Positions 1 to 64,000 of a stretch of 64,000 bases of DNA are shown in pieces (the first letter of the stretch is position 1; every line of letters starts with the position of its first letter). A program made the translations under genes and the position numbers. The notes under the pieces were generated by a model. That model was not told the origin of the DNA. It searched no databases and worked only from the letters and a program-made list of their open reading frames with translations. The DNA is from Diplonema japonicum. Its lineage: Eukaryota > Protista > Euglenozoa: Diplonemea. The DNA lies in NCBI GenBank assembly GCA_964019335.1, contig OZ025653.1:62001-126000 (forward strand), read 5' to 3'.

Positions 1-2263
1 TTGTCTAGCAGGCAAAAACATACATTGGATTTGCAGGGGTCCAGGTCGGCTTAATGCGAGACACCTTCACAACGACGGCTTCCCCGCTCTTTCCCGGACT
101 TTCAGGCTCACTACCTACCACAGCCAAAGCACCGGCAGGTATGTACAAGTCGACGGGACCAACCAAGGTACCGGCACCGCACCTGAGTGTTGTTGAAATG
201 CCTCTGGATGTCGAGCCGGAGACGCTGCGGCTCCTCCCAGGCGTCCCTTTATCTTCCGAAGCGGCCTCGCTGAAGCTTGCAGGCTGTGAGGATGTAATAA
301 AAGAGCTAAACATACCATTTTGCAAGACGATGCCGTCGGTGACCTATAGGAGGCGCTTAGTGCTGATATGTTTTTGAAGTACTCTAGCTTTTCCTCATCA
401 ACCTTTGTTACATCAACAGAGTAGTCAATCTCTGTCATCGACACTAGCAGGCGAACGGTACCAGTGATGTGCGTGAAGCACGCAACTTGTCTCATGCCAT
501 TAAGAGACCATGCCACTGTGCCCTTGTCCATGTTCAGATGCATGGTGACGATGTCCCCGTAGCCATATGGCTCTGCACCCACCACCTCTTTCCCACATTT
601 CCATATCTCACCGCGGCTTGTGTATGTCCACACATCCGCCATCTGTGTGACATCTCCGTTCAAGTAAATCCCTTCGCGGCAAATACCAAAGCTGAACCCT
701 TTGCTGCCCTGCGTCACCCTCATGTTATATTCCACCACGCCACTGCCAAACGAGAACTCATCCTTGCCGATCGCGTTTCGGCAAGCATCGCTGGCCTTGT
801 CGAGGGAGAGCCTTTCATACTCAATACTGAAGTCCTTGTGGTAGATCTCCCACATGTCCTGCTCTGTTCCCTTTAGCCAGTGAGAAAATTGAGCAAATGC
901 TGTGTTTCCACGGGGGCTCCCTGTCTTCGGCGACACAGACCTCTTAGACTCCGCCGACTTCCTCCCCGCAAGCTTGATGTTGTGTGGAATGTGCACAGCC
1001 TCTGCAAACGTCACAAGGTCAAAGAGGGTGGAATGGAGATCTTCAGCGCACAAAGTACCACCCACGCCGTTTTGGTCTCTCAGCTGGCGGTTGATAGGGT
1101 CGTATGTAAAGCGGCGTGTTTCACTAACGGGGATTGCACCGTCGTTGATGTACGTCGATGACCACCCTGCGCCCTCGGAGGCCATGTAACGCAGCGTGTT
1201 GGTGAGGCCCACCGGTCCCTGCAGCAAGATGGTTAGCATGATTGGCAGATTCTCAGACTTACTAAAGACAATCGGCTTGGCTTGTGAAGGCGGTCTCTTA
1301 GCCGTCCTGTGAGTTGAGGGTGGGGGGGACACCTGATGAGTGCGATGGGGCAGCGTGACCTGACGCATGCTCATAGGAACAGATGTTGTCACCAACTTAG
1401 ACGGAGACTGCGGTCGTATGAGGCGTCGCATGGGCGAGTCCTGACGGCCGTGTGAGGCAGGCGCAGCTGACTTGCTGGCTCTTGCAGAGTCCTGCTTGCT
1501 CCTGGACCTGAACCTGCCCCGAGGAGGATTGCGACTCTCTTTTTCTCTCACACCTGCCTGCTTCTTAAGCCGGGCGATCTCTTCCCTCTGCTTGATTATC
1601 GGTCGATTAGGAGCCGAAGAACCTCTTCTCGTTGCCTTGGACTTCTTCTTCCCCTTAGCAGGAGGAGGAAGACTCTCGAGACGCACCTCATTGTCATTCA
1701 GGCTGCATACTGCGATGTCCGGCGTCGGTGCCTCTTCTGGGTCAAAGCTCCGGCTGCGGATCTCGGATCCGAGTAAAGTGTCATCAAAGGGGTCAGGGGG
1801 TATCTCTGGTGACGCCACATCGAGCCCTTCGTCAGTGTGACCAGCGCTCCCGTTGGTCTTTTCCTCAGGGTGATTCCGTTCCACCCAATCTGCCCAGAAA
1901 TCCTTTTTATAAAACTTGTTTGCGGCATTCTCCTTCACCTCACACAGTTCCTGTAGTTGTGTACATGCGGGGGTGGCTGCACACCTCGTTATTGTTCTCT
2001 TCTATTTCCTCGTAGTCGGGTGGGGGGGGAATTCCCTCGCCCTTATCCCACTGTGATGAAGTTGTTAGCACCACAATTCATACCTTTATCCCGGAGCCTA
2101 GGCGGAGCGACCCAAGCCTCCTGATAGATCCCATCCTCGATGACATTAAGCTCTGCGACATAGGGCTCCTCTCTGACGGCGTAGCAGAGGGCGAATCCAT
2201 TGCATCACCACCAACCGGCCCGGCACCCCAGCCTCTCCATCCGCCATGGAGATCATCGTACAT
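1..2263 (-). CDS. SPRY/B30.2-domain protein with low-complexity N-terminus and possible ZU5-like segment; 3' end probably runs off the window
   Basis: ATG 2263; GT-AG introns 2051-2083, 1951-1984, 284-315 and a further GTATGT donor at 23 join ORFs in frame. SPRY-like motif 'YGYGDIVTMHLNMDKGTVAWSLNG'; ZU5-like 'GTLVGPVDLYIPAGAL'. Confidence 0.7.
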
Positions 2264-2307
2264 GGTTCTCCCTGTGGTGAGTGGAAGGTGCAAGATGTTA
2301 AAATAAA

Positions 2308-3969
2308 TTACGCTAACAGGAGCAGAAACGAAAACACGACATTCAGCCCTAAGAGCCACGTGCCACAGGCCACAAGCAGGCGGTGCCAGTACAGCTGCTC
2401 TAGCTGGTGATCTACAACACCGGCATCACCGTACCTCCCGAGTAACTTGCGCGGCTCCTTGCTTATATCCAAGTCGTGGCCTGTGTCGATGACAACAGTG
2501 ATGGGGTGGACAGGTGTCTCGAGGAAGTCTTGCTCGGGATACGTATCCCATTCAGCGGGAGCCGGGGGGCGACAGAGCTTCTCATTTGCTATATGTAGCA
2601 CACAGGTGAGTACGTGTTCACCATCTAGTCCCGTGATGGGTATGAGATTGACCAGCATCAGCCCATAACTGATCATTTGCAGATACAAGAGAAACGCTGT
2701 CAGATGGAAAGGGACATCCCCGAACCAGTACGGCAGGGGTGCCGTGTAGGCAGGCAGATCGTCGCCATAGAGCCCCTGTGCCTCAGATGGGAGAAAAGTG
2801 GGGAGGTAGTCGGCAACACGTATCTTGTTGATGTCGAAGATGTCCTCGATGAACACAGCAGAGGCACCTGTCGTCAGGTCGAGCTTAAAGATCATCGAAC
2901 GACCTTGAAGCTGCAGCGATAGGCACACACCATGGTCTTTCACACCCCGCCCGCAGCAGTCATCACCCCAGAACTGCATGGCCACTCGTTTGCCAGGAAG
3001 ACAAACCTTGGAATCAGGTGACACAAAACACAACAACGCACCACTATACCCTTCCTCACAACAGCTGACGTCATCTGCTTCTCTGTTCATAAATGCCTCA
3101 GGCACACAGAATCTTTGCGCCTCTTTTTTCGAGGCTATCTCATTCAATACCATGTTCCAACCCTTCACGCTCTGTACCTGCTTGCCATTCAAGGCTGAGA
3201 TACCAACATGCGCTACCGGATTCGGAACAGGAATACTACCCTCGATGACAGACCCTTTCACACTGCTGACCCACACGCATTCATGCCCTGTGTGCACAGA
3301 GCACGTCACCCATAAAGGACTAAGAAGAACCGGAAGAAAAAAAAGTACCACACCAGCAATAATTCCTTGGGTTAGATTGTGCCACGCGCCTGCGGTGTAT
3401 ATTCGCAGCTGCTTGTGGGGCGAGATCCTCCTCACGTGCTCTTCAATCTGCACGAAAGCCGATGGAATAAACGCGAACAGAGCAACACCAAAGCTGGTAA
3501 GGTGCAAGTGGCACACAGTGGCCGCTAGGGCATGTCCTAACTCGTGGTGTATTAATGCTACGGCAGCAGCAAGAACGATGTACGGGAGGTGGCTAGTGGG
3601 TAGAGTGACACCGGGTACGAGGGGCATCAGCAGCATCCCTTCTGAACCGCCGTTGCTGGTCGCCCCCATCGAAGTGCCAACCGCGAAGCATAGATCATAC
3701 ATAAGGCGTACTAGGTTCACACACAATAGAACGATATTAAAAGCGGCCATACAGCAGCACACGTAGCTACCAATCACGAACCAATAGTCCAGCATCTTCG
3801 AGAGCCTGCTTGTACCCACCTGTGTAATGAAGCTGCTGAACGTCCTTGCCCTCCATGAGATGGTGATACCCTCGACCTCACACCCGCAAATATCCGGAAG
3901 CGACTTGCAACATGGCACCAACTGCGATGAGTAACACACCGCGAGAATCACGAATATCGCTAACCACAT
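2308..3969 (-). CDS. MBTPS2: Site-2 protease (peptidase M50, MBTPS2-like)
   Basis: 553-aa ORF; HELGH zinc motif, 'RIYTAGAWHN', Cys-rich luminal insert, 'NLIPITGLDG' (LDG motif), multiple TM segments. Confidence 0.9.
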   Translation of the reverse strand: MWLAIFVILAVCYSSQLVPCCKSLPDICGCEVEGITISWRARTFSSFITQVGTSRLSKMLDYWFVIGSYVCCCMAAFNIVLLCVNLVRLMYDLCFAVGTSMGATSNGGSEGMLLMPLVPGVTLPTSHLPYIVLAAAVALIHHELGHALAATVCHLHLTSFGVALFAFIPSAFVQIEEHVRRISPHKQLRIYTAGAWHNLTQGIIAGVVLFFLPVLLSPLWVTCSVHTGHECVWVSSVKGSVIEGSIPVPNPVAHVGISALNGKQVQSVKGWNMVLNEIASKKEAQRFCVPEAFMNREADDVSCCEEGYSGALLCFVSPDSKVCLPGKRVAMQFWGDDCCGRGVKDHGVCLSLQLQGRSMIFKLDLTTGASAVFIEDIFDINKIRVADYLPTFLPSEAQGLYGDDLPAYTAPLPYWFGDVPFHLTAFLLYLQMISYGLMLVNLIPITGLDGEHVLTCVLHIANEKLCRPPAPAEWDTYPEQDFLETPVHPITVVIDTGHDLDISKEPRKLLGRYGDAGVVDHQLEQLYWHRLLVACGTWLLGLNVVFSFLLLLA

Positions 3970-4081
3970 TTCATTCGTCTGCAGTGCATAAGAGCTGTCT
4001 GAAGGTCAACAATGAGGAACAATTACTCTTAGGGATATGTTAAACTGTAACCTTCACATTCTAACACTATTCTATCGGCAG

Positions 4082-4665
4082 TTAGATGTCCTGCTTTCTT
4101 GCTCGCAACTTATCTTCGTAGGACTTATGGAACTCACGTGCGATGTGCTCGAATGGCTGGCTGAGGTTGTGCGACCTGTGTGCTGCTACGTGGCAGTAAT
4201 GACATACCTGAAGGCAGATGTCTGGAAGAACTCCATTGCACGCGCCTTGCAAAGAGCAGTCCCCTGGAAGTCTTGCACTTCTATTCTCTCATCTAAGTCC
4301 AGCTTGTTGGCTACGCATACGCCAGGAAGGTCCTTCCTCCCCTTCCTACACCTTTCGACCCAAGACTTTGCGGCTTCAAAAGACATCTTGTTGGACGCAT
4401 CATACACGAACATGAAGTAGCTGATGTTCTCCAAATATTGGTCAATGATACCCTTGTACATCTCGGCACCTGCCACATCAAACAAGTACAACTCAACGGT
4501 TGTATCCTTGTCTATTTCCACCTCCTTCACACCAAAGTCTATCCCCATTGTCATCTGGTAATTCCTCGGGAAAGTCGACCCCCCTGTGAGGAACATCTGC
4601 ACAATGGAGCTCTTCCCCACTGTCGGTTCCCCCACCACAGCTACTTTACAGCGCAACACCACCAT
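4082..4665 (-). CDS. IFT27: Intraflagellar transport protein 27 (Rab-like 4), 183 aa
   Basis: 'MVVLRCKVAVVGEPTVGKS', 'FPRNYQMTMG', NKLD motif. Intron 4176-4207 restores C-terminus 'QPFEHIAREFHKSYEDKL'; no prenylation motif. Confidence 0.9.
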
Positions 4666-4727
4666 ATTGCTATGGACACCTGTGAACTCTGCATCACAAA
4701 AAGAAAGTAAAACTAAATACATAACAC

Positions 4728-6590
4728 TCATGCTGCGTAGAATGGATACGTCATGCCCGGATCGTTGGGAAGGCCAAAGTCAGATTCCCTGCGATTGAAC
4801 TGCCTGGCAGGATCACCGTCGGCGGACGGCGTAGAGACGTTACCAGTGTTGCCACTAAAAGAATCAAATTGTGTCGTGAATCCTTGCAGCTCTGGTTTAG
4901 GCCTCTGCGAGGGACGTGGTAAAGTATCAGCTGGCAGTGCTGATGCTGGTAGCGTGGCCGGACCTGCTTGGGGCTGCGGCGTCTGCTGGGGTGTCATCTG
5001 ACTGGATAGGCCGTGCTCGGCTTCATGGGGCTGGTTCAATTGTTGTACTGGGACAGCCATTTTAGCATGAATCGGCGAATGAGGATACGTGGGCTGCGCA
5101 ACGGCATCCAGTTGCGGTGCGTACCTCTTCACGGGCTGCACTGTGTTCGGCAGCTGGTCCAAAGAGCCCAACACCGTGGATGCACTTGGTGGTTTGAAAT
5201 CCGGCTTTGGGGTGGCACCTTGGTTGAACCGCTCCGAATCTCGTCTGTCTAATTGTTTCCCTTGCTTAGCCGCATCAAGCGCTTCTCTTTCCTGGCGTAT
5301 CCTTCTGCTCTCTTCCTCTTGCTCGATCTTCTGCAACTGCATCTGTTTCTTCATCGCTACCTGCTCCTCATGTTGTGCCCTCAGAGACTCCTGCTGGTCC
5401 CTTAGTGCTTTTAGCTGGTTCTCCTGTTCGTTTCGCATGGCCAGAAGCTCTTCCTGCTGCATTGCTATCTTCGCTTTATCTTCTTCCTGAGCGGCTTTCA
5501 ATTCTTGCAACTCTCTCTGCTCCTCCGCTACTTTTAACCTTTGCTCTTGTTGTTGTTGTTCGAGCTGCATTGCGACCTTCTTCGCCTCCTCTTGCCTGTG
5601 GAGTTCATGCTGCTGTATATTTGCTTCCTCCTCAGCCCTAAGTGCGGCCTCTGCTTCCTTTTCTTTAGTTTCACGTGCTTGTTTCTCAATTTCGTTTTTC
5701 TTTTCCTGTTCCAATCTCAGCTCTTCCTTCCTTCGTTCCTCCTCCTTTCTCTTCTCGTGGTCTTGCTGAGCCTGGAACAACAGAGCCAATCTCTGCTGCT
5801 CCTCTTTGTCTGTCTCTTGCTCCACCGTGGGGAGGATTCTCTGCTGCCCAGCGTTACCTGTCATCTCTGAGGCTGTCGCAAAAGTCTCAGCCCCATGGCC
5901 ATCGTTGAACTCGATGAAACCTTTCATCACAGGCAACTCCTTGCCTGGCGGTATGTTGTGCAAGTACCCATTCCCGACGTCTATGCCCAACGAGGGCGCC
6001 CTGACGAGGTCAGCGTAAACCTCGCGAATAGTGTTCTCCTCCCCATCGTAGACAAGCATGAGGAGCCTGTCAGAGCACCTCTTTTCGATGCGCAGTTGCA
6101 TCTTCTCCACCAAACGTGCGTGGAAGTCGTCCTTGTCACAGAACAGTGTTATAATAGGGTGCTTTGGATCACCTCCTACAACCTCGAAGCCGATGATGAA
6201 GTCTTTGTCTGCACGGATGCAGCTCCTCAGCGGTGACTCTGGGCTGACTCCTGTCACGTGCCACGACATAATGGTATTACTCCACTCAAGGGAGCACCCG
6301 AGGAGCCCTGAGCCGCCCCATGTGTCTGAAGGAACAAGCGTAAGCTCCCTCAGACACAGCACCTTGGAGTTGTACACTGTCAGCTTCACAGCCTCGCCTA
6401 AATGCTTCTTCAAGTACTCTCGAAAGAAGCCCACAGTGTCCTCACTCAGTTCATATGTGTCCACCTTAACAATGAAGTCAAAGAAAGGCAGCAAGCCCGC
6501 CTTGCAAGCGGGCGACCTCGGCAAGAGTGAGCCGACCTGAAGGCCATACACTCCCTTGATGCCCCCCTCTGTGCTTTCAACACCACCCAT
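4728..6590 (-). CDS. GORASP: GRASP55/65-family Golgi stacking protein with long coiled-coil and Pro/Gln-rich tail
   Basis: N-myristoylation start MGGVES; GRASP PDZ-like motifs 'SPACKAGLLPFFDFIV', 'PSDTWGGSGLLGC', 'LGIDVGNGYLHNIP'. Confidence 0.85.
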   Translation of the reverse strand: MGGVESTEGGIKGVYGLQVGSLLPRSPACKAGLLPFFDFIVKVDTYELSEDTVGFFREYLKKHLGEAVKLTVYNSKVLCLRELTLVPSDTWGGSGLLGCSLEWSNTIMSWHVTGVSPESPLRSCIRADKDFIIGFEVVGGDPKHPIITLFCDKDDFHARLVEKMQLRIEKRCSDRLLMLVYDGEENTIREVYADLVRAPSLGIDVGNGYLHNIPPGKELPVMKGFIEFNDGHGAETFATASEMTGNAGQQRILPTVEQETDKEEQQRLALLFQAQQDHEKRKEEERRKEELRLEQEKKNEIEKQARETKEKEAEAALRAEEEANIQQHELHRQEEAKKVAMQLEQQQQEQRLKVAEEQRELQELKAAQEEDKAKIAMQQEELLAMRNEQENQLKALRDQQESLRAQHEEQVAMKKQMQLQKIEQEEESRRIRQEREALDAAKQGKQLDRRDSERFNQGATPKPDFKPPSASTVLGSLDQLPNTVQPVKRYAPQLDAVAQPTYPHSPIHAKMAVPVQQLNQPHEAEHGLSSQMTPQQTPQPQAGPATLPASALPADTLPRPSQRPKPELQGFTTQFDSFSGNTGNVSTPSADGDPARQFNRRESDFGLPNDPGMTYPFYAA

Positions 6591-6662
6591 TGGTAACCCT
6601 GTGAATTATTCGGCTTTTTCACTGAGGATAAAAAACTAATACGGTTTACGGTTAAATACAGA

Positions 6663-8256
6663 CTACTTCCTTGAGCTTTTGAACCATGATGTAGGGCTCT
6701 TCACCTGGGTGTCGTACACCGTGTCGGAAGGTTTAGGAGACAAGGGTTTGGGGTGCACAATAGCCGGGCTAAGGGATCTATGCGCGGTATGTGCTTGCGC
6801 TTGTGTACTTGCGGGTGTCTTGTTCGCTGTAAGACCACTTGACCTCCGAAGGCTCTCTCTCTCACGCCTTTCACGTGTTACATTACTCTTCACCTCATTC
6901 CACCTCTTGCGTTCGATCATCTCTTTCGTAACAACCGGCTTCGGCTTGTATGCTCCTGCCTTTGCTGGTTTCCTCCCTGGGTACAAGGGGTGTCCTGGCC
7001 CCACATCCGTTTTGCTACCCCGCCGCGTCTGTGGCTTAGGAATGACATGCGTCCGCATTTCGTTTGGGTATCCCTCCAAAGGCATCTTGGCTATCACTGT
7101 GCAGTTGTGGTTACATTGTGAGTCCCCTTGCATACCTGCTTGCAGCTTAAAGTTCATCTCTTCGACAAAATCAGCAAGCTCAAAGACGAGGTCTTTCCTC
7201 CCCTGTGATACGGCAGAGTCGATCACTTGTTTGGTGCTGTCCAAACTCCGAGGGGAGAGATGGGATGTTCTAGGGGACGAAGCTCTTGAAGAAGCAAGGG
7301 CGTCTTTAGAGGCCATCGGGGAAGGCAGAGATGCTCGAGGAGACGGAGAAGGCGGCCTTCTATGAGGGCTGCCCCGTGAGCTGTCTCGCGAAGGTGACCG
7401 GCACACAGGATGCTTTGTGTAGTAGCTTGCTCTTCTTGGAGACCATGATCGCGATCCCTCAGCGGGCGACGGAGAACGAGAAACATGCCGCAGTGGTGAC
7501 TCACCCCGTCGTGTCCTAATGCCCCTGCTGTAGTCCATCGCCTTTTGCCTATAAACAGAGTTTAAACAGAGAGTTAAAACCACCCAACACTACCTGCTGG
7601 AGCGCTGATCAGTCTCTGGTGATTCCTTTTTTAGCCTCCACCTCTTCTCTCGTTGCTCATTACCTGATACATGCGAGGCGTCACTGAAGTACTAAGAACA
7701 CGAGATGACATACCGCTGCATTGTGTAAGAAACCCGACTGGTTGTATCAAGTGAATAGCTTCCGGAATTGTGGGGGGCAGGGGAGGATGGGCTTCGCCTT
7801 CGCGGTGAGTCGCTCATGATGCGGCTGTACTCTGACGGGAAGTACTTCAGCGCTCGTAGCTCGTCCGTAAGAGAATCCTCAGCAGAGCATTGGCTGCTTG
7901 CCGTAGGGCGCAGCTTGCGGGGGGAGAGAGGAGGCTTCTGAGGTACCTGTTGTATGTCTACAATCTGTAGTGACATACCGGTGACGCCGATGCCCGCGTG
8001 TGTCTAAGAGGCACGCTGGAACAGGGCGATGGAGGAGGGCTGTCAGACTGTGGGAGCTTCTCACTAATGACGTCCTTCAATCTGAGAACGTCATCAGAGT
8101 TGACACCCAATGCCGCGTAGTCGACCTGAAAGCTGTCGTCATCTGTGGAGAGGCTGGAAGGCGTGTACGAATGGTTGCTGCGTTGTGACTATTTGTGCTC
8201 GCGACTGCATACCTTGCTGTATCTGGTGACGTCCCCTTATGGTCATCTGCCCCCAT
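6663..8256 (-). CDS. Hypothetical Ser/Pro/Arg-rich disordered protein (~483 aa, 5 exons)
   Basis: ATG 8256; introns 8178-8212, 7947-7978, 7684-7713, 7549-7593 give a continuous frame (1452 nt). Confidence 0.65.
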
Positions 8257-8340
8257 GCCTGTAGGTGCCTTATGAAAATTGGAGAAAAAGGAGCGAAGTT
8301 AACAAGTTACTGATATAGGTGGAAACCATGTGTAAATACA

Positions 8341-9812
8341 TTAAATCATATTACGCTTCAGGAGCGTGTACCATGTAAGGACCTCAAGGAGATCCATGCG
8401 CAGGCCGTAGAGCTGCCGTGTCAAACACATTTGTGAGTGCGTAAGCTGTGTGTGGTCTGGAGTTGCGAGGTAAAGGTACCTTGAAGCCAAGAAACATAGC
8501 AAAAGTGGGCAGGTCGCTGAGTGTGATGCGGTTGTGTGTGTCACGCTCTTCGCTGAACGTCTTGAAGAGATGCTCGACCAATTCGAGGTACGGCTGTGAT
8601 TGGTTAGCCCACCCGCCCACCCCGAGGACATACATCGTTCAGCCATGCATTGTCGCGCTGCAGCTTCTTCCTGGCTGCTGCTTCTACTCTCAGCTTCTCC
8701 TCAAATGCATCTTGGTGCTGCTCCTGCAAAATCTCAACGAACATTCCAAGGTACTGCTTCTCTGAATGCACTGCAGCCAGTTGTACATCTGCCCGAGCTA
8801 TGTCCCCCAACCTACTTGCCAAATGCCTGTCATCTTCCAAATGCCGTACACCAGCACCCACAAGCACTATGCTGCCCACCGCCACCAGCCCCACCAACGC
8901 CACCACCTCGCTGCTTACCCCTAGCAAGCATTTGCGTTGCAATGCTCCCCGTAGCTTGTCTTCATTCCGCTGCTTGAATGCTTTTATTGAATTTGCCCCT
9001 GCCAAGCTCTTCAGCTGGACCGTCAGCCCTCCCTTCTTGCAGTATGCATCAGCTAAGTGCTGCACATCGATGAAGGAGCAGCTGTCCTCTTCTTCGTTGT
9101 ACCCCGTGCTGCGTGTCGAGGAAATCTCCGCCACCAGAGCAGAAGCGTCAGCCCTCGGTATTCTGCCCTCTGCATGAAGGTCTTTCAAAAGGAACTCTGC
9201 AAAGAGTGCCTTCTGGTACGTTGACAGATGCTCTTGTATGAGGCTCAAGGTCAGAATCAAGCTACTTTCACCGGATATGGATGCTTGCTGTTTTTTACTT
9301 TTGAGCTCCATTTCTAGAATTGCAAGCTTCTCAGTCAGCTTCCCAAGTAACTTCTCTCGTTCCTTAAAGCGACACTGCTGCCTGGTCCACATATCAACAG
9401 GCGACTTAAGTTCTGATAGTTCTTGAACCTCTTGCACACAAGGGGCACTCCCAGATACCGGTACGGTGTCTGAGACTACTGAAGGGCGTAATGGCTTTTT
9501 AGTATTCACAGCTTCCCTTACTCGATCCTGGTCATTCTTCACCTCGCCAAACAGGCTGCCCCACCGAATGGGAAAGGTAACCAAGGGCACTTCGTCCAGC
9601 CCTCTTGTAAGTGGAGATTTCCAATCACTCAATTTCGGCAGCTGAAAGCTGGCATTCTTTGGCTTCTGAACAGCTTTTTCTTCTATTCTCCTTGGGGGGA
9701 ACACCTTGCCACTATCATCCCAAACAATGTACTGCAAGATCTGAACATCACCCTTGGTGAGCAGTGGCAGGTCTGTGCAAATTTCCCTCGGCCGCCATTT
9801 TAACTGACCCAT
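8341..9812 (-). CDS. Hypothetical protein (~465 aa) with coiled coils, one TM segment and a degenerate C-terminal EF-hand-like region
   Basis: 402-aa ORF extended by introns 8594-8633 (contains GCTAAC branch-like motif) and 8446-8479; TM 'VVALVGLVAVGSIVLVGAGV'. Confidence 0.6.
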
Positions 9813-9881
9813 CCTTTGAAGTCATAATGCGGCAGTGCAACAAAACAACATTTACAGTACAGGTCAGAGAGGGGTTTTAAG

Positions 9882-10706
9882 TTAGTTTTTGCGCACCTTG
9901 CCTTTAGATGCGACTGTCTGCCTTGCTATCCTGCTGTGATCCTCCTCGGATATCTGCATGACCCGCCTCGGCGGCACAGGGTCAGGAGGATCCTCGGGGG
10001 CCTTTCCTTTTGATGCAGTGGTTTGACGTGATAACCTAGTGTATTCCTCATCAGGTATGAGCACATGGTACCTGATGGGCTTTACCAGTTCCAAGGGGTC
10101 CTCGCCAACTGGGTCGGGAGTAAAGAAAGTGTCTTTGTCAGTAGAGATGCGCAACGAGCGAAGATCGCGTGGGCTCACGACCTGCCAAGCCTCCTTCTCG
10201 TCATGCAGCGGTAGGGTTGTGAACATTCGCTCAGCGTTCTCTCCTGGGTCTACGAGCGCCTGCAGCGCCGACACCTTCGAGCTACCGCTCCATGCCGTGT
10301 TAGGGATTCTGATGGCACTGTTTGTGTACAAGCCAACCCGTTCCCTTTTCAAAATAGCATTCTTCGTCTTCTTGCTTAAGTCAACGGTACCCTTGTCACA
10401 CCATGCGTGCATCCTGCTCAGTGCCTCTTCCTTCCTCTCCCTTGAAACAGTGGGCCCTTTCACCCCCTCTTGTGGTCGTGTCACATCCCTCGCGATCGAC
10501 GCCTTCGTAGGCCGTGCTGCGGTTCCTTTCCATTTCATTTTGCTTGGCGACTCGGTGTCAGAGCTAAAAGAAAGCTCCCTCCCAACAAGGAGACTGTCCG
10601 TGCCTGGTGTGCTGGGAGGCGTTGCCAATACCTTTCCGCCGAGTCGGCTTCGAGCACGAATCATTTCCTCCAACACCCCGGCATCACTGGTGAAAACCGG
10701 CAACAT
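9882..10706 (-). CDS. Hypothetical basic protein with repeated R(L/I)xRxTxASKGK motif
   Basis: 274-aa ORF with pyrimidine tract and AG upstream; internal repeats EEYTRLSRQTTASKGK / EEDHSRIARQTVASKGK. Confidence 0.65.
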   Translation of the reverse strand: MLPVFTSDAGVLEEMIRARSRLGGKVLATPPSTPGTDSLLVGRELSFSSDTESPSKMKWKGTAARPTKASIARDVTRPQEGVKGPTVSRERKEEALSRMHAWCDKGTVDLSKKTKNAILKRERVGLYTNSAIRIPNTAWSGSSKVSALQALVDPGENAERMFTTLPLHDEKEAWQVVSPRDLRSLRISTDKDTFFTPDPVGEDPLELVKPIRYHVLIPDEEYTRLSRQTTASKGKAPEDPPDPVPPRRVMQISEEDHSRIARQTVASKGKVRKN

Positions 10707-10994
10707 CTACACCGTCTGTGTTGCTGATGGTGCGAGAAACAAAGAATAACAGAATAAAGCCCCGACTGAACAAACGATAGATGCAGGACACGGCCTTGGA
10801 AGGCTTAGTGATCACAACTACCTTCAGATGCGAAGCGCTCCGACCCTAACCCTGTAAATGGCCGAAGGCAGCTAGACGTCTCTATCCTCCGTCCCACACT
10901 CCTTAACACTGCGCTGTGGTGTGAGCGTTTCGGGGTCAGACTGCGCACCGACAGCCAGCGACGAACGCGAACAAACAGAAAGTCAGAAGCCAGA

Positions 10995-11861
10995 TCAAAG
11001 TAAAGGATCCATATACTGCACAATAACATTAATAAGCTGATACGGAAGACCCCCTTCGCTGCAATCAAGCATCTTTCGATGCCCTGCACACAGAGGGCAC
11101 TCGGCACCCGACTGCCCAGCATCCGTCAAGCTAACCAGACCTCTGTGCTTGATTATTGGGCAAGTTTCAGTGTGCTGGAAGCCAAAAGACCCCAGCTGCG
11201 GCTTGCCTCTTAAGCAGCACCCCCATGTAATCCCGCACAGCTTCTTAAACGGTATCCCACGACTTATAAATTCAGAAGCAACAGATTTCAGACCCGTATT
11301 GTCTAAGGCAAGTCGCACCTGTTGTGTGTTTGGGTGTTCGGAGCGATACCTGGTCGCTGCTGAGCTCCTTAGCATGGAATACAGGACCATTCCTTCGTGC
11401 GCGTGACACCTTCATCGCTGCACGTAAGTTGTTAGGTTCCTTTACCCTTTTCAGAGACATCCTGACCTGAAGATCCTGATTCTTCGTAGACTTATTTTCA
11501 TAATCGGCCATAAGCTGTATCTTCACCTCATCAAAATCAGGTATCAAGCGTACCAGAAGTGGTACGTATTTTGTATTCTTCGGCAGCGCGAAACGCGGCG
11601 GGCGGACAAGAAAGTCCAAATGGTTGACACGGACCTTAACCTTCGAGATGTCCGTGTCGGTTGGATTTGACACCGCAAGAATGGCTACGGGTGACGCATC
11701 CCATGTGTGTGTCTGTAATAACTGAGAAAAACCTTTCTTAACCATACCTTCTCGCCCTTCCGCCCACTCTTACATTCAGAGTCATGCAAGTAATACGTAA
11801 ACTCTGTAGGCCGAACCTGAATCTTCCCTTGCTGTGGAGAACCAGGCCGCAAAATGTTCAT
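10995..11861 (-). CDS. Hypothetical protein (~266 aa) with PapD/MSP-like beta-rich N-terminal region
   Basis: Introns 11713-11747 and 11319-11349 join three ORFs in frame. 'LAVSNPTDTDISKVKVRVNHLDFLVRPPRFAL' resembles MSP/Ig-like domains. 3' end uncertain. Confidence 0.55.
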
Positions 11862-12045
11862 ATCCCTCCTATCTGTCAAATGAATAGGCGTCTGTATCTT
11901 GATAAATCATATACTACTATCTAAATTAGTCTATTACATTAAACAAGGACGATTGCCCTTTTAGCTTACGTGCATGATTCTGGACAACAAACGAGGCAAA
12001 CAGGTGTTTACAAACATGTGTTTCTAATAACTACAACTATGTCAC

Positions 12046-13037
12046 CTAGCCTTTGCTAGGTGTAAGTCTCTTTTCCATCGCACTCCGAATCCTTGCTTCG
12101 ATCTGCGTGGTTTGAGGTTACGAATAATAGTCTTTTGTAAGTATACCTTCGATCTTGTTTTCGGCTTGACATTGTGCTGCTTGCAGAATGTGGCGGAAAG
12201 GGATGCGGGAGTTGAACCTGGGAGCACCATAAGCCTTGCCACCGTCTTGCCGACGGTAAGGTTAACATGCATGATGCTGCTTGGGGCTGGGTTGCGGACT
12301 GGGCTGGCGTCTTGGTCTGGCATAGGTGTGCTGATGAGACGCCGCTTGTGGTTGCGAAGCGGTGAAGGCGAAGAAGGGACTGAACTAGGCGGGGCTGTGG
12401 TTGGCGTGGACACTATATGAGCACCGTTGTCGGAGAGAAGGGCACGTAGGTGCTTGATGACATCTAACTTGGCAGGAATTGGAGGGGGGAGGGAGCTTAG
12501 CGGTGGTGCCAATTCTCCAGAAAGTAGCGGCAGAGACTGTGCTGCTTCTGGTAGCGAAGAGTGTACGTCTGCAGGTGATGCGGGTGTTAGCATTGGAGAA
12601 TCACGCGGCGTTTGTGTTCTCTGCTGTGGCCTTTGCTCCCCATGTGCAGCAGTGTGGACAACGATGTCACACAGCGACACAAAGTCATCGTCGGCCTCCA
12701 CTACAGGTGCAGAGTCGCATACCTCATCTTTCCACAGCGGCTCGTCTACCTCTACCGTCTTCCATGTTACAGCAGCAGACACATGGGTCCCCCCTGAGCT
12801 GCAAGAACCCGAAGGAGAGTCCATACTATCGAGGTTAGGCATGGAAGGCACGGAAACCTGTTGCGTGTCGTATCCTGCCTCAGGCTCCAATTTCAAGTCC
12901 TGCCTTCCGCAATATACCAACCAGTCCTGTTCCCTCAGATGGTTCATATCGGGGACCTTCGTCTTGTCGGACCTATCACACACATCCTTCAGAGGTGTGG
13001 GGGGCACCACTTTCACAATAGGGATTGGCACAGGCAT
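12046..13037 (-). CDS. Hypothetical Pro/Ser-rich protein (~315 aa) with small conserved-looking C-terminal domain
   Basis: Intron 12103-12146 gives C-terminus 'KIEARIRSAMEKRLTPSKG*'; motif 'VNLTVGKTVARLMVLPGSTPASLSATFCKQHNV'. Confidence 0.6.
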
Positions 13038-13214
13038 CTTCGCCTTCTTCCTGTGGGTGATGTAGCCTTAAGAAAAAGAAGAAAACTGTCAAATCACCAA
13101 CCAAACTATGCAATGGGCATCTAATATGGAAAAGGATAGTCTGAATACCACAGCCCAAAACACTATAATACGTGTAGTCCACCCAATTTAATTCACGTTT
13201 GTAATAACATTCTT

Positions 13215-13938
13215 TCAAACAGACGACAAGGAGACGAGGGTGAAGTTCAGTTCATCAGGGTCGAGGCTCATGTACTGCTTGACATATGCGGCAGTGTCCT
13301 GTTTAAATATTGTGTGCGCGTTCACATACCTTAAGGAGCGTGGCCTCGGATGAGGGACCGCAGTTGACTGGGCAAGGCTTCCTGCCGTCGAGTTCGTAGA
13401 GGTGGCCGTCCTTGGTGACATAGCAGATGAAGTGCAGGTTGATCTTGGCGTCGATGTGTTGGTTCTCCGTTTGTCCTTGCTGGGCGGCAGTGCCTTGTGC
13501 CTCCTCAATCTTGTCGTCTGACTCGAGGAACTGTGCACGCTCGGCAGGGGTCTTGCCCTCGGTCTCCTTGATGAGGGAGGTGATGAAGCCCTCGTTGAAC
13601 TCCATCTTGTCCTTGTTGTTGACGAGAGCGTGGCAGATGCCTACCGTGCCGCAAGCATTCCCAATGGTCTGCCTCATAAACCACACGTTCTCAGACAGGG
13701 TCTGCCCCTTCTCTTTGATGTCGTCAAGCTGCTTCCTCACCCACTCGTCGTTGTTCTTCGTGATGGGAAACAAAAACAGCACAGCGTGCGAGGGCTGCGG
13801 CACCATCTGCAGCAGCTCCTCATCCATGCCGAACACATCACAGAATTGGATCTTCGTTCCCACCACACCCAAGCTCTTGATGTAGTTGTTTATCACCTCC
13901 GGGTTGCTCTCCAAAGGGAACCATTTCTTGTCGCTCAT
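13215..13938 (-). CDS. UCHL3: Ubiquitin C-terminal hydrolase (peptidase C12, UCHL3-like), 230 aa
   Basis: 'WFPLESNPEV', catalytic 'QTIGNACGT', 'LHFICY', 'LYELDGRK'; 31-nt intron 13299-13329 restores the C-terminus. Confidence 0.92.
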
Positions 13939-14386
13939 GTTTAACTGTGCTTATAAACCGTGTCTGTAAACGATACCATCTCTAACAGCGGGTTCTCAAA
14001 AAGAAAATAGAAGAGACAAAGGAGGCCAGTGTTGGTGGCGCCTTGCACAAGCATTGTCTACCTGATTACAAAAAGTAAAGTAAAGGAAAAAAATCACGCT
14101 GACAAATGTCCGAAGTCTGGCCGGCCATTTGTCAGTCCGACATCTCTCACTTCACAGTTTGTTGTTTAGCTTCAACGCTATCAAGATAAGCCAGCTAGGT
14201 CACAATACGATAAAAGGAACCTAATTCGTCTAAACACTGGTTTACCTTATTTATCTCTTCCGGACCCTTGTTATATATTTAATTGTTTCTTTGAATATGA
14301 GATAGAGGAGGAAGAAGAAAAAAAGCGAAAGTATTAAACGAAATGCTATCGGTGTGGCGAAACATATTATTATAGATCTTAAATCC

Positions 14387-15415
14387 TTAAACAATGGTGA
14401 TGAAGCTCAGGAAATACTCGATGAGAGTAAAAGGCAAGAGGGGGATGCTCAGGAAGAAGGGGAGGCCTTCAACTACTGTGCTAAGCTGGAACATAAGACC
14501 GATGAAGCCGAGGGCGACAGCGCTCCACGAGCTGACCTATAAAAATGATTGTGGTGTGGCATTACGTGGCAATGTGCATACCGTGTGCGACGGCTCCTCA
14601 TTGATAAGGCCCCTCTTGTGCGCAAAGGCGAAGATGGCAGCAGACAAGATGTTCCCGCCCCTCATGGCAGAGTGGAACGCAGAAATAATGCGCTGCAGCG
14701 TCCAAGCAATAATGACAGCAGGCAGCCTGCACGCAAACTGCACAAGAAGCGGGGTCCATCTCCAGTGCTCCTCCGGCAGCAATGCTTTTATGATTGGGCT
14801 CACAAACTGCTTCCCAATATGTTGTTCGATAACCTCACCTACTGAAGCACCCAAGGCCACTACTTGCGCAAAATGGTTGCGTAAACAGGCCAAGATAGCA
14901 GTGACACCAGCGTAAAACCCGATCATCGCTGCCCTGCAGTCGTCTGGGTTAACCGTCGCTAGCACCATGGACCCGTTACGCTTCATCCACTCTTCTGCAG
15001 ACAGTCCCTTCTGTTTTTCCTTCTCGTTCCCGTACAACTCGATCACAGCCTTCACGTCATCCTCGATCTTAAGCCATGCCTTCACCATGGGGTCCTTCCC
15101 TACAAGCCTGAAGGCTTCGACAGCAGTGATTGTGAAGATGAACGAGCTGCCGAAGAAGGTGAGGATGAACCCCCACACAAGGCTGACTTCGTCCCACACG
15201 GGCAGCAGGAATGTGTAGCCCTTTTTACACAGGTCCCACAGTTTCGGGAGATGCGGCAGGACAAGGTCGATGACGGTCAGCACGGCCATCACCACGGGGC
15301 GTATCGTGTTTGCGTACTTCTTGTACTTTTCGGGGACTCTCTCCTTGTACTTGTCAAAGATCTCCCCGCCACGCTCTGCAACAGACTCGCTGCGCTGGTT
15401 GCTCTTCGTCGCCAT
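14387..15415 (-). CDS. Uncharacterised multi-pass membrane protein (~327 aa)
   Basis: ATG 15415; intron 14537-14581; several hydrophobic helices; motif 'QRIISAFHSAMRGG'. Confidence 0.75.
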
Positions 15416-15514
15416 AGTTAACCTCCCTTTGCTGCAGTGGAGGGGTGAAGGGGGAAGGAACAAATGTCAACAAGTAAGAAAGTAAAAAAACTTACAACTA
15501 CCCCCAGTCCTACC

Positions 15515-15747
15515 TCAAGTAGGTTTCCGTTTAATGTGTTTCAAATTCTTAACAGTGGAGTAAATGGTGGCGACGTCCCTCCGTACTGGCGGGGGTAGCA
15601 TCATGCTGGGGTCTGGCTTGGCGTGCTTCTTCCCCATCTCAATCACTGTGTTCATTTCCACTATCATTACACCTACCTGCAGGGTGTGACATGTTGCATG
15701 AAGCATACCGATGCAATGAAAGCGACTCCTGCGGTGCCCGACGACAT
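15515..15747 (-). CDS. Putative spliced microprotein (66 aa) with hydrophobic N-terminus
   Basis: ATG 15747 and 32-nt GTATGC..CTGCAG intron 15677-15708 give MSSGTAGVAFIAS|VGVMIVEMNTVIEMGKKHAKPDPSMMLPPPVRRDVATIYSTVKNLKHIKRKPT*. Confidence 0.55.
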
Positions 15748-15802
15748 CTCCTTCTCGTGTAACCTGGGTGCGTGGTGCATGGTACATTGGAAAATTAATT
15801 AA

Positions 15803-16170
15803 CCACTAAAGGACCATGAGGACATATGTGTCCTTAAGAAAAATTATCTTTTCTATGTGACACTTTTTGTGCCCCACAGCCCCTGGACTTTACTAAGACC
15901 CATTGTTCCGCGATTTTCTTTTATTTGAAATACCCTTTGCGCGAAGAATAAACAAAAACCCGTCCCCAAGGGGGTTGCTTGGTGTCCTTTTGTACTAAGT
16001 AAGCCCCCCTGCATGAAAAATAAACTGTTTTTTTTACCCCCCTGGGTCACGTGCTTTTTAAAGGGTATAGTGTACTTTCCTATGGTTAAACTCTCGCATT
16101 TTCTTTTTCCGGGTTCGTAAATAGACAGTCCTTGGCACTTTTTTCGCCAAAACCCCCGGTCCTTTAGTGG
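15803..16170. mobile_element. Non-autonomous piggyBac-type MITE (368 bp)
   Basis: Perfect 13-bp TIRs CCACTAAAGGACC (15803-15815) / GGTCCTTTAGTGG (16158-16170); TTAA on both sides (15799-15802, 16171-16174); subterminal hairpin AGGACA-tatg-TGTCCT (15819-15834); no transposase ORF. Confidence 0.85.
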
Positions 16171-16624
16171 TTAAAAACAAAATCTCCATGTATTGGCTTT
16201 ACTTAAACTTTACCCACCAAAAAAAAAAAGAGAAAAACATGAGAAGAAAGTTCAAAAAAAAAAGAGAAAAAGAGGAAGAAAAAAAAAAAAGAAAACATTA
16301 CTTCATTGAAAAGACCTTTCAAATATATAAAGGGGAATAAAACAAGGGAATAAAACGAATGAAGGAAAAACAGCTCATGTTCTTTTAAGTGTTCTCTGAG
16401 TGTCCCCTCCATCCAATCTGCAATATGGGTGTCACCGCTGCATTGTCACCAAAGACGAGGTAGGCGGTCAAGCTTTAGCATATTGCATTGCTTCTGCTTT
16501 GCATTGTTCAAAATGGGATTTTCCTGAGCTTGCCTGTGGGTCAGAATACTGGTGGCACGGTGGGAGGGAAATGAGGTAGCCCTGCGAGATGCTCAAAAAC
16601 AGTAAAAAACCCGAGTATCCAGAC

Positions 16625-17677
16625 TTAGTTGTGATTAACTGGGGGTCTTCCGATCTCTGGGTTGATAAAGCTCCAGTGCTTGTTCTCAAAGGCTTCAAGA
16701 TACCAGTCAATCGTTTGTCGCATGCCTTCCTGGAAATCGATCTCCTTTGTCCACCCTAGATCCAGAAGCTTGGAGGTGTTCACACAGTAGCGGAAGTCGT
16801 TGAAGTCACGGTCAGGGACAGCGGTCATCCATTCCTCCACCTTCTGGCCGGGCTTCATCTCCTTGATGAGCAGCTGCGCGATTGCTTCGACAGACTGCTC
16901 GTCCTCCGTCCCGATGTTGTATGTCTCGCCCAGCACCCCCTTCTCCAACACGATTGTGAAAGCACGCGCAGCATCTTTGCTGTGCACGAATGTCCTCATC
17001 TGCTTCCCCGATCCTTGAATTGTCATCTTTTCGTTCCTCGACAGAAGCCACACAAACCTGGGAATCACCTTCTCGGGGTACTGCCGGGGCCCATACACAT
17101 TGTTCCCCCTGGTGATCACGATGGGGAGGTCGAAGGACTTCCTGTACGCCTTGACAATGAATTCTGCTGCTGCCTTTGTAGCGGCATAGGGGTTCGTGGG
17201 GTTCAGGAGGGCACCTTCCAGCTGTGAGTCATTCACCTCACCGTACACCTCGTCGGTGGACACGTGGACAAACTTCCCTAGTTTGCCATAGACCTTGCCG
17301 CACTCAAGCAGGTTGTGGGTCCCCAGAACATTGTTCTTCGTGAAACACATGCTGTTCCCAAAGCTATTATCGACATGGCTCTGCGCAGCAAAGTGGATTA
17401 TTGTGTCGATATCGTAGCTCTTCAACAGGTGCATCACAAGGTCCGGGCTGCAGATGTCCCCCTTGATGAAGGTGTAGTTTGCCAGGTCGGGCGCGATGTT
17501 CTTCTCGTTAGCAACATAGTCCATTATGTCCAGGTTGTAGAGGTGGCACTCGGGGTGCAGGGGAGCAAAGTAGTTTATAAAGTTACTACCGATGAACCCG
17601 CAGCCGCCCGTCACGAGGATGTTCTTCATGGGCCTGTCACCCTTCCTCGTCCTGGTTTCCTGTACTTCTTCAATCAT
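16625..17677 (-). CDS. TGDS: dTDP/UDP-glucose 4,6-dehydratase (extended SDR; TGDS/RHM N-terminal-like)
   Basis: GGCGFIG, 'HFAAQSHVDNSF', 'HVSTDEVYG', YAATK, 'RGNNVYGPRQYPEK'; intronless. Confidence 0.93.
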   Translation of the reverse strand: MIEEVQETRTRKGDRPMKNILVTGGCGFIGSNFINYFAPLHPECHLYNLDIMDYVANEKNIAPDLANYTFIKGDICSPDLVMHLLKSYDIDTIIHFAAQSHVDNSFGNSMCFTKNNVLGTHNLLECGKVYGKLGKFVHVSTDEVYGEVNDSQLEGALLNPTNPYAATKAAAEFIVKAYRKSFDLPIVITRGNNVYGPRQYPEKVIPRFVWLLSRNEKMTIQGSGKQMRTFVHSKDAARAFTIVLEKGVLGETYNIGTEDEQSVEAIAQLLIKEMKPGQKVEEWMTAVPDRDFNDFRYCVNTSKLLDLGWTKEIDFQEGMRQTIDWYLEAFENKHWSFINPEIGRPPVNHN

Positions 17678-18112
17678 TTTATCTTTATAACTCCTGGAGG
17701 GCTCCGGTCAGTGGTAGTGTTTGGGAAAGAAAAAAAAAAAGAAGGTTACACGCTACCGTCAGCGCCAGTACAGCTATTCAAGACTTGTAGCTAACGGAAG
17801 AAAAGAAATCTGGGGAAAATCTTGGGTGGGGAGGGGAATATTTGATTTGCGGTGCATCAACAAACGAAAAAAGACAAAAATTGTAAAAAAAAAAAATCAA
17901 ACGGGATGGGCACAGCCTTGCCAGGCTAAGTAGGGGTAACAATCGTGGCAACCCCAACTATAAGACTGTGCAACCACACCACATGAGCTGCCTTTGCCAC
18001 AAACACAACACATGCTTGAGACGTCACACGAGCCAAAGACGGAGCGGTAGGACAAAGAACGATAGATGGGCTTTGTGAATTCCAAGGCCCGATCGCTGGC
18101 TTACGTTTTATC

Positions 18113-19397
18113 TTAGATACCAAGGATCTGGAATAGTTTGAAACACGGGCTTACGACCACCCACCCAACGACAGCATAGGTGAGCAGCCTTTCTACCGGC
18201 TTCTTATCCCAATTCTTCGTAGTACTCACCGGAAAAGGGCTGAGGATGAACTGCAAGAAAATCTGTACAAAAAAAAAAACCTTTTTCACGTGACTGACAA
18301 TATACCTGAATAGCTGGCTTAGCGCAGGACCTTGCTGCCAGCACACACACCATACCAGGAACAAACCTCTTGACGGCAAAAACAAGACCCTCGTATGTCA
18401 TCAAAGGAGCACCCCGGAGCGTAGCAATCATGGCGGCAGCCTCTTCGGTGTGGTACTCCGACCTCCAGATGCCTGTAATGACGCCGAGCACGACCCCCGT
18501 GAAGTAGACAGCGTACTCGTAACTGGGTGTGGGCTTCATGGGTTTGGGGTAACAGAAGATAAGAAGGTTGGAGAAGACTAGCTGGTACAGCGGCACCAAG
18601 CAGTCGGATGTGATCCACGAGTCAACGTAGTCGCTGAAGGGAATGTAGAAGAAGAGGCACGCCAGTGCAAGAACGAAGCCCACGGCAACGTCGATGGGGC
18701 TGTGCATGCCGAGGTAGATGCGCCCGTACATAATGACGAAGCACCAGGCGATCGAGAAGGCCGCCGTTAGCAGGCTCACGCTAGAATCGCCGTCACCTGC
18801 GTAATCGAACAGCATAAGATAGCCGAGGACTGCAACGGTGTTGATGGTGTGGGTGGAGGGCAGGCCGTATTCGTGGCTTCCCTGCGACTGCTCCTTGTTC
18901 GACACGACAAGCCGCACGCCCTGTGTCCAGTCAGGGCGCGGGCTGCAGATCACATCTTTGAATGCGTTACCCACGTAGATGAGCACAGCGCAGAGAATGG
19001 TGAGATGCCTGGCCAGTCTGAGCTCGCCCCCCCAAAAGAGGAACGGGAGGAAAGTGATGTAGAAAGACACGCCGCAGCTGAAAGAAGCAACCTCCAAAAA
19101 CACATCGGCGGCACGGCTGTTGTACTTCTGAACGGCTTTCACCATTGCCGTCTCGCGCTTCACCTCTGCAACAGCCCAGGGCCTGACGAGGTTCCTGAGC
19201 GGGAGGTACACCCACGGGAAGAAAGCAACCACGATGAAAGTGACCATTGCAAGAATCAAGCCGATCATCACCATGCTGTCAGAGACACCCTCATGGTACC
19301 CTTTGGTGTACGCCTCAGCTGTCTCAGGGTTGTTCTTGACGTAGACACTTTCCTTCGGCACGACCAGCAAGCTCGCAAGCCCCTTGCGCCACTGCAT
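18113..19397 (-). CDS. SGPP: Sphingosine-1-phosphate phosphatase-like PAP2 lipid phosphatase (~413 aa)
   Basis: PAP2 motifs 'KDVICSPRP', 'EYGLPSTH', 'GRIYLGMHSPIDV'; intron 18263-18305. Confidence 0.88.
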
Positions 19398-20913
19398 CTT
19401 AATACACCTGAGGTAAGGGTATGAGCTTGGGAAAACAAAGAAGTGCATTATTGGTGAGAAGTGTTGCAATCACCCATCTTAAAAAATAAATATAAAAAAA
19501 GAAGAAAAAACCAACTAACCTAGTCATAGTCATATTTGCAATGCGTACGCCAGCGTATTAGAGCAAAGAGGGCTGGAACACGGCACCGCTTTCGGCGACC
19601 GTTCCAGCAGCTGCTAGCCATACGCAATATACGCAAGTAGAGTGAGGATGAGGGGGAAAAGGAGCAAAGGTCAGGTGGACTGATGAAAGACGACCTTTAA
19701 GTGATGGTAGGTAAGTACGGTGTTAAAAAAACATGAACACAAAGAAATGACAAATGACGAAGAAACGAGTCCATCATGTGGATATGTATGAACTGCTATC
19801 GAGTGGACGGGTGTCCATGACAGAAAAGAAGCCTCTGCTGCCGCTGCTGCTGCTGAACAAAAGTAAATCGCTCCCCCACCGCCTCGACAATTACTATTTA
19901 CCTTTCGCTGAAGAAGAAGATAAAAAAAAAAAAAAAACCTCGCTATGATGGGCGGGCGGGGATAGAAGGACCCATTAAAAGAACAAAGAAATCAAATTAC
20001 AACGTTTTGGAATACTGTTAAGTGAAGTGTCAGGCCGATAAGTACCCGAACGCTGGAAAAAAAAATCGAACATTTATCATTCTGGCACTTTTTCTTTAGT
20101 AATAATAAAAAATATATATGTAAGCACTCGCTGAAGCAATAAACGTTTTGTATTCAGCCCCATTCAGAGAAGGAACATGCTCTTCACCTCAGTCCACAGA
20201 GCACTTGGAATCTGAGAGATATGTCACCTTAAAGTTATCTTACGTTTCTTTTTTTCTCCCTCACAGGAAGAAAGCTTACTTTAATATATCACAAGGGGGG
20301 AAAAGGAAAAGGAAGTGTCGCTCAGCGCGGTGTTACCTGATACGAGATAATGGTGTAACGCATAATAAAAAAAAGTACTGTAAACCTCCGAAGTCTCGAA
20401 GTACTTCTCGGGACAAAGGGACAGCGATGCATGAACTTCCTCTTTCTTCCGCTCTTCCGCATTACCTCTCCCGAGGCAACATTAAGAGGCCTAGTACCAT
20501 TGTGTCTAACAACAACAGACCCTTTCCTTGGTCATAAGTATAAAGAAATATCACATGCTTCTGCATTAAAAAAAAAAGCAAAAAGCATCACGCGCATGCA
20601 ACCACGAAGGGAGGGGGAGGAGGAGGAGGGTGGGGGGGACTAGAAAAAGGGATTCGCTCAGCTTTCCTTTTACGAGTAACTTTTACAACGTTTTCTTTTT
20701 TTCTTTTCTTCCGTTTTTGCTGAAGGTTGTTTAAGTAGCACACAAAGATAGAGAAAAGGAAGGGATGCCCGACTATCTGTAATGATGTCATCAGGGCTAA
20801 GTAAGTGCTAAGAACAAGAATCAACGTTTTCCTTTTTATTTTACCTTTTACCTTTATTTATTCTTTTTGTTTTCCCTTCTTTTTAGAGCCTTCAACAGCA
20901 AAAGAACCTTTTA

Positions 20914-23105
20914 TCAGAATGCCATAGCCATCTGGTCCTTCGCTCTGTAAGTGAGGTCAAGGACAGACCAACGGAATCTTTCAGCGAACCTCCTTGCAAA
21001 GATCTGGCCTCGTACACTGTTTCCTGTGGAGTCCAGTCTGGGGGAGCGGACACATAACCCGAGGACGCCAGGTACTACGACATAAATTGCACCCGACACT
21101 CCGCTCTTTGCAGGCAGACCCACAGTGCACGCCCAGTTCCCGCTGCTGTTGTACATCCCACAGCTGTAGCAAACCTGAAGCGTCGACCTGACTGTTTCCC
21201 ATCCCATTATCTTCTTCCCTGTCAGGGGGTTTGTCCCCCAGTTTGCAAACGTGGCTGCGATAGTGGCACAGGCCCTGCTGTTCATCGACACGGAACACGA
21301 CTTCAAATAAAACTCGATCTCCTTCGCAAGGTCCTCGTGCCTGCCATGGCATGTTTCATCCCCCCCGAGACATACTTCTTGATGTGATCAGGGAAGCATC
21401 CCTCTGCAGCTAGCAAATTCGCTATGGCGTAGTTCTTATAAGCCGTGCTCTGCTCTGATTTGAACACTTTCTTGTCCAGCTTCACATCCTGATTTCCCGC
21501 AAGGTCCTGCACCAGATCCATGTAAGACGACAGTCTCTCGGAATCTGTTGTTGTTTACGTGGTTTGTTTTCTTTGGATTAGATACTTTCAGCTGTGCTCT
21601 TGTACATGCTGCCAGTGACCAAGCAGCCTGCATTGGTGACGGGGTTGAAGGGCTTCCCATTTGCTAGCTCGAAGTTATCGAACTGCCTTCCGCTGGGCTC
21701 AGTACCGACGTACTTGTGCACCTCCTCGTCGCCTTTCTCCTCCAAGGCAGCTGCATAAATGAAAGGCTTGCCACATGATTGCAGCGTGAAGGCCTCCTCG
21801 TCACCAAACACGAACTGCTGCCCTTCGACTGTGCACACAGATACCGAGAAGAGCTCTGGGTCCACCATCCCCTCGGCCAGGTTAGGAATGTACGCAGCGT
21901 TGTTACCCTCGTTGGGCCCCAGCATCACCTCGTGACACAGCTCGTCTAGCATTTTCACGAACGCACCCCAATTACTGATGGCGCCTTGTGCCATCGCCAG
22001 CTTGCACATTGATACAGTGTCTGAGGTGTCCGACCCCGCCATCGCCACCCTCAACGCCTCACGTGTCACGATATGCCCGAGCTGCGCAGTGCTTACATTA
22101 TTTCTTGTGCCATACCTGTTTGTTCTTGTCTAGCAAACCGACGATGCTGCTGAAAACACTGATGTGTGAAGCAGAGCTGAGCTGCTTGAACGTCTTAAGA
22201 CAGGCCTTCTTTGTGTCCCACTTCTTCAGGTCATCACTCTCAGATGACGGCTTGGCTGCGGCAACAACCTCGGTGAACAAAAGCTGATTGACTGCGATAT
22301 TGACGCCGTATTCCTTGAAGAGGAAAAGGCAAAGTCCCGGCAGGGGTATGGGGTCTGTCAATGTGATGCGGCAGAACTCCTCCAACCCGGTAACGAACTG
22401 CTTGAAGGTCCTGCTCCTCTCGTTGAAGAGGGCAGTGATGGTAGACGGAGATCGCAGCAGCTTGTCTTCGACGACAGCACCGTTCTCCTTTAATACGTTG
22501 GCCACATCGTTGTGGACGTTGGTGAGAGCAGCCTTCAGGGGGGTCGTGCCCCACCTGTCCTTTGTATTGATATCCGCTCCTTCGCCGATCAGCGCCTCCA
22601 CGATTTCTAGGTGGCCTTCCTCACACGCAATGTGTAGGGCTGTCCTCTTCCCGTAGTCCACCACGTTCACGTTAATGCCTGTTTTCAAAAGTGCCTGCAG
22701 CTCGTCTAGATTGCCACCGGATGCACACGCACACAGCTGCGCCGCACGTTCAGTCTCTTTCCGTCCCTCCTCATCCGCAGGAGTGAGGTTCGGCCCTCCT
22801 GCCGGGATGCTGGTGTCAGCCTTCAACCTGACTGCATCGCCCTGTAACTCATGGACCAACTGCTCCAAACCTTTCACCTTCCCTGACAAGACAGCATTAG
22901 TCGCCTTTTCAGCCATCAGTGAGTTCTGCACCTCGACATACGTCGACTGCAGCTTTCTGAAGGCCTCCTTAATCTCGGGTACTGTCGCGGTCTCTAAGAA
23001 TGTATCAGCATCACCTGACTCGACACCACCAGGCGTCACACTGTCCAACCTCTTCTTCTCTTGCCTATTCTCATTCTTCTTCTCAACTGAACTGCTGGAT
23101 CCCAT
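20914..23105 (-). CDS. GLS: Glutaminase with N-terminal myristoylation signal, coiled coil and ankyrin repeats (~693 aa)
   Basis: Introns 22082-22115, 21545-21585, 21341-21375; 'AAYIPNLA', catalytic 'LQSCGKPF', 'VGTEPSG', 'PFNPVTNAG', 'SCGMYNSSG', 'GLPAKSGVSG', 'SPRLDSTGNSVRG'. Confidence 0.92.
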
Positions 23106-23146
23106 GCCTGTGGTGTGTTGGTACAAGTGATAACGAAGAAAACCTA

Positions 23147-23956
23147 CTACACAATATCGGGTGTGTCTTTAAGGGAGACCCTTGTTGGCAGGAGCCACAA
23201 GTAGAAGGGACCGAGGACCTCGTAGAGGTTGCCCACGATGCCCTTAGAGTAGTCGCCGCCACCTGTCTCGTTATCATAAGTTGTGGAATTATGTAACAAG
23301 AGATAAGTGGTCCAGAAAAGGAAAGTGGAAGCGAAAAGTGTCATGGGGAAGACGATAATACTGAAGAAAGAGATGTAGACACTGCGGAAGATGGCACTCC
23401 ATCCGATTGTGGTACCAGTGCGGGGGTCAGGCTTGCTCATGAGGTACAGGGAAACGAGGTACCAGTAGTGGGTTATGGTGGTTGTGATATACAAAATGAA
23501 CAGGAAGAAGGCCTTGTGGTTCGCCCTCCCCACGCAGTTGTCGACCCAATCGCAATGGTGATCAAAGCGGGCGACGCAACGTCGGCATCTGCTGCAGTGA
23601 TGTGCGCGCTCAGGGCGCGCCATGTTGCAACGCTGACACTTTCCCCCAGCGGGAGCGGCCTCAGCAGGATCAGCTGTGACTGAGGGATCGATGTAGAACG
23701 CCATGAAGTATGCATACAGCGTCAGCACTACAAGACTGTTGCACACCACGTACTGCAAACCGTACCAAACATCAGACTTCTCTTTATACTTATACACAAC
23801 AGGAAGGAAGACAACTAACGACAAGTACAAATACGTTCCCATGCACCACGAAATGAACCCCGCCAAACCCCACCCCCTCTCTTCCCTCTGCGGGGGAAGC
23901 GTCGGCTCAACTATTACTACATGTTTGGGGCTCTCCGGATCAGCCCTATTTTTCAT
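23147..23956 (-). CDS. DHHC palmitoyl acyltransferase
   Basis: '[30 protein letters not shown]', four TM segments, 'NSTTYD' (TTxE-like). Confidence 0.93.
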
Positions 23957-24121
23957 CTATCCACCTAAATGTTCATTCGACAGGGCTCAGAAAAAAAAGA
24001 AGCCAAAAACCCAGTGTAAAAAACTATCCTACTTGAGGACAGCCTCCTTGACAAAAGATACAAGAAATTGACTATGTAAGAATGTTACTACTGCTTCATC
24101 CACAAAATGACGGAAGTCATC

Positions 24122-25168
24122 TTATAACTTTCGAAGTATTTCCAAAGAAGGAAAATAAGAGGTCTCGGGTGAAAGATCACTGCTAAAATATATGAGGCTC
24201 AGGCCTGTAGGGGCCCCGCAATCAAATAGAGAAAGGAGTGTTGTGAGGTTTCGCGGGAAAAGCCCCTCAGAATGGCACGCTAGTCTGAGTAGCCAAGACC
24301 CTTCGAAACTTGATTGCGAACGAATCAAGGTAGACAGAGTGCTGTGGGGTTTTATAGATGTTATGGCATACCTTAGGTGCCACCAGTCAGGTTTTCTTGT
24401 CTTCTCATGTGTAACGCCTGCAGTGGCGTCTGTGATTAGAGTCAAGCCGTCGCCTGGCCGCATCTTCCTTTTGCTTGGCTTGCTGCGTATTGGGTGTACA
24501 ATTGTGGAACAGCATACTTTGACCTGGTACCGATATCCTCCTCAACCTGCACAGACAGCCCAGAGAAGTGCCCCTCTTCGGAGCCTCGCTGAGAAGAAAC
24601 ACCTGGCTCTGAAACTATCACTTTCTTCTCCTTTCTATTCTCACTATTCTGAGCAGCTGTTTTATTGATGAAAGTAATCAGTGCAGGGTTAATCAGCGTC
24701 TCCTCCAGACGCACCTCGGTTATTATCTTGTTCTGGGCCACGAAGTCATGCAGCATCAAGCCAGCTGCATGGCTAATCGGATTCTTGCTCAGATCCAAAG
24801 TTCGGAGTCCCGGGTGCGAACAAAGTCCGCTAGTCAGAACCTTTACTGAATCATTGTTGAGAAAGTTATCTGCTAAGCAAAGTTTCTGACAGTCCACACA
24901 CACGTTGAGAACCTCGACAAGTGGCCTGATGCTATTCTTGCCAATCAGGTTCCCCCCGAGATCGATCTCCTGCGGACATGGTCATGACTAATGTGGCACG
25001 CACACCTTGACTCGTATTTGTCCACACTGATCGTCAGGAAGGTACTTCCGCAACCCACCATTAACGCGACACTTGTGCTTCTGGCACGACCTGTGGCGAT
25101 GGCATATCGCAACATGATGGCTAAAAGAAGAAAGCATACTCCTCATAAACCTGGCGTGGAGACGGCAT
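24122..25168 (-). CDS. RNI-like leucine-rich repeat protein (~298 aa)
   Basis: Introns 25091-25139, 24970-25005, 24483-24517, 24342-24371; LRRs 'IDLGGNLIG', 'LCLADNFLN', 'LDLSKNPIS'. Confidence 0.75.
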
Positions 25169-25248
25169 ATCGCAACATGATATGTGGGGTGCTGTGCGAC
25201 ATTACCGAAGAATATTAGACATGATAAAATAATAAGTGTCAACAGTGC

Positions 25249-26043
25249 TCACAGCACATGCGGAACAAAGGCGTACCGCTTTGCGTCGAATCGCTTTTGG
25301 TACCAAGCAGCAGACCTCCAAGAGGAGACACCAAGATTGAAGAAAACAAAAAGGAACATGAAAAGAGACGGCAACGTGCGGAGAGAGAGACTGAGGAGAA
25401 AGTATAGCATGATCTCACATGTATAGTGGGGGCAAGCAAGAGAGCTGAAGAGCCCTCGTGTAATGAGGTGGTGTTCTCTCTTTGAGGATGGGGGTTGTCC
25501 TGCGTAATATTGAATAAGGGAAGGCAAAGCCTGTCTTGGGACTGAGAGGAGGTAATGATGGTAGGCCTGTGCAGCCCGTAAAAATATGAATAGAACGCAC
25601 AAAGTAGTCCCTCCGGTACTCCCGGATGCAGACCCTACTGTGATCGCCGAGAAAACGTAAAACCCGCACCCTGACACCAACGAAAAGAACGATACCATCT
25701 CTGATAGCGTGAAACGGTGCACGACAAGGCACTCCACCAGTCTCCCCGCCAGGTGCAGGATAAACATCAATTGTGCTTCAGCCACACGAACATCAAAAAC
25801 CACACAGCTTACACCAACACACATAAGCCCTACCAAGTAAAACACAACGAAGCTACTCCCTCTTGTCAGTAGCCCCTCACTAAGCGCGCGAGATTCCTTG
25901 AACTTCCCATATGATGTGATGCCATCAAACCACGGACTTACAAGCTTCAAACTGAAGACACCAAGAGCAACCACCCACCATACCATCAGCAGAGCATCAA
26001 TGTGCTCCACTATCATTTTGATTAGATTTGCTAATGGCATCAT
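25249..26043 (-). CDS. SRD5A3: Polyprenol reductase (SRD5A3/DFG10-like steroid 5-alpha-reductase family)
   Basis: 'SYGK', 'GLFSSLACPHYTCEIMLY', 'WYQKRF..RYAFVP', multi-TM; start codon uncertain. Confidence 0.8.
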   Translation of the reverse strand: MMPLANLIKMIVEHIDALLMVWWVVALGVFSLKLVSPWFDGITSYGKFKESRALSEGLLTRGSSFVVFYLVGLMCVGVSCVVFDVRVAEAQLMFILHLAGRLVECLVVHRFTLSEMVSFFSLVSGCGFYVFSAITVGSASGSTGGTTLCVLFIFLRAAQAYHHYLLSVPRQALPSLIQYYAGQPPSSKREHHLITRGLFSSLACPHYTCEIMLYFLLSLSLRTLPSLFMFLFVFFNLGVSSWRSAAWYQKRFDAKRYAFVPHVL

Positions 26044-26087
26044 CTGTGTGCGGTCAAAGGCTGCGAGATGATCAAGCAATAAAATGA

Positions 26088-28818
26088 TTAACCTTTTGTG
26101 GGCAGCAGCCCCTTTAGCTGCTCTGTGTTTTCACTGAGACTTTTGTCAACCTCGATCGCATCCTTCGCCTGTTCGACTCCCGCCACCTCCGCCACCTCAA
26201 TCACCGCATCAACAAAGCGTGCCTGGTCCTGTGACATCTTCTTCATGCTCGGGATCAATATTGCCACGATGCCGTCCACTGTCCCAATTCTAAGCCAAAA
26301 GGCAACAAGGTACAACATCACCAAGTCGGTGATGGTCATGCGCCTTGAAGAAGCATAGCTCACAACCTCGCTCACTATTGCCGAGAGCTGCATTTTGCTC
26401 TGCGACTCAAAACTTCCGATATAATAATTCAGCTTTTTCTGCACCAATTCCTCACGTTGAGCCAGTAAAAGCTGTTGAGATTCCTCATCAATTTTGTGGC
26501 GCTGTGAGTATGTGAATTCTTGTCACCATGAGCATACATTCTGGTACATACGGGGCAACCGCGGTTCGTATCTGCCCAAAACCTTCACACTGATGCCCAG
26601 TGGCCACTTGCTTGTGTTCTGCACGGCTACCAGCTCATCACCATTCCTTTCAGCCCGCGCTGCACATATTCGTAACACCTGTATGCTGTTAGATGACCTA
26701 ATGCCATACCTCCACAACATCAGCATACGCTATGGGCTCACCTCGTAGGACCATCTGCACGCCAAGTTCTATGACACGTGAGGCACGTGACTCGAACGGG
26801 TCTACCCGTGCACTGCGGTGTCTGTGCGCCCACATCACAGCGCCCAGTAATTTTATCCACGAGGAACCGCTACTTTGAACCTTGTTTGACTGAACACACA
26901 TGAAGAGAACTCCCTCTGCAGCCCTCCAGTCCCCCTTTGCAGAAGCGAGCTCGATCACCTTTCTGATGTAATACGAATCTATAACATGATGGTTCTGGTT
27001 CTTCAGTAACCTCAACATGTCAACTGCAGCCCCCTGGTCCTTGCTGTACACCGCGAGACGCACTAATTTTGTAAGAACATCAACGTCACAGTCAGCAAGG
27101 TTGGTGTGCCCTCGAGGACTGTCGACATAAAGCGTAAGCATGTCTGTGAAAGCTTGTCGTGCGCTAGTACACACGATGCTGCTGTCACCACGGGACCTGA
27201 CCATTCCCTTCAGGCCACCAAGGATTCTTGTGATGATGTTGCCGACCACGTCATTCTGCAACCCTACTCTCGCGGGCAGCACTATGTCGTTCACGTACTG
27301 CATGACTTCCTCGACCGTGCTGTGTCTGCAGTGCCAATTTACCATCGGGCTGTAGGCGTGCGCAGTTAGTTCTCCTGATTCTCGCAAATGATCCATGAGC
27401 TTTTGCAATATCGAAAGCCCTTCTTTAACGTGCGACACAATGTTCATCAACATGTAACATAAATCGTAGGTCAGTCTTGGAGGCAATATAGCTCTCTGTA
27501 GCTTGCCTCTTTTGTATTCAGGCCATTGCTGTTCGTCCTCCCGTGGGTGTCCCGGGTATTTTGCAACGAGCGCACTCCCATATTCTTCTTCCATTCGTTC
27601 TATGAGGGCGCAAACAAAAGCAAAGGCATTGCCTGGCGTAGTGGTTATGAGCAACGCCTCCCCAAGGTACTTCCAGACAGTGGGTAAGAACACGATCCGC
27701 TGCCGCATGCTGACAGAAATGCAAAGGCCGACCAGCTGTTTGAATTTCTCTTTCAGAGCCAGTGACCGAATAATGACGGAGAGCGCCTGGCCGTCAAAGG
27801 GTATCTGACGCCTCTTCATTTCGTTGAGGAAGTCGTCGTGCTGATGTTCACCTGAGCTTTTTGGGTACATGCCGAGACCGCGCAACTGTGGTGACGGTAG
27901 AAAGTTAGTAACGTATGCATACCACGATATTAAAGGTGGTGGGGTCGTCTGTTGCAGGGATGCTATGCAGCCAGTTCATGACAACGTCGTGGCCCAGCCC
28001 ATGCCGCGCTGCGAACCTCGCCACCAAGTGCTTCGAGCTGTCTCCAAACACAACGTTCTGCATAAGCCACAATTTATCGCAAATGTTCATGATCGCTGCA
28101 GCAACGGTGTACTTGAATATAACAGGTCTCCTACCCTTCTCAAACTGGTCAGGGAAGGTGCACTGTGCTGCATAAGACAGCACCCCACGACGCAACTTGC
28201 CGCGTACTTGGGTCTCTTTGTAAATGACGGCGTCATTGTAGTGCTCCTCCACAGTGAGGCATTCCAGCAGTGTACTGTAAAGCACCGTGTCGGATATCTG
28301 GCCCTCCATGGATGCCTCGACAAATAGTTCCTCCAGCGCTGCAGGGTACTCATACAGGTCTTGCTGGCGTCTGATGTTCCAACCTTGGCGTAGGCTGAAG
28401 ACTGCATGCTTGTCATCCTCGTTCATGACGACTGGGATGAGGGGGAGGCCGCTCTCCGTGACGGTGCTTTCCTCGAAGTGAACTGGCGGGAGTGATTCCC
28501 GCGGCACTACCTCTGCTTCGATAGGGCCTTGCAATTCAATCGCTGATTCAACTGGCATCACCTCGGCCGCTACAGGCCCGGCAGCATCTTTCCGTTTCAT
28601 GATCATGGATTGCTCTTCTTCTAGTAGCTGTTGTGGCGTAGATGCCGGTTTTAAAGGTCTGTACCTTCGCACCTCTACATCTTTGAGCCCTCCTACTGGA
28701 ACCACCTGCAAGTGAAACTTAAGCGGTACTTGAAACATACCTTGCTCTTTGCGAAAAGAATACAGCACGCGCTCAGCTGCCTCCGCTGAGTCATTCTCCG
28801 ACCTACTGATAACGACAT
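26088..28818 (-). CDS. Large alpha-helical, PPR-like protein, probably mitochondrial (~863 aa)
   Basis: Introns 28706-28740, 27886-27922 (contains TACTAAC), 26679-26709, 26502-26537; Arg-rich, acid-free N-terminus; PPR-like 'TTFNIVLRGL..FLNEMKRRQIPFD'. Confidence 0.65.
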
Positions 28819-28962
28819 GTTCAATACATAAAATCTGAAGGCATTAGTGGCAGAATGCAATAGAAACACGAAACCATGGCACTGAAAGAAAAGGCGGAAA
28901 GCGATACAGAAACTTAATAGGACGGACTGACAAACGGATCAATGGGCTCCTTTTCAGGAGCG

Positions 28963-31900
28963 TCATCGGAACGCCATGCTGTAAAGACGGTCCTCTTCGG
29001 CTGCAAGGAAGACTCCCAGGGAATCGAAAACAACACCCGATGCAAAGAGGTGCCCTGCTCGATGCGTCTTAGTAATGCGATACGCTCCTACATCATCACT
29101 AAGTGCTCGCAGCACTGCACGTTGCCGGAGCCCGACACATGGGACGGAGAACCCCATGCTCCGTCTACACAACCCCATCGCGAGGTTGCCCTGTTGCACC
29201 CATGTCCGGATATGATTGCAGAACTTGTGTATGGCTGGATTAGCCGGCTTCTTGGATACTGTGAGCCATCTTGGGTCTCGTACGTCGTCTTCGCCAGCAA
29301 GTGCAATCCTGACAATAGAAGTTTCAGCACGCGACACCTGTGCACCTATCTCTTGCCCAGAGTGCAATAGCTTCTCAATAGTACTCCCCCTACGGGGCCC
29401 TTGCACACTTGTCCTGCGCTGCTGCTGGCTGCTCCGCCGTGTGGTGCGTCTCGCTGCTTGAAAAGTCAATGCCGGCAGCATCGTAATAGTAACATCAAAA
29501 GGCTCGCAGGCTTCCTTCAGCTCTTCTGTGATCTCCTTTCTAAGCCTTATAAGCTTCGCCATGGAAAGGCACACTTCGATGTCCAACCATGGGAGCGGTA
29601 CGGTCTTCATAACCTCCGTCTTCCTGACGCCCGAGACAGCCTTGATGCATGTGTCGATAGTGCTCTCAAACTGCGAGCTGAACATATCAACATCCACGCT
29701 GCAAGAAAGAAGAGACCAAATCTGCCTGCTGCTGTCCAGCCCCATCAAGGCGGCATGCTCCTTCTCAGCACGTATGTCTTGTCGCGTCTTTACAATACAC
29801 CTTGTCATAGGGATGGCCGGACACGAAGGGCTGGCCTCTGAGTCGCTGGTCAGCTGCACTCTTGGGTACTTTGTGAGGCGCTCTATGAGATACTGGGAAA
29901 TCCTTCCTACCATGACATGCTGCGAGGTCAAGGGTACTGGAATGCCTAAGGCAGCTCTTGCAAGAAGCGATGAGACAAGCATAGTGCTTGGCGAGTCGTA
30001 AGAGTTGATGACATAGTCACCCTTGAAATGGCCTGCTGCCGAACCGAAGAAGAAATGCCCTGCCTCGCCCCTCCACCCCAAGCAGTCCATAACCAGCATC
30101 CGGTAAGGCGCGTTCTTGCCGCTCAGAACCATATCAGATATCTCAGTCACGGTAAGAGCGCTTTCTTCGTCACAAGCCAAAGGCGAATCGTCAAGCATGA
30201 TGTGCCGGGCATACACGGAGGGGTACCTCTTAGCCCACTCCAGGTCCTCATCGAAGACGTTGAAGAGCCTGTTCCGCGCACTACTCTCGAGATCGGACAT
30301 TCGGTAGCGAAACGCAGTTTCGAACTTTTCAAAGCTACTTATTGCAGCCATCAACAAATGGTTCATGGCTGATTTTTGCTTTTCTTTTGGAGCTGCTTCT
30401 TCACCCACTACCTTCTTGTTTCCAGTTCCCACCCAGCGTGTGTACGTGTACTTATACCGCTCAGAAATGGAAGTCTTCGATCGGGATGTTAGCTTGGGCT
30501 CCATGTTGGGCGCAGTCATCGGATAGGGGTACTTGGCCACAAGGTCTCGCAACTCGAGCATGCATGCTTCCTCGATATTGGCGCGTGCCTCCTTTTCGTC
30601 TCCCTCCATCCAGCTCCTAAAGTGGATGGCTCTTGGAGGGTTGTACATTCCCCGTGTTGCACATCCTCTGCCAGCTATCCAGACAAGTGAAAAAGCTGTG
30701 TTCACTTCCAGGAACTGCTTTATCCTCTTCTTCACATTGTCTCGTGAGGGGCGCAGCTTGAAGTCGGCAGATTTGGAATGGATTAACACCACCTCGTAGC
30801 CCGACTTTGCCAGCGAGTCTGACAACTCATACAAATGGTGTGTGATCTCAAAGGCAGGCTCTATGCTGTGGTCTAGCGGCAAGTAGCTAGCGATCAACAG
30901 AGCACGCATCCTCTTGGTGGACGGCTTAGCAGAGAACATCAACGGGGGCAAGCCGACGTCGCCCCCTTCTTTGTCTGGAGACCTGTACTGAAGCTTCCTC
31001 TTATGATGAAGTTCTATTGCTTTCTTGCGCTTAACAAACAAAACAGCTAAGAACTTCCGCAGATGCTTCTGCAAGAAAATAGCGGCATTGCGCCTGTTGG
31101 ACCGGTTCAACCCGTTTAATAATGTGAAGCTATGGCACACATCCACCACGGGCAACGTGTCACAAGGCCCCTGACTGCATGTTTGGAGGAAGAATGTATT
31201 GGAGCCGCTAAGCTTCATGAATGGTGCAATCAGCTGCATGGTAAGGGGGGCGTGCTGGGGTGTCCTTGGCCAAAACTCGGACCTGCTACCTGCTTTGACA
31301 AATGATGACTCGAAATCGCTTATGCTCTTATTCCTGCTGAGTGTGATCTTGTGCCCTCGCCTGAAAGAGGAGACAGGCCCTTGCCAGTTCATGGTTTCGG
31401 GGTTATAATAGGCCCCAGGAGCAACAATGCCACCAGCTACATTGCAGAGACAAAATGTTGCGTCGCCCACGGACAGCAGCCAGAACACGTGCCCTACGAG
31501 GGCAGCATCTGCAGTGTTTTTCCTCTTGTTCGGGACCTCTAGGTACTCTGCTGTTGTCGTCTGAAAGAACTCCTTCACATCAGCGTACCCTTTCATCACC
31601 TCCCACACCGACTCCGGAAGCTCAGGGCTCAGTTCTACATCTTGCTTATGGAGCAGGTCCGTCAGCACCTCCTCTTCACTACTCGAGTCTATCGTGACGC
31701 ACGCGGCGCGTACAACGTTGTTGTCATGCATCTCAACTTGCTTCCACTCGAGCGACTTAACCAAGTCTTCTATCTCACTAGATATGAAGCCATGGCTCTT
31801 GATGGGGTGCCAAGGAATCCAGTAGCTATAGTTCTTCACCTTATCATAGTTGTGAACAAAGGTACCAGACTTCTTCCCCACGACATCCTCGACTAACATG

Positions 31901-34078
31901 GACCCAGGACCGTCGTCTAGCTGCCACTTGCAGAACGGCTGCTTTGCGACGCAGATCTCAAAATTAGACACATAGCCATCAAAGAGCTGCTCGATAACAC
32001 CTTTTCTGTTGTGGGCACCAATGGCGAAGAAGGTTGAGAAGTTGCGGAACGTAGTTGGCGTGTCGCTATTCATGGTAAGCCCCATCGGTGTGCCATCAGC
32101 CACCACCATCACATCACCGTAGTGGAACGCCCAATACAGATGATGCCACTTGCCATCACAGAGCTCGGCTTCCACAGTGCCCAGCACTGCCTTCCCTGCC
32201 TCGTCACAAAGCTCTACAAGAAGCGAGTTCTTTTTATACCCCTTTCCATTTGCATGGATGGTGATGCCCATCACCTGCTTTGTAGTGCTGTCAGTGGTCT
32301 TCATTAAGCACATCTGTCGATCCGTTACTGAAGACTGCATCCACAGCTCCACGGAGAAGAAAGACAAGTGTTCACCAAAGGAGTCCAGTGTACCGACGTT
32401 GACATAAGCATCACCCTCAAAGCACAACGACGTCTTGGGGAATGTGCCTGTTTCCCATGTTCCGCGGATGAGTTCACCCCTGTTACCTGTGACCATGTCA
32501 CGGATACCCTTCGGGTCGGCAAAAGGGAACCTTGCGAGGAGCGTCTTTCCTGACGATGACATGTCCCAAAAGGCAACATCAGCAATGTAGCCCTTGAAGG
32601 AGTTCAAGCAGGGCAGGTGGTGGATGGGCTCTTCACCGGTGCAAATTGTGGTGGCGCCAACAAAGGCAACAGCCTTCCAGGAGACGAAGCCTGTAGGCCC
32701 GTAGTGGTTGGAAGAGTCGGTGGTGTCGCACACTGGCTCCACGGGAATGCCGTCGATGGTAAGTCTGATGTCGCGGTCTGCAGCAGATACCACACTGCAC
32801 TGCAAGAAGTGCCACTTATCATCGAAGAGATGTCCTGCGGGGAACCCTGCATATGCCACGCGGTGCGCTGAGTCGCGCAGCAAAACACGGACGGCCCCTG
32901 CCTTGGGTGAATCGCCCCTCTCGTCGATGTTGAGTGTGATACTGAACTGGTTGTCCGCCCTGCCATCCGCTACGTCCAGCACCTCTAACACCTTCATGAT
33001 GCTCTTCGTCACGTGTGTCCTCACCCACATGTCGACCTTGAACGACGCCGCGATCCTCGGAAAGAAAGGAACGGGAAGCTTCACAAGCGCGTCATTCTCA
33101 TAGAGCAGCATCTTCCTTCCCTTTTTGTCTTTCAAAGCGAACTGTTCCTTCACCTCTTTCACTACCTCGGGACCTTTTCGATCGAACACCTGAGGTTTCT
33201 GTCGTGAGGATTGTGTGCATACTCCTGGCGTTAACAGTGTAGTCACGGGAGTGATGGCTCTGCTGGGAAATAGGAGCATAGAAGGAGAGTCAATGACAAT
33301 GGGCAACGCCTGTGTGGTGGTGATGGACGTGGTAGGGCCATACATCGCTGGAGGGGACATCTTTGCTCCTTTCAGAGCCGTCTGGCTGACGTGGAGTGAA
33401 TGCATCATGGGACACGAGGCCACCCAGCCGCCGCTGTGTCCTCTGAATAGACGGAGGGGTCGGTCGCACTGGAAGTTCAACCTTATCGTATTGCTTTAAA
33501 CTTTGTCGTCTTCGTGTCGAAGATGAGCGTCGGAAACTTGCGCTGCTGTTCTGTGTTGCTCGCCGTGCGAGAATCCTAGGCTTGGCGGTGTTCGGAAGGG
33601 AGGGCGCAGGTGATAGGAGGAAAGGAGTAGCTGGGACAGGGATGGGGGGCTGCACGGCTAGCTTCATCTTTGGTGACAAGATAGAGGAATCTGCGCATGA
33701 CAGGCGCGCCGAGACATCTAGGTGGGGCGCTAGCGGCATGAAGATAGAGGAGATCAGCTGCTCGACGACAGTGGCCTTTCCTTTGCTGTAGAGGCCGTTC
33801 ACAATGAGAGTGGCGCTGTGCCGTTTTGAGAGGGAATGGCTGATCTGGGATGCAATGTTTTCCTCACCCCGCCATATGCCGTCCACAATAGCAGCCATGG
33901 GGCTGAAGACGCCAGTGTCCCCTTTCCACACCTCGGAAATATGTAAAGTACGCAGAGGTGTTGGTCTTTCAAAGCTGAGCTCCAACCCTAGCCTGGTGCA
34001 CGTGCCTTGCACGAGGTCGCCCACACCGCCCTTTAGGTCATCCTTCTCTTCATCAGTCAAGCACAAGTAGCAAGGCAT
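28963..34078 (-). CDS. ~1693-aa multidomain protein: degenerate kinesin-like motor interrupted by two LamG/ConA domains, IQ motif, degenerate caspase/metacaspase-like domain
   Basis: One intron, 33310-33343, joins the 262-aa and 1505-aa ORFs. LamG motifs 'LFDDKWHFL' / 'LCDGKWHHL', 'FKGYIADVAFW' / 'FDGYVSNFEI'; IQ-like 'AAIFLQKHLRKFLA'. Confidence 0.75.
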
Positions 34079-34755
34079 TTAACAAGGCATGACATGCGCT
34101 GTATTCGGTCTGTAGTGCTTTCATTAAAAAAAATACAGAAAACTAGACAAACAACAACAGGCTAAAGGTATTATCAAACTGAAACGAGGCGCAGGGCCTG
34201 TTCCACCTGGACGCCTCCCCTACCCTTTCCCCTCCGTGGCGGTGGGGAGGAGGGAAAAAAACTACGAATTAGCCAATACACTTTATTCAATTGTTGGGGA
34301 AATAGAAAAAAACAAAGAAAGAAGAATAAAAGAAAACGGTCCTTCTTTCTTTTTGTCCCTTCACTTCAGATATCCAAAAAAAAAAAAAAGAGAGAGAAAA
34401 CTAAGTAAGTAACACAATACAGAGGACAACACAACTGTCACGACGTGCGCCCTGCCCTTCCACTTAAGAAAGGACGGCAACATGTGCTTCTTCTGCCTTC
34501 GTTGTAGGTGGAGGGGAACAAGAAGCACCTCATCTTTTTTTCCTCCCTCTTTCTTTCTTTTTTGTTTTCATTCGCACAGGCTGAGACGAGGAGACACTTT
34601 TCAGAAGGGAAAAAAAAAAACACAAATTCCTTTGTCTCGGGGAAGGGAAGAAGGGAAGATACAGTGGAAGATACACGGGAGAGTGGGTCTGCTCGGATGG
34701 GCTATTCGTTCTTTGAACTATATTTTTTCACTTTTCTCATTTGTTCCTTTTAATT

Positions 34756-35701
34756 CTACTCACGAAGCGCCTCCCACAGAGATTCCCACTTCATGTACTC
34801 CACACGCCCTGTGTTCGTCTCGTCGGCAGATGCTGTAAAAAAAAAAAAAAATCATGAAGCCCTATTCTCCATACCAACGATCTCCTTGATCTCATCTTCG
34901 GGAAGGAACTCACCGCACAGCTCAGAGATGATCTTCTTAAGCTGCGCAATGGTGAGCACACCGGTGTTCTCTGGGTCGTGTTTTTGGAATTCGTTCTGGA
35001 CCTCTTGTTCGGCGCCTTTGTTTGTTTTCCTTCCCCTTCTTTTCCTTCCCCGTTACATACTCTCGTCTGACCCGAAGTTGTGGATCATAAGCATCAAGAA
35101 TTCTTCGAATTCAATTTCACCGCTGTCATCGACGTCGACATCTCTGATCATCTGAGCAAGCTCCGCCTCTGACAGCTCCTGACCGAACGCCTGGAAGACG
35201 TTGCCCAGCTCCTGCACGTCGATGGCTCCGCTTCCGTCGGAGTCAAAGTGGTTGAAGCATTCTCTGAGACCTTCAATTTGGCTGTTGTTCAGCGGCTTCA
35301 GCCCCTGCGCCTTGATCTTTGCTTTCAGCATCGAAAACGGGTCCGCCCCTTCCGCCTGTGCCCCCTCCAACCACATCAGGAATTCGTAGATATCAAGCTC
35401 CATGTTCCCATCAGTGTCAACCGCCTCCATGGACTTCTTCAGTTCTGCGAAGGAGGGGGGAAATGAATTAATGTTACCCCGCTTTTCTTTTCTCTGTCCA
35501 TACCATCGTCGCTCATCTCAACACCAAGCTTTCTTGCCAGGATCTTGAACTCCAGGAAATCTATCTTTCCTATTTGAATAGAAATTACGGGGGGAAGAAT
35601 GTCATACCACTCCTGTCAGTGTCGAAGGCCTGGAAAAGCTTCTCGATGAACATCTTCTCTTCCTTCGAGAACTTGTTCGTTGTCGGACCATCGGAACCCA
35701 T
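34756..35701 (-). CDS. Calmodulin/centrin-like protein with six EF-hands (~253 aa)
   Basis: Four phase-1 introns (35570-35607, 35445-35503, 35016-35060, 34833-34874); loops DTDRSGKIDFLE, DTDGNMELDIYE, DSDGSGAIDVQE, DVDDSGEIEFEE, DPENTGVLTIAQ, DETNTGRVEYMK. Confidence 0.88.
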
Positions 35702-35891
35702 TTTTCTTTATCAAATGTTCAACCTGCGGGAAGGGGTTGTTCTCTCCGTCTTTGGAGGCGGCTCATCAAGGAAAACATCATGATGGATACCAACGACCTC
35801 ACCCACTGGAAGAAAGAAAAAAAAAAAAGCAACGTTTAAAATAGGAACTACTAAAAAATACAATACACGTTAAAGACCTTTCCTCCTTTTC

Positions 35892-37291
35892 TTATTTCCT
35901 AGCTGTGCAGATTGAGAGATGCTCCATCAAGACACCCCCGTTGAACCTCTGCAGGCAGAAAGGGCATCTATTCTTGGCCTGTGTAAGGTAGACCTCCGTT
36001 GCTGCCCTATTGTACTCATGGACGTTGACAGGTGACGTACTAGGTGCTGTGGGCGGCCGCAGTCGGCGGCAGTCGTGGGGGAGCTGCTTCTGTGTCGCGA
36101 ACCAGGCCTGCGGTAGTGTGTGATGACCTTCCCGATTCATACCTTGAGACACTTAGGGATGTGCGACTGGAGGCTGTCCAAGAAATGACTGCCACAAATG
36201 TGGCATGTCAAAGGGTAGACATCAGGCCTCTGCTGGGGGAGTGATACAGGAGCCAACGGGGGCGAAACAGAACGAGAAGGAAGAGGAGCTGCCGGGGGGG
36301 ACAGCACAAGTGCAGGAGATACAAACGGCATGTGTGAGGGCGACACACTCCTCGCTGGCGACACGTTCCTAGGCTGCGACTTCGGAGAGATGGCCACAGA
36401 CCTTGGGGACACCGGAATGCTACATGACCTGGGGGACGTCGAACTGGAGATTGGCACTGGCGGCTGTGATGGGTGCGGCTCGGGCTCGCCGTCGTCCTTC
36501 CAATCGTTCTTCGGCGCTTCTTGGATGCACAACTTCTTCAAATGCGAAAGCTCAGCTCGTAGCGTGCGTATCGTCGACTCCGACTCTGCCTGCTGCACCT
36601 CTATCCTCACATTCCTCGCGCTCAGCTGTGCATGCTTCTCTTTGAGTACAGCATTCTCGGACACTAGCTCCTTTCGTGACTTATACACCTGCTCAAACTC
36701 GCTTAGTAAAGTGTCTTGCTCCTTCTCCAGTGTTGCTATCCGCTCCTTGAGCTGTTCACTCCCGCCCTGTTCCCAGGCAAACAGCTCCGTCAACCCTTCT
36801 CGTGTTATCTTCCCCCGAAGGAGCTTCTTGTACTGCTGGAGTAGCTCGAGCATATTAGGATCCTGAGTGTCCAATGCAGGGGGTATAGGAGGGCTGCTGT
36901 GCTTGGCTGTGCAGGCAGGCGTCACTGGCGAAATGACCGGGGACGGCGCGTGGTGGGGGGAGCGTGAGACATTCGAAGGTAGCAGTCGGGGCTCAATGAA
37001 TGCACACCACTGTGCTTTGTCTTCAATTGTAGACATTGAAAGCATCACCCACTCCTTGCCAGCACGCAAGCCTATTACGTGTCTGTCGTCTATATCAAGA
37101 GGGAGTCTACTCTCGTCGCTCACAATGTCTGTGATGCTGTTGTACGCAATGTGTGCCTGTCGCAGTGCCTTTTCATTAATGCTGAATGAGAGCACCGTCT
37201 CATTGGCTTCAGCCCAGTATCGCCGCCAGTCCCTGTTCTCACCGGCATCGCCATTGTACCGGAAGACATCCACCCACCCGGTCACAAGCAT
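35892..37291 (-). CDS. PH domain + coiled coil + two C2HC (ZNF474/ZC2HC1-like) zinc fingers (~454 aa)
   Basis: ATG 37291; PH-like 'WRRYWAE...EDKAQWCAFIE'; intron 36108-36142; fingers 'CHICGSHF..LQSHIPKC', 'CPFCLQRF..LMEHLSIC'. Confidence 0.75.
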
Positions 37292-37499
37292 CCCGACTGT
37301 CCTGTGGTGCAGTAATATGCTGCATAACAATGGGCTATAAATAAATAGCGTAAAAGAATCAACTAACTGCCTTACAGGCGACCCCTGCAATAGGAATAGT
37401 TCCCGATGCTGAACCACCATGGCTTGCTCATGCTGTATGAAAACGTTCGTTGTTGCATCAGGTGATGGCCTGTGCAACCTTTGTGTGTGGCTGCTCAAT

Positions 37500-38619
37500 C
37501 TAGAGCTTGCTGTTGTTGTCTTCAATTGCGAGCAACAACTTGCCAAAGTTCTGAGAAGTGTACAGTCCCTGGAGTGTCTTCGGGATGTTATCGAAGCCTG
37601 TCCTGATGTCTTCCTGTAAAAGTTGTAAAAGAGTAGGTGGCTGGGAATACCTTCTGCTTCAGCAGCCCCTGCTGGTACCACTTGCTCAGTTGCATAAGCG
37701 CCTTAGGGTACTCCTTTGCGAATTGGAACACCAAGAAACCCTAAGATGTGTTGAAAGAAAGACAAGACACGCATACCTCCATAGAAGACTGGCTCCCGAT
37801 CATGGCCAAGTAGGTCTTGGGGCCCTGAACGTCACTGGCATCTTTAGGGTTGTACTGGCTGATGCCACCACAGAGAGCAATGCGGCCCTTGGTCCTCATC
37901 ATAAGCATTGCGCATTCCAGCGCCTCACCACCAACATTGTCGAAGTACACGTCGAACCCCTTGGGGGCAACAGCGCGCAGCTTGTCGTGCAGCGAGCTCG
38001 ACTTGTCCTTGTAATCCACCACAGCATCGTACCCCAGCTCCTCCTTGCAGAAGGCACACTTGTCCTTGCCACCGGCAATCCCGATGACCTTCTTGGCACC
38101 CATGATTTTGGCAACCTGCCCCACAACACTCCCAGTCGCACCCGCGGCACCTGACACCAGTACAGTGTCACCCTTTTTCATCTTACCAACATTTAGCAAC
38201 CCGAAATAAGCGGTCAGACCGGTAGTCCCGAACAAGCTGAGAGTAAGAGTGGGTGAGACACCTGGCGGCAGGGGGGGGAGCACCCTCGCCCCAACCTGGT
38301 CTTTGCCGTTCGAGACGCAGTAATCCTGCCATCCGCACAAACCAATCGCAAGATCCCCAACCTTGAACCTTGGATGCTTGGACTCCACCACCTTCAGCAC
38401 CCCCTGGGCAAGCATAACGTCCCCTGGCATCACTTGCTTCATGTAGCTGCCCTTCGTAAGCCAAGCCCTCTGGGCAGGGTCGAACGACAGGTGAAGCACC
38501 TTGAAAAGAGCCTGTCCATCTCTGATGGTGGGGATGCTGCTGTTCACCTTTTCATAGTGCTCAGGGCCGATCATGCCCACCACGGGCTTCGCAAGCTTCC
38601 ATTGTCTGTTGACTGCCAT
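37500..38619 (-). CDS. NADPH-dependent alkenal/prostaglandin reductase (PTGR/CurA-like MDR), 348 aa, ending in SKL
   Basis: 'LSFDPAQR', 'GLTAYFGL', 'VSGAAGATGS', 'DVYFDNVGG'; introns 37741-37776 and 37614-37650; C-terminus NNSKL*. Confidence 0.9.
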
Positions 38620-38672
38620 TTCCTGCGGAAGATGACTAGGCTACATTATATTTGAAATGAAATCGTAACTTT

Positions 38673-40001
38673 CTAAGTTGTACATTGCTTCAGGGTAACA
38701 TGAACGGCTCTCATACTATCTGGGCTTAAGTAATGAAAAGAGATGGACTCGTTGCTGATGCCGTCGATACCATGGATGAACTGCGTCGAGTACGTTGCTA
38801 CCTGCAGTGGTGAGATGTGAGAGCTAATGCATACCCAGTTATCCTTTGCCACGTGCACTAAGTGGTCGGGGCCAACAGGATGGAATCTCTCTGCTTTGCG
38901 GTTGTCACGTGTGTCCACAGGCACGATATCAAAAAAACGTAGACACTTAGCCACCTGAACATCTTCCCAGAACATCTTGCCATGCGGTTCGCACTTGGGA
39001 TTGTCCAGATTGTTGGCCAGTACTTTGAGTGCCTCCCTGCTAAGGGTATAGCCGGCGCCTCCAGCGTTGAAGAACACCTTTCCGTTTGGATCGTACAGCC
39101 GCCTTCCGATGTAGTGTGGTTTCTTCCTGTCCAGCGTAGAAAGGTAGGCCTTGTAGTTTGGTGTGAACACGTACATGTCGTCGCCGCCAATCAAGAAGTA
39201 GTCATAGTTCTCGATCTGCGTACTATTAGCCCATGCCCAGATGGACCGCACCTTCTGCCACATGTTCTCCCACGCCTCAGGCCCTTCGTGAACCACTTGA
39301 ATCGCTGGAACGCTCGGGTCGTGCACGGTGCTCATCGCAACAAACCCGTCACAGCCCGAAGCCCACGTGGCGGTCTGCGCCTTTACCTTCGTGACATGGT
39401 TCTTCTCCATTGTGTACACCATGCACAGCACCTTCGGGGAGTCGAGTGGTGGCTGCATGTGCTGTATTTTTCTCACAATGTCGCCCCCTCCTGCTGAGTG
39501 CACCGGTGAGCTGCATAAGGAACTTACGCTGTGATGAGTCCAATAATTCCCCAATCCATACCTAGCCTTCTTCCACAGCCCAGCATGGGTCTCTAGAAGG
39601 AAATCTAACGCCTCGCTACTGGAAGTGTCTTTATGCAGTTTCAGGTCCACATCACCGATGAACAGCTCAGGGAGGTCCCTAGCGCGAGTCGCCCCTATCG
39701 AGGGGGGTGCTGTCTTGGTCTCGCCATGGACCTCGCGGATGTTGCTCTGCCCACATCGCCCGCAGCTCTGCCTGCACTTGTCACGTACGCTGCTCTCTCT
39801 GCATCTTCCCTTGATCACAAACTGCTTGCAGTCAGGCGCCACATCCATGCACCCTTCAGCTTCCTTAGGAGCGTCAGTCACTACTTTGTACAGCACTGTG
39901 TTAATGGAGCAATAGCTTTGCAACATACATAACGCCCACACAGTCAGCACAACTGTGAAGAACACAACCACGAACACCCTCGTGGACCTTCCGCGTCGCA
40001 T
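38673..40001 (-). CDS. GT31 core-1 beta-1,3-galactosyltransferase-like protein with ShK domain
   Basis: Type II anchor; ShK 'CMDVAPDCKQFVIKGRCRESSVRDKCRQSCGRC'; 'GGDDMY', 'GGAGYTLSREAL', 'EDVQVAKCL', 'SISFHY'; likely in-frame intron 38802-38834. Confidence 0.85.
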   Translation of the reverse strand: MRRGRSTRVFVVVFFTVVLTVWALCMLQSYCSINTVLYKVVTDAPKEAEGCMDVAPDCKQFVIKGRCRESSVRDKCRQSCGRCGQSNIREVHGETKTAPPSIGATRARDLPELFIGDVDLKLHKDTSSSEALDFLLETHAGLWKKARYGLGNYWTHHSVSSLCSSPVHSAGGGDIVRKIQHMQPPLDSPKVLCMVYTMEKNHVTKVKAQTATWASGCDGFVAMSTVHDPSVPAIQVVHEGPEAWENMWQKVRSIWAWANSTQIENYDYFLIGGDDMYVFTPNYKAYLSTLDRKKPHYIGRRLYDPNGKVFFNAGGAGYTLSREALKVLANNLDNPKCEPHGKMFWEDVQVAKCLRFFDIVPVDTRDNRKAERFHPVGPDHLVHVAKDNWVCISSHISPLQVATYSTQFIHGIDGISNESISFHYLSPDSMRAVHVTLKQCTT

Positions 40002-40011
40002 GTCCCTCCTC

Positions 40012-41130
40012 CTAGTATGAGTTAAGTTGCTTCGCTTTTTCTTTCTCGGTTGCCAGCTGGTGTAACTGAGCTTTTAAGTTCTCATGGAGGAAAGGATTCA
40101 TATGTCTCATAAGTGCTTCTATCTTGTCAGGTCTACCTGCTGCAGCATAAACGCGCAGCAGGCACACATAGAGTGTCTCCGCCTGGGGCTTGGTGCAGCC
40201 GTTCAATGCATTGGAAAGTATCTCTTCCGCCAGCTTGAGTACGCTCTCTTCTTCAGCCCACATGGCTAGTGCATCAATGAGCAAGCCGTAGACATAAGCG
40301 TCAAGCGTGACCCCGCTGTGGCACATAGCGTTGTAGGTGTTGGAGACGCCCCGCAGGTCCTCGTTTCTTACGTAGCACTTCAGCAGCAGGGTATAATGCT
40401 TCAGAGTGATAGGCCATCCCTGGTCTCTTGTGTATGATATTATCTGCTCTGCGCTCTTGGCGTCCTTCGCAACGCAAGAAACCCTCAGCAGCAGCATTGC
40501 CGTTTGGGCGGTGATATCAAAGCCATCTATCCGAAGGGCCTCGACTACCAACGAGGCCTCCTTTACATCTTTGCATATCTTTAAGAGCGCGTGGTTGCCT
40601 TCCCGTCCGAGCTTGTGGCCTCGGCCTTTAATCTCAGCAGCCACTTTCCTGACGAGGTCGTCCTTGCGGTTGACGGCGTACAGCTCGAGCAGGGAGCACA
40701 TAGCCACCCGCCCCACTGAGTAGCCGTCGGCCTCGATGCTGTGCAGGAATGCAAGCCCTTTGTCGAGGCTGCCGGGGCGAGCAGAGAATGACCTGAGGAG
40801 TATTTCGCAGGTGTCAGCAGAAGGCTTGATAGACTCCTTCCTCATGTCGGACATGAGAGAAGTTCCAATGCTGTGTGACCCCAGCTTTGCCACGAAGCTG
40901 ATGGCAGCGTGGTACGAATACGGGCCAACACGGTGTCCCCTTGCCTTGGCTTGCCGAATGATGGTTCTTACTTGTTCGGAGACATTCGTGATAGACCTGT
41001 TATCAAACTTGTTCCATGTGGCTCTCTTCTCCAGATCCTTGATCCTCTTCACAGTCTCATAATCTCCTGTGGCGGCCTTCTTGGTGCATTGCGCTGTGTC
41101 AAAAAAAACAGCACGCAGCTGCCGCCGCAT
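40012..41130 (-). CDS. Pentatricopeptide repeat protein, probably mitochondrial
   Basis: 372-aa ORF with ~35-aa helical repeats ('HYTLLLKCYVRNEDLRGVSNTYNAMCHSGVTLDAYVYGLLIDALA'); basic N-terminus. Confidence 0.8.
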   Translation of the reverse strand: MRRQLRAVFFDTAQCTKKAATGDYETVKRIKDLEKRATWNKFDNRSITNVSEQVRTIIRQAKARGHRVGPYSYHAAISFVAKLGSHSIGTSLMSDMRKESIKPSADTCEILLRSFSARPGSLDKGLAFLHSIEADGYSVGRVAMCSLLELYAVNRKDDLVRKVAAEIKGRGHKLGREGNHALLKICKDVKEASLVVEALRIDGFDITAQTAMLLLRVSCVAKDAKSAEQIISYTRDQGWPITLKHYTLLLKCYVRNEDLRGVSNTYNAMCHSGVTLDAYVYGLLIDALAMWAEEESVLKLAEEILSNALNGCTKPQAETLYVCLLRVYAAAGRPDKIEALMRHMNPFLHENLKAQLHQLATEKEKAKQLNSY

Positions 41131-41582
41131 CGGGTCACCTGCAAGGCGTTCAAAAAGGAAAATTTAAAGATAAACAACAACAACAAAAAAAAACAAGGAC
41201 ACAGATCATCGCGCGGGGGGAAAAGACATCTTATCTTCCTTTTCCTTTTTCATTTTTTTCTATTCATCGACTTCTTCATCTACACAACCCGTCGCACCGA
41301 AGTGATCATCAAGCTAATGGTGCCTCGGCTGCTCTGGTTGTAATCAAATCTTATTGTGTACTTATTTTTGCCACGTTTTCTTTTTCTTATTTCTGTTTCC
41401 CCAGTTTAGTATTTTGGACAAACGCCTGTGCCAAGCGTCCTAATCGTTCATTTTTTGCAGAGATCAGGATTCAGTAAAAGAACCAGAGGCGTAAGGTGTT
41501 TCGGCGGGTTATGATTCGCCTTGAAGAACTAAATAGGTTTCTATTCTCCTTGTCGCTCTTTGATGACTTCTTATTTCTGTTT

Positions 41583-42150
41583 TCACAGCAGGTCCTTGGC
41601 CTTCTGCAGCACAGGAAGCATGTTGGGCCGAATGATCTTCATGGCCTCGTCAAGGGGGAAGTACTGTCGCTTTCTATGGCTTTCCGCCCAGTCGTCTAGC
41701 CAGGACTGCTCGTGAAGCATCCACATGTGCCACAAGCTTGTGTTGCCCTGTGGAAAAGCAAAGAATAATTTGAAAATAAAGCATCGAAACCTTTGTCGAC
41801 GTGATATTAAAGGTGCCCAACGAAGCACCCAGAGTGCACTGTACGCCTGCCTCCTCCAGCGTCTCACGGACAGCTGCTTCACACGCAGTCTGTGCAAGGT
41901 GTTACTTCATACGAACACACCTCATCCGTCTCCCACCCCCCCTTCGGCAGCACCCAGTCTGGGGTGTTCAGCGACGAAATCAGCAGAACCTCAGGTCCGT
42001 CGTGGCGCCTACGTGACACAACACCGCCAGCTACTAACCTTATTTGATTTTGACCCCCTTTTTTTTCCATAAAGAAAGATGACACCTCCTTCCATCTTCG
42101 TGGTATCGCTGGTTCTCTCGGCCTTGGCGGGCAGGCACCACTGCTGACAT
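41583..42150 (-). CDS. Nudix hydrolase, DIPP/Aps1-like (148 aa)
   Basis: Introns 42039-42085, 41890-41920, 41748-41790 give 'ARQGRENQRY', 'RRLVAG' and Nudix box GGWETDETACEAAVRETLEEAG. Confidence 0.88.
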
Positions 42151-42219
42151 TCTTACCGTGTCCTGAAGAATCTGGTACTACAAAAAACAGTAAGACTACA
42201 AAAACTATTGTACTACAGG

Positions 42220-43953
42220 CTATGTGGTAACTGAGATATTGAACTGCTCTTCTTGAGGTGGTGGTGACATGATTCCTGGGAGCTGCAGGGTGTCAATCTT
42301 CAAGGGGTTCGGCGACTTCGATGTCAGCGAGGGGCTCCGCGTGGCGACGTTGGAGCAAGGGAGGCCTGTGTTTACCGTCAAGCCCTGCCGCACTTCACTA
42401 CGTAAGTCTGTGACCATGTCGATCAAAGCTCGAATCATGGCCTCCTGCCGTTCAACCTTACCATTCAAGTCATTCATGTTTACACGCGTCGGACGCCGTA
42501 GTGAGGAAATCCGAGAAGTCTTCCGGTTAACAGGAGGGTTGTCTGTAATCGAGTTGGCTCTGCAGTCCGGGGCATCTTTCTCCGGAACCTTCACAGACTC
42601 GTCTGCGAGCTGGCACTCCTTCAGCCACTGCTTCTTCCTCTTGTTGAACTCCTTCGTCTCTTTCCACTCCTCGAACGCCTGTTGGAAGCTGCTTGTCAGG
42701 ATTGTAATCGGATAAGCTATCACCAGCAGCCCCGCCATCATTGTTACTGACGCCACGGCCTTCCCCAACTCTGTCACCGGTACCTCGTCTCCGTATCCCA
42801 CCGTTGTGAGGGTAACAAGAGCCCACCACATTGAAGCTGGTATGGACTGGAAAGCACATCTTTGTCCAGCATCAATGAATCGTGAGTTCGCGTTCCGCAC
42901 CCAGTAATTCAGGGACTCATCGAACTTCGCCTCATCCTTCTCCACATAAAACATTAGCGAAGAAAAGAGGCTGACCGCCATCAGGTTCAGCAACAGCAAC
43001 CATGTGAGCGCTGTGCCTGCTCTACTCACGGCAACCACCATAAGCTGGATGCCTTCGGAATACCGTCCAATCTTCAACACGCGCAGGACACGTGCTAGCT
43101 TTGCAAGCCTTAGTATCCTTAGAACCACCAACGACCGCGCACCTGTGTCGTTCGGCAGCACACCCCACGTGCTAAGGTAGTAAGGGAGGATGGAAAGGAG
43201 GTCGACCCACGTGAACCCGCTGGTCATGAGATCTTTGTGTGAAGGACAAGAAATGAACCGTAGAAAGAATTCCAGTGTAAATGTGATGATGCACATTGCT
43301 TCGATTGCCTTCGTGGTTGTGTTTCCTGACTCCTCCGACTTGCCCGGGGTCTGCAGCTCGGGCAGCGACTCAATCATCATGTTCACGATGGAAATCACTA
43401 TCGCGAGCTGCGACGATGTCATGTACGCAAAAGAAACCTTCCGCAGCCTGGGGCAGTCAATCCACTTGCTCCCAAAACTCTGGATGGAAAGTACAAACAA
43501 GTTTCTATTTGTTCCATACATTTTCGACGACACCCCACAACCACGATCGCAGATTGGGTGGTGTCCCCTCATATTCATCATCATCATTTAACCCGGCGGA
43601 AGCGTCGTTGGCGGCGTCCTGAAAGGAATGGGCTTTGTTGTTGAAACACATACTCTGAAGTATCCAGTCAGCTCATCCCACGATATCTCCCCGTTGCCAT
43701 CTGCATCGAGATCCGTCATCAGCTGCCCCACAAGCGGCTCAATCGTCTCCATTGTCATGTTGGGAAACAGAAGCACCCATAGCTCGAGTACCTCAGTCCG
43801 CGTGAGGATCTTATTCCCATCCATATCTACGGTCTTAAATGCCTCTTCCAGCTTCCCTGCCATCTCCCCTGCCAGAAGATCTCTCACGTCCAAAGGCAAG
43901 TTGCCTTTTAATTGCGAAATCCCCCCCGCCACACCCCCGCCAGCGCTCATCAT
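42220..43953 (-). CDS. 6-TM voltage-gated K+ channel with N-terminal EF-hand pair (~552 aa)
   Basis: Introns 43619-43653 and 43480-43519; EF loops DMDGNKILTRTE, DADGNGEISWDE; S4 'LRILRLAKLARVLRVLK'; filter TTVGYGD. Confidence 0.88.
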
Positions 43954-44023
43954 TTTGTCGCCCCCGACTGACAATTATATCAACATACAGCGCAACATTA
44001 ATAACAAAACTACAGGAATGGAT

Positions 44024-45246
44024 CTACGTGTGCAGCCTGGACCTCTCGTGGCGTATCTCAGAGTCAAACTGTGCCTGCTGTTGCTGTGGTCAGATCTGAC
44101 TGCATACCTCAAGTTCAGTGCGTACGTGGATGTCAGGCCTCCAATCCCTCACAGGGGTCGGGTAGGATGCTTGGCTACGTAGCTGAGTGGCCTGTCTGCT
44201 CAGAAGGGCAGAGGAAGGCGACATGCTGCGGTCCTCGCGTTCTAGTTTTAATGAGGAGTTCTCTGACTGGAGGAAAGCAACCCTTGCAGAGAGGTACTTC
44301 ACCTGTTCTTCAAGAGCAAGCGTCTTCTCACTCTCGAAGTGCTGTCTCAGAAGCTCCGTGTTGTAAGCACCGTCCTCACGAATCTGCTGGAAATGGTCTA
44401 GCGCTGAGCGCAGCCCTAGAGCTTCACCTCTGAGCTCGCTGATAACGTCCTCAAGCTCGTGGCATCTTTCGGCGAGCTCATCGTAATCATGGTCAGCCTC
44501 AGTGTAGCCATCAAAGACACGACTCTGTAAGGGGTTCAGTGAGTAGAAAAGCATACGTTGAAAGATCTCCCCGAACGGGGCGACGTGGGGGAACAGCTAG
44601 GCGATGCTGACGGAGGAGGGATAGAAGAGGAAGAAGATGAAGAAGGAGAACGTACACATGGGCGTGCAGGGGGGGTATCGTGGATGACATCAACAAAGGG
44701 GTGGTAGCGCATGGGGTCAGGACCGTCTAGATTGAGGACGTCCTTCATGTCGACGTCGTACTTCAGACGGTACCTGACGAGGGGGTACTGGTTGCCTTGC
44801 ATGGCACACCACAGCTGCTTCAGCACGTCCACGAACTTGCTCCGTATCAACTCGTGCTGTGTGTGTATGAGCACATCAGGCTCTTCCTCGAACAGCAGCC
44901 CAATGTCCGAATCGCCTATCAGCACAACACCCTTTATGTCCTCAATCAAATAGTCTACAGACACCTCAGCCGTCTTAGGGTGGCACAGGTACAGCCTCGT
45001 CACAGTTAGCAGCATGACACGCTTTGCCTTTGGCCGCCCTATTATAGGACGCGAGGTGAGCCTCTTGATTCTGATGACGTCAGCAAAGAAATAGATTAAA
45101 GCAGGCATCCCTGCCCGGAAGACTCCCCTCTTTGCAGGTATCGTGACAGGCGACGGCAGTAAGTCGGCTACGGCTATCTTCCCATGTTGTTTTCCATCTT
45201 CGTTTTGTTCCTCTCCTTCATGTACAGGGGCGTGGGGCTCCTCCAT
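44024..45246 (-). CDS. Myosin-TH1/PH-like domain + coiled-coil protein
   Basis: 'KRVMLLTVTRLYLC..IKGVVL..EEPDVLI'; intron 44525-44556; second donor at 44107 with several in-frame acceptors. Confidence 0.65.
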
Positions 45247-45436
45247 TGTTCATCTCCCTCCCCTGTAGTGGCGCAAGGTTTTGGCTGGGCAGGAGAAAAA
45301 AAAATCTTTTGCACCATAAGCACACGGTCTGGTCTCGCACACCTTTTCTTTCGTAGAAGAAAAGCGTAATCGAAGGTTTGGCTTGTTCCTCTTTATGGGC
45401 CCGCTGCTGAATACATCAGAAGGCGGAAAGCTGATA

Positions 45437-46878
45437 TCAATGCTCCTTCTCCCTTCCTTGGTACTGTTCACACCAAGAGTACTCCGATGCAGATCCAACG
45501 CACTTTGATTGAGGTTAGGGGTAGGTTGATGGAAAAGGCATACCTTGGCGTGCACGGGGCACTTACATTTCTTACATTGCATGCCATTTCCATACACAAA
45601 CTTTCCACAATAGAAGCACATGCCGGGAAGGAAGGCCTTGCCGAAAGCATGTGTTGTCTTTTTTTCTGTTGAAGGTGCTGATGCAGAGAACTTGGAGACA
45701 GGCTTCCCGTGCTCGTCGTACTTCGTATCCTTGAAGGTCGGGATCACCTCCAAAACCTCTTCAGACAGATTCTCCATACTTGTTGTGATCACAGGCTGCA
45801 ACGGAGACAGTGGCTCGCGCTGCACGACGCCATCGGTCTGTGTGCCCCACTTGCTCACCTCGACAGGCGCCCCTCCACCCACCTCCTCCTCGTTCGAAAC
45901 AATGATTGATCTGCAATTTATGTCATCAAATCAATTTCACATACTGTCTGATCTGGTCTTCTGATATCTGCAGCTTTCCCGGGCATGGCAGGATCGTACT
46001 GTAATCGAACCCCTCTGCAAACCACTCGTGTGCTATGATGCCCTCAATTGCGATGCGCTCTTCGGGGTTGATGTTCAGAATACGCGAGATAAGGTCCTTT
46101 ACAGGATCTGATAACGACGACGGCATCTTGTACCTGCCTTCCGTTATCGCCAGGATGATGCCTTGGACACCCTGCACTTCACCCTCTGCCCGGAAGGGGA
46201 CCCTCCCAGTTAGCATGACGTAAAGAATTACCCCGCAGCTCCAGACGTCCGTTCGAAAGCCATTATACCCCCTTCCCAGGAACACCTCGGGCGCTGCATA
46301 ATTTGGCGTCCCGCAACATGTCTGTAACCTCATCATAGGCGTCACCTTACCCTCTTCATCATAGTTCTGGAAGTTCGAAAATCCGAAGTCTGCAATTTTC
46401 AGCTCGTTCTTCGATGTCAGCAATAAGTTCTGGGGCTTCTGCAAGGTGTGAGGTGCGGGTATTACAAAAAGCTCACACATACCAGATCCCTGTGAACGAT
46501 GCCCCTCTGATGGCAGTACTGCACGCCCATGATCAGCTGCCTGAAGTACTTCCTTGCCGTGTCTTCCTTGAATCGCCTTTCATTCGTAATCTGGTCTAGA
46601 AGCTCTCCACCAGTTGCTAATTCTATAACTAAATAGAAGTGTTTCCCTGTTTCCATCACATCGATCAGCCGCAACACGTTGGGGTGCTGCAGCTGTTTCA
46701 TCGTTGCAATCTCTCGCTGCAGCATCGGGCGCCCTTTACCCTTCGCAAGCAGCTGCTTGGCACATATCTTCACCGCCACCGCTTGAGCCCCCCGCTTGTC
46801 ATCAGCTATCTTCACCTCACCAAAGCTGCCCTGCCCTAGCGTGTGCCCCAAAACATAAGGGCCTATCTGCTTCACCAT
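45437..46878 (-). CDS. SNF1/CIPK-like (CAMK group) Ser/Thr kinase with C-terminal C1 domain (~440 aa)
   Basis: GQGSFG, VAVK, HRDL|KPQN across intron 46439-46482, DFG, 'TCCGTPNYAAPE'; introns 45911-45944 and 45503-45543; C1 'HAF..CFYC..CKKCKCPVHAKC..C'. Confidence 0.9.
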
Positions 46879-46989
46879 GTCCTGTCATGAGGTGTTTCGA
46901 AAGAACAAAGGAATTTAAACTCAAGCGAAGACGCGAGTGAGACCATGAGGCTCTCATGTGAGATGAGCGGCACCCCGTCTATGCCATGA

Positions 46990-47445
46990 CTACGACTTTC
47001 GTAGAGAATCCTCCCACGTCAAACGGGGCTTCAATGTGCGTCTAGGACTTCCCTTCCTTGACGGTGTCCCAGGTCTGTGGTGTTCTGACTGCGGTGTTGA
47101 CACTGCACGTTGTGTCGTGAGCCCAGCCTTCTGAACGACTCTCTCAAGTTCGCTGCACCGCCTATTCGTGTCGCGCAGTTCTACTGTCAGGTGCTCTACC
47201 TGTGCCTGCAAATGGCGAACAAGCTGCTCCATGCCATTCCCCATCCCCCTCTCATGTGAGTTGTGTGGGATGCTGCGCGTGGGGCTTGATGTACCTACAG
47301 GGCGCCCTTGAAGAAGGCCCATGGCTGCATCCATCTCAGCATGTATTCCTTTGACGAAGTCACTCTGCGGAGTTCGTGCTGTGCTTTTGTTATGAGCCGT
47401 GTGCTCATCAAAGTAATCAGCGGACAGTGTGTTTGGTGTGTGCAT
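46990..47445 (-). CDS. Small hypothetical coiled-coil protein
   Basis: 151-aa ORF with heptad segment 'LVRHLQAQVEHLTVELRDTNRRCSELERVV'; 5' end uncertain (possible upstream exon from ATG near 47470). Confidence 0.55.
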   Translation of the reverse strand: MHTPNTLSADYFDEHTAHNKSTARTPQSDFVKGIHAEMDAAMGLLQGRPVGTSSPTRSIPHNSHERGMGNGMEQLVRHLQAQVEHLTVELRDTNRRCSELERVVQKAGLTTQRAVSTPQSEHHRPGTPSRKGSPRRTLKPRLTWEDSLRKS

Positions 47446-47522
47446 GTTTCTTCACACCTGGCGTGAGCATGTGGTGCTTGGCCTCAGAAGAATACAACAA
47501 CTACCAATGTGTCGCTCGTAAC

Positions 47523-48984
47523 TTAAAGGTTCTCTAACATCTTTGAAAAATGATGCTGCAGCTTCTTGTCGACACTCAAGGTCGACGCTGCCCACACGAT
47601 GTTCGACAGCTCCTCTACAGAGAGCTCACCGTTCTGTTCGCGTGACCATAATGAAACCAATTTGAACAACTGTAATTAATGTGAATATGCTTATGCTCGT
47701 ACCTTCTTCGAGTTTGCTGCCCTTGAACTGGCAAGAGCCCACGCAAACCGTGCCATGTTTTGTGGAACCTTTCGCTTGTGGTGCAGCCGCTGTGCTATCT
47801 CCATCTGTAAGGTGTCGCTCGCGACTTGTACCTGTTTCTGTGTTACGTTACAGTCGTCATACCTCAGCATAGGACGCCATCAGGTCCACCAGCCTTCTTT
47901 CGGTGTAATTGCTCAGGCTTTGCCAGTTGTTCTCAGCAAGGTAGCTGACAATAGCGTTCAGTAGCTCCTCGTCCCGATGCTTCAAAATAGACAATGCCCA
48001 CGTCACGTTAGCGGGGATCAAGCCATCAAAGTCATACCGATGCTTCAACTGCGTACAGGTGTCAGTCACAAAACCAGAGAGAGGCGCAGAGTGAGAAGCA
48101 TCTATTTGGGCTACGCTCCATAACATGAGCGAGAGATTCCACGAAGAGCAGCTTCTTAAATGAACAGCCTGTGCAATATGTGGAACTATCCCCTCGTCAA
48201 GCTGCAGAGTCACAATTGCCCACATCAGTGGTGCGGCTTGCGCCTCTCTAAACTCTTCCTTGTCCGCAAGAAGCTCACGCAATCTCTTCATCACTAATAC
48301 ATTAAAGTCCTTATTGGAGTACTGCAGAGTAGCGAAAGCCCACAAAGCGTCTGTGACAGTCTTTACAGGTGCGCACCCTACCTGTGCAGAAAGCCTATAG
48401 GCAAGGGTGCTCATCAGGTTCGTATTCCGCTGGCTTGCACTTGCATGTGCTCGCAGCAGTCTTGTCACATCCGGCGCCGTCATGTGCCACCCTACCAACG
48501 GGTCAAGCTTGAGAACGTGAGCTCCCAACTTATTGTACAACTCTGCTGAATAGTACCTCATCAGAGACAAGGTGAACAGCACCTCGCTAGTTTGTGATAA
48601 CGAAAATGACTTGTGCTTTGTGATAACCATATCACACAGGAGCCCAGCCTTCTGGTCCGAGATCTTCCAGTTCATGTACCGCATAGACAGCAGGAGGTCG
48701 GCTACTTCATTGGGGCGGAACTCCGAAACCCTTCTGCTGGCTATGCTGAACAGCTTTTCCAACAGACGTGCATGTACCACCCTAGCTTTCGAAAAGTGCG
48801 ACACTGTCCTCACAATGTCCGGGGGCTTCATTGTGTCCAGGTTTTGTTCAACCGCTGCGTCACCAAGCTTATTGAAGAGAGCCTTTGTACCTTTGCCCCC
48901 GCGCTGTAAGAGTTGGACGTGCTCCCTTAGCAAGTTCTGCGAATGCCAGACAAGATCCCGCGGGGTTCGTACAACGAAATTCAT
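47523..48984 (-). CDS. HPR/OPR-type (FASTK-like) helical-repeat RNA-binding protein (~465 aa), no RAP domain visible
   Basis: Repeats such as 'TDALWAFATL', 'ANVTWALSIL', 'PQNMARFAWALAS', 'LSNIVWAASTL'; introns 47832-47862 and 47670-47702. Confidence 0.75.
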
Positions 48985-49055
48985 TTGCTTAACATCTTCC
49001 TGTAGTGTGGTGCACGAAAGGAGGAAGTGAAATACTATCTACAAGGTTACAGACC

Positions 49056-52000
49056 TCAAGAGAGGCCATCGGGTAAAGGCATGGAACGTGGAGTGCTCCT
49101 CGGAAGAAAGCTGAAATCAAAGGAGGGGGAGACAGGTGACCCAGGGCTAAGATCCGAGAGCATTTGCTTGTTCTGCATAAGCAGCTCACGTTGCGAAGCA
49201 ATCTGTGCATTGATACTACCGGGAGACCCTTTGGCGTGTGCCTGCTTTTCGGCCAGCTCTTTGTTTAATCTCATGTCAGACTGCATTAGCTGTGACTTGA
49301 GCTGATGCACCTTCTGTTGTTCAGCAGTAAGCTTCTCTTGCAAGGAAGTGATCTGCTTTTGAAGACGCGCCCTTTCTGTTCTAAAAGTATCAGCCTGCTT
49401 GTCAGTATCTTGTGCTGTCTCCTCCATGACGGACAATGCGTGCTGTAGCTCGAGAGAGTGCTTCTCAGTGGCTGCCAACTGCTGTTGTGTTGTACTGTTC
49501 TGTTTACGCAGTAATTCAAGACTGGACCTTTCACTAGACAGGTTGGCCTGGCACGCCTCCTTCTCTCTGGTCAGCTCCTCAACACAGTACGCCAGTTCAT
49601 CTACCTGTTCCTGCATTTTGTTCAGCCTTCTGTTTGACTCGAGATCGATGTCAATGCGCTTCTTAGATTCTTGCTCGATAATCTGGTTCTGCATGGCACT
49701 CAGCTCAGCAACCGCAATTTTTAGATTAGCATTCTCATCTTGCAAGTCGCTGCACTGTGACTGCAGTTCTTCTTTTTGAGACGACAACAGCTCGTTCTGC
49801 CTCTCAAGAGCACCCGTTACAGAGCTGCTGCTTTGCTCCACGCCTTGCATCGACGTCTCCAGGTAACCCGTTTTCTCCTTCGCAACAACCAGCTGCATTT
49901 CAACTTCTGCTAACCATTGGTCCTTTTCCTTTAACTCTCGTGACTTCTGCTCGTATAAGCCCTGTGCACGGTGGCAATGCGGTAAAGACTGCATACCTCG
50001 TACTTTTGCAGAAGTTCGTTATCGTGCTGCTTCTTCACATTCTCAATCTTCAGTATTTGTACCTCTTTTCGGCAGTCATCTAGCTTGGCCTTTAGCTCGT
50101 CTCTGTCGCTCGATAGTAAGAGTTGCTGCTGCTGCATGGCTTCTTTGAACTGCGTAATCGTCCCTGCTTGGCTCTCCTGCTGCTTCTTGGCTTCAATCCT
50201 GTCGGCTTCCCTTATACCTGTAAGTGACGCATGCTGCTTAGCAGCGTCCTTTACCCGCATCTCCAGTCCGTGCACAGAAGCCTTTGTTGTGGACAACTCC
50301 CTCTGGAGCGCTACGATGCGCTCGTCTGCAGACGCCTTCTGCGTCTTCAGCGTGCTTAATTCTTGTGTGCGCATCTCCTGTGCGAATGTGAATAATGAAC
50401 TACTTGAAGCATACCAACTGTGATTTCAAGCCGATGAGTGTCAAGGACGAATCCTTCTCTGCAGAGAGAGCAGAAGACTCGGCATGGTTGATTTTCATCT
50501 GCATCTCATGAGTATTGACCGAAAGGCGTCTTTCAAGCCCTAGGATCTGCGTCTGTCTCTCCTGTCGCTCTTCTTGCATGCTGTTATAAGCCTGCTCTAG
50601 CCTAGCAGCCTCCGCTTGGGCGTTGGTGGCCACAATCTCCAACTGCTGCATTTCTAATTTAAGCTTGGTACCCACCTCTCGCTCATCGGACAGTTGCGTT
50701 GTCAGCGACGACGATACCTGCGAAGAATGGTGGCGCAATTCATCAAGCTGCTTGTGCAAGCTTTGTATCTGTTCCTCCTTCGCAAGGAGAGTGTGCTTGT
50801 CGTACGACATGCTGGTCTCAGCTTCTTTGTTGCGCTGCTCGATATCACGCATCTGCACGCTAGCTGCAGATGTCTCCTTCCTGCTCACCTCAAGAAGCGA
50901 TTGCAGCTCTGATACTTCTTCATGTCTTGCTGCCTGCTCGGCTTGCAACGCTGCCTCCAAGGCCTTAATCTTAGTTGTGGAAGATCTTGAAGCTGCGGTC
51001 GACCTTTCTAATGCAGCTGAGAGCTCTCGTGTTCGGTGCTGTGCCTCGCGACGCTGCTCGTGCAGCTGTGTCGACGACAGACTGCCATCTACCTGCACGG
51101 CGTCGAGCTGGTTCTGCAACTGGTCGATCTTGTTAAATGCATCGACCTTCAACTGCATATTGACCACAGCCTTCTGCGAAGCTGACTGCTCGGCACGTAT
51201 TGTATCCTGCAGCTTGGTCCTCGTTTGAGACAGCTCCTTCTTGTGCTTACTCATCAATAGATCCTGTGCAGCAAGATCGTCTCGAAGAAGTGAAGATGTG
51301 TGTTCTGCCGCATTTAATGCCTCGTTGAGCTTGTCTAGTTGTGTGCCTTGAGATGACACTTTGGTTTCAAGGGACCTTATCCTGAGAATGTGCTGCTGCA
51401 CCTGTGACCTAAGCAACGCACTTGACTCTTCTGGATCAGCTATGCTTATCTTCGAGAGGTCTAGTGACCTCAGCTTGGCGAGATCAGCACCCAGTGACGA
51501 TGCAGCGGGAATCTCAGAAGGCAGTTCCAAGCAGCTCTTCGTGGCTTCAATACGTGTTAAGCTCTGGTCCCTGAACAGCTGGGATGCCTCCGTTGCCTTG
51601 ACCTTATACTCTTCGCCTAGTTCTTCAATACGCGAAGTGCTCTTTGATACCATTTCTCTGCACAGTTCATTCTCACGCTGCAAAGCATCAACCTGCGACG
51701 CGTACTTCGCTTTCTCCCGCAAAGCGGCTACATACGCTTCATGCACATCGGCACTGTCCTTTGGCTGGGTCAGGTCCAGAGTGTTAATAGCATCTATTCT
51801 TTGCAGCATGGCAAGAGTTCGGCTGTGTTCTTCCTTTGCCTTGAGGCTAGCTCCATCATAAAAGGGATTGGGAGGTACACGAGGCAGACTAGCATTCTCT
51901 ATGTCCAGTGCGCTTACCTTCCCAAGAGACGTACCTCTCAACTCAACAAGTGACAATTCAGCCTTCTTCAGTTCCGCTTGAATTCTGCTCCGCGCATCAT

Positions 52001-53972
52001 CATGGCTCACTTTCTCGCTTGCCAACTGCTGCTGCAACATTCGGATCTCGTTTTGCATGCTCGAAGTGAGAAGTGTTGTATCCTGGCTATGCTTCTCCTG
52101 CACCGTCTGTAGCTCAGTCTCTGCCTGAAGTGCGCGTTGCACCAGAGTAGTGTTTTGCTCGTTCATATCGTTAAGTGCAGCCATGTTCTCTTCGCACTCT
52201 TGCTCGAGGTTCTGCACCCGTCTCGTCAGTGTAGCTACTGTCTCATCTAACGTAGTGATATGGGCACCAGTCACAGCATCCACGGACTGCAGCTTGCAGC
52301 CTGTCTCTTGTATTTGCTTAGTAAGGTGCTCGTTATTTATCTCCAGCTCCGCAACCCTTGCCCAGGTACGTGCTAGATCCTCTTCAAGACTATCCCTCTG
52401 AGAAGAAACCTCGTCCAGTATTCTAATATGGAACTTCCTCCCGTACTCAAGAAGCCACTCCACAACAGTGCTGCATGTCATGCTAGAGTCTACTTGCCTG
52501 CGGAGTGCCGCGACACAATCCCGCATGAAGCTAGACCAGGCATCCCACTCTTGCATAGTGCCACTCTTCGTCTCCAAATTCTTTTCTATCTGTGCCTTCG
52601 CCACATTATGCTTCAGTGTCTCGTCTGTTGCGCTCTGCACCTGTTGCTGTTTTAATATGTCGCCAATAGTGCGCTTGATCTCTGGGATTAGAGGAGCTGC
52701 AGCGTCTCCGTACTTTGCTATCTTTTCTGCCACGGCACACCACACATCGCTGCTGTCGCACTGAGCCGTGTCATCGTCAAATATCTGAATGGTCTCGTTA
52801 AGTACCTTGTTGCATTCCGCCTGTGCGATGGTCTTCCAAGGTAGATGCAGGGGCGGCGCCTGGCCGAGCGACAAGGGCTGCAGCAATGCCTTTACAGCAG
52901 ACACAAGTAACCTCCCAGGGAGGGGGATCCCACTGAGCTGCTTTCCTCTCAGCTTTGAAGACATAGCAGCCCGCACGTCGTGGGGCAGCCCACTCCACCT
53001 CAAGGGAAACAGTGTTTTTACAGCTCGCCGCACATCATTCAGCTTGTCATCTGGCTTCTCGCCAACAGCCCATTCTAAGAAATACGATGCCTCATGGGAC
53101 GGTATCACGTCATCAGGCACTACTACCCATGCAAGACTTGGCATCGACAAAGAGTGAGCCTCAGAGACATTCAGCATGTCTGATATCATGCCGCAATACG
53201 AATGGAAGGCTGAAAGTGATTGCACGCCAGCGGACAGTTTCTTCGGCTGGCATCTAGTGCACCTTACACCTGATGCGTACTGCTTACCACCTTCGCCTAT
53301 TATACATAAACTACCGCACTTGACACAGGCCTTAGGTTCGATGCTCAGGGGTGCAGGCACCCTGACCCTTGCGGCGCGGCGTGGGCTGTATTCCGTGGAA
53401 GCAGCTTCAGATGGAACAGGTGTTGTGGTGTTCGACGCTAATCTGCTCCTGATTTTCAGGGCTTCATCAGCGACGGCCCACCCGCTGGAACGCCGCCTAG
53501 ATGAACTGACTCCATCCATGCTGAAGGATACGTCCTTGTCCTTGTCTTCTCTTAGAACGGGAATCTCTTCTTCTTCGGGCATCACAAAACCGGACATGGA
53601 AGGGAGACAGTATACAACAATGCTGCACATGGAGCATGCTGCGGCAAACAGGCTGGGGGCGGCAGGGTCACCCGGCTGGCATCGAATGTCCATAACTACC
53701 TTCTTGATAACCTCACCGTACTTGTTGGCCACAGGCCGCGACACTATAGCAACGTACACTCCTGAGGCTGATGTGGCAGGCCGTGAGGGAATGTCGTCAC
53801 AGTGTTCGCCCTGCAGCAGGTTGGTGACCACCTCGTCTCTGCAAGAACCTAAGCCCCCTGATATGACTCCTATAATGCCCACCACATCGTTCAGCTCCTC
53901 CAGTTGCCCGATGCCAGGCCCCAAGACGATCTCTCCATACTCGTCGAGGCCAAAGGCCTTGGCGAATGCCAT
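49056..53972 (-). CDS. Degenerate GBP/atlastin-like GTPase domain plus very long coiled coil (~1614 aa)
   Basis: Introns 50378-50414 and 49962-49996. GBP-like blocks 'LFAAACSMCSIVVY', 'PSLAWVV', 'LNDVRRAVKTLFP', 'KQLSGIPLPGRLL', 'WKTIAQAECNKVL'; P-loop absent. Confidence 0.7.
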
Positions 53973-53976
53973 GACC

Positions 53977-54005
53977 CTGTATGCGATAAAGCAAAGAAAA
54001 AAATA
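53977..54005 (-). promoter_or_regulatory. Putative trans-splice acceptor (pyrimidine tract + CAG) 4 nt before ATG
   Basis: Minus strand reads tttttttctttgctttatcgcatacag|ggtcATG, with no obvious cis donor nearby. Similar arrangements at ~13067, ~23108 and ~58598. Confidence 0.55.
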
Positions 54006-54055
54006 CACACATCAAAGGTTAACATAATCTATAATAGCGAATGTCTGTTCTAGTT

Positions 54056-55388
54056 CTAAGGTCTACGGGTAGTGGCTGCTGGAGAACGCGATGAGCCAGT
54101 GCGGCGGATCGTGGGACTACCCCGTGAACTGTCCATCTGAGGGGAGCTGCTCCGCTTGGTCTTCACCATTGAGGAACGTTTGTCAGGGTTCTGCGGCATA
54201 GCAGAAGATGCTTTTGAGACAGCAGACTGCATCATCGAAGGCATCCTGTCGCCCTTATCCACCGGTTGCCCCATATACGTGTCAACAGGCTTTTCGATGA
54301 TAAGCTCAAAGATGATCTCCGGTTTTGCTTCTTCGTCTTTTGACTGTGCTTGCGAGGTTACTAAAAACCCGCCCTTGTTTGCCCTGAGGCCCTCCATAAG
54401 CATGAAGTAGTTGAGACCGATGTCGGGTGACCGCCTGGTGAACGTGTGCCTGATCGTCTTCACTGTCGTCTTCTTTTCATCGTTGTTCTTCAGTGATATG
54501 GTGAGCACAGTGGGGAGCCCCTCCCAGTTAGCAGCCATGAGCCCTGCGTCAACGTTGTGCAGGTAGACGGACAAGAAGGAGCATCTTTCAGTAAAGAGCA
54601 TCCTCCATCGGTCGCCAGACTGCAGGAAGTCAGGGCTAGTGTAGAAACTATCCTTTTTGATTTCGTTGACGTCGCAGCGGAACTGCCACTTGATGGCGCC
54701 GCCTTCCGTCTCGATCTTCTGAAGGACGGGCGGTGGGTGCACTGGGGGGTAGATCCAGTTCGTCAGCCCAAAATAATCAACCTCCTTCCTGAAGGCAGCT
54801 TCTTCTTGAGGGTTGTCAAGCTCCGGGGTCACGTTAGCACGTAAGAATTCGAGTATCATCCTGAAAAACTTTGGGTTCCTGTCAATGAAGCAACAACCAT
54901 CCTTGTCCTTTGCACCGGGAAACTCTGTACCGCTGAACATTGCAGACAGGGTACTCCCTGGACATGATGTCAGAGTGCCTTGCATGCTGCTAATCTTCTC
55001 GCCGCCAACGTTGAGGTTGATGATTGCGTCATCGGGCCTGTCAGACTCGAACAACCTCTGTTTAAAATAGTTCAACGTCTCCCGCTCTGCTGCGAGATTC
55101 TTCCTCTCCCTGTCTATCTGGCTCATGATGCGCTCCTTTCCCTTCTGAAGCGCATCACGTTCCTCGTTCAACTCCTTCAAAACAAGCGCTCTGTGTTGTG
55201 GTAACCTAGACTGTATTGTCCACACCTTGCCTCGACAATCATATCCTGCTTCTTCTTCAGCAATGTCTGAATTTGCGCAATATGCGAATTGACCTGTAAG
55301 TTTTGCGTTAAAAAGTTAAAATCTATCTTCGCACCTCATTGTCAATCGCTTCACCATCGACTGCTCGCAGAGTCTGCTCCGCGTTCAT
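54056..55388 (-). CDS. Coiled coil + KCTD/T1-type BTB + MATH domain protein (~418 aa)
   Basis: Introns 55294-55334 and 55191-55225; BTB 'IINLNVGGE..FIDRNPKFFRMILEFLR..EVDYFGL'; MATH 'TSPDFLQSGDRWRMLF..FLSVYL..HTFTRRSPDIGLNYFM'. Confidence 0.85.
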
Positions 55389-55543
55389 GTTCTCCTAAAT
55401 GCGTAGGGCTGATCAAAGAGCATCAAGACCAAAAAAAAAGGAAGAGAAATATCTTTTGTATGAAACAAATAATAAATAAAAAAAGAAGAAGACAAGTCGA
55501 CGAAGAAGTAAGAAAGAAGAATAAGAAAAAACATTTTGTAAAT

Positions 55544-58500
55544 CTAACAAAAATACTGACGAAATAGGCAAACAAAACTGTGGATAAAATCAGGATTCGA
55601 AAGGAATGCAACGTGCACGGACTTTCCGACCTTGTTGTAAAGTTGTTTCCTTGTTGGAATGGCATACCGCTCTCTCCATTGTAGTCGATAGCTCTTGCCG
55701 CCCGACGGGGTGGAACCGTACGTTAAACCGCAAAACGTTATCACACAACGAGAGGTGCATCGACATGTTCCGAAGCATATCAGCCACAAGCCCAGCCTTT
55801 TGCGTACTTCGGTTGGCAAGAAGGGAGTGAGTTTCGCAGTCCACAGTCGCCGACTGCCGCGAGACATAATTGTCATCCTCAGAGCTCAGGAATACCACAT
55901 TTGTGAACAATCCCATTTTATCAGTGCAGCTCAGCGAATGCAACCCCGGCTGGTCCAGCCGTAGCTGCTTAATATTCGCACTCTGCCTCAAGTTCGACAG
56001 CACCCACAATGCCCCTGACACCCTCATCGACTCAGCATCAGCAACTCCCAAATGAGGGCTGCTTAAAGAAACATAAGTATATAGCAGCGGCAGGTATGGC
56101 TCCATGAGCTTGCTCTGCAACGCAGCCCGTATCAAGACCCCTCCCATTGAGTGCCCGACGAAGCTCAGCTTCCGGAGCTTCAGGTTCTCCTCCCTAATAT
56201 GGTTCGAGACCTCGTGGGCAAATATCTCGCCAAGCTTCTGCAGCTCTTCATCCGACTGGTCCTCCACAGACTTTGCAACCAGAAATTCCACACCGACTGA
56301 CAGCGACAGCGCCATGTGATTCCGCAAGGCACGCAGGTCATACTGATTCCCCTGAAGAAATAATAACGAGGTAAAAAAAGGGAAAGAAAAACATACCTTG
56401 TACCCATGACAGAAAACAATCAGGTGTACCGTGCCCCCTGTGTCTGTTACCTTCTCCTTAGCGATAAATGTGCTCGTCTTGTTAACAAGTTTATCGACAA
56501 GCGGGTCAACGTGCCCATGGGGTGACCCTGCTGCTTCCTCGTCGTCGCTCCAACCAGCCTCGCTCTCTGCAGGAAATACTAGTATTCTTGGTGACAGCAT
56601 ACCTACAACCTTGGCGCCTTGCTTTTGCGACGCCTTTCTGCAGTCACCTCTGCCCTCGCCTACAGGAAGTGTGTGGTTATAGTCATTGCATACCAATCAG
56701 TGTGCCACTAGGGACTCCAAGACTCAGAAGCTGAAATTCAACAAACGTGTGCTGAGGATAGGAGAAGGTGAGAGGGAGGTAAGGGGGCACCACAGAAGGT
56801 GCTTCTTTTATTGTGGCCGTCTTAGGTGTGTCCTTGACCTGAGGCGGCTGGGAACTGATGCAGCGCCGCGAGCGCAGGGTCTCGTTGCGCCAATAGGCAC
56901 GCTTAGCACCTGACATCATTACAGGGGCGCCCTGGGGGATGGCACGGTGCACAAGGTTACACCATATATCTTGCACCTCTGCTGAGAGAGATGTCAACAT
57001 GGAAGCACATGTTATGGCACAAGCCTCTTCCATCCCAACCTGCTCGGCAGTCTCGGGGATGGAGGTGGAGAATTGTGTTGTATAGTGTGCAGTGACGCGC
57101 CGTGTGAGGCCGATGATCTCATCTAACTCGTGTGAGACGCCGTTCGAGAAACACGAGAGTACATCTGTGGGGATGGTCTTGGCATCGTGAAACATGTCGA
57201 TGTCGCAAGGGTGGCACAAGTCCACCGCCAGAGGGGGATCAATTACGGAATCGAGTATGTCGTACCGCTTCAGTAGCGAGCACAGCTCGGGCTTAATAAC
57301 TGTAGTGGACTGCGTGCTTCCCACGGCCTCCCCAGGAACCACACACGGCAGCACCATGCCCCTGTCGAAGTCTGGGTTGCTTGTATCGTCGGTATCACTC
57401 TCTTCGCGCGTTGCAATCGACTCGTTGGTGCTGTTCGGGTCCGCATGTGTAACGGGCCCTTTAATGTTGCCAAGTGCCGATAGTGCGTTAAACCTTTCGT
57501 TCATGTAGCTCATCCTGTCGCGCAGCTTCTCCAAAGCACCTCTCGGCGTCTCGAAGCCGTCTCCGATCAATGCTTGCAGCCATTCCACAGTGTAATAGTA
57601 GGCGTAGATAAGGTATGAGGACAGCACGTGAAAGGTGTCCACTGCAGCTGAGAAGCACTTGTCGTCGCTGTCGATGTTGGTGTTGGAACCTTGGCGGATG
57701 GCCTGCTTGAACGCTTTGTTCCCCAAAGTGTAGTTGGAGTCGGGACCATCCGGTCGGTATTCGAAAGCTACTATACTGCTGTGAACGAGCACCTGGCAGC
57801 AGGCAGCGAACCAGTCAGGCCACATGACAGGGACCCACTCGGTGTGGGGCATGATACCGTTCCTAAGAGGGATGGACCTGCTGGCCACCTTGGTGAATGC
57901 GCTTGAAGGGATTGCTCGAGGTGCTATGCGTACCTCCCTGCCTTCCGGGCACTCCTCTGAAGGAAGCTCTTTGATGACATCACCTTCGACGGACATAGTG
58001 AGCTTCATTCCGTGGTGCTTAAACTGAATGACCCTCTTTCCCTTGCTGATCGCCTTTATGATGGTGGTATAAGCTGTGTCACTGTATGTTTCCCACCTGT
58101 CATCAACCTTACGCTGGTAGCACTCGGTAGGGACCTTCTCTGCGTCCTCCTTGGAACAGTGCCAGAGGTCGAATGTAAAGACTACGTTGTCGCCCCATGT
58201 CCTCACAACCTGCATGGCATCGCATTCCACACGGAAGTGCGCTACCTCGTCGAGCACTTCAATCTGCTCCTGGAATCTCACGAAGAATGTTCGCGTGCAG
58301 AAAGTCTTGTTCTCTGAATCTATGAATCTATCGGGGTAGGTTGGATGGTTGGCGTCCTGCCATTGACCCTGTGCAGTGTTTGAATGAAAGCTAGGTAACG
58401 CATACTCTCCTGCCCGAAGGGTCATTGCAATACATTGCAATCGGCACAGCCGCCTCCTTGTCACCTTGCTCCATCTTCACACCCACCGACACACGATACA

Positions 58501-58576
58501 GCCCTTGTTGCAGAAGGTCGATGTTCCTAAGCTTCAGGAACGAGACCAAAAACTCTATAGTGGCAACGAACGGCAT
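55544..58576 (-). CDS. FAM135: FAM135-like protein with C-terminal DUF676 serine hydrolase (~959 aa)
   Basis: 'LRNIDLLQQGLYRV' N-terminal motif; 'HLIVFCHGYK|GNQYDL', GHSMGG, 'SPHLG'; C-terminus 'VGKSVHVAFL'; introns 58369-58405, 56660-56693, 56352-56396, 55631-55667. Confidence 0.88.
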
Positions 58577-58651
58577 CTCGACCACCCCTCCGGAGGCCTG
58601 AATAGAGGAAGAACATAACGGTGTGATTAGGAAAGAAAAGAAAACTGGTTA

Positions 58652-58856
58652 CGCCTCACATCTCTAAAACCCATTTAGCACCCTTGTGTTCGGAGGACAC
58701 AGAAACCTGCTATTTCGCTATTTCTCAAAACTATATAACCCGTTAGACTCGTGAGTTCTTTTTGACAATTGACCTTTTTGTGCATCTTCCGGTAAAATAT
58801 TGGGAAGAGTCCTCAGAGATAGAAAAGCTAAAAACGGATTTTAGAGATATGGGGCG
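58652..58856. mobile_element. Putative MITE (205 bp) with imperfect TIRs and TTA target duplication
   Basis: CGCCTCACATCTCTAAAA (58652-58669) versus TTTTAGAGATATGGGGCG (58839-58856), 16/18 complementary; TTA on both flanks; weaker inverted similarity continues inward. Confidence 0.6.
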
Positions 58857-58883
58857 TTATCTTTACCCAATTAAGTATCGGAT

Positions 58884-59928
58884 CTAACCCTGCTGTGTCT
58901 CGTTCTGCTTGAGGCTGCTTCGCAGTTGCTGCAGCTTCAGCGTCTCCATGATCTTCATCTGTTCTCTCTTTTCGACCTGATGCGTGTAGGGTGGTGTCAA
59001 CCTGGGGCATACCAATTCGTCGTATTCTTCGAACTGCTGGTCCGAAATGTCAACACCTGCACGCATCCCACGCCCGAAGAGAAGCATTGCCTCGTTAGGG
59101 TTGGAGTACAGTGGGTTGATGTCCTGTTGTGATGTTGCTTGTGTGAGGTGGCGCATACCTGCGATGTGTCGTCTGCTTTGTCCCAGCTCTCAAATTGTTT
59201 TGACCCTATCATTCTCTCAGAAGGCTTCAGAATCACCTTCTTCTGTTTCTTTTTGCCAAGATACTTGTTCTTGATCTGCTCCAATTCTTCCCTCGTTTGC
59301 TTTTCTTCATCCTCTTCGTGTTTCCGCTTCTCCCCCTCCCGCATGGCTTTGGTTTGCTTCTCCTTGCTTTGCCTCTCGGCTTCTCTTGCTGCTTCATGCG
59401 CTTCGGCAAACAGCTGCTTGCGTTCCTCAGCCTTTCTCTCCCTGTCTTCCGCCTGCTTACGGACCGCTTCCTCGCGCCTTCCTATCGCACGGGCCTCACG
59501 TTGTGCTTTGCTCAGAAACGTTGGCTTCTCAAGTTCCTCGCGTCTCTTAACTAAGTTGTCGCGAAGGGATTCCAATGAAACCACCTTCTCGCTGTTTTCC
59601 TTCCTTGTTACGAGTGCCTCCTCCAAGGCTTCTTCCTCTTCAGCCAGGGTCAGTGGCCTCTTCTTCCCTTTTTTTACACCTCTCAGCAACAGCACATCTT
59701 GCTTGTGGTCCACACCGCACTCCTCCAACGTCTGGTTCGGTTCTAGCGGTTCTCCGTTCAGCTGTGGTGTCTATTGAAAAGAAGCAATTCGCATACCACT
59801 ATCTCGGCATCGCCCACTCTGTAGCCCTTGTCCAGCGCAGCTCTCCGTATAATGGCTGATATCTTCTCATTAGGATCGCAGTCGACGTCAAAAGACCGCC
59901 CCCTCTGTGTCATAAACATAAACTTCAT
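58884..59928 (-). CDS. Ubiquitin-like domain fused to Prp28/DDX23 N-terminal region, lacking the DEAD-box helicase (~312 aa)
   Basis: Introns 59762-59796, 59124-59158, 58977-59012. UBL residues ~1-72. Prp28-like blocks 'KPTFLSKAQREARAI', 'ELEQIKNKYLG', 'WDKADDTSQDINPLY', 'LLFGRGMRAGVD'; TAG at 58884. Confidence 0.85.
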
Positions 59929-60065
59929 TTTTCTTCTTTGCCCGACCCGACTGTATAGATTTGTGATGGACAATTGGCTATAAATAGTTTACTGGTTTAC
60001 TGGTTAATAACATGTATGGCATGCACTCATAAGAGGTGCTCTACAGTTAATTAAGTACTTACTGT

Positions 60066-63000
60066 TTACCACTCTTCCCCGCTTCCAAAGCTCTCGCTGT
60101 CCATCTCCATCACCTGTGAGTGAGCATGCGTATTGTGTGCATACCTCTTGATCCTCTTGTCGCATCTCGTCGAACACCACCTGTGGCGCCTCATCCTCGT
60201 CAATCTCTCTCGCCCTGAAGTCAGTGTCGATGTCAGAGCAGTTCATGATGGCGTAAAGCAGCTTTTCCCGCATCACGTCCACTGTGCTGTAGTCAGGAAG
60301 TTCCAATGCGAAGAAGCACGTTGCCGCCTTTGGTAGGTAGCAGTCCGGGTACCCTTTGCAGAATAGCGGCATGATGCGCAGCTTAACAGGCAGCCTTTCC
60401 CTCCCAGCAACGAACCGCAAAAAGGCGCGTCTGTCCGATGGGGTGATCTCTTCCAAGACCTGCCACAGAAACTGTACCCTCGTATCACCCAGTCGAAGGC
60501 CGTCCAATGTCGTCCACTCTTTCAGTTCCTTGACTGTGAAATCGGGTCTTCCGCACACCTTCAGCTCGAGGTCCTTCCAAGTCGTGAGGTGAAAGATGTA
60601 CTCAGGTATGACCCCAAACAAGCCGTTTCTGATGGCCTGAACTTGTAAGTCGGATTCATTAAGCCGTGCTGACACCACGAGAGATGCATAGTCCTCAAGA
60701 CGCTCGAAAGGGACGGTTGTGTTCAGTCCGTTGTGCACCAGCTCGAAAACGGTGCCGTCGGAAAGGTGTGTCGAGAAGGTCTCTGTGGAGAAGGTCCTGT
60801 TGTACATGTCCTCGGTGACGCCGTTGCGACTAAGCGACGAGAAATTGTCGATGCACTGGTAGCACAGCTTGTCGAAGCAATCCAGGTCAGACATGCCGAC
60901 AGGCTGGCCCACGATCTTCTTCCAGATCACAGGAGGCAAGTACAGCGAGAGGGGTTCATTGCTGCGGATAGCGCCCCCCATCAGCCTACCCAAAAACTCG
61001 AACATCCCTATATGAATGGGAAGAGTAGCGGAAGGGTTGATGACGTAGCAGTCCCTGTGAGTCCCGACCCCCGAACGCTGGTTGGGCGATTGTATAAACA
61101 GGGGGACAGCAGAGCTCATGAGTTCCGTACACATTTCTGTGATATGTTCTCTGTAAGGTCCACCTACATCCTCGGCGCCCTCACCCGCAAAAATAACCGA
61201 CCAGAACCTCTGACTTGTTTTGAACATTGAGGGTGGGTGACTGCCGAGCAACTCGTACGTCTGGCCATACAAACTGGACTGCCCTGTCTTGTCGATATCC
61301 GGGAACTGGCGGTTCCTTGCTGCCTTTCGTCTATTAAGGGTGATTCTGATAGGCTCTGCTTTGCCATTTGTGGTCTTTATGATGCTGCGCATGATGTCGT
61401 CAGCAATATTCTGAAAAAGCAGCCCGCGCACACCCATTAAGACAGAAGCCACAGAGTCAGCCCTGTGTGACATTTCAAAGTTCACAAGAGGGACGACTGT
61501 GAAGATTATTCTATTGAACCTTTTAATGACAGCAACACGCTTTGCGATTTCCTCCTCTGACACAGATTGCAACTGGGGGTAGTGCTCCCAGACGTCAGGT
61601 GACAGGGCCCTGTCGAGAGACACCTGATGAAGGTTTTTGCGTTGTGCTCTGCACAGACTATTCACTAAAGAAACGATTTGTTTGTCAACTTGTACTCCCC
61701 ACCCCGTCTGCTCTTTTTGCTGCTCTGCCCAGCTCTGCTTTGACGAATTGTAGAAGTTGTCGATCCTTTCCAGCCATGTGTCAGGGACACCTAGTGCAGA
61801 ATACGAACGAGGCAAGAACTTCAACGGTGTACCACCAAAGTTGAAAGTGCAGCCATTGTTTGCCCTAAACGAGGCTGCTGGGTAGATGCCGTCTTCGCTA
61901 TCGATTTTAAAGAGAATGTGGCTGCCCTCCTCGTCCAACACGGACTCGCCGTTCAATGTGAAGCTCATGACACCTAGGCCTGAGTCGCTCAGGTTGACCT
62001 TGCACCCCAACACGTCTCCCGCCGCCCATCTCTTGGGAATCAGCGCAACTGGCTGGCTCGAGTGCCACTTCTGACAGCGGAAGAGATCAACTGCCCACGA
62101 GTGTTCGTCATCACCCACCCCAAGGCCTCCGACCGCCTTAGGTACGTACTTGTCAGTAGCCCATCCGATCTGCATCAGGCCATGGCTTGCCAAGGTCACT
62201 TCGTAATACCACTTCCCTTGCTGCACCTTGACATTGGCCTTCACACTGTAAAATGCTGTTCCAGAGTTCTTGCATTCCAAGCCATTTGAAATCACTCCAT
62301 CTGTCACGATGAGCTCAACGTACTGCGGCCCCACCCTGTGCGGTATGTTCTTGAAATGGTCGATCGCGTCGTAGAAGTATGGGGGCAAAGGATAGCCGTT
62401 GATCAAGCACTTACTGGTGTCCACGAGGGCATGTAATTGATTGAACGGCAGGGCCTCATTCAGGACCAAGTGCAAAGGACGGATAGAGCGGTAGTCTTGC
62501 GGTTGCTCGTACTCAAATGGTGCACTGCCAAGGTTGATAAGGACACCGTCGCGCGACTCGATCATGACAGCAGGGAAGACTGCTTCGTCAGGGTGAAGGG
62601 AGAACTTGCACGATGCGAACCACCGCCTGCTCATCGAGAATGATATTGTGCCAATGTCAAGGTCCACTTCCACCCCGACGGCGTACCTGGGAAAGTTGTA
62701 CCGAGGAACGCTGTGCTCAACCTGTCCGCAACTCGACACACCGTACACAGTGTGCCACCCCCAACTGCGTAGTTTTCCATCTTCGCTACTCTTCGAGGAC
62801 ACGATACCTATGGTCAGTCCCCCACGCCCAGTTAGCTGCTTCACTTCGAAATACCATTTTCCTGTGCTCAATCTTGCGTTTGCCTTTACCACCAAGTTCT
62901 CAGCCCCTGCCCACACAATTCGCCTCCCATCGCAGTCATGGTCCACTTTGAAATTTTTCGCTTCCACTTCTTCGAACTCCTCTCCAGACACGTCCCCGTT

Positions 63001-64000
63001 GCCCAGAACATTGTTCCAGATTGACTCAGCGCTGCGTACTGCTAAAAACAGTTCCGTGAGGCTTTGAACGATCTTCGAGTGCAGAACGCAATTCCCGTTT
63101 ACCTGCTCACGGGCGTATTGCGCTTCGAGTGCTTGTTTCAAAGGCATCAGTACACCGAGGTTGGGTATCTGGTATGTAGGCCAGTCAAGCGGATTGCTCA
63201 CAACCTGCCGGATAACAGACAGCAGCAGCCTCCGGTGATACGACTGAGTATGGGCCACGGCCGACAAGAGCGCATGGAACATCTGGCGCGGCTTTGGGAG
63301 AGGCTGTGCTGTAGTAGTGCAATAATTAACAAGCTGCTCGAGGAAAGCAAGACCAAGTTCGAACCTCTCGAACCCGTACTGGACGATAAGCTTGTAGCCC
63401 CACCCGCCGGACGTGCTGTCAGTGTGGTAGTGATAATAGAAACACGGCAGATTGATTGAAAGAGGCGGCCATGGCTTGATCCCTGCGTTCCTCACGATGA
63501 CTCTCTTGCACTCTGGATCAGCTGCGATGGTAAGGACCTCCGGTCCAACCTCGGTACTCCTTGGATCGATCAAAACCCTGTACTGCGTGTGCCCTGGTAT
63601 ACCAACACTGCAGGGGCCTGTCTTTGGCACCTTGACATATGGGTGGGTTGACTCTCGTATAATGAAGCTCGGTACCTCTTCTATCAGGGCGAGACTTTCG
63701 TCTAAAAGATCAGACATCATATTGGAACTGGAAGGTGTCTCGCTGAGCATTCTTAGCAGCTGTGACTGCACGATCTCAGCGGCGGCCAGCTGGCCGCTAT
63801 CGACTAGAACGCGCTGCAGGCTGCACACGGTTGCTGTGCCTCCAAGATCGTCGACAGACATCCTGACGTCGTCGGGCCAGTTGGCAATGACCTGAACCAG
63901 CAGGACACGTGCATAAAGGCAGCTCACCAATAGCTGCGCCTGGTTCAGCTCGACTAACATCTCTTCCTGTCCGAGCGTATGGAGCTCTTCCCACAAAGCA
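60066..64000 (-). CDS. Large HECT E3 ubiquitin ligase with two SPRY domains (5' end outside window)
   Basis: SPRY 'GKWYFEVK', 'GKWYYEVT..GLMQIGW'; HECT 'FAGEGAEDVGGPYRE', catalytic 'LPKAATCF'; final intron 60114-60144 gives 'VMEMDSESFGSGEEW*'. Confidence 0.93.

What the first reader, a model, noticed from the sequence alone, without database searches (positions are those of the whole stretch)
58884..59928. Helicase-less Prp28: a UBL domain fused to only the N-terminal anchor region of Prp28/DDX23
Seen: three GT-AG introns give an intact 312-aa frame. It has a ubiquitin-like fold ending LLLRGV (no di-Gly, so probably neither cleaved nor conjugated), then blocks matching DDX23/Prp28 N-terminal motifs as I recall them (KPxFLSKAxREA, ELxxIKxxYLG, WDxxxDTSxDxNPLY, LxGRGxxAGxD). 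It stops just before the region leading into the DEAD-box core. Only ~300 nt separate the stop from the next gene, so no helicase exon fits. Established: this N-terminal region tethers Prp28 to the U5/tri-snRNP (Prp8/Snu114/Brr2), while the helicase core transfers the 5' splice site from U1 to U6. Inference: either Prp28 is split into an anchor subunit and a separate helicase, or this is a non-catalytic paralog marking or blocking the Prp28 site. It could, for example, distinguish cis- from SL trans-spliceosomes, with the UBL acting as a Hub1-like docking module.
Basis: partly seen in the sequence, partly recalled or inferred. Interest (0 to 1): 0.85.

Follow-up and report, generated by a model that had tools for sequence, protein, structure and literature searches.

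The report
Stand-alone Prp28 plug fused to ubiquitin-like domain
In this marine protist (a diplonemid) the part of the splicing helicase Prp28 that docks onto the spliceosome core is made as its own small protein, fused to a ubiquitin-like domain. The helicase engine is encoded by a separate gene elsewhere, so nature has split an essential splicing factor into docking and motor parts.

Summary
A minus-strand gene (58884-59928) with three GTATGC..AG introns of 35, 35 and 36 nt encodes 312 aa. It has a ubiquitin-like domain without a di-Gly end, then a region colinear with human DDX23/PRP28 from about residue 138 into the 320s. That region includes the Pfam DDX23-like domain (PF25430), which is the PRP8-binding "N-plug". 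Spliced, spliced-leader-capped RNA contigs confirm all three introns and run through the stop codon into the 3' UTR. Differences from a close relative are 12 synonymous to 4 non-synonymous.

The same 62.5-Mb genome has one further relevant gene, on another contig: a true Prp28/DDX23 helicase of 653 aa. It starts where the window protein's homology stops and has no detectable plug. PF25430 occurs only once in the genome, at this locus.

Helicase-less orthologues with the ubiquitin-like domain occur in Rhynchopus, Artemidia and other diplonemids. Euglenids (Euglena, Rhabdomonas) have the plug protein without that domain. All form one clade (100/99 support).

So Prp28 appears split in diplonemids and probably in euglenids, whose helicase was not examined here, and the ubiquitin-like domain is a diplonemid addition. 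I found no report of this. Binding to Prp8, any pairing with the helicase and any link to trans-splicing are inferred, not shown.

The parts
59951..59952 (-). Spliced-leader (SL) trans-splice acceptor AG. The mature mRNA body starts at 59950.
   Evidence: In one search, the loose ends of RNA contigs in X1 and X2 at 59951 read (reverse-complemented) ...TCCTAAAGCTACAGTTTCTGTACTTTATT. In one search, the same sequence followed by G|GT occurs 151 times in this genome (1 mismatch allowed; control 0).
59929..59950 (-). 5' UTR, 22 nt.
59797..59928 (-). Exon 1: 44 codons, the first half of the ubiquitin-like domain.
   Evidence: It aligns with residues 1-44 of orthologue P0001.
59762..59796 (-). Intron 1: 35 nt, GTATGC...CACAG.
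   Evidence: Joint in RNA contigs of X1 and X2. The corrected exon 2 start aligns with P0001 without a gap.
59675..59761 (-). Second half of the ubiquitin-like domain, ending LLLRGV with no di-Gly.
   Evidence: In orthologue P0002 the domain folds as ubiquitin/NEDD8 (pLDDT above 90, TM 0.84-0.90). P0001 matches Pfam ubiquitin at E=3.4e-5, just under the cut-off.
59159..59761 (-). Exon 2: 201 codons. It holds the UBL end, a linker, VVSLESLR..KPTFLSKAQREA (59492-59527), a charged helix, ELEQIKNKYLG (59255-59287) and FESWDKADDTSQ (59159-59194), which starts the PF25430 domain.
59124..59158 (-). Intron 2: 35 nt, GTATGC...AACAG.
   Evidence: Joint in X1 and X2. The ORF of orthologue P0001 reads into an intron that starts GTATGC at the same codon.
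59013..59123 (-). Exon 3: 37 codons, DINPLY...LFGRGMRAGVD...YDEL. This is the core of the DDX23-like domain (N-plug).
   Evidence: PF25430 at E=1.1e-6. Aligns with human DDX23 residues 285-316.
58977..59012 (-). Intron 3: 36 nt, GTATGC...ATCAG.
   Evidence: Joint in X1 and X2.
58884..58976 (-). Exon 4: 30 codons of charged helical tail, then the TAG stop.
   Evidence: RNA contigs cross the stop unspliced.
58657..58883 (-). 3' UTR. It reaches at least 58816, and in one RNA contig of a relative about 58657. It contains a short, highly repeated 31-nt element at 58834-58864.
   Evidence: table 8.

Best explanation
The gene encodes a real, expressed, conserved 312-aa protein. It consists of a non-conjugatable ubiquitin-like domain and the whole N-terminal docking region of Prp28/DDX23, and it has no helicase. 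In human pre-B spliceosomes this docking region is PRP28 residues 273-327, the 'N-plug'. It sits on the PRP8 N-terminal domain and stays there even after the RecA domains have left. The C-terminal region of MFAP1 replaces it in the B complex.

In diplonemids the plug is a separate polypeptide. The Prp28 helicase is encoded elsewhere and lacks the plug. Euglenids also have the stand-alone plug protein, but I could not check whether their helicase lacks the plug.

Most likely mechanism (inferred): the plug protein is a stand-alone tri-snRNP/U5 subunit. It occupies the PRP8-NTD site before activation and is displaced by MFAP1. The helicase is recruited separately, as yeast Prp28 is said to be, when a U1-bound 5' splice site has to be handed to U6. 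The UBL, added in the diplonemid lineage, would be an extra docking surface.

Shown: the gene structure, expression, homology, the split and its taxonomic spread. Inferred: Prp8 binding, timing and the role of the UBL.
For: - Gene model and expression: three introns, SL capping and read-through of the stop codon in RNA contigs.
- Selection: 12 synonymous to 4 non-synonymous differences over 193 and 743 sites, pN/pS about 0.09.
- Homology: colinear match to human DDX23 141-316. PF25430 on exon 3. Complete orthologues match positions 1-80 or more of the 85 in PF25430, at 35-74 bits, with no DEAD or Helicase_C domain.
- Copy number: single copy, and the only PF25430 match in the 62.5-Mb genome.
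- Separate helicase: L032, six exons, 653 aa. Its best PDB matches are Prp28 at 190 bits and DDX23 at 183, against DDX46 at 114. Homology to DDX23 starts at about residue 314-355. hhalign probability against the plug family is 0.1%.
- Orthologues with the UBL and no helicase: Rhynchopus euleeides, Artemidia motanka and three unnamed sequences.
- Orthologues without the UBL and without a helicase: Euglena gracilis, E. longa, E. mutabilis and Rhabdomonas costata (same calls).
- Phylogeny: the helicase-less sequences are one side of a 100/99 branch against 26 canonical DDX23 N-termini.
- Literature: PRP28 NTD residues 273-327 remain on the PRP8 NTD, and MFAP1 CTR binding is mutually exclusive (PMC11208138). 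The N-plug stays on PRP8 when the catalytic domain is invisible (PMC11143319).
- MFAP1 is present in this genome at 170 bits.
Against: - No binding or localisation data exist for any of these proteins.
- The plug segment is predicted disordered in isolation (pLDDT below 50). This is expected for a docking peptide but gives no structural support.
- I could not examine the helicase orthologues of euglenids or other diplonemids, so 'helicase lacks the plug' is shown for this genome only.
- RNA evidence comes from assembled contigs of a relative that differs by 2-3%, labelled RNA only by guess. The SL and the joints argue for RNA.
- Helicase residues 163-178 (NPKKRFGARAREYQ) align by BLASTP to the GRG motif region of a canonical DDX23. 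They could be a weak relic of a plug.
Confidence: 0.55

Rival explanations
1. Two-subunit Prp28 holoenzyme. The plug protein and the helicase form a stable heterodimer that rebuilds a human-type, tri-snRNP-tethered Prp28. The contact could be between the plug protein's C-terminal charged helix and the helicase's own 160-180-aa N-terminal extension.
For: - The two proteins divide DDX23 almost without overlap, at about 138-330 and about 314-820.
- Both carry a charged helical segment at the break: helix 287-336 at pLDDT 86-92 in P0002, and helicase residues about 130-160.
- Both genes are retained in a lineage that has U1 and many cis-introns (PMC12621601).
Against: - There is no evidence of interaction.
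- The helicase N-terminal extension found no relatives in the one search made (length window 140-444 aa only).
- No multimer prediction was available.
Confidence: 0.2
2. Gatekeeper for trans-splicing. SL trans-splicing uses no U1-bound 5' splice site. The plug function (closing the PRP8/U5 loop I exon site until the 5' exon arrives) was therefore uncoupled from the helicase, so that it can serve every trans-spliceosome. The helicase would serve cis-introns only, and the UBL would mark or dock the trans-specific complex.
For: - In the searches made here, the clearly complete helicase-less forms came only from Euglenozoa, the SL trans-splicing lineage.
- A published table lists PRP28 for Euglena but leaves it blank for T. 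brucei and L. major, which have almost no cis-introns (PMC10679874 supplementary table 2).
- The mRNA of this gene is itself SL-capped.
Against: - This is purely correlative.
- No plug homologue was found for kinetoplastids, which this model predicts should keep it. The searches were of limited reach.
- Other SL trans-splicing lineages were not examined.
Confidence: 0.15
3. Neofunctionalised relic. The protein no longer acts in the spliceosome. The UBL makes it an adaptor in some ubiquitin or proteasome-related pathway.
For: - UBL-X fusions are often proteasome shuttles (general knowledge).
- The Rhynchopus orthologue has lost the NPLY motif.
Against: - The plug motifs (KPxF, YLG, WDxxDDTS, FGRGxxxG) are conserved across diplonemids and euglenids, and back to human.
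- Euglenid forms have no UBL.
Confidence: 0.07
4. Artefact: a mis-assembly, a pseudogene, or a truncated gene model whose helicase exons were missed.
For: None found.
Against: - DNA contigs of separate runs span the locus in one piece (X5, 14.3-kb record).
- RNA contigs are spliced, SL-capped and cross the stop codon.
- Selection is purifying.
- Transcriptome ORFs flagged complete in Rhynchopus, Artemidia and E. longa end the same way.
- The helicase gene lies on a different contig.
Confidence: 0.03

Closest known systems
Human DDX23 / PRP28 (U5-100K), N-terminal domain or 'N-plug' (residues about 138-330; Pfam PF25430)
   Same: - The sequence is colinear with human DDX23: PxSLEEL, KPxFLSKAxRE, IKxxYLG, WDxxxDTSxDxNPLY and FGRGxxAGxD.
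- In the human protein, the segment 273-327 within this region binds the PRP8 NTD in pre-B complexes (PMC11208138, PMC11143319).
   Different: - Here it is a separate polypeptide with no RecA domains and no RS domain.
- It is preceded by a ubiquitin-like domain.
- The helicase is a second gene.
S. cerevisiae Prp28
   Same: The diplonemid helicase gene resembles it in being a Prp28 helicase with only a short N-terminal extension. By my own knowledge, yeast Prp28 is not a stable tri-snRNP component. PMC6274647 notes that it is not seen at the human position in yeast pre-B.
   Different: As far as I know, yeast has no separate plug protein. Here the plug persists as its own gene.
MFAP1 / Spp381 C-terminal region
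   Same: It binds the same PRP8-NTD surface, mutually exclusively with the PRP28 NTD (PMC11208138). Like the window protein, it is a small, charged, largely unstructured spliceosome protein.
   Different: It belongs to a different family (PF06991) and is encoded separately in this genome. The window protein has no PF06991 match.
UBL-bearing splicing factors: UBL5/Hub1, SF3A1 (C-terminal UBL), Sde2, SNRNP25
   Same: They combine a ubiquitin fold with a spliceosome role, and they lack conjugation (except Sde2, whose UBL is processed).
   Different: - No specific sequence or fold affinity to any of them was found.
- The best fold matches are NEDD8 and ubiquitin themselves.
- Here the UBL is N-terminal and fused to a Prp28 fragment.

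Membership tests
Prp28/DDX23 DEAD-box helicase | DEAD-box RecA1 and RecA2 core (PF00270 + PF00271) | tested here: not met
   - No DEAD or Helicase_C match in any exon or in complete orthologues.
- Transcripts stop at the TAG.
- The core is encoded by another gene, L032.
Prp28/DDX23 DEAD-box helicase | DDX23-like N-terminal domain (PF25430) | tested here: met
   - Exon 3 scores 29.9 bits against a cut-off of 27.
- The six-frame genome search gives 32.4 bits at this locus only.
- Orthologues score 35-74 bits over positions 1-80 or more of 85.
Prp28/DDX23 DEAD-box helicase | Colinear homology of the region upstream of PF25430 (human residues about 138-270) | tested here: met
   - phmmer aligns exon 2 to DDX23 141-283, weakly on its own (E=0.056).
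- A profile of the family recovers many canonical DDX23 N-termini at E of 1e-10 to 1e-16.
Ubiquitin-like (beta-grasp) domain | Ubiquitin fold | tested here: met
   - The AF2 model of orthologue P0002 has residues 1-60 at pLDDT above 90. Foldseek's top hits are NEDD8 and ubiquitin at probability 1.00 and TM 0.84-0.90.
- Pfam ubiquitin is just below its cut-off for P0001 (24 bits against 25.4).
- The family profile hits polyubiquitins.
- The window's own UBL is split by intron 1 and was not folded as one chain.
Conjugatable ubiquitin-type modifier | C-terminal di-glycine at the end of the fold | tested here: not met
   The fold ends LRGV in the window, LKAK in P0001, FHGS in P0004, LRGE in P0174 and LRGD in P0002.
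Hub1/UBL5-type splicing UBL | Free 73-aa UBL that binds HIND elements of Snu66/Prp38 | not tested
   It is fused, not free. No specific similarity to UBL5 appeared among the fold hits listed. Binding cannot be tested with these tools.
U5 / tri-snRNP component | Physical association with the Prp8 NTD | not testable with these tools
   Inferred only from homology to human residues 273-327 (PMC11208138).

The most novel reading that the evidence does not exclude
Euglenozoa uncoupled Prp28's two jobs. A stand-alone plug protein gates the Prp8/U5 exon-binding site in every spliceosome, including the U1-independent SL trans-spliceosomes. The helicase is called in only for U1-bound cis-introns. In diplonemids the added UBL is a docking module that selects or marks one class of complex. 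That would make this a natural separation-of-function allele of an essential splicing factor, and a handle on how cis- and trans-spliceosomes differ.
Probability: 0.2. Interest if true: 0.85.

Novelty: new variant of a known kind. Interest (0 to 1): 0.66.

Why it matters
Prp28/DDX23 is an essential, near-universal spliceosomal helicase. In humans its N-terminal plug and its motor are one chain, and what the plug does on its own is still debated: exon mimic, tether or placeholder (PMC11143319).

A lineage in which the plug is a separate, conserved, expressed protein is a natural separation-of-function experiment. Tagging or depleting each half could show what the plug does without the motor. 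This looks feasible in Paradiplonema papillatum or Euglena, which I recall (not checked here) are genetically tractable.

The split occurs in the eukaryotic group that trans-splices nearly all mRNAs without U1. It may therefore bear on how trans- and cis-spliceosomes are told apart.

It also corrects annotation. Orthology searches that look for a single Prp28 will miss the plug half or misname it; several fragments are labelled 'DDX23/PRP28 helicase'.

Tried and rejected
1. My first model of intron 1 (26 nt, 3' site at CAATAG, 315 aa) was rejected by the RNA joints and by the alignment to P0001. The real intron is 35 nt.
2. Other helicase candidates with a TAT motif III (L015, L020) are DDX5/Dbp2-like by their motifs and Gly-rich tails. 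They were dropped once L032 was found.
3. A search with helicase exon 1 for diplonemid relatives of its N-terminal extension found only canonical DDX23 fragments, at 27% coverage. The tool's length window excludes full-length helicases.
4. The many multi-stretch hits of the profile search are polyubiquitins matching the UBL, not relatives of the whole protein.
5. Idea: the UBL moved here from SF3A1. The SF3A1 homologue (L042) does seem to end without a UBL. However, the fold hits give no SF3A1-specific signal, so this is kept only as a note.
6. Kinetoplastid homologues: none among the named hits and no lead from the ESM Atlas. This is inconclusive.
7. Short DDX23N proteins of haptophyte type (P0098, P0124) with proline-rich tails come from short contigs. 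They may be exon fragments and are not counted as helicase-less forms.
8. Papers: no mention of Prp28/DDX23 in the main text of the diplonemid intron paper or the kinetoplastid intron paper. Charenton 2019 is not held.
All searches were run exon by exon by reference. Complete cDNA-derived orthologues stood in for whole-protein Pfam, fold and tree analyses, so the window's own sequence is absent from the tree and the fold.

Full report
**What is there**

On the minus strand an ATG at 59928 opens a frame that is interrupted three times by short introns, each starting GTATGC and ending AG, and closes with TAG at 58886-58884. I first placed the 3' end of intron 1 at CAATAG, giving a 26-nt intron.

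I then laid public runs on the locus. Two runs, X1 and X2, are labelled RNA only by guess and differ from the window by 2-3%. Their contigs skip exactly 59796-59762, 59158-59124 and 59012-58977. The exon 1/exon 2 junction then aligns without a gap to an intron-less orthologue.

At 59951 the same contigs carry a loose end that reads, on the mRNA strand...TCCTAAAGCTACAGTTTCTGTACTTTATT. That sequence, followed by G|GT, occurs 151 times in this genome with one mismatch and 0 times in the control. It is therefore the spliced leader. The contigs are RNA, and the mRNA starts 22 nt upstream of the ATG.

The contigs also run unspliced through the stop codon into the 3' UTR, to 58816 and about 58657. 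Two other runs (X5, X7) hold the locus unspliced; X5 spans the whole stretch in one 14-kb piece, X7 covers it in two overlapping pieces. That is the DNA form, and it argues against mis-assembly.

The intron lengths, and the A-rich tract before the 3' splice site of intron 2, fit what is published for Diplonema japonicum: median intron 41 nt and A-rich tracts (PMC12621601). Earlier notes of this scan name that species. All long ORFs of the window lie on one strand, as expected for euglenozoan polycistrons.

**Is it under selection, and is it single copy?**

Sixteen differences between the window and the RNA contigs fall in the coding sequence. Twelve are synonymous and four are not, over about 193 synonymous and 743 non-synonymous sites, so pN/pS is about 0.09. 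A six-frame search of the 62.5-Mb assembly with exon 2 finds only this locus.

**What the protein is**

- Exon 3 alone matches Pfam PF25430, the DDX23-like domain, above the curated cut-off (29.9 bits against 27).
- Against the PDB, the best match of exon 2 is human DDX23 residues 141-283, and that of exon 3 is residues 285-316. The two matches are colinear and each is weak alone.
- A profile built from exons 1-2 and the one close homologue (P0001) was searched against 1.84 billion proteins. It gave 296 hits at E of 1e-3 or better. These fell into three groups: helicase-less proteins with the same architecture, many canonical DDX23 N-termini, and polyubiquitins that match the N-terminal domain.
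- The complete orthologues carry almost the whole PF25430 model (positions 1-80 or more of 85, at 35-74 bits) and no DEAD or Helicase_C domain.
- The N-terminal domain is ubiquitin-like. Pfam ubiquitin gives E=3.4e-5 for P0001, just under the cut-off. An AlphaFold model of orthologue P0002 has pLDDT above 90 there and superposes on NEDD8 and ubiquitin at TM 0.84-0.90.
- None of the orthologues has a di-Gly end, so processing or conjugation is unlikely.

**Where the helicase is**

PF25430 has a single match in the whole genome, at this locus. A search with the DEAD domain gave 42 matches. After screening motifs, one stood out: G000:C20:373924-374379, fetched as L032.

I built a six-exon, 653-aa model for it, with five GTATG..AG introns of 32-42 nt.

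- Exon 2 scores 190 bits against Chaetomium Prp28 and 183 against human DDX23. The next family, DDX46, scores 114.
- Exon 1 residues 179-253 match DDX23 from the HWSxKxLxxMTxRDWRIFRED motif onward.
- The C-terminus (...RKKRETVIHARTF) resembles the C-terminus of human DDX23 as I recall it.
- The ATPase motifs are present, with SST at motif III and QRIGRTGRQG at motif VI.
- The first 160-180 residues have no Pfam match and no similarity to the plug family (hhalign probability 0.1%).
- BLASTP to a canonical full-length DDX23 starts only at residue 163, just after where the plug ends.

So the window protein covers DDX23 from about 138 to about 330, and the helicase covers it from about 314 or 355 to the end. 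The two genes lie on different contigs.

**How widespread it is**

Cluster look-ups name the orthologues.

| Form | Organism and protein |
|---|---|
| UBL + plug, no helicase | Rhynchopus euleeides (P0004, 362 aa) |
| UBL + plug, no helicase | Artemidia motanka (P0174, 362 aa; ORF flagged complete) |
| UBL + plug, no helicase | Three unnamed sequences (P0001, P0002, P0005) |
| Plug only, no UBL, no helicase | Rhabdomonas costata (P0014, 267 aa) |
| Plug only, no UBL, no helicase | Euglena gracilis (P0177, 245 aa) |
| Plug only, no UBL, no helicase | E. longa (P0200, 308 aa; ORF flagged complete) |
| Plug only, no UBL, no helicase | E. mutabilis (P0176) |

In a maximum-likelihood tree of the plug region, the eight complete helicase-less proteins sit on one side of a 100/99 branch, with 26 canonical DDX23 N-termini on the other. 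The window's own sequence was left out of the tree because it would have needed joining.

This fits a single split before euglenids and diplonemids diverged, with the UBL added in diplonemids; both Hemistasiidae and Diplonemidae have it. It could also simply mirror the species tree.

No full-length euglenozoan DDX23 carrying a plug appeared in the 150 best hits. Only eight canonical hits of 524-745 aa could be placed in the tree, and the search library gives no organism names. The library includes these transcriptomes.

No kinetoplastid homologue was found, but my searches there were weak. A published table lists PRP28 for Euglena and leaves it blank for T. brucei and L. major (PMC10679874, supplementary table 2).

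**How it probably works**

- In human cross-exon pre-B complexes, PRP28 NTD residues 273-327 stay on the PRP8 NTD after the RecA domains have gone. The MFAP1 C-terminal region binds the same place in a mutually exclusive way (PMC11208138).
- Another structure paper calls this segment the N-plug. It reports that the plug remains on PRP8 when the catalytic domain is invisible, and notes an earlier proposal that it mimics the exon near U5 loop I (PMC11143319).
- That segment is the part of human DDX23 that aligns with the end of exon 2, exon 3 and (by comparison with the orthologues) the start of exon 4.
- MFAP1 is present in this genome at 170 bits, and U1 snRNA is reported for the species.

I therefore think the protein is a stand-alone plug or anchor on Prp8 in the tri-snRNP, displaced on the way to the B complex, with the helicase recruited separately.

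Three questions stay open: whether the two proteins pair up, whether the uncoupling serves U1-independent SL trans-splicing, and what the UBL binds. All of the mechanism rests on homology. The plug segment itself is predicted disordered when alone.

**Comparison with what is known, and novelty**

The protein belongs to the PF25430 family, but it fails the defining test of a DEAD-box helicase. It works like the N-terminal domain of human PRP28 rather than like Prp28 as a whole. Full-text searches found no report of a split Prp28 or of a UBL-Prp28 fusion. The scan's earlier notes hold none either.

I rate it a new variant of a known kind. It is of clear interest to spliceosome and euglenozoan biologists, with a solid factual core and an untested mechanism.

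**Limits**

- Reads could be laid only once, so the expression of the helicase gene is not checked.
- The RNA evidence comes from assembled contigs of a close relative, not raw reads of this strain.

Noticed in passing
L032 (G000:C20:373123-375270, + strand): This is the partner Prp28/DDX23 helicase gene: six exons, 653 aa. It has unusual motif III (SST instead of SAT/TAT) and motif VI (QRIGRTGRQG). Residues 163-178 (NPKKRFGARAREYQ) align to the GRG motif region of a canonical DDX23, possibly a relic of a lost plug.
   Followed up: partly
window 58834-58864 and 58716-58839: A 31-nt element in the 3' UTR is covered at many times the local depth in all four runs, with different flanks, so it is a dispersed short repeat. 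In the DNA-like runs X5 and X7, a second form replaces 58717-58838 with 112 other letters.
   Followed up: no
L042 (G000:C70:175178-178372, - strand): The SF3A1/Prp21 homologue has two SURP-like repeats (by eye) and a PRP21_like_P match. It appears to end (...KEMAKEEEQ*) without the C-terminal ubiquitin-like domain that human SF3A1 carries. In human pre-B the SF3A1 C-terminus lies in the same tri-snRNP core region as the PRP28 NTD.
   Followed up: partly
P0132 / P0168 (Logan contigs, organism unknown): A DDX23 homologue with a complete plug but degenerate ATPase motifs (EESSGKT for motif I, no DEAD box). It may be a pseudo-helicase Prp28 in some other eukaryote.
   Followed up: no
P0098 cluster (20 members, one from Phaeocystis antarctica) and P0124: Short (230-300 aa) DDX23 N-terminal proteins that leave the DDX23 sequence right after the GRG motif and end in proline-rich tails. 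They could be exon fragments or further helicase-less forms in haptophytes.
   Followed up: partly
window 60004-63996 (- strand): The upstream neighbour is a very long intron-less ORF of more than 1330 aa. By eye it has two SPRY-like segments and a HECT-type C-terminus. It runs off the window.
   Followed up: no
G000, 151 places: The spliced-leader exon plus GT occurs at least 151 times across many contigs, often near contig ends. This agrees with earlier scan notes on SL-headed retroelements at chromosome ends.
   Followed up: no
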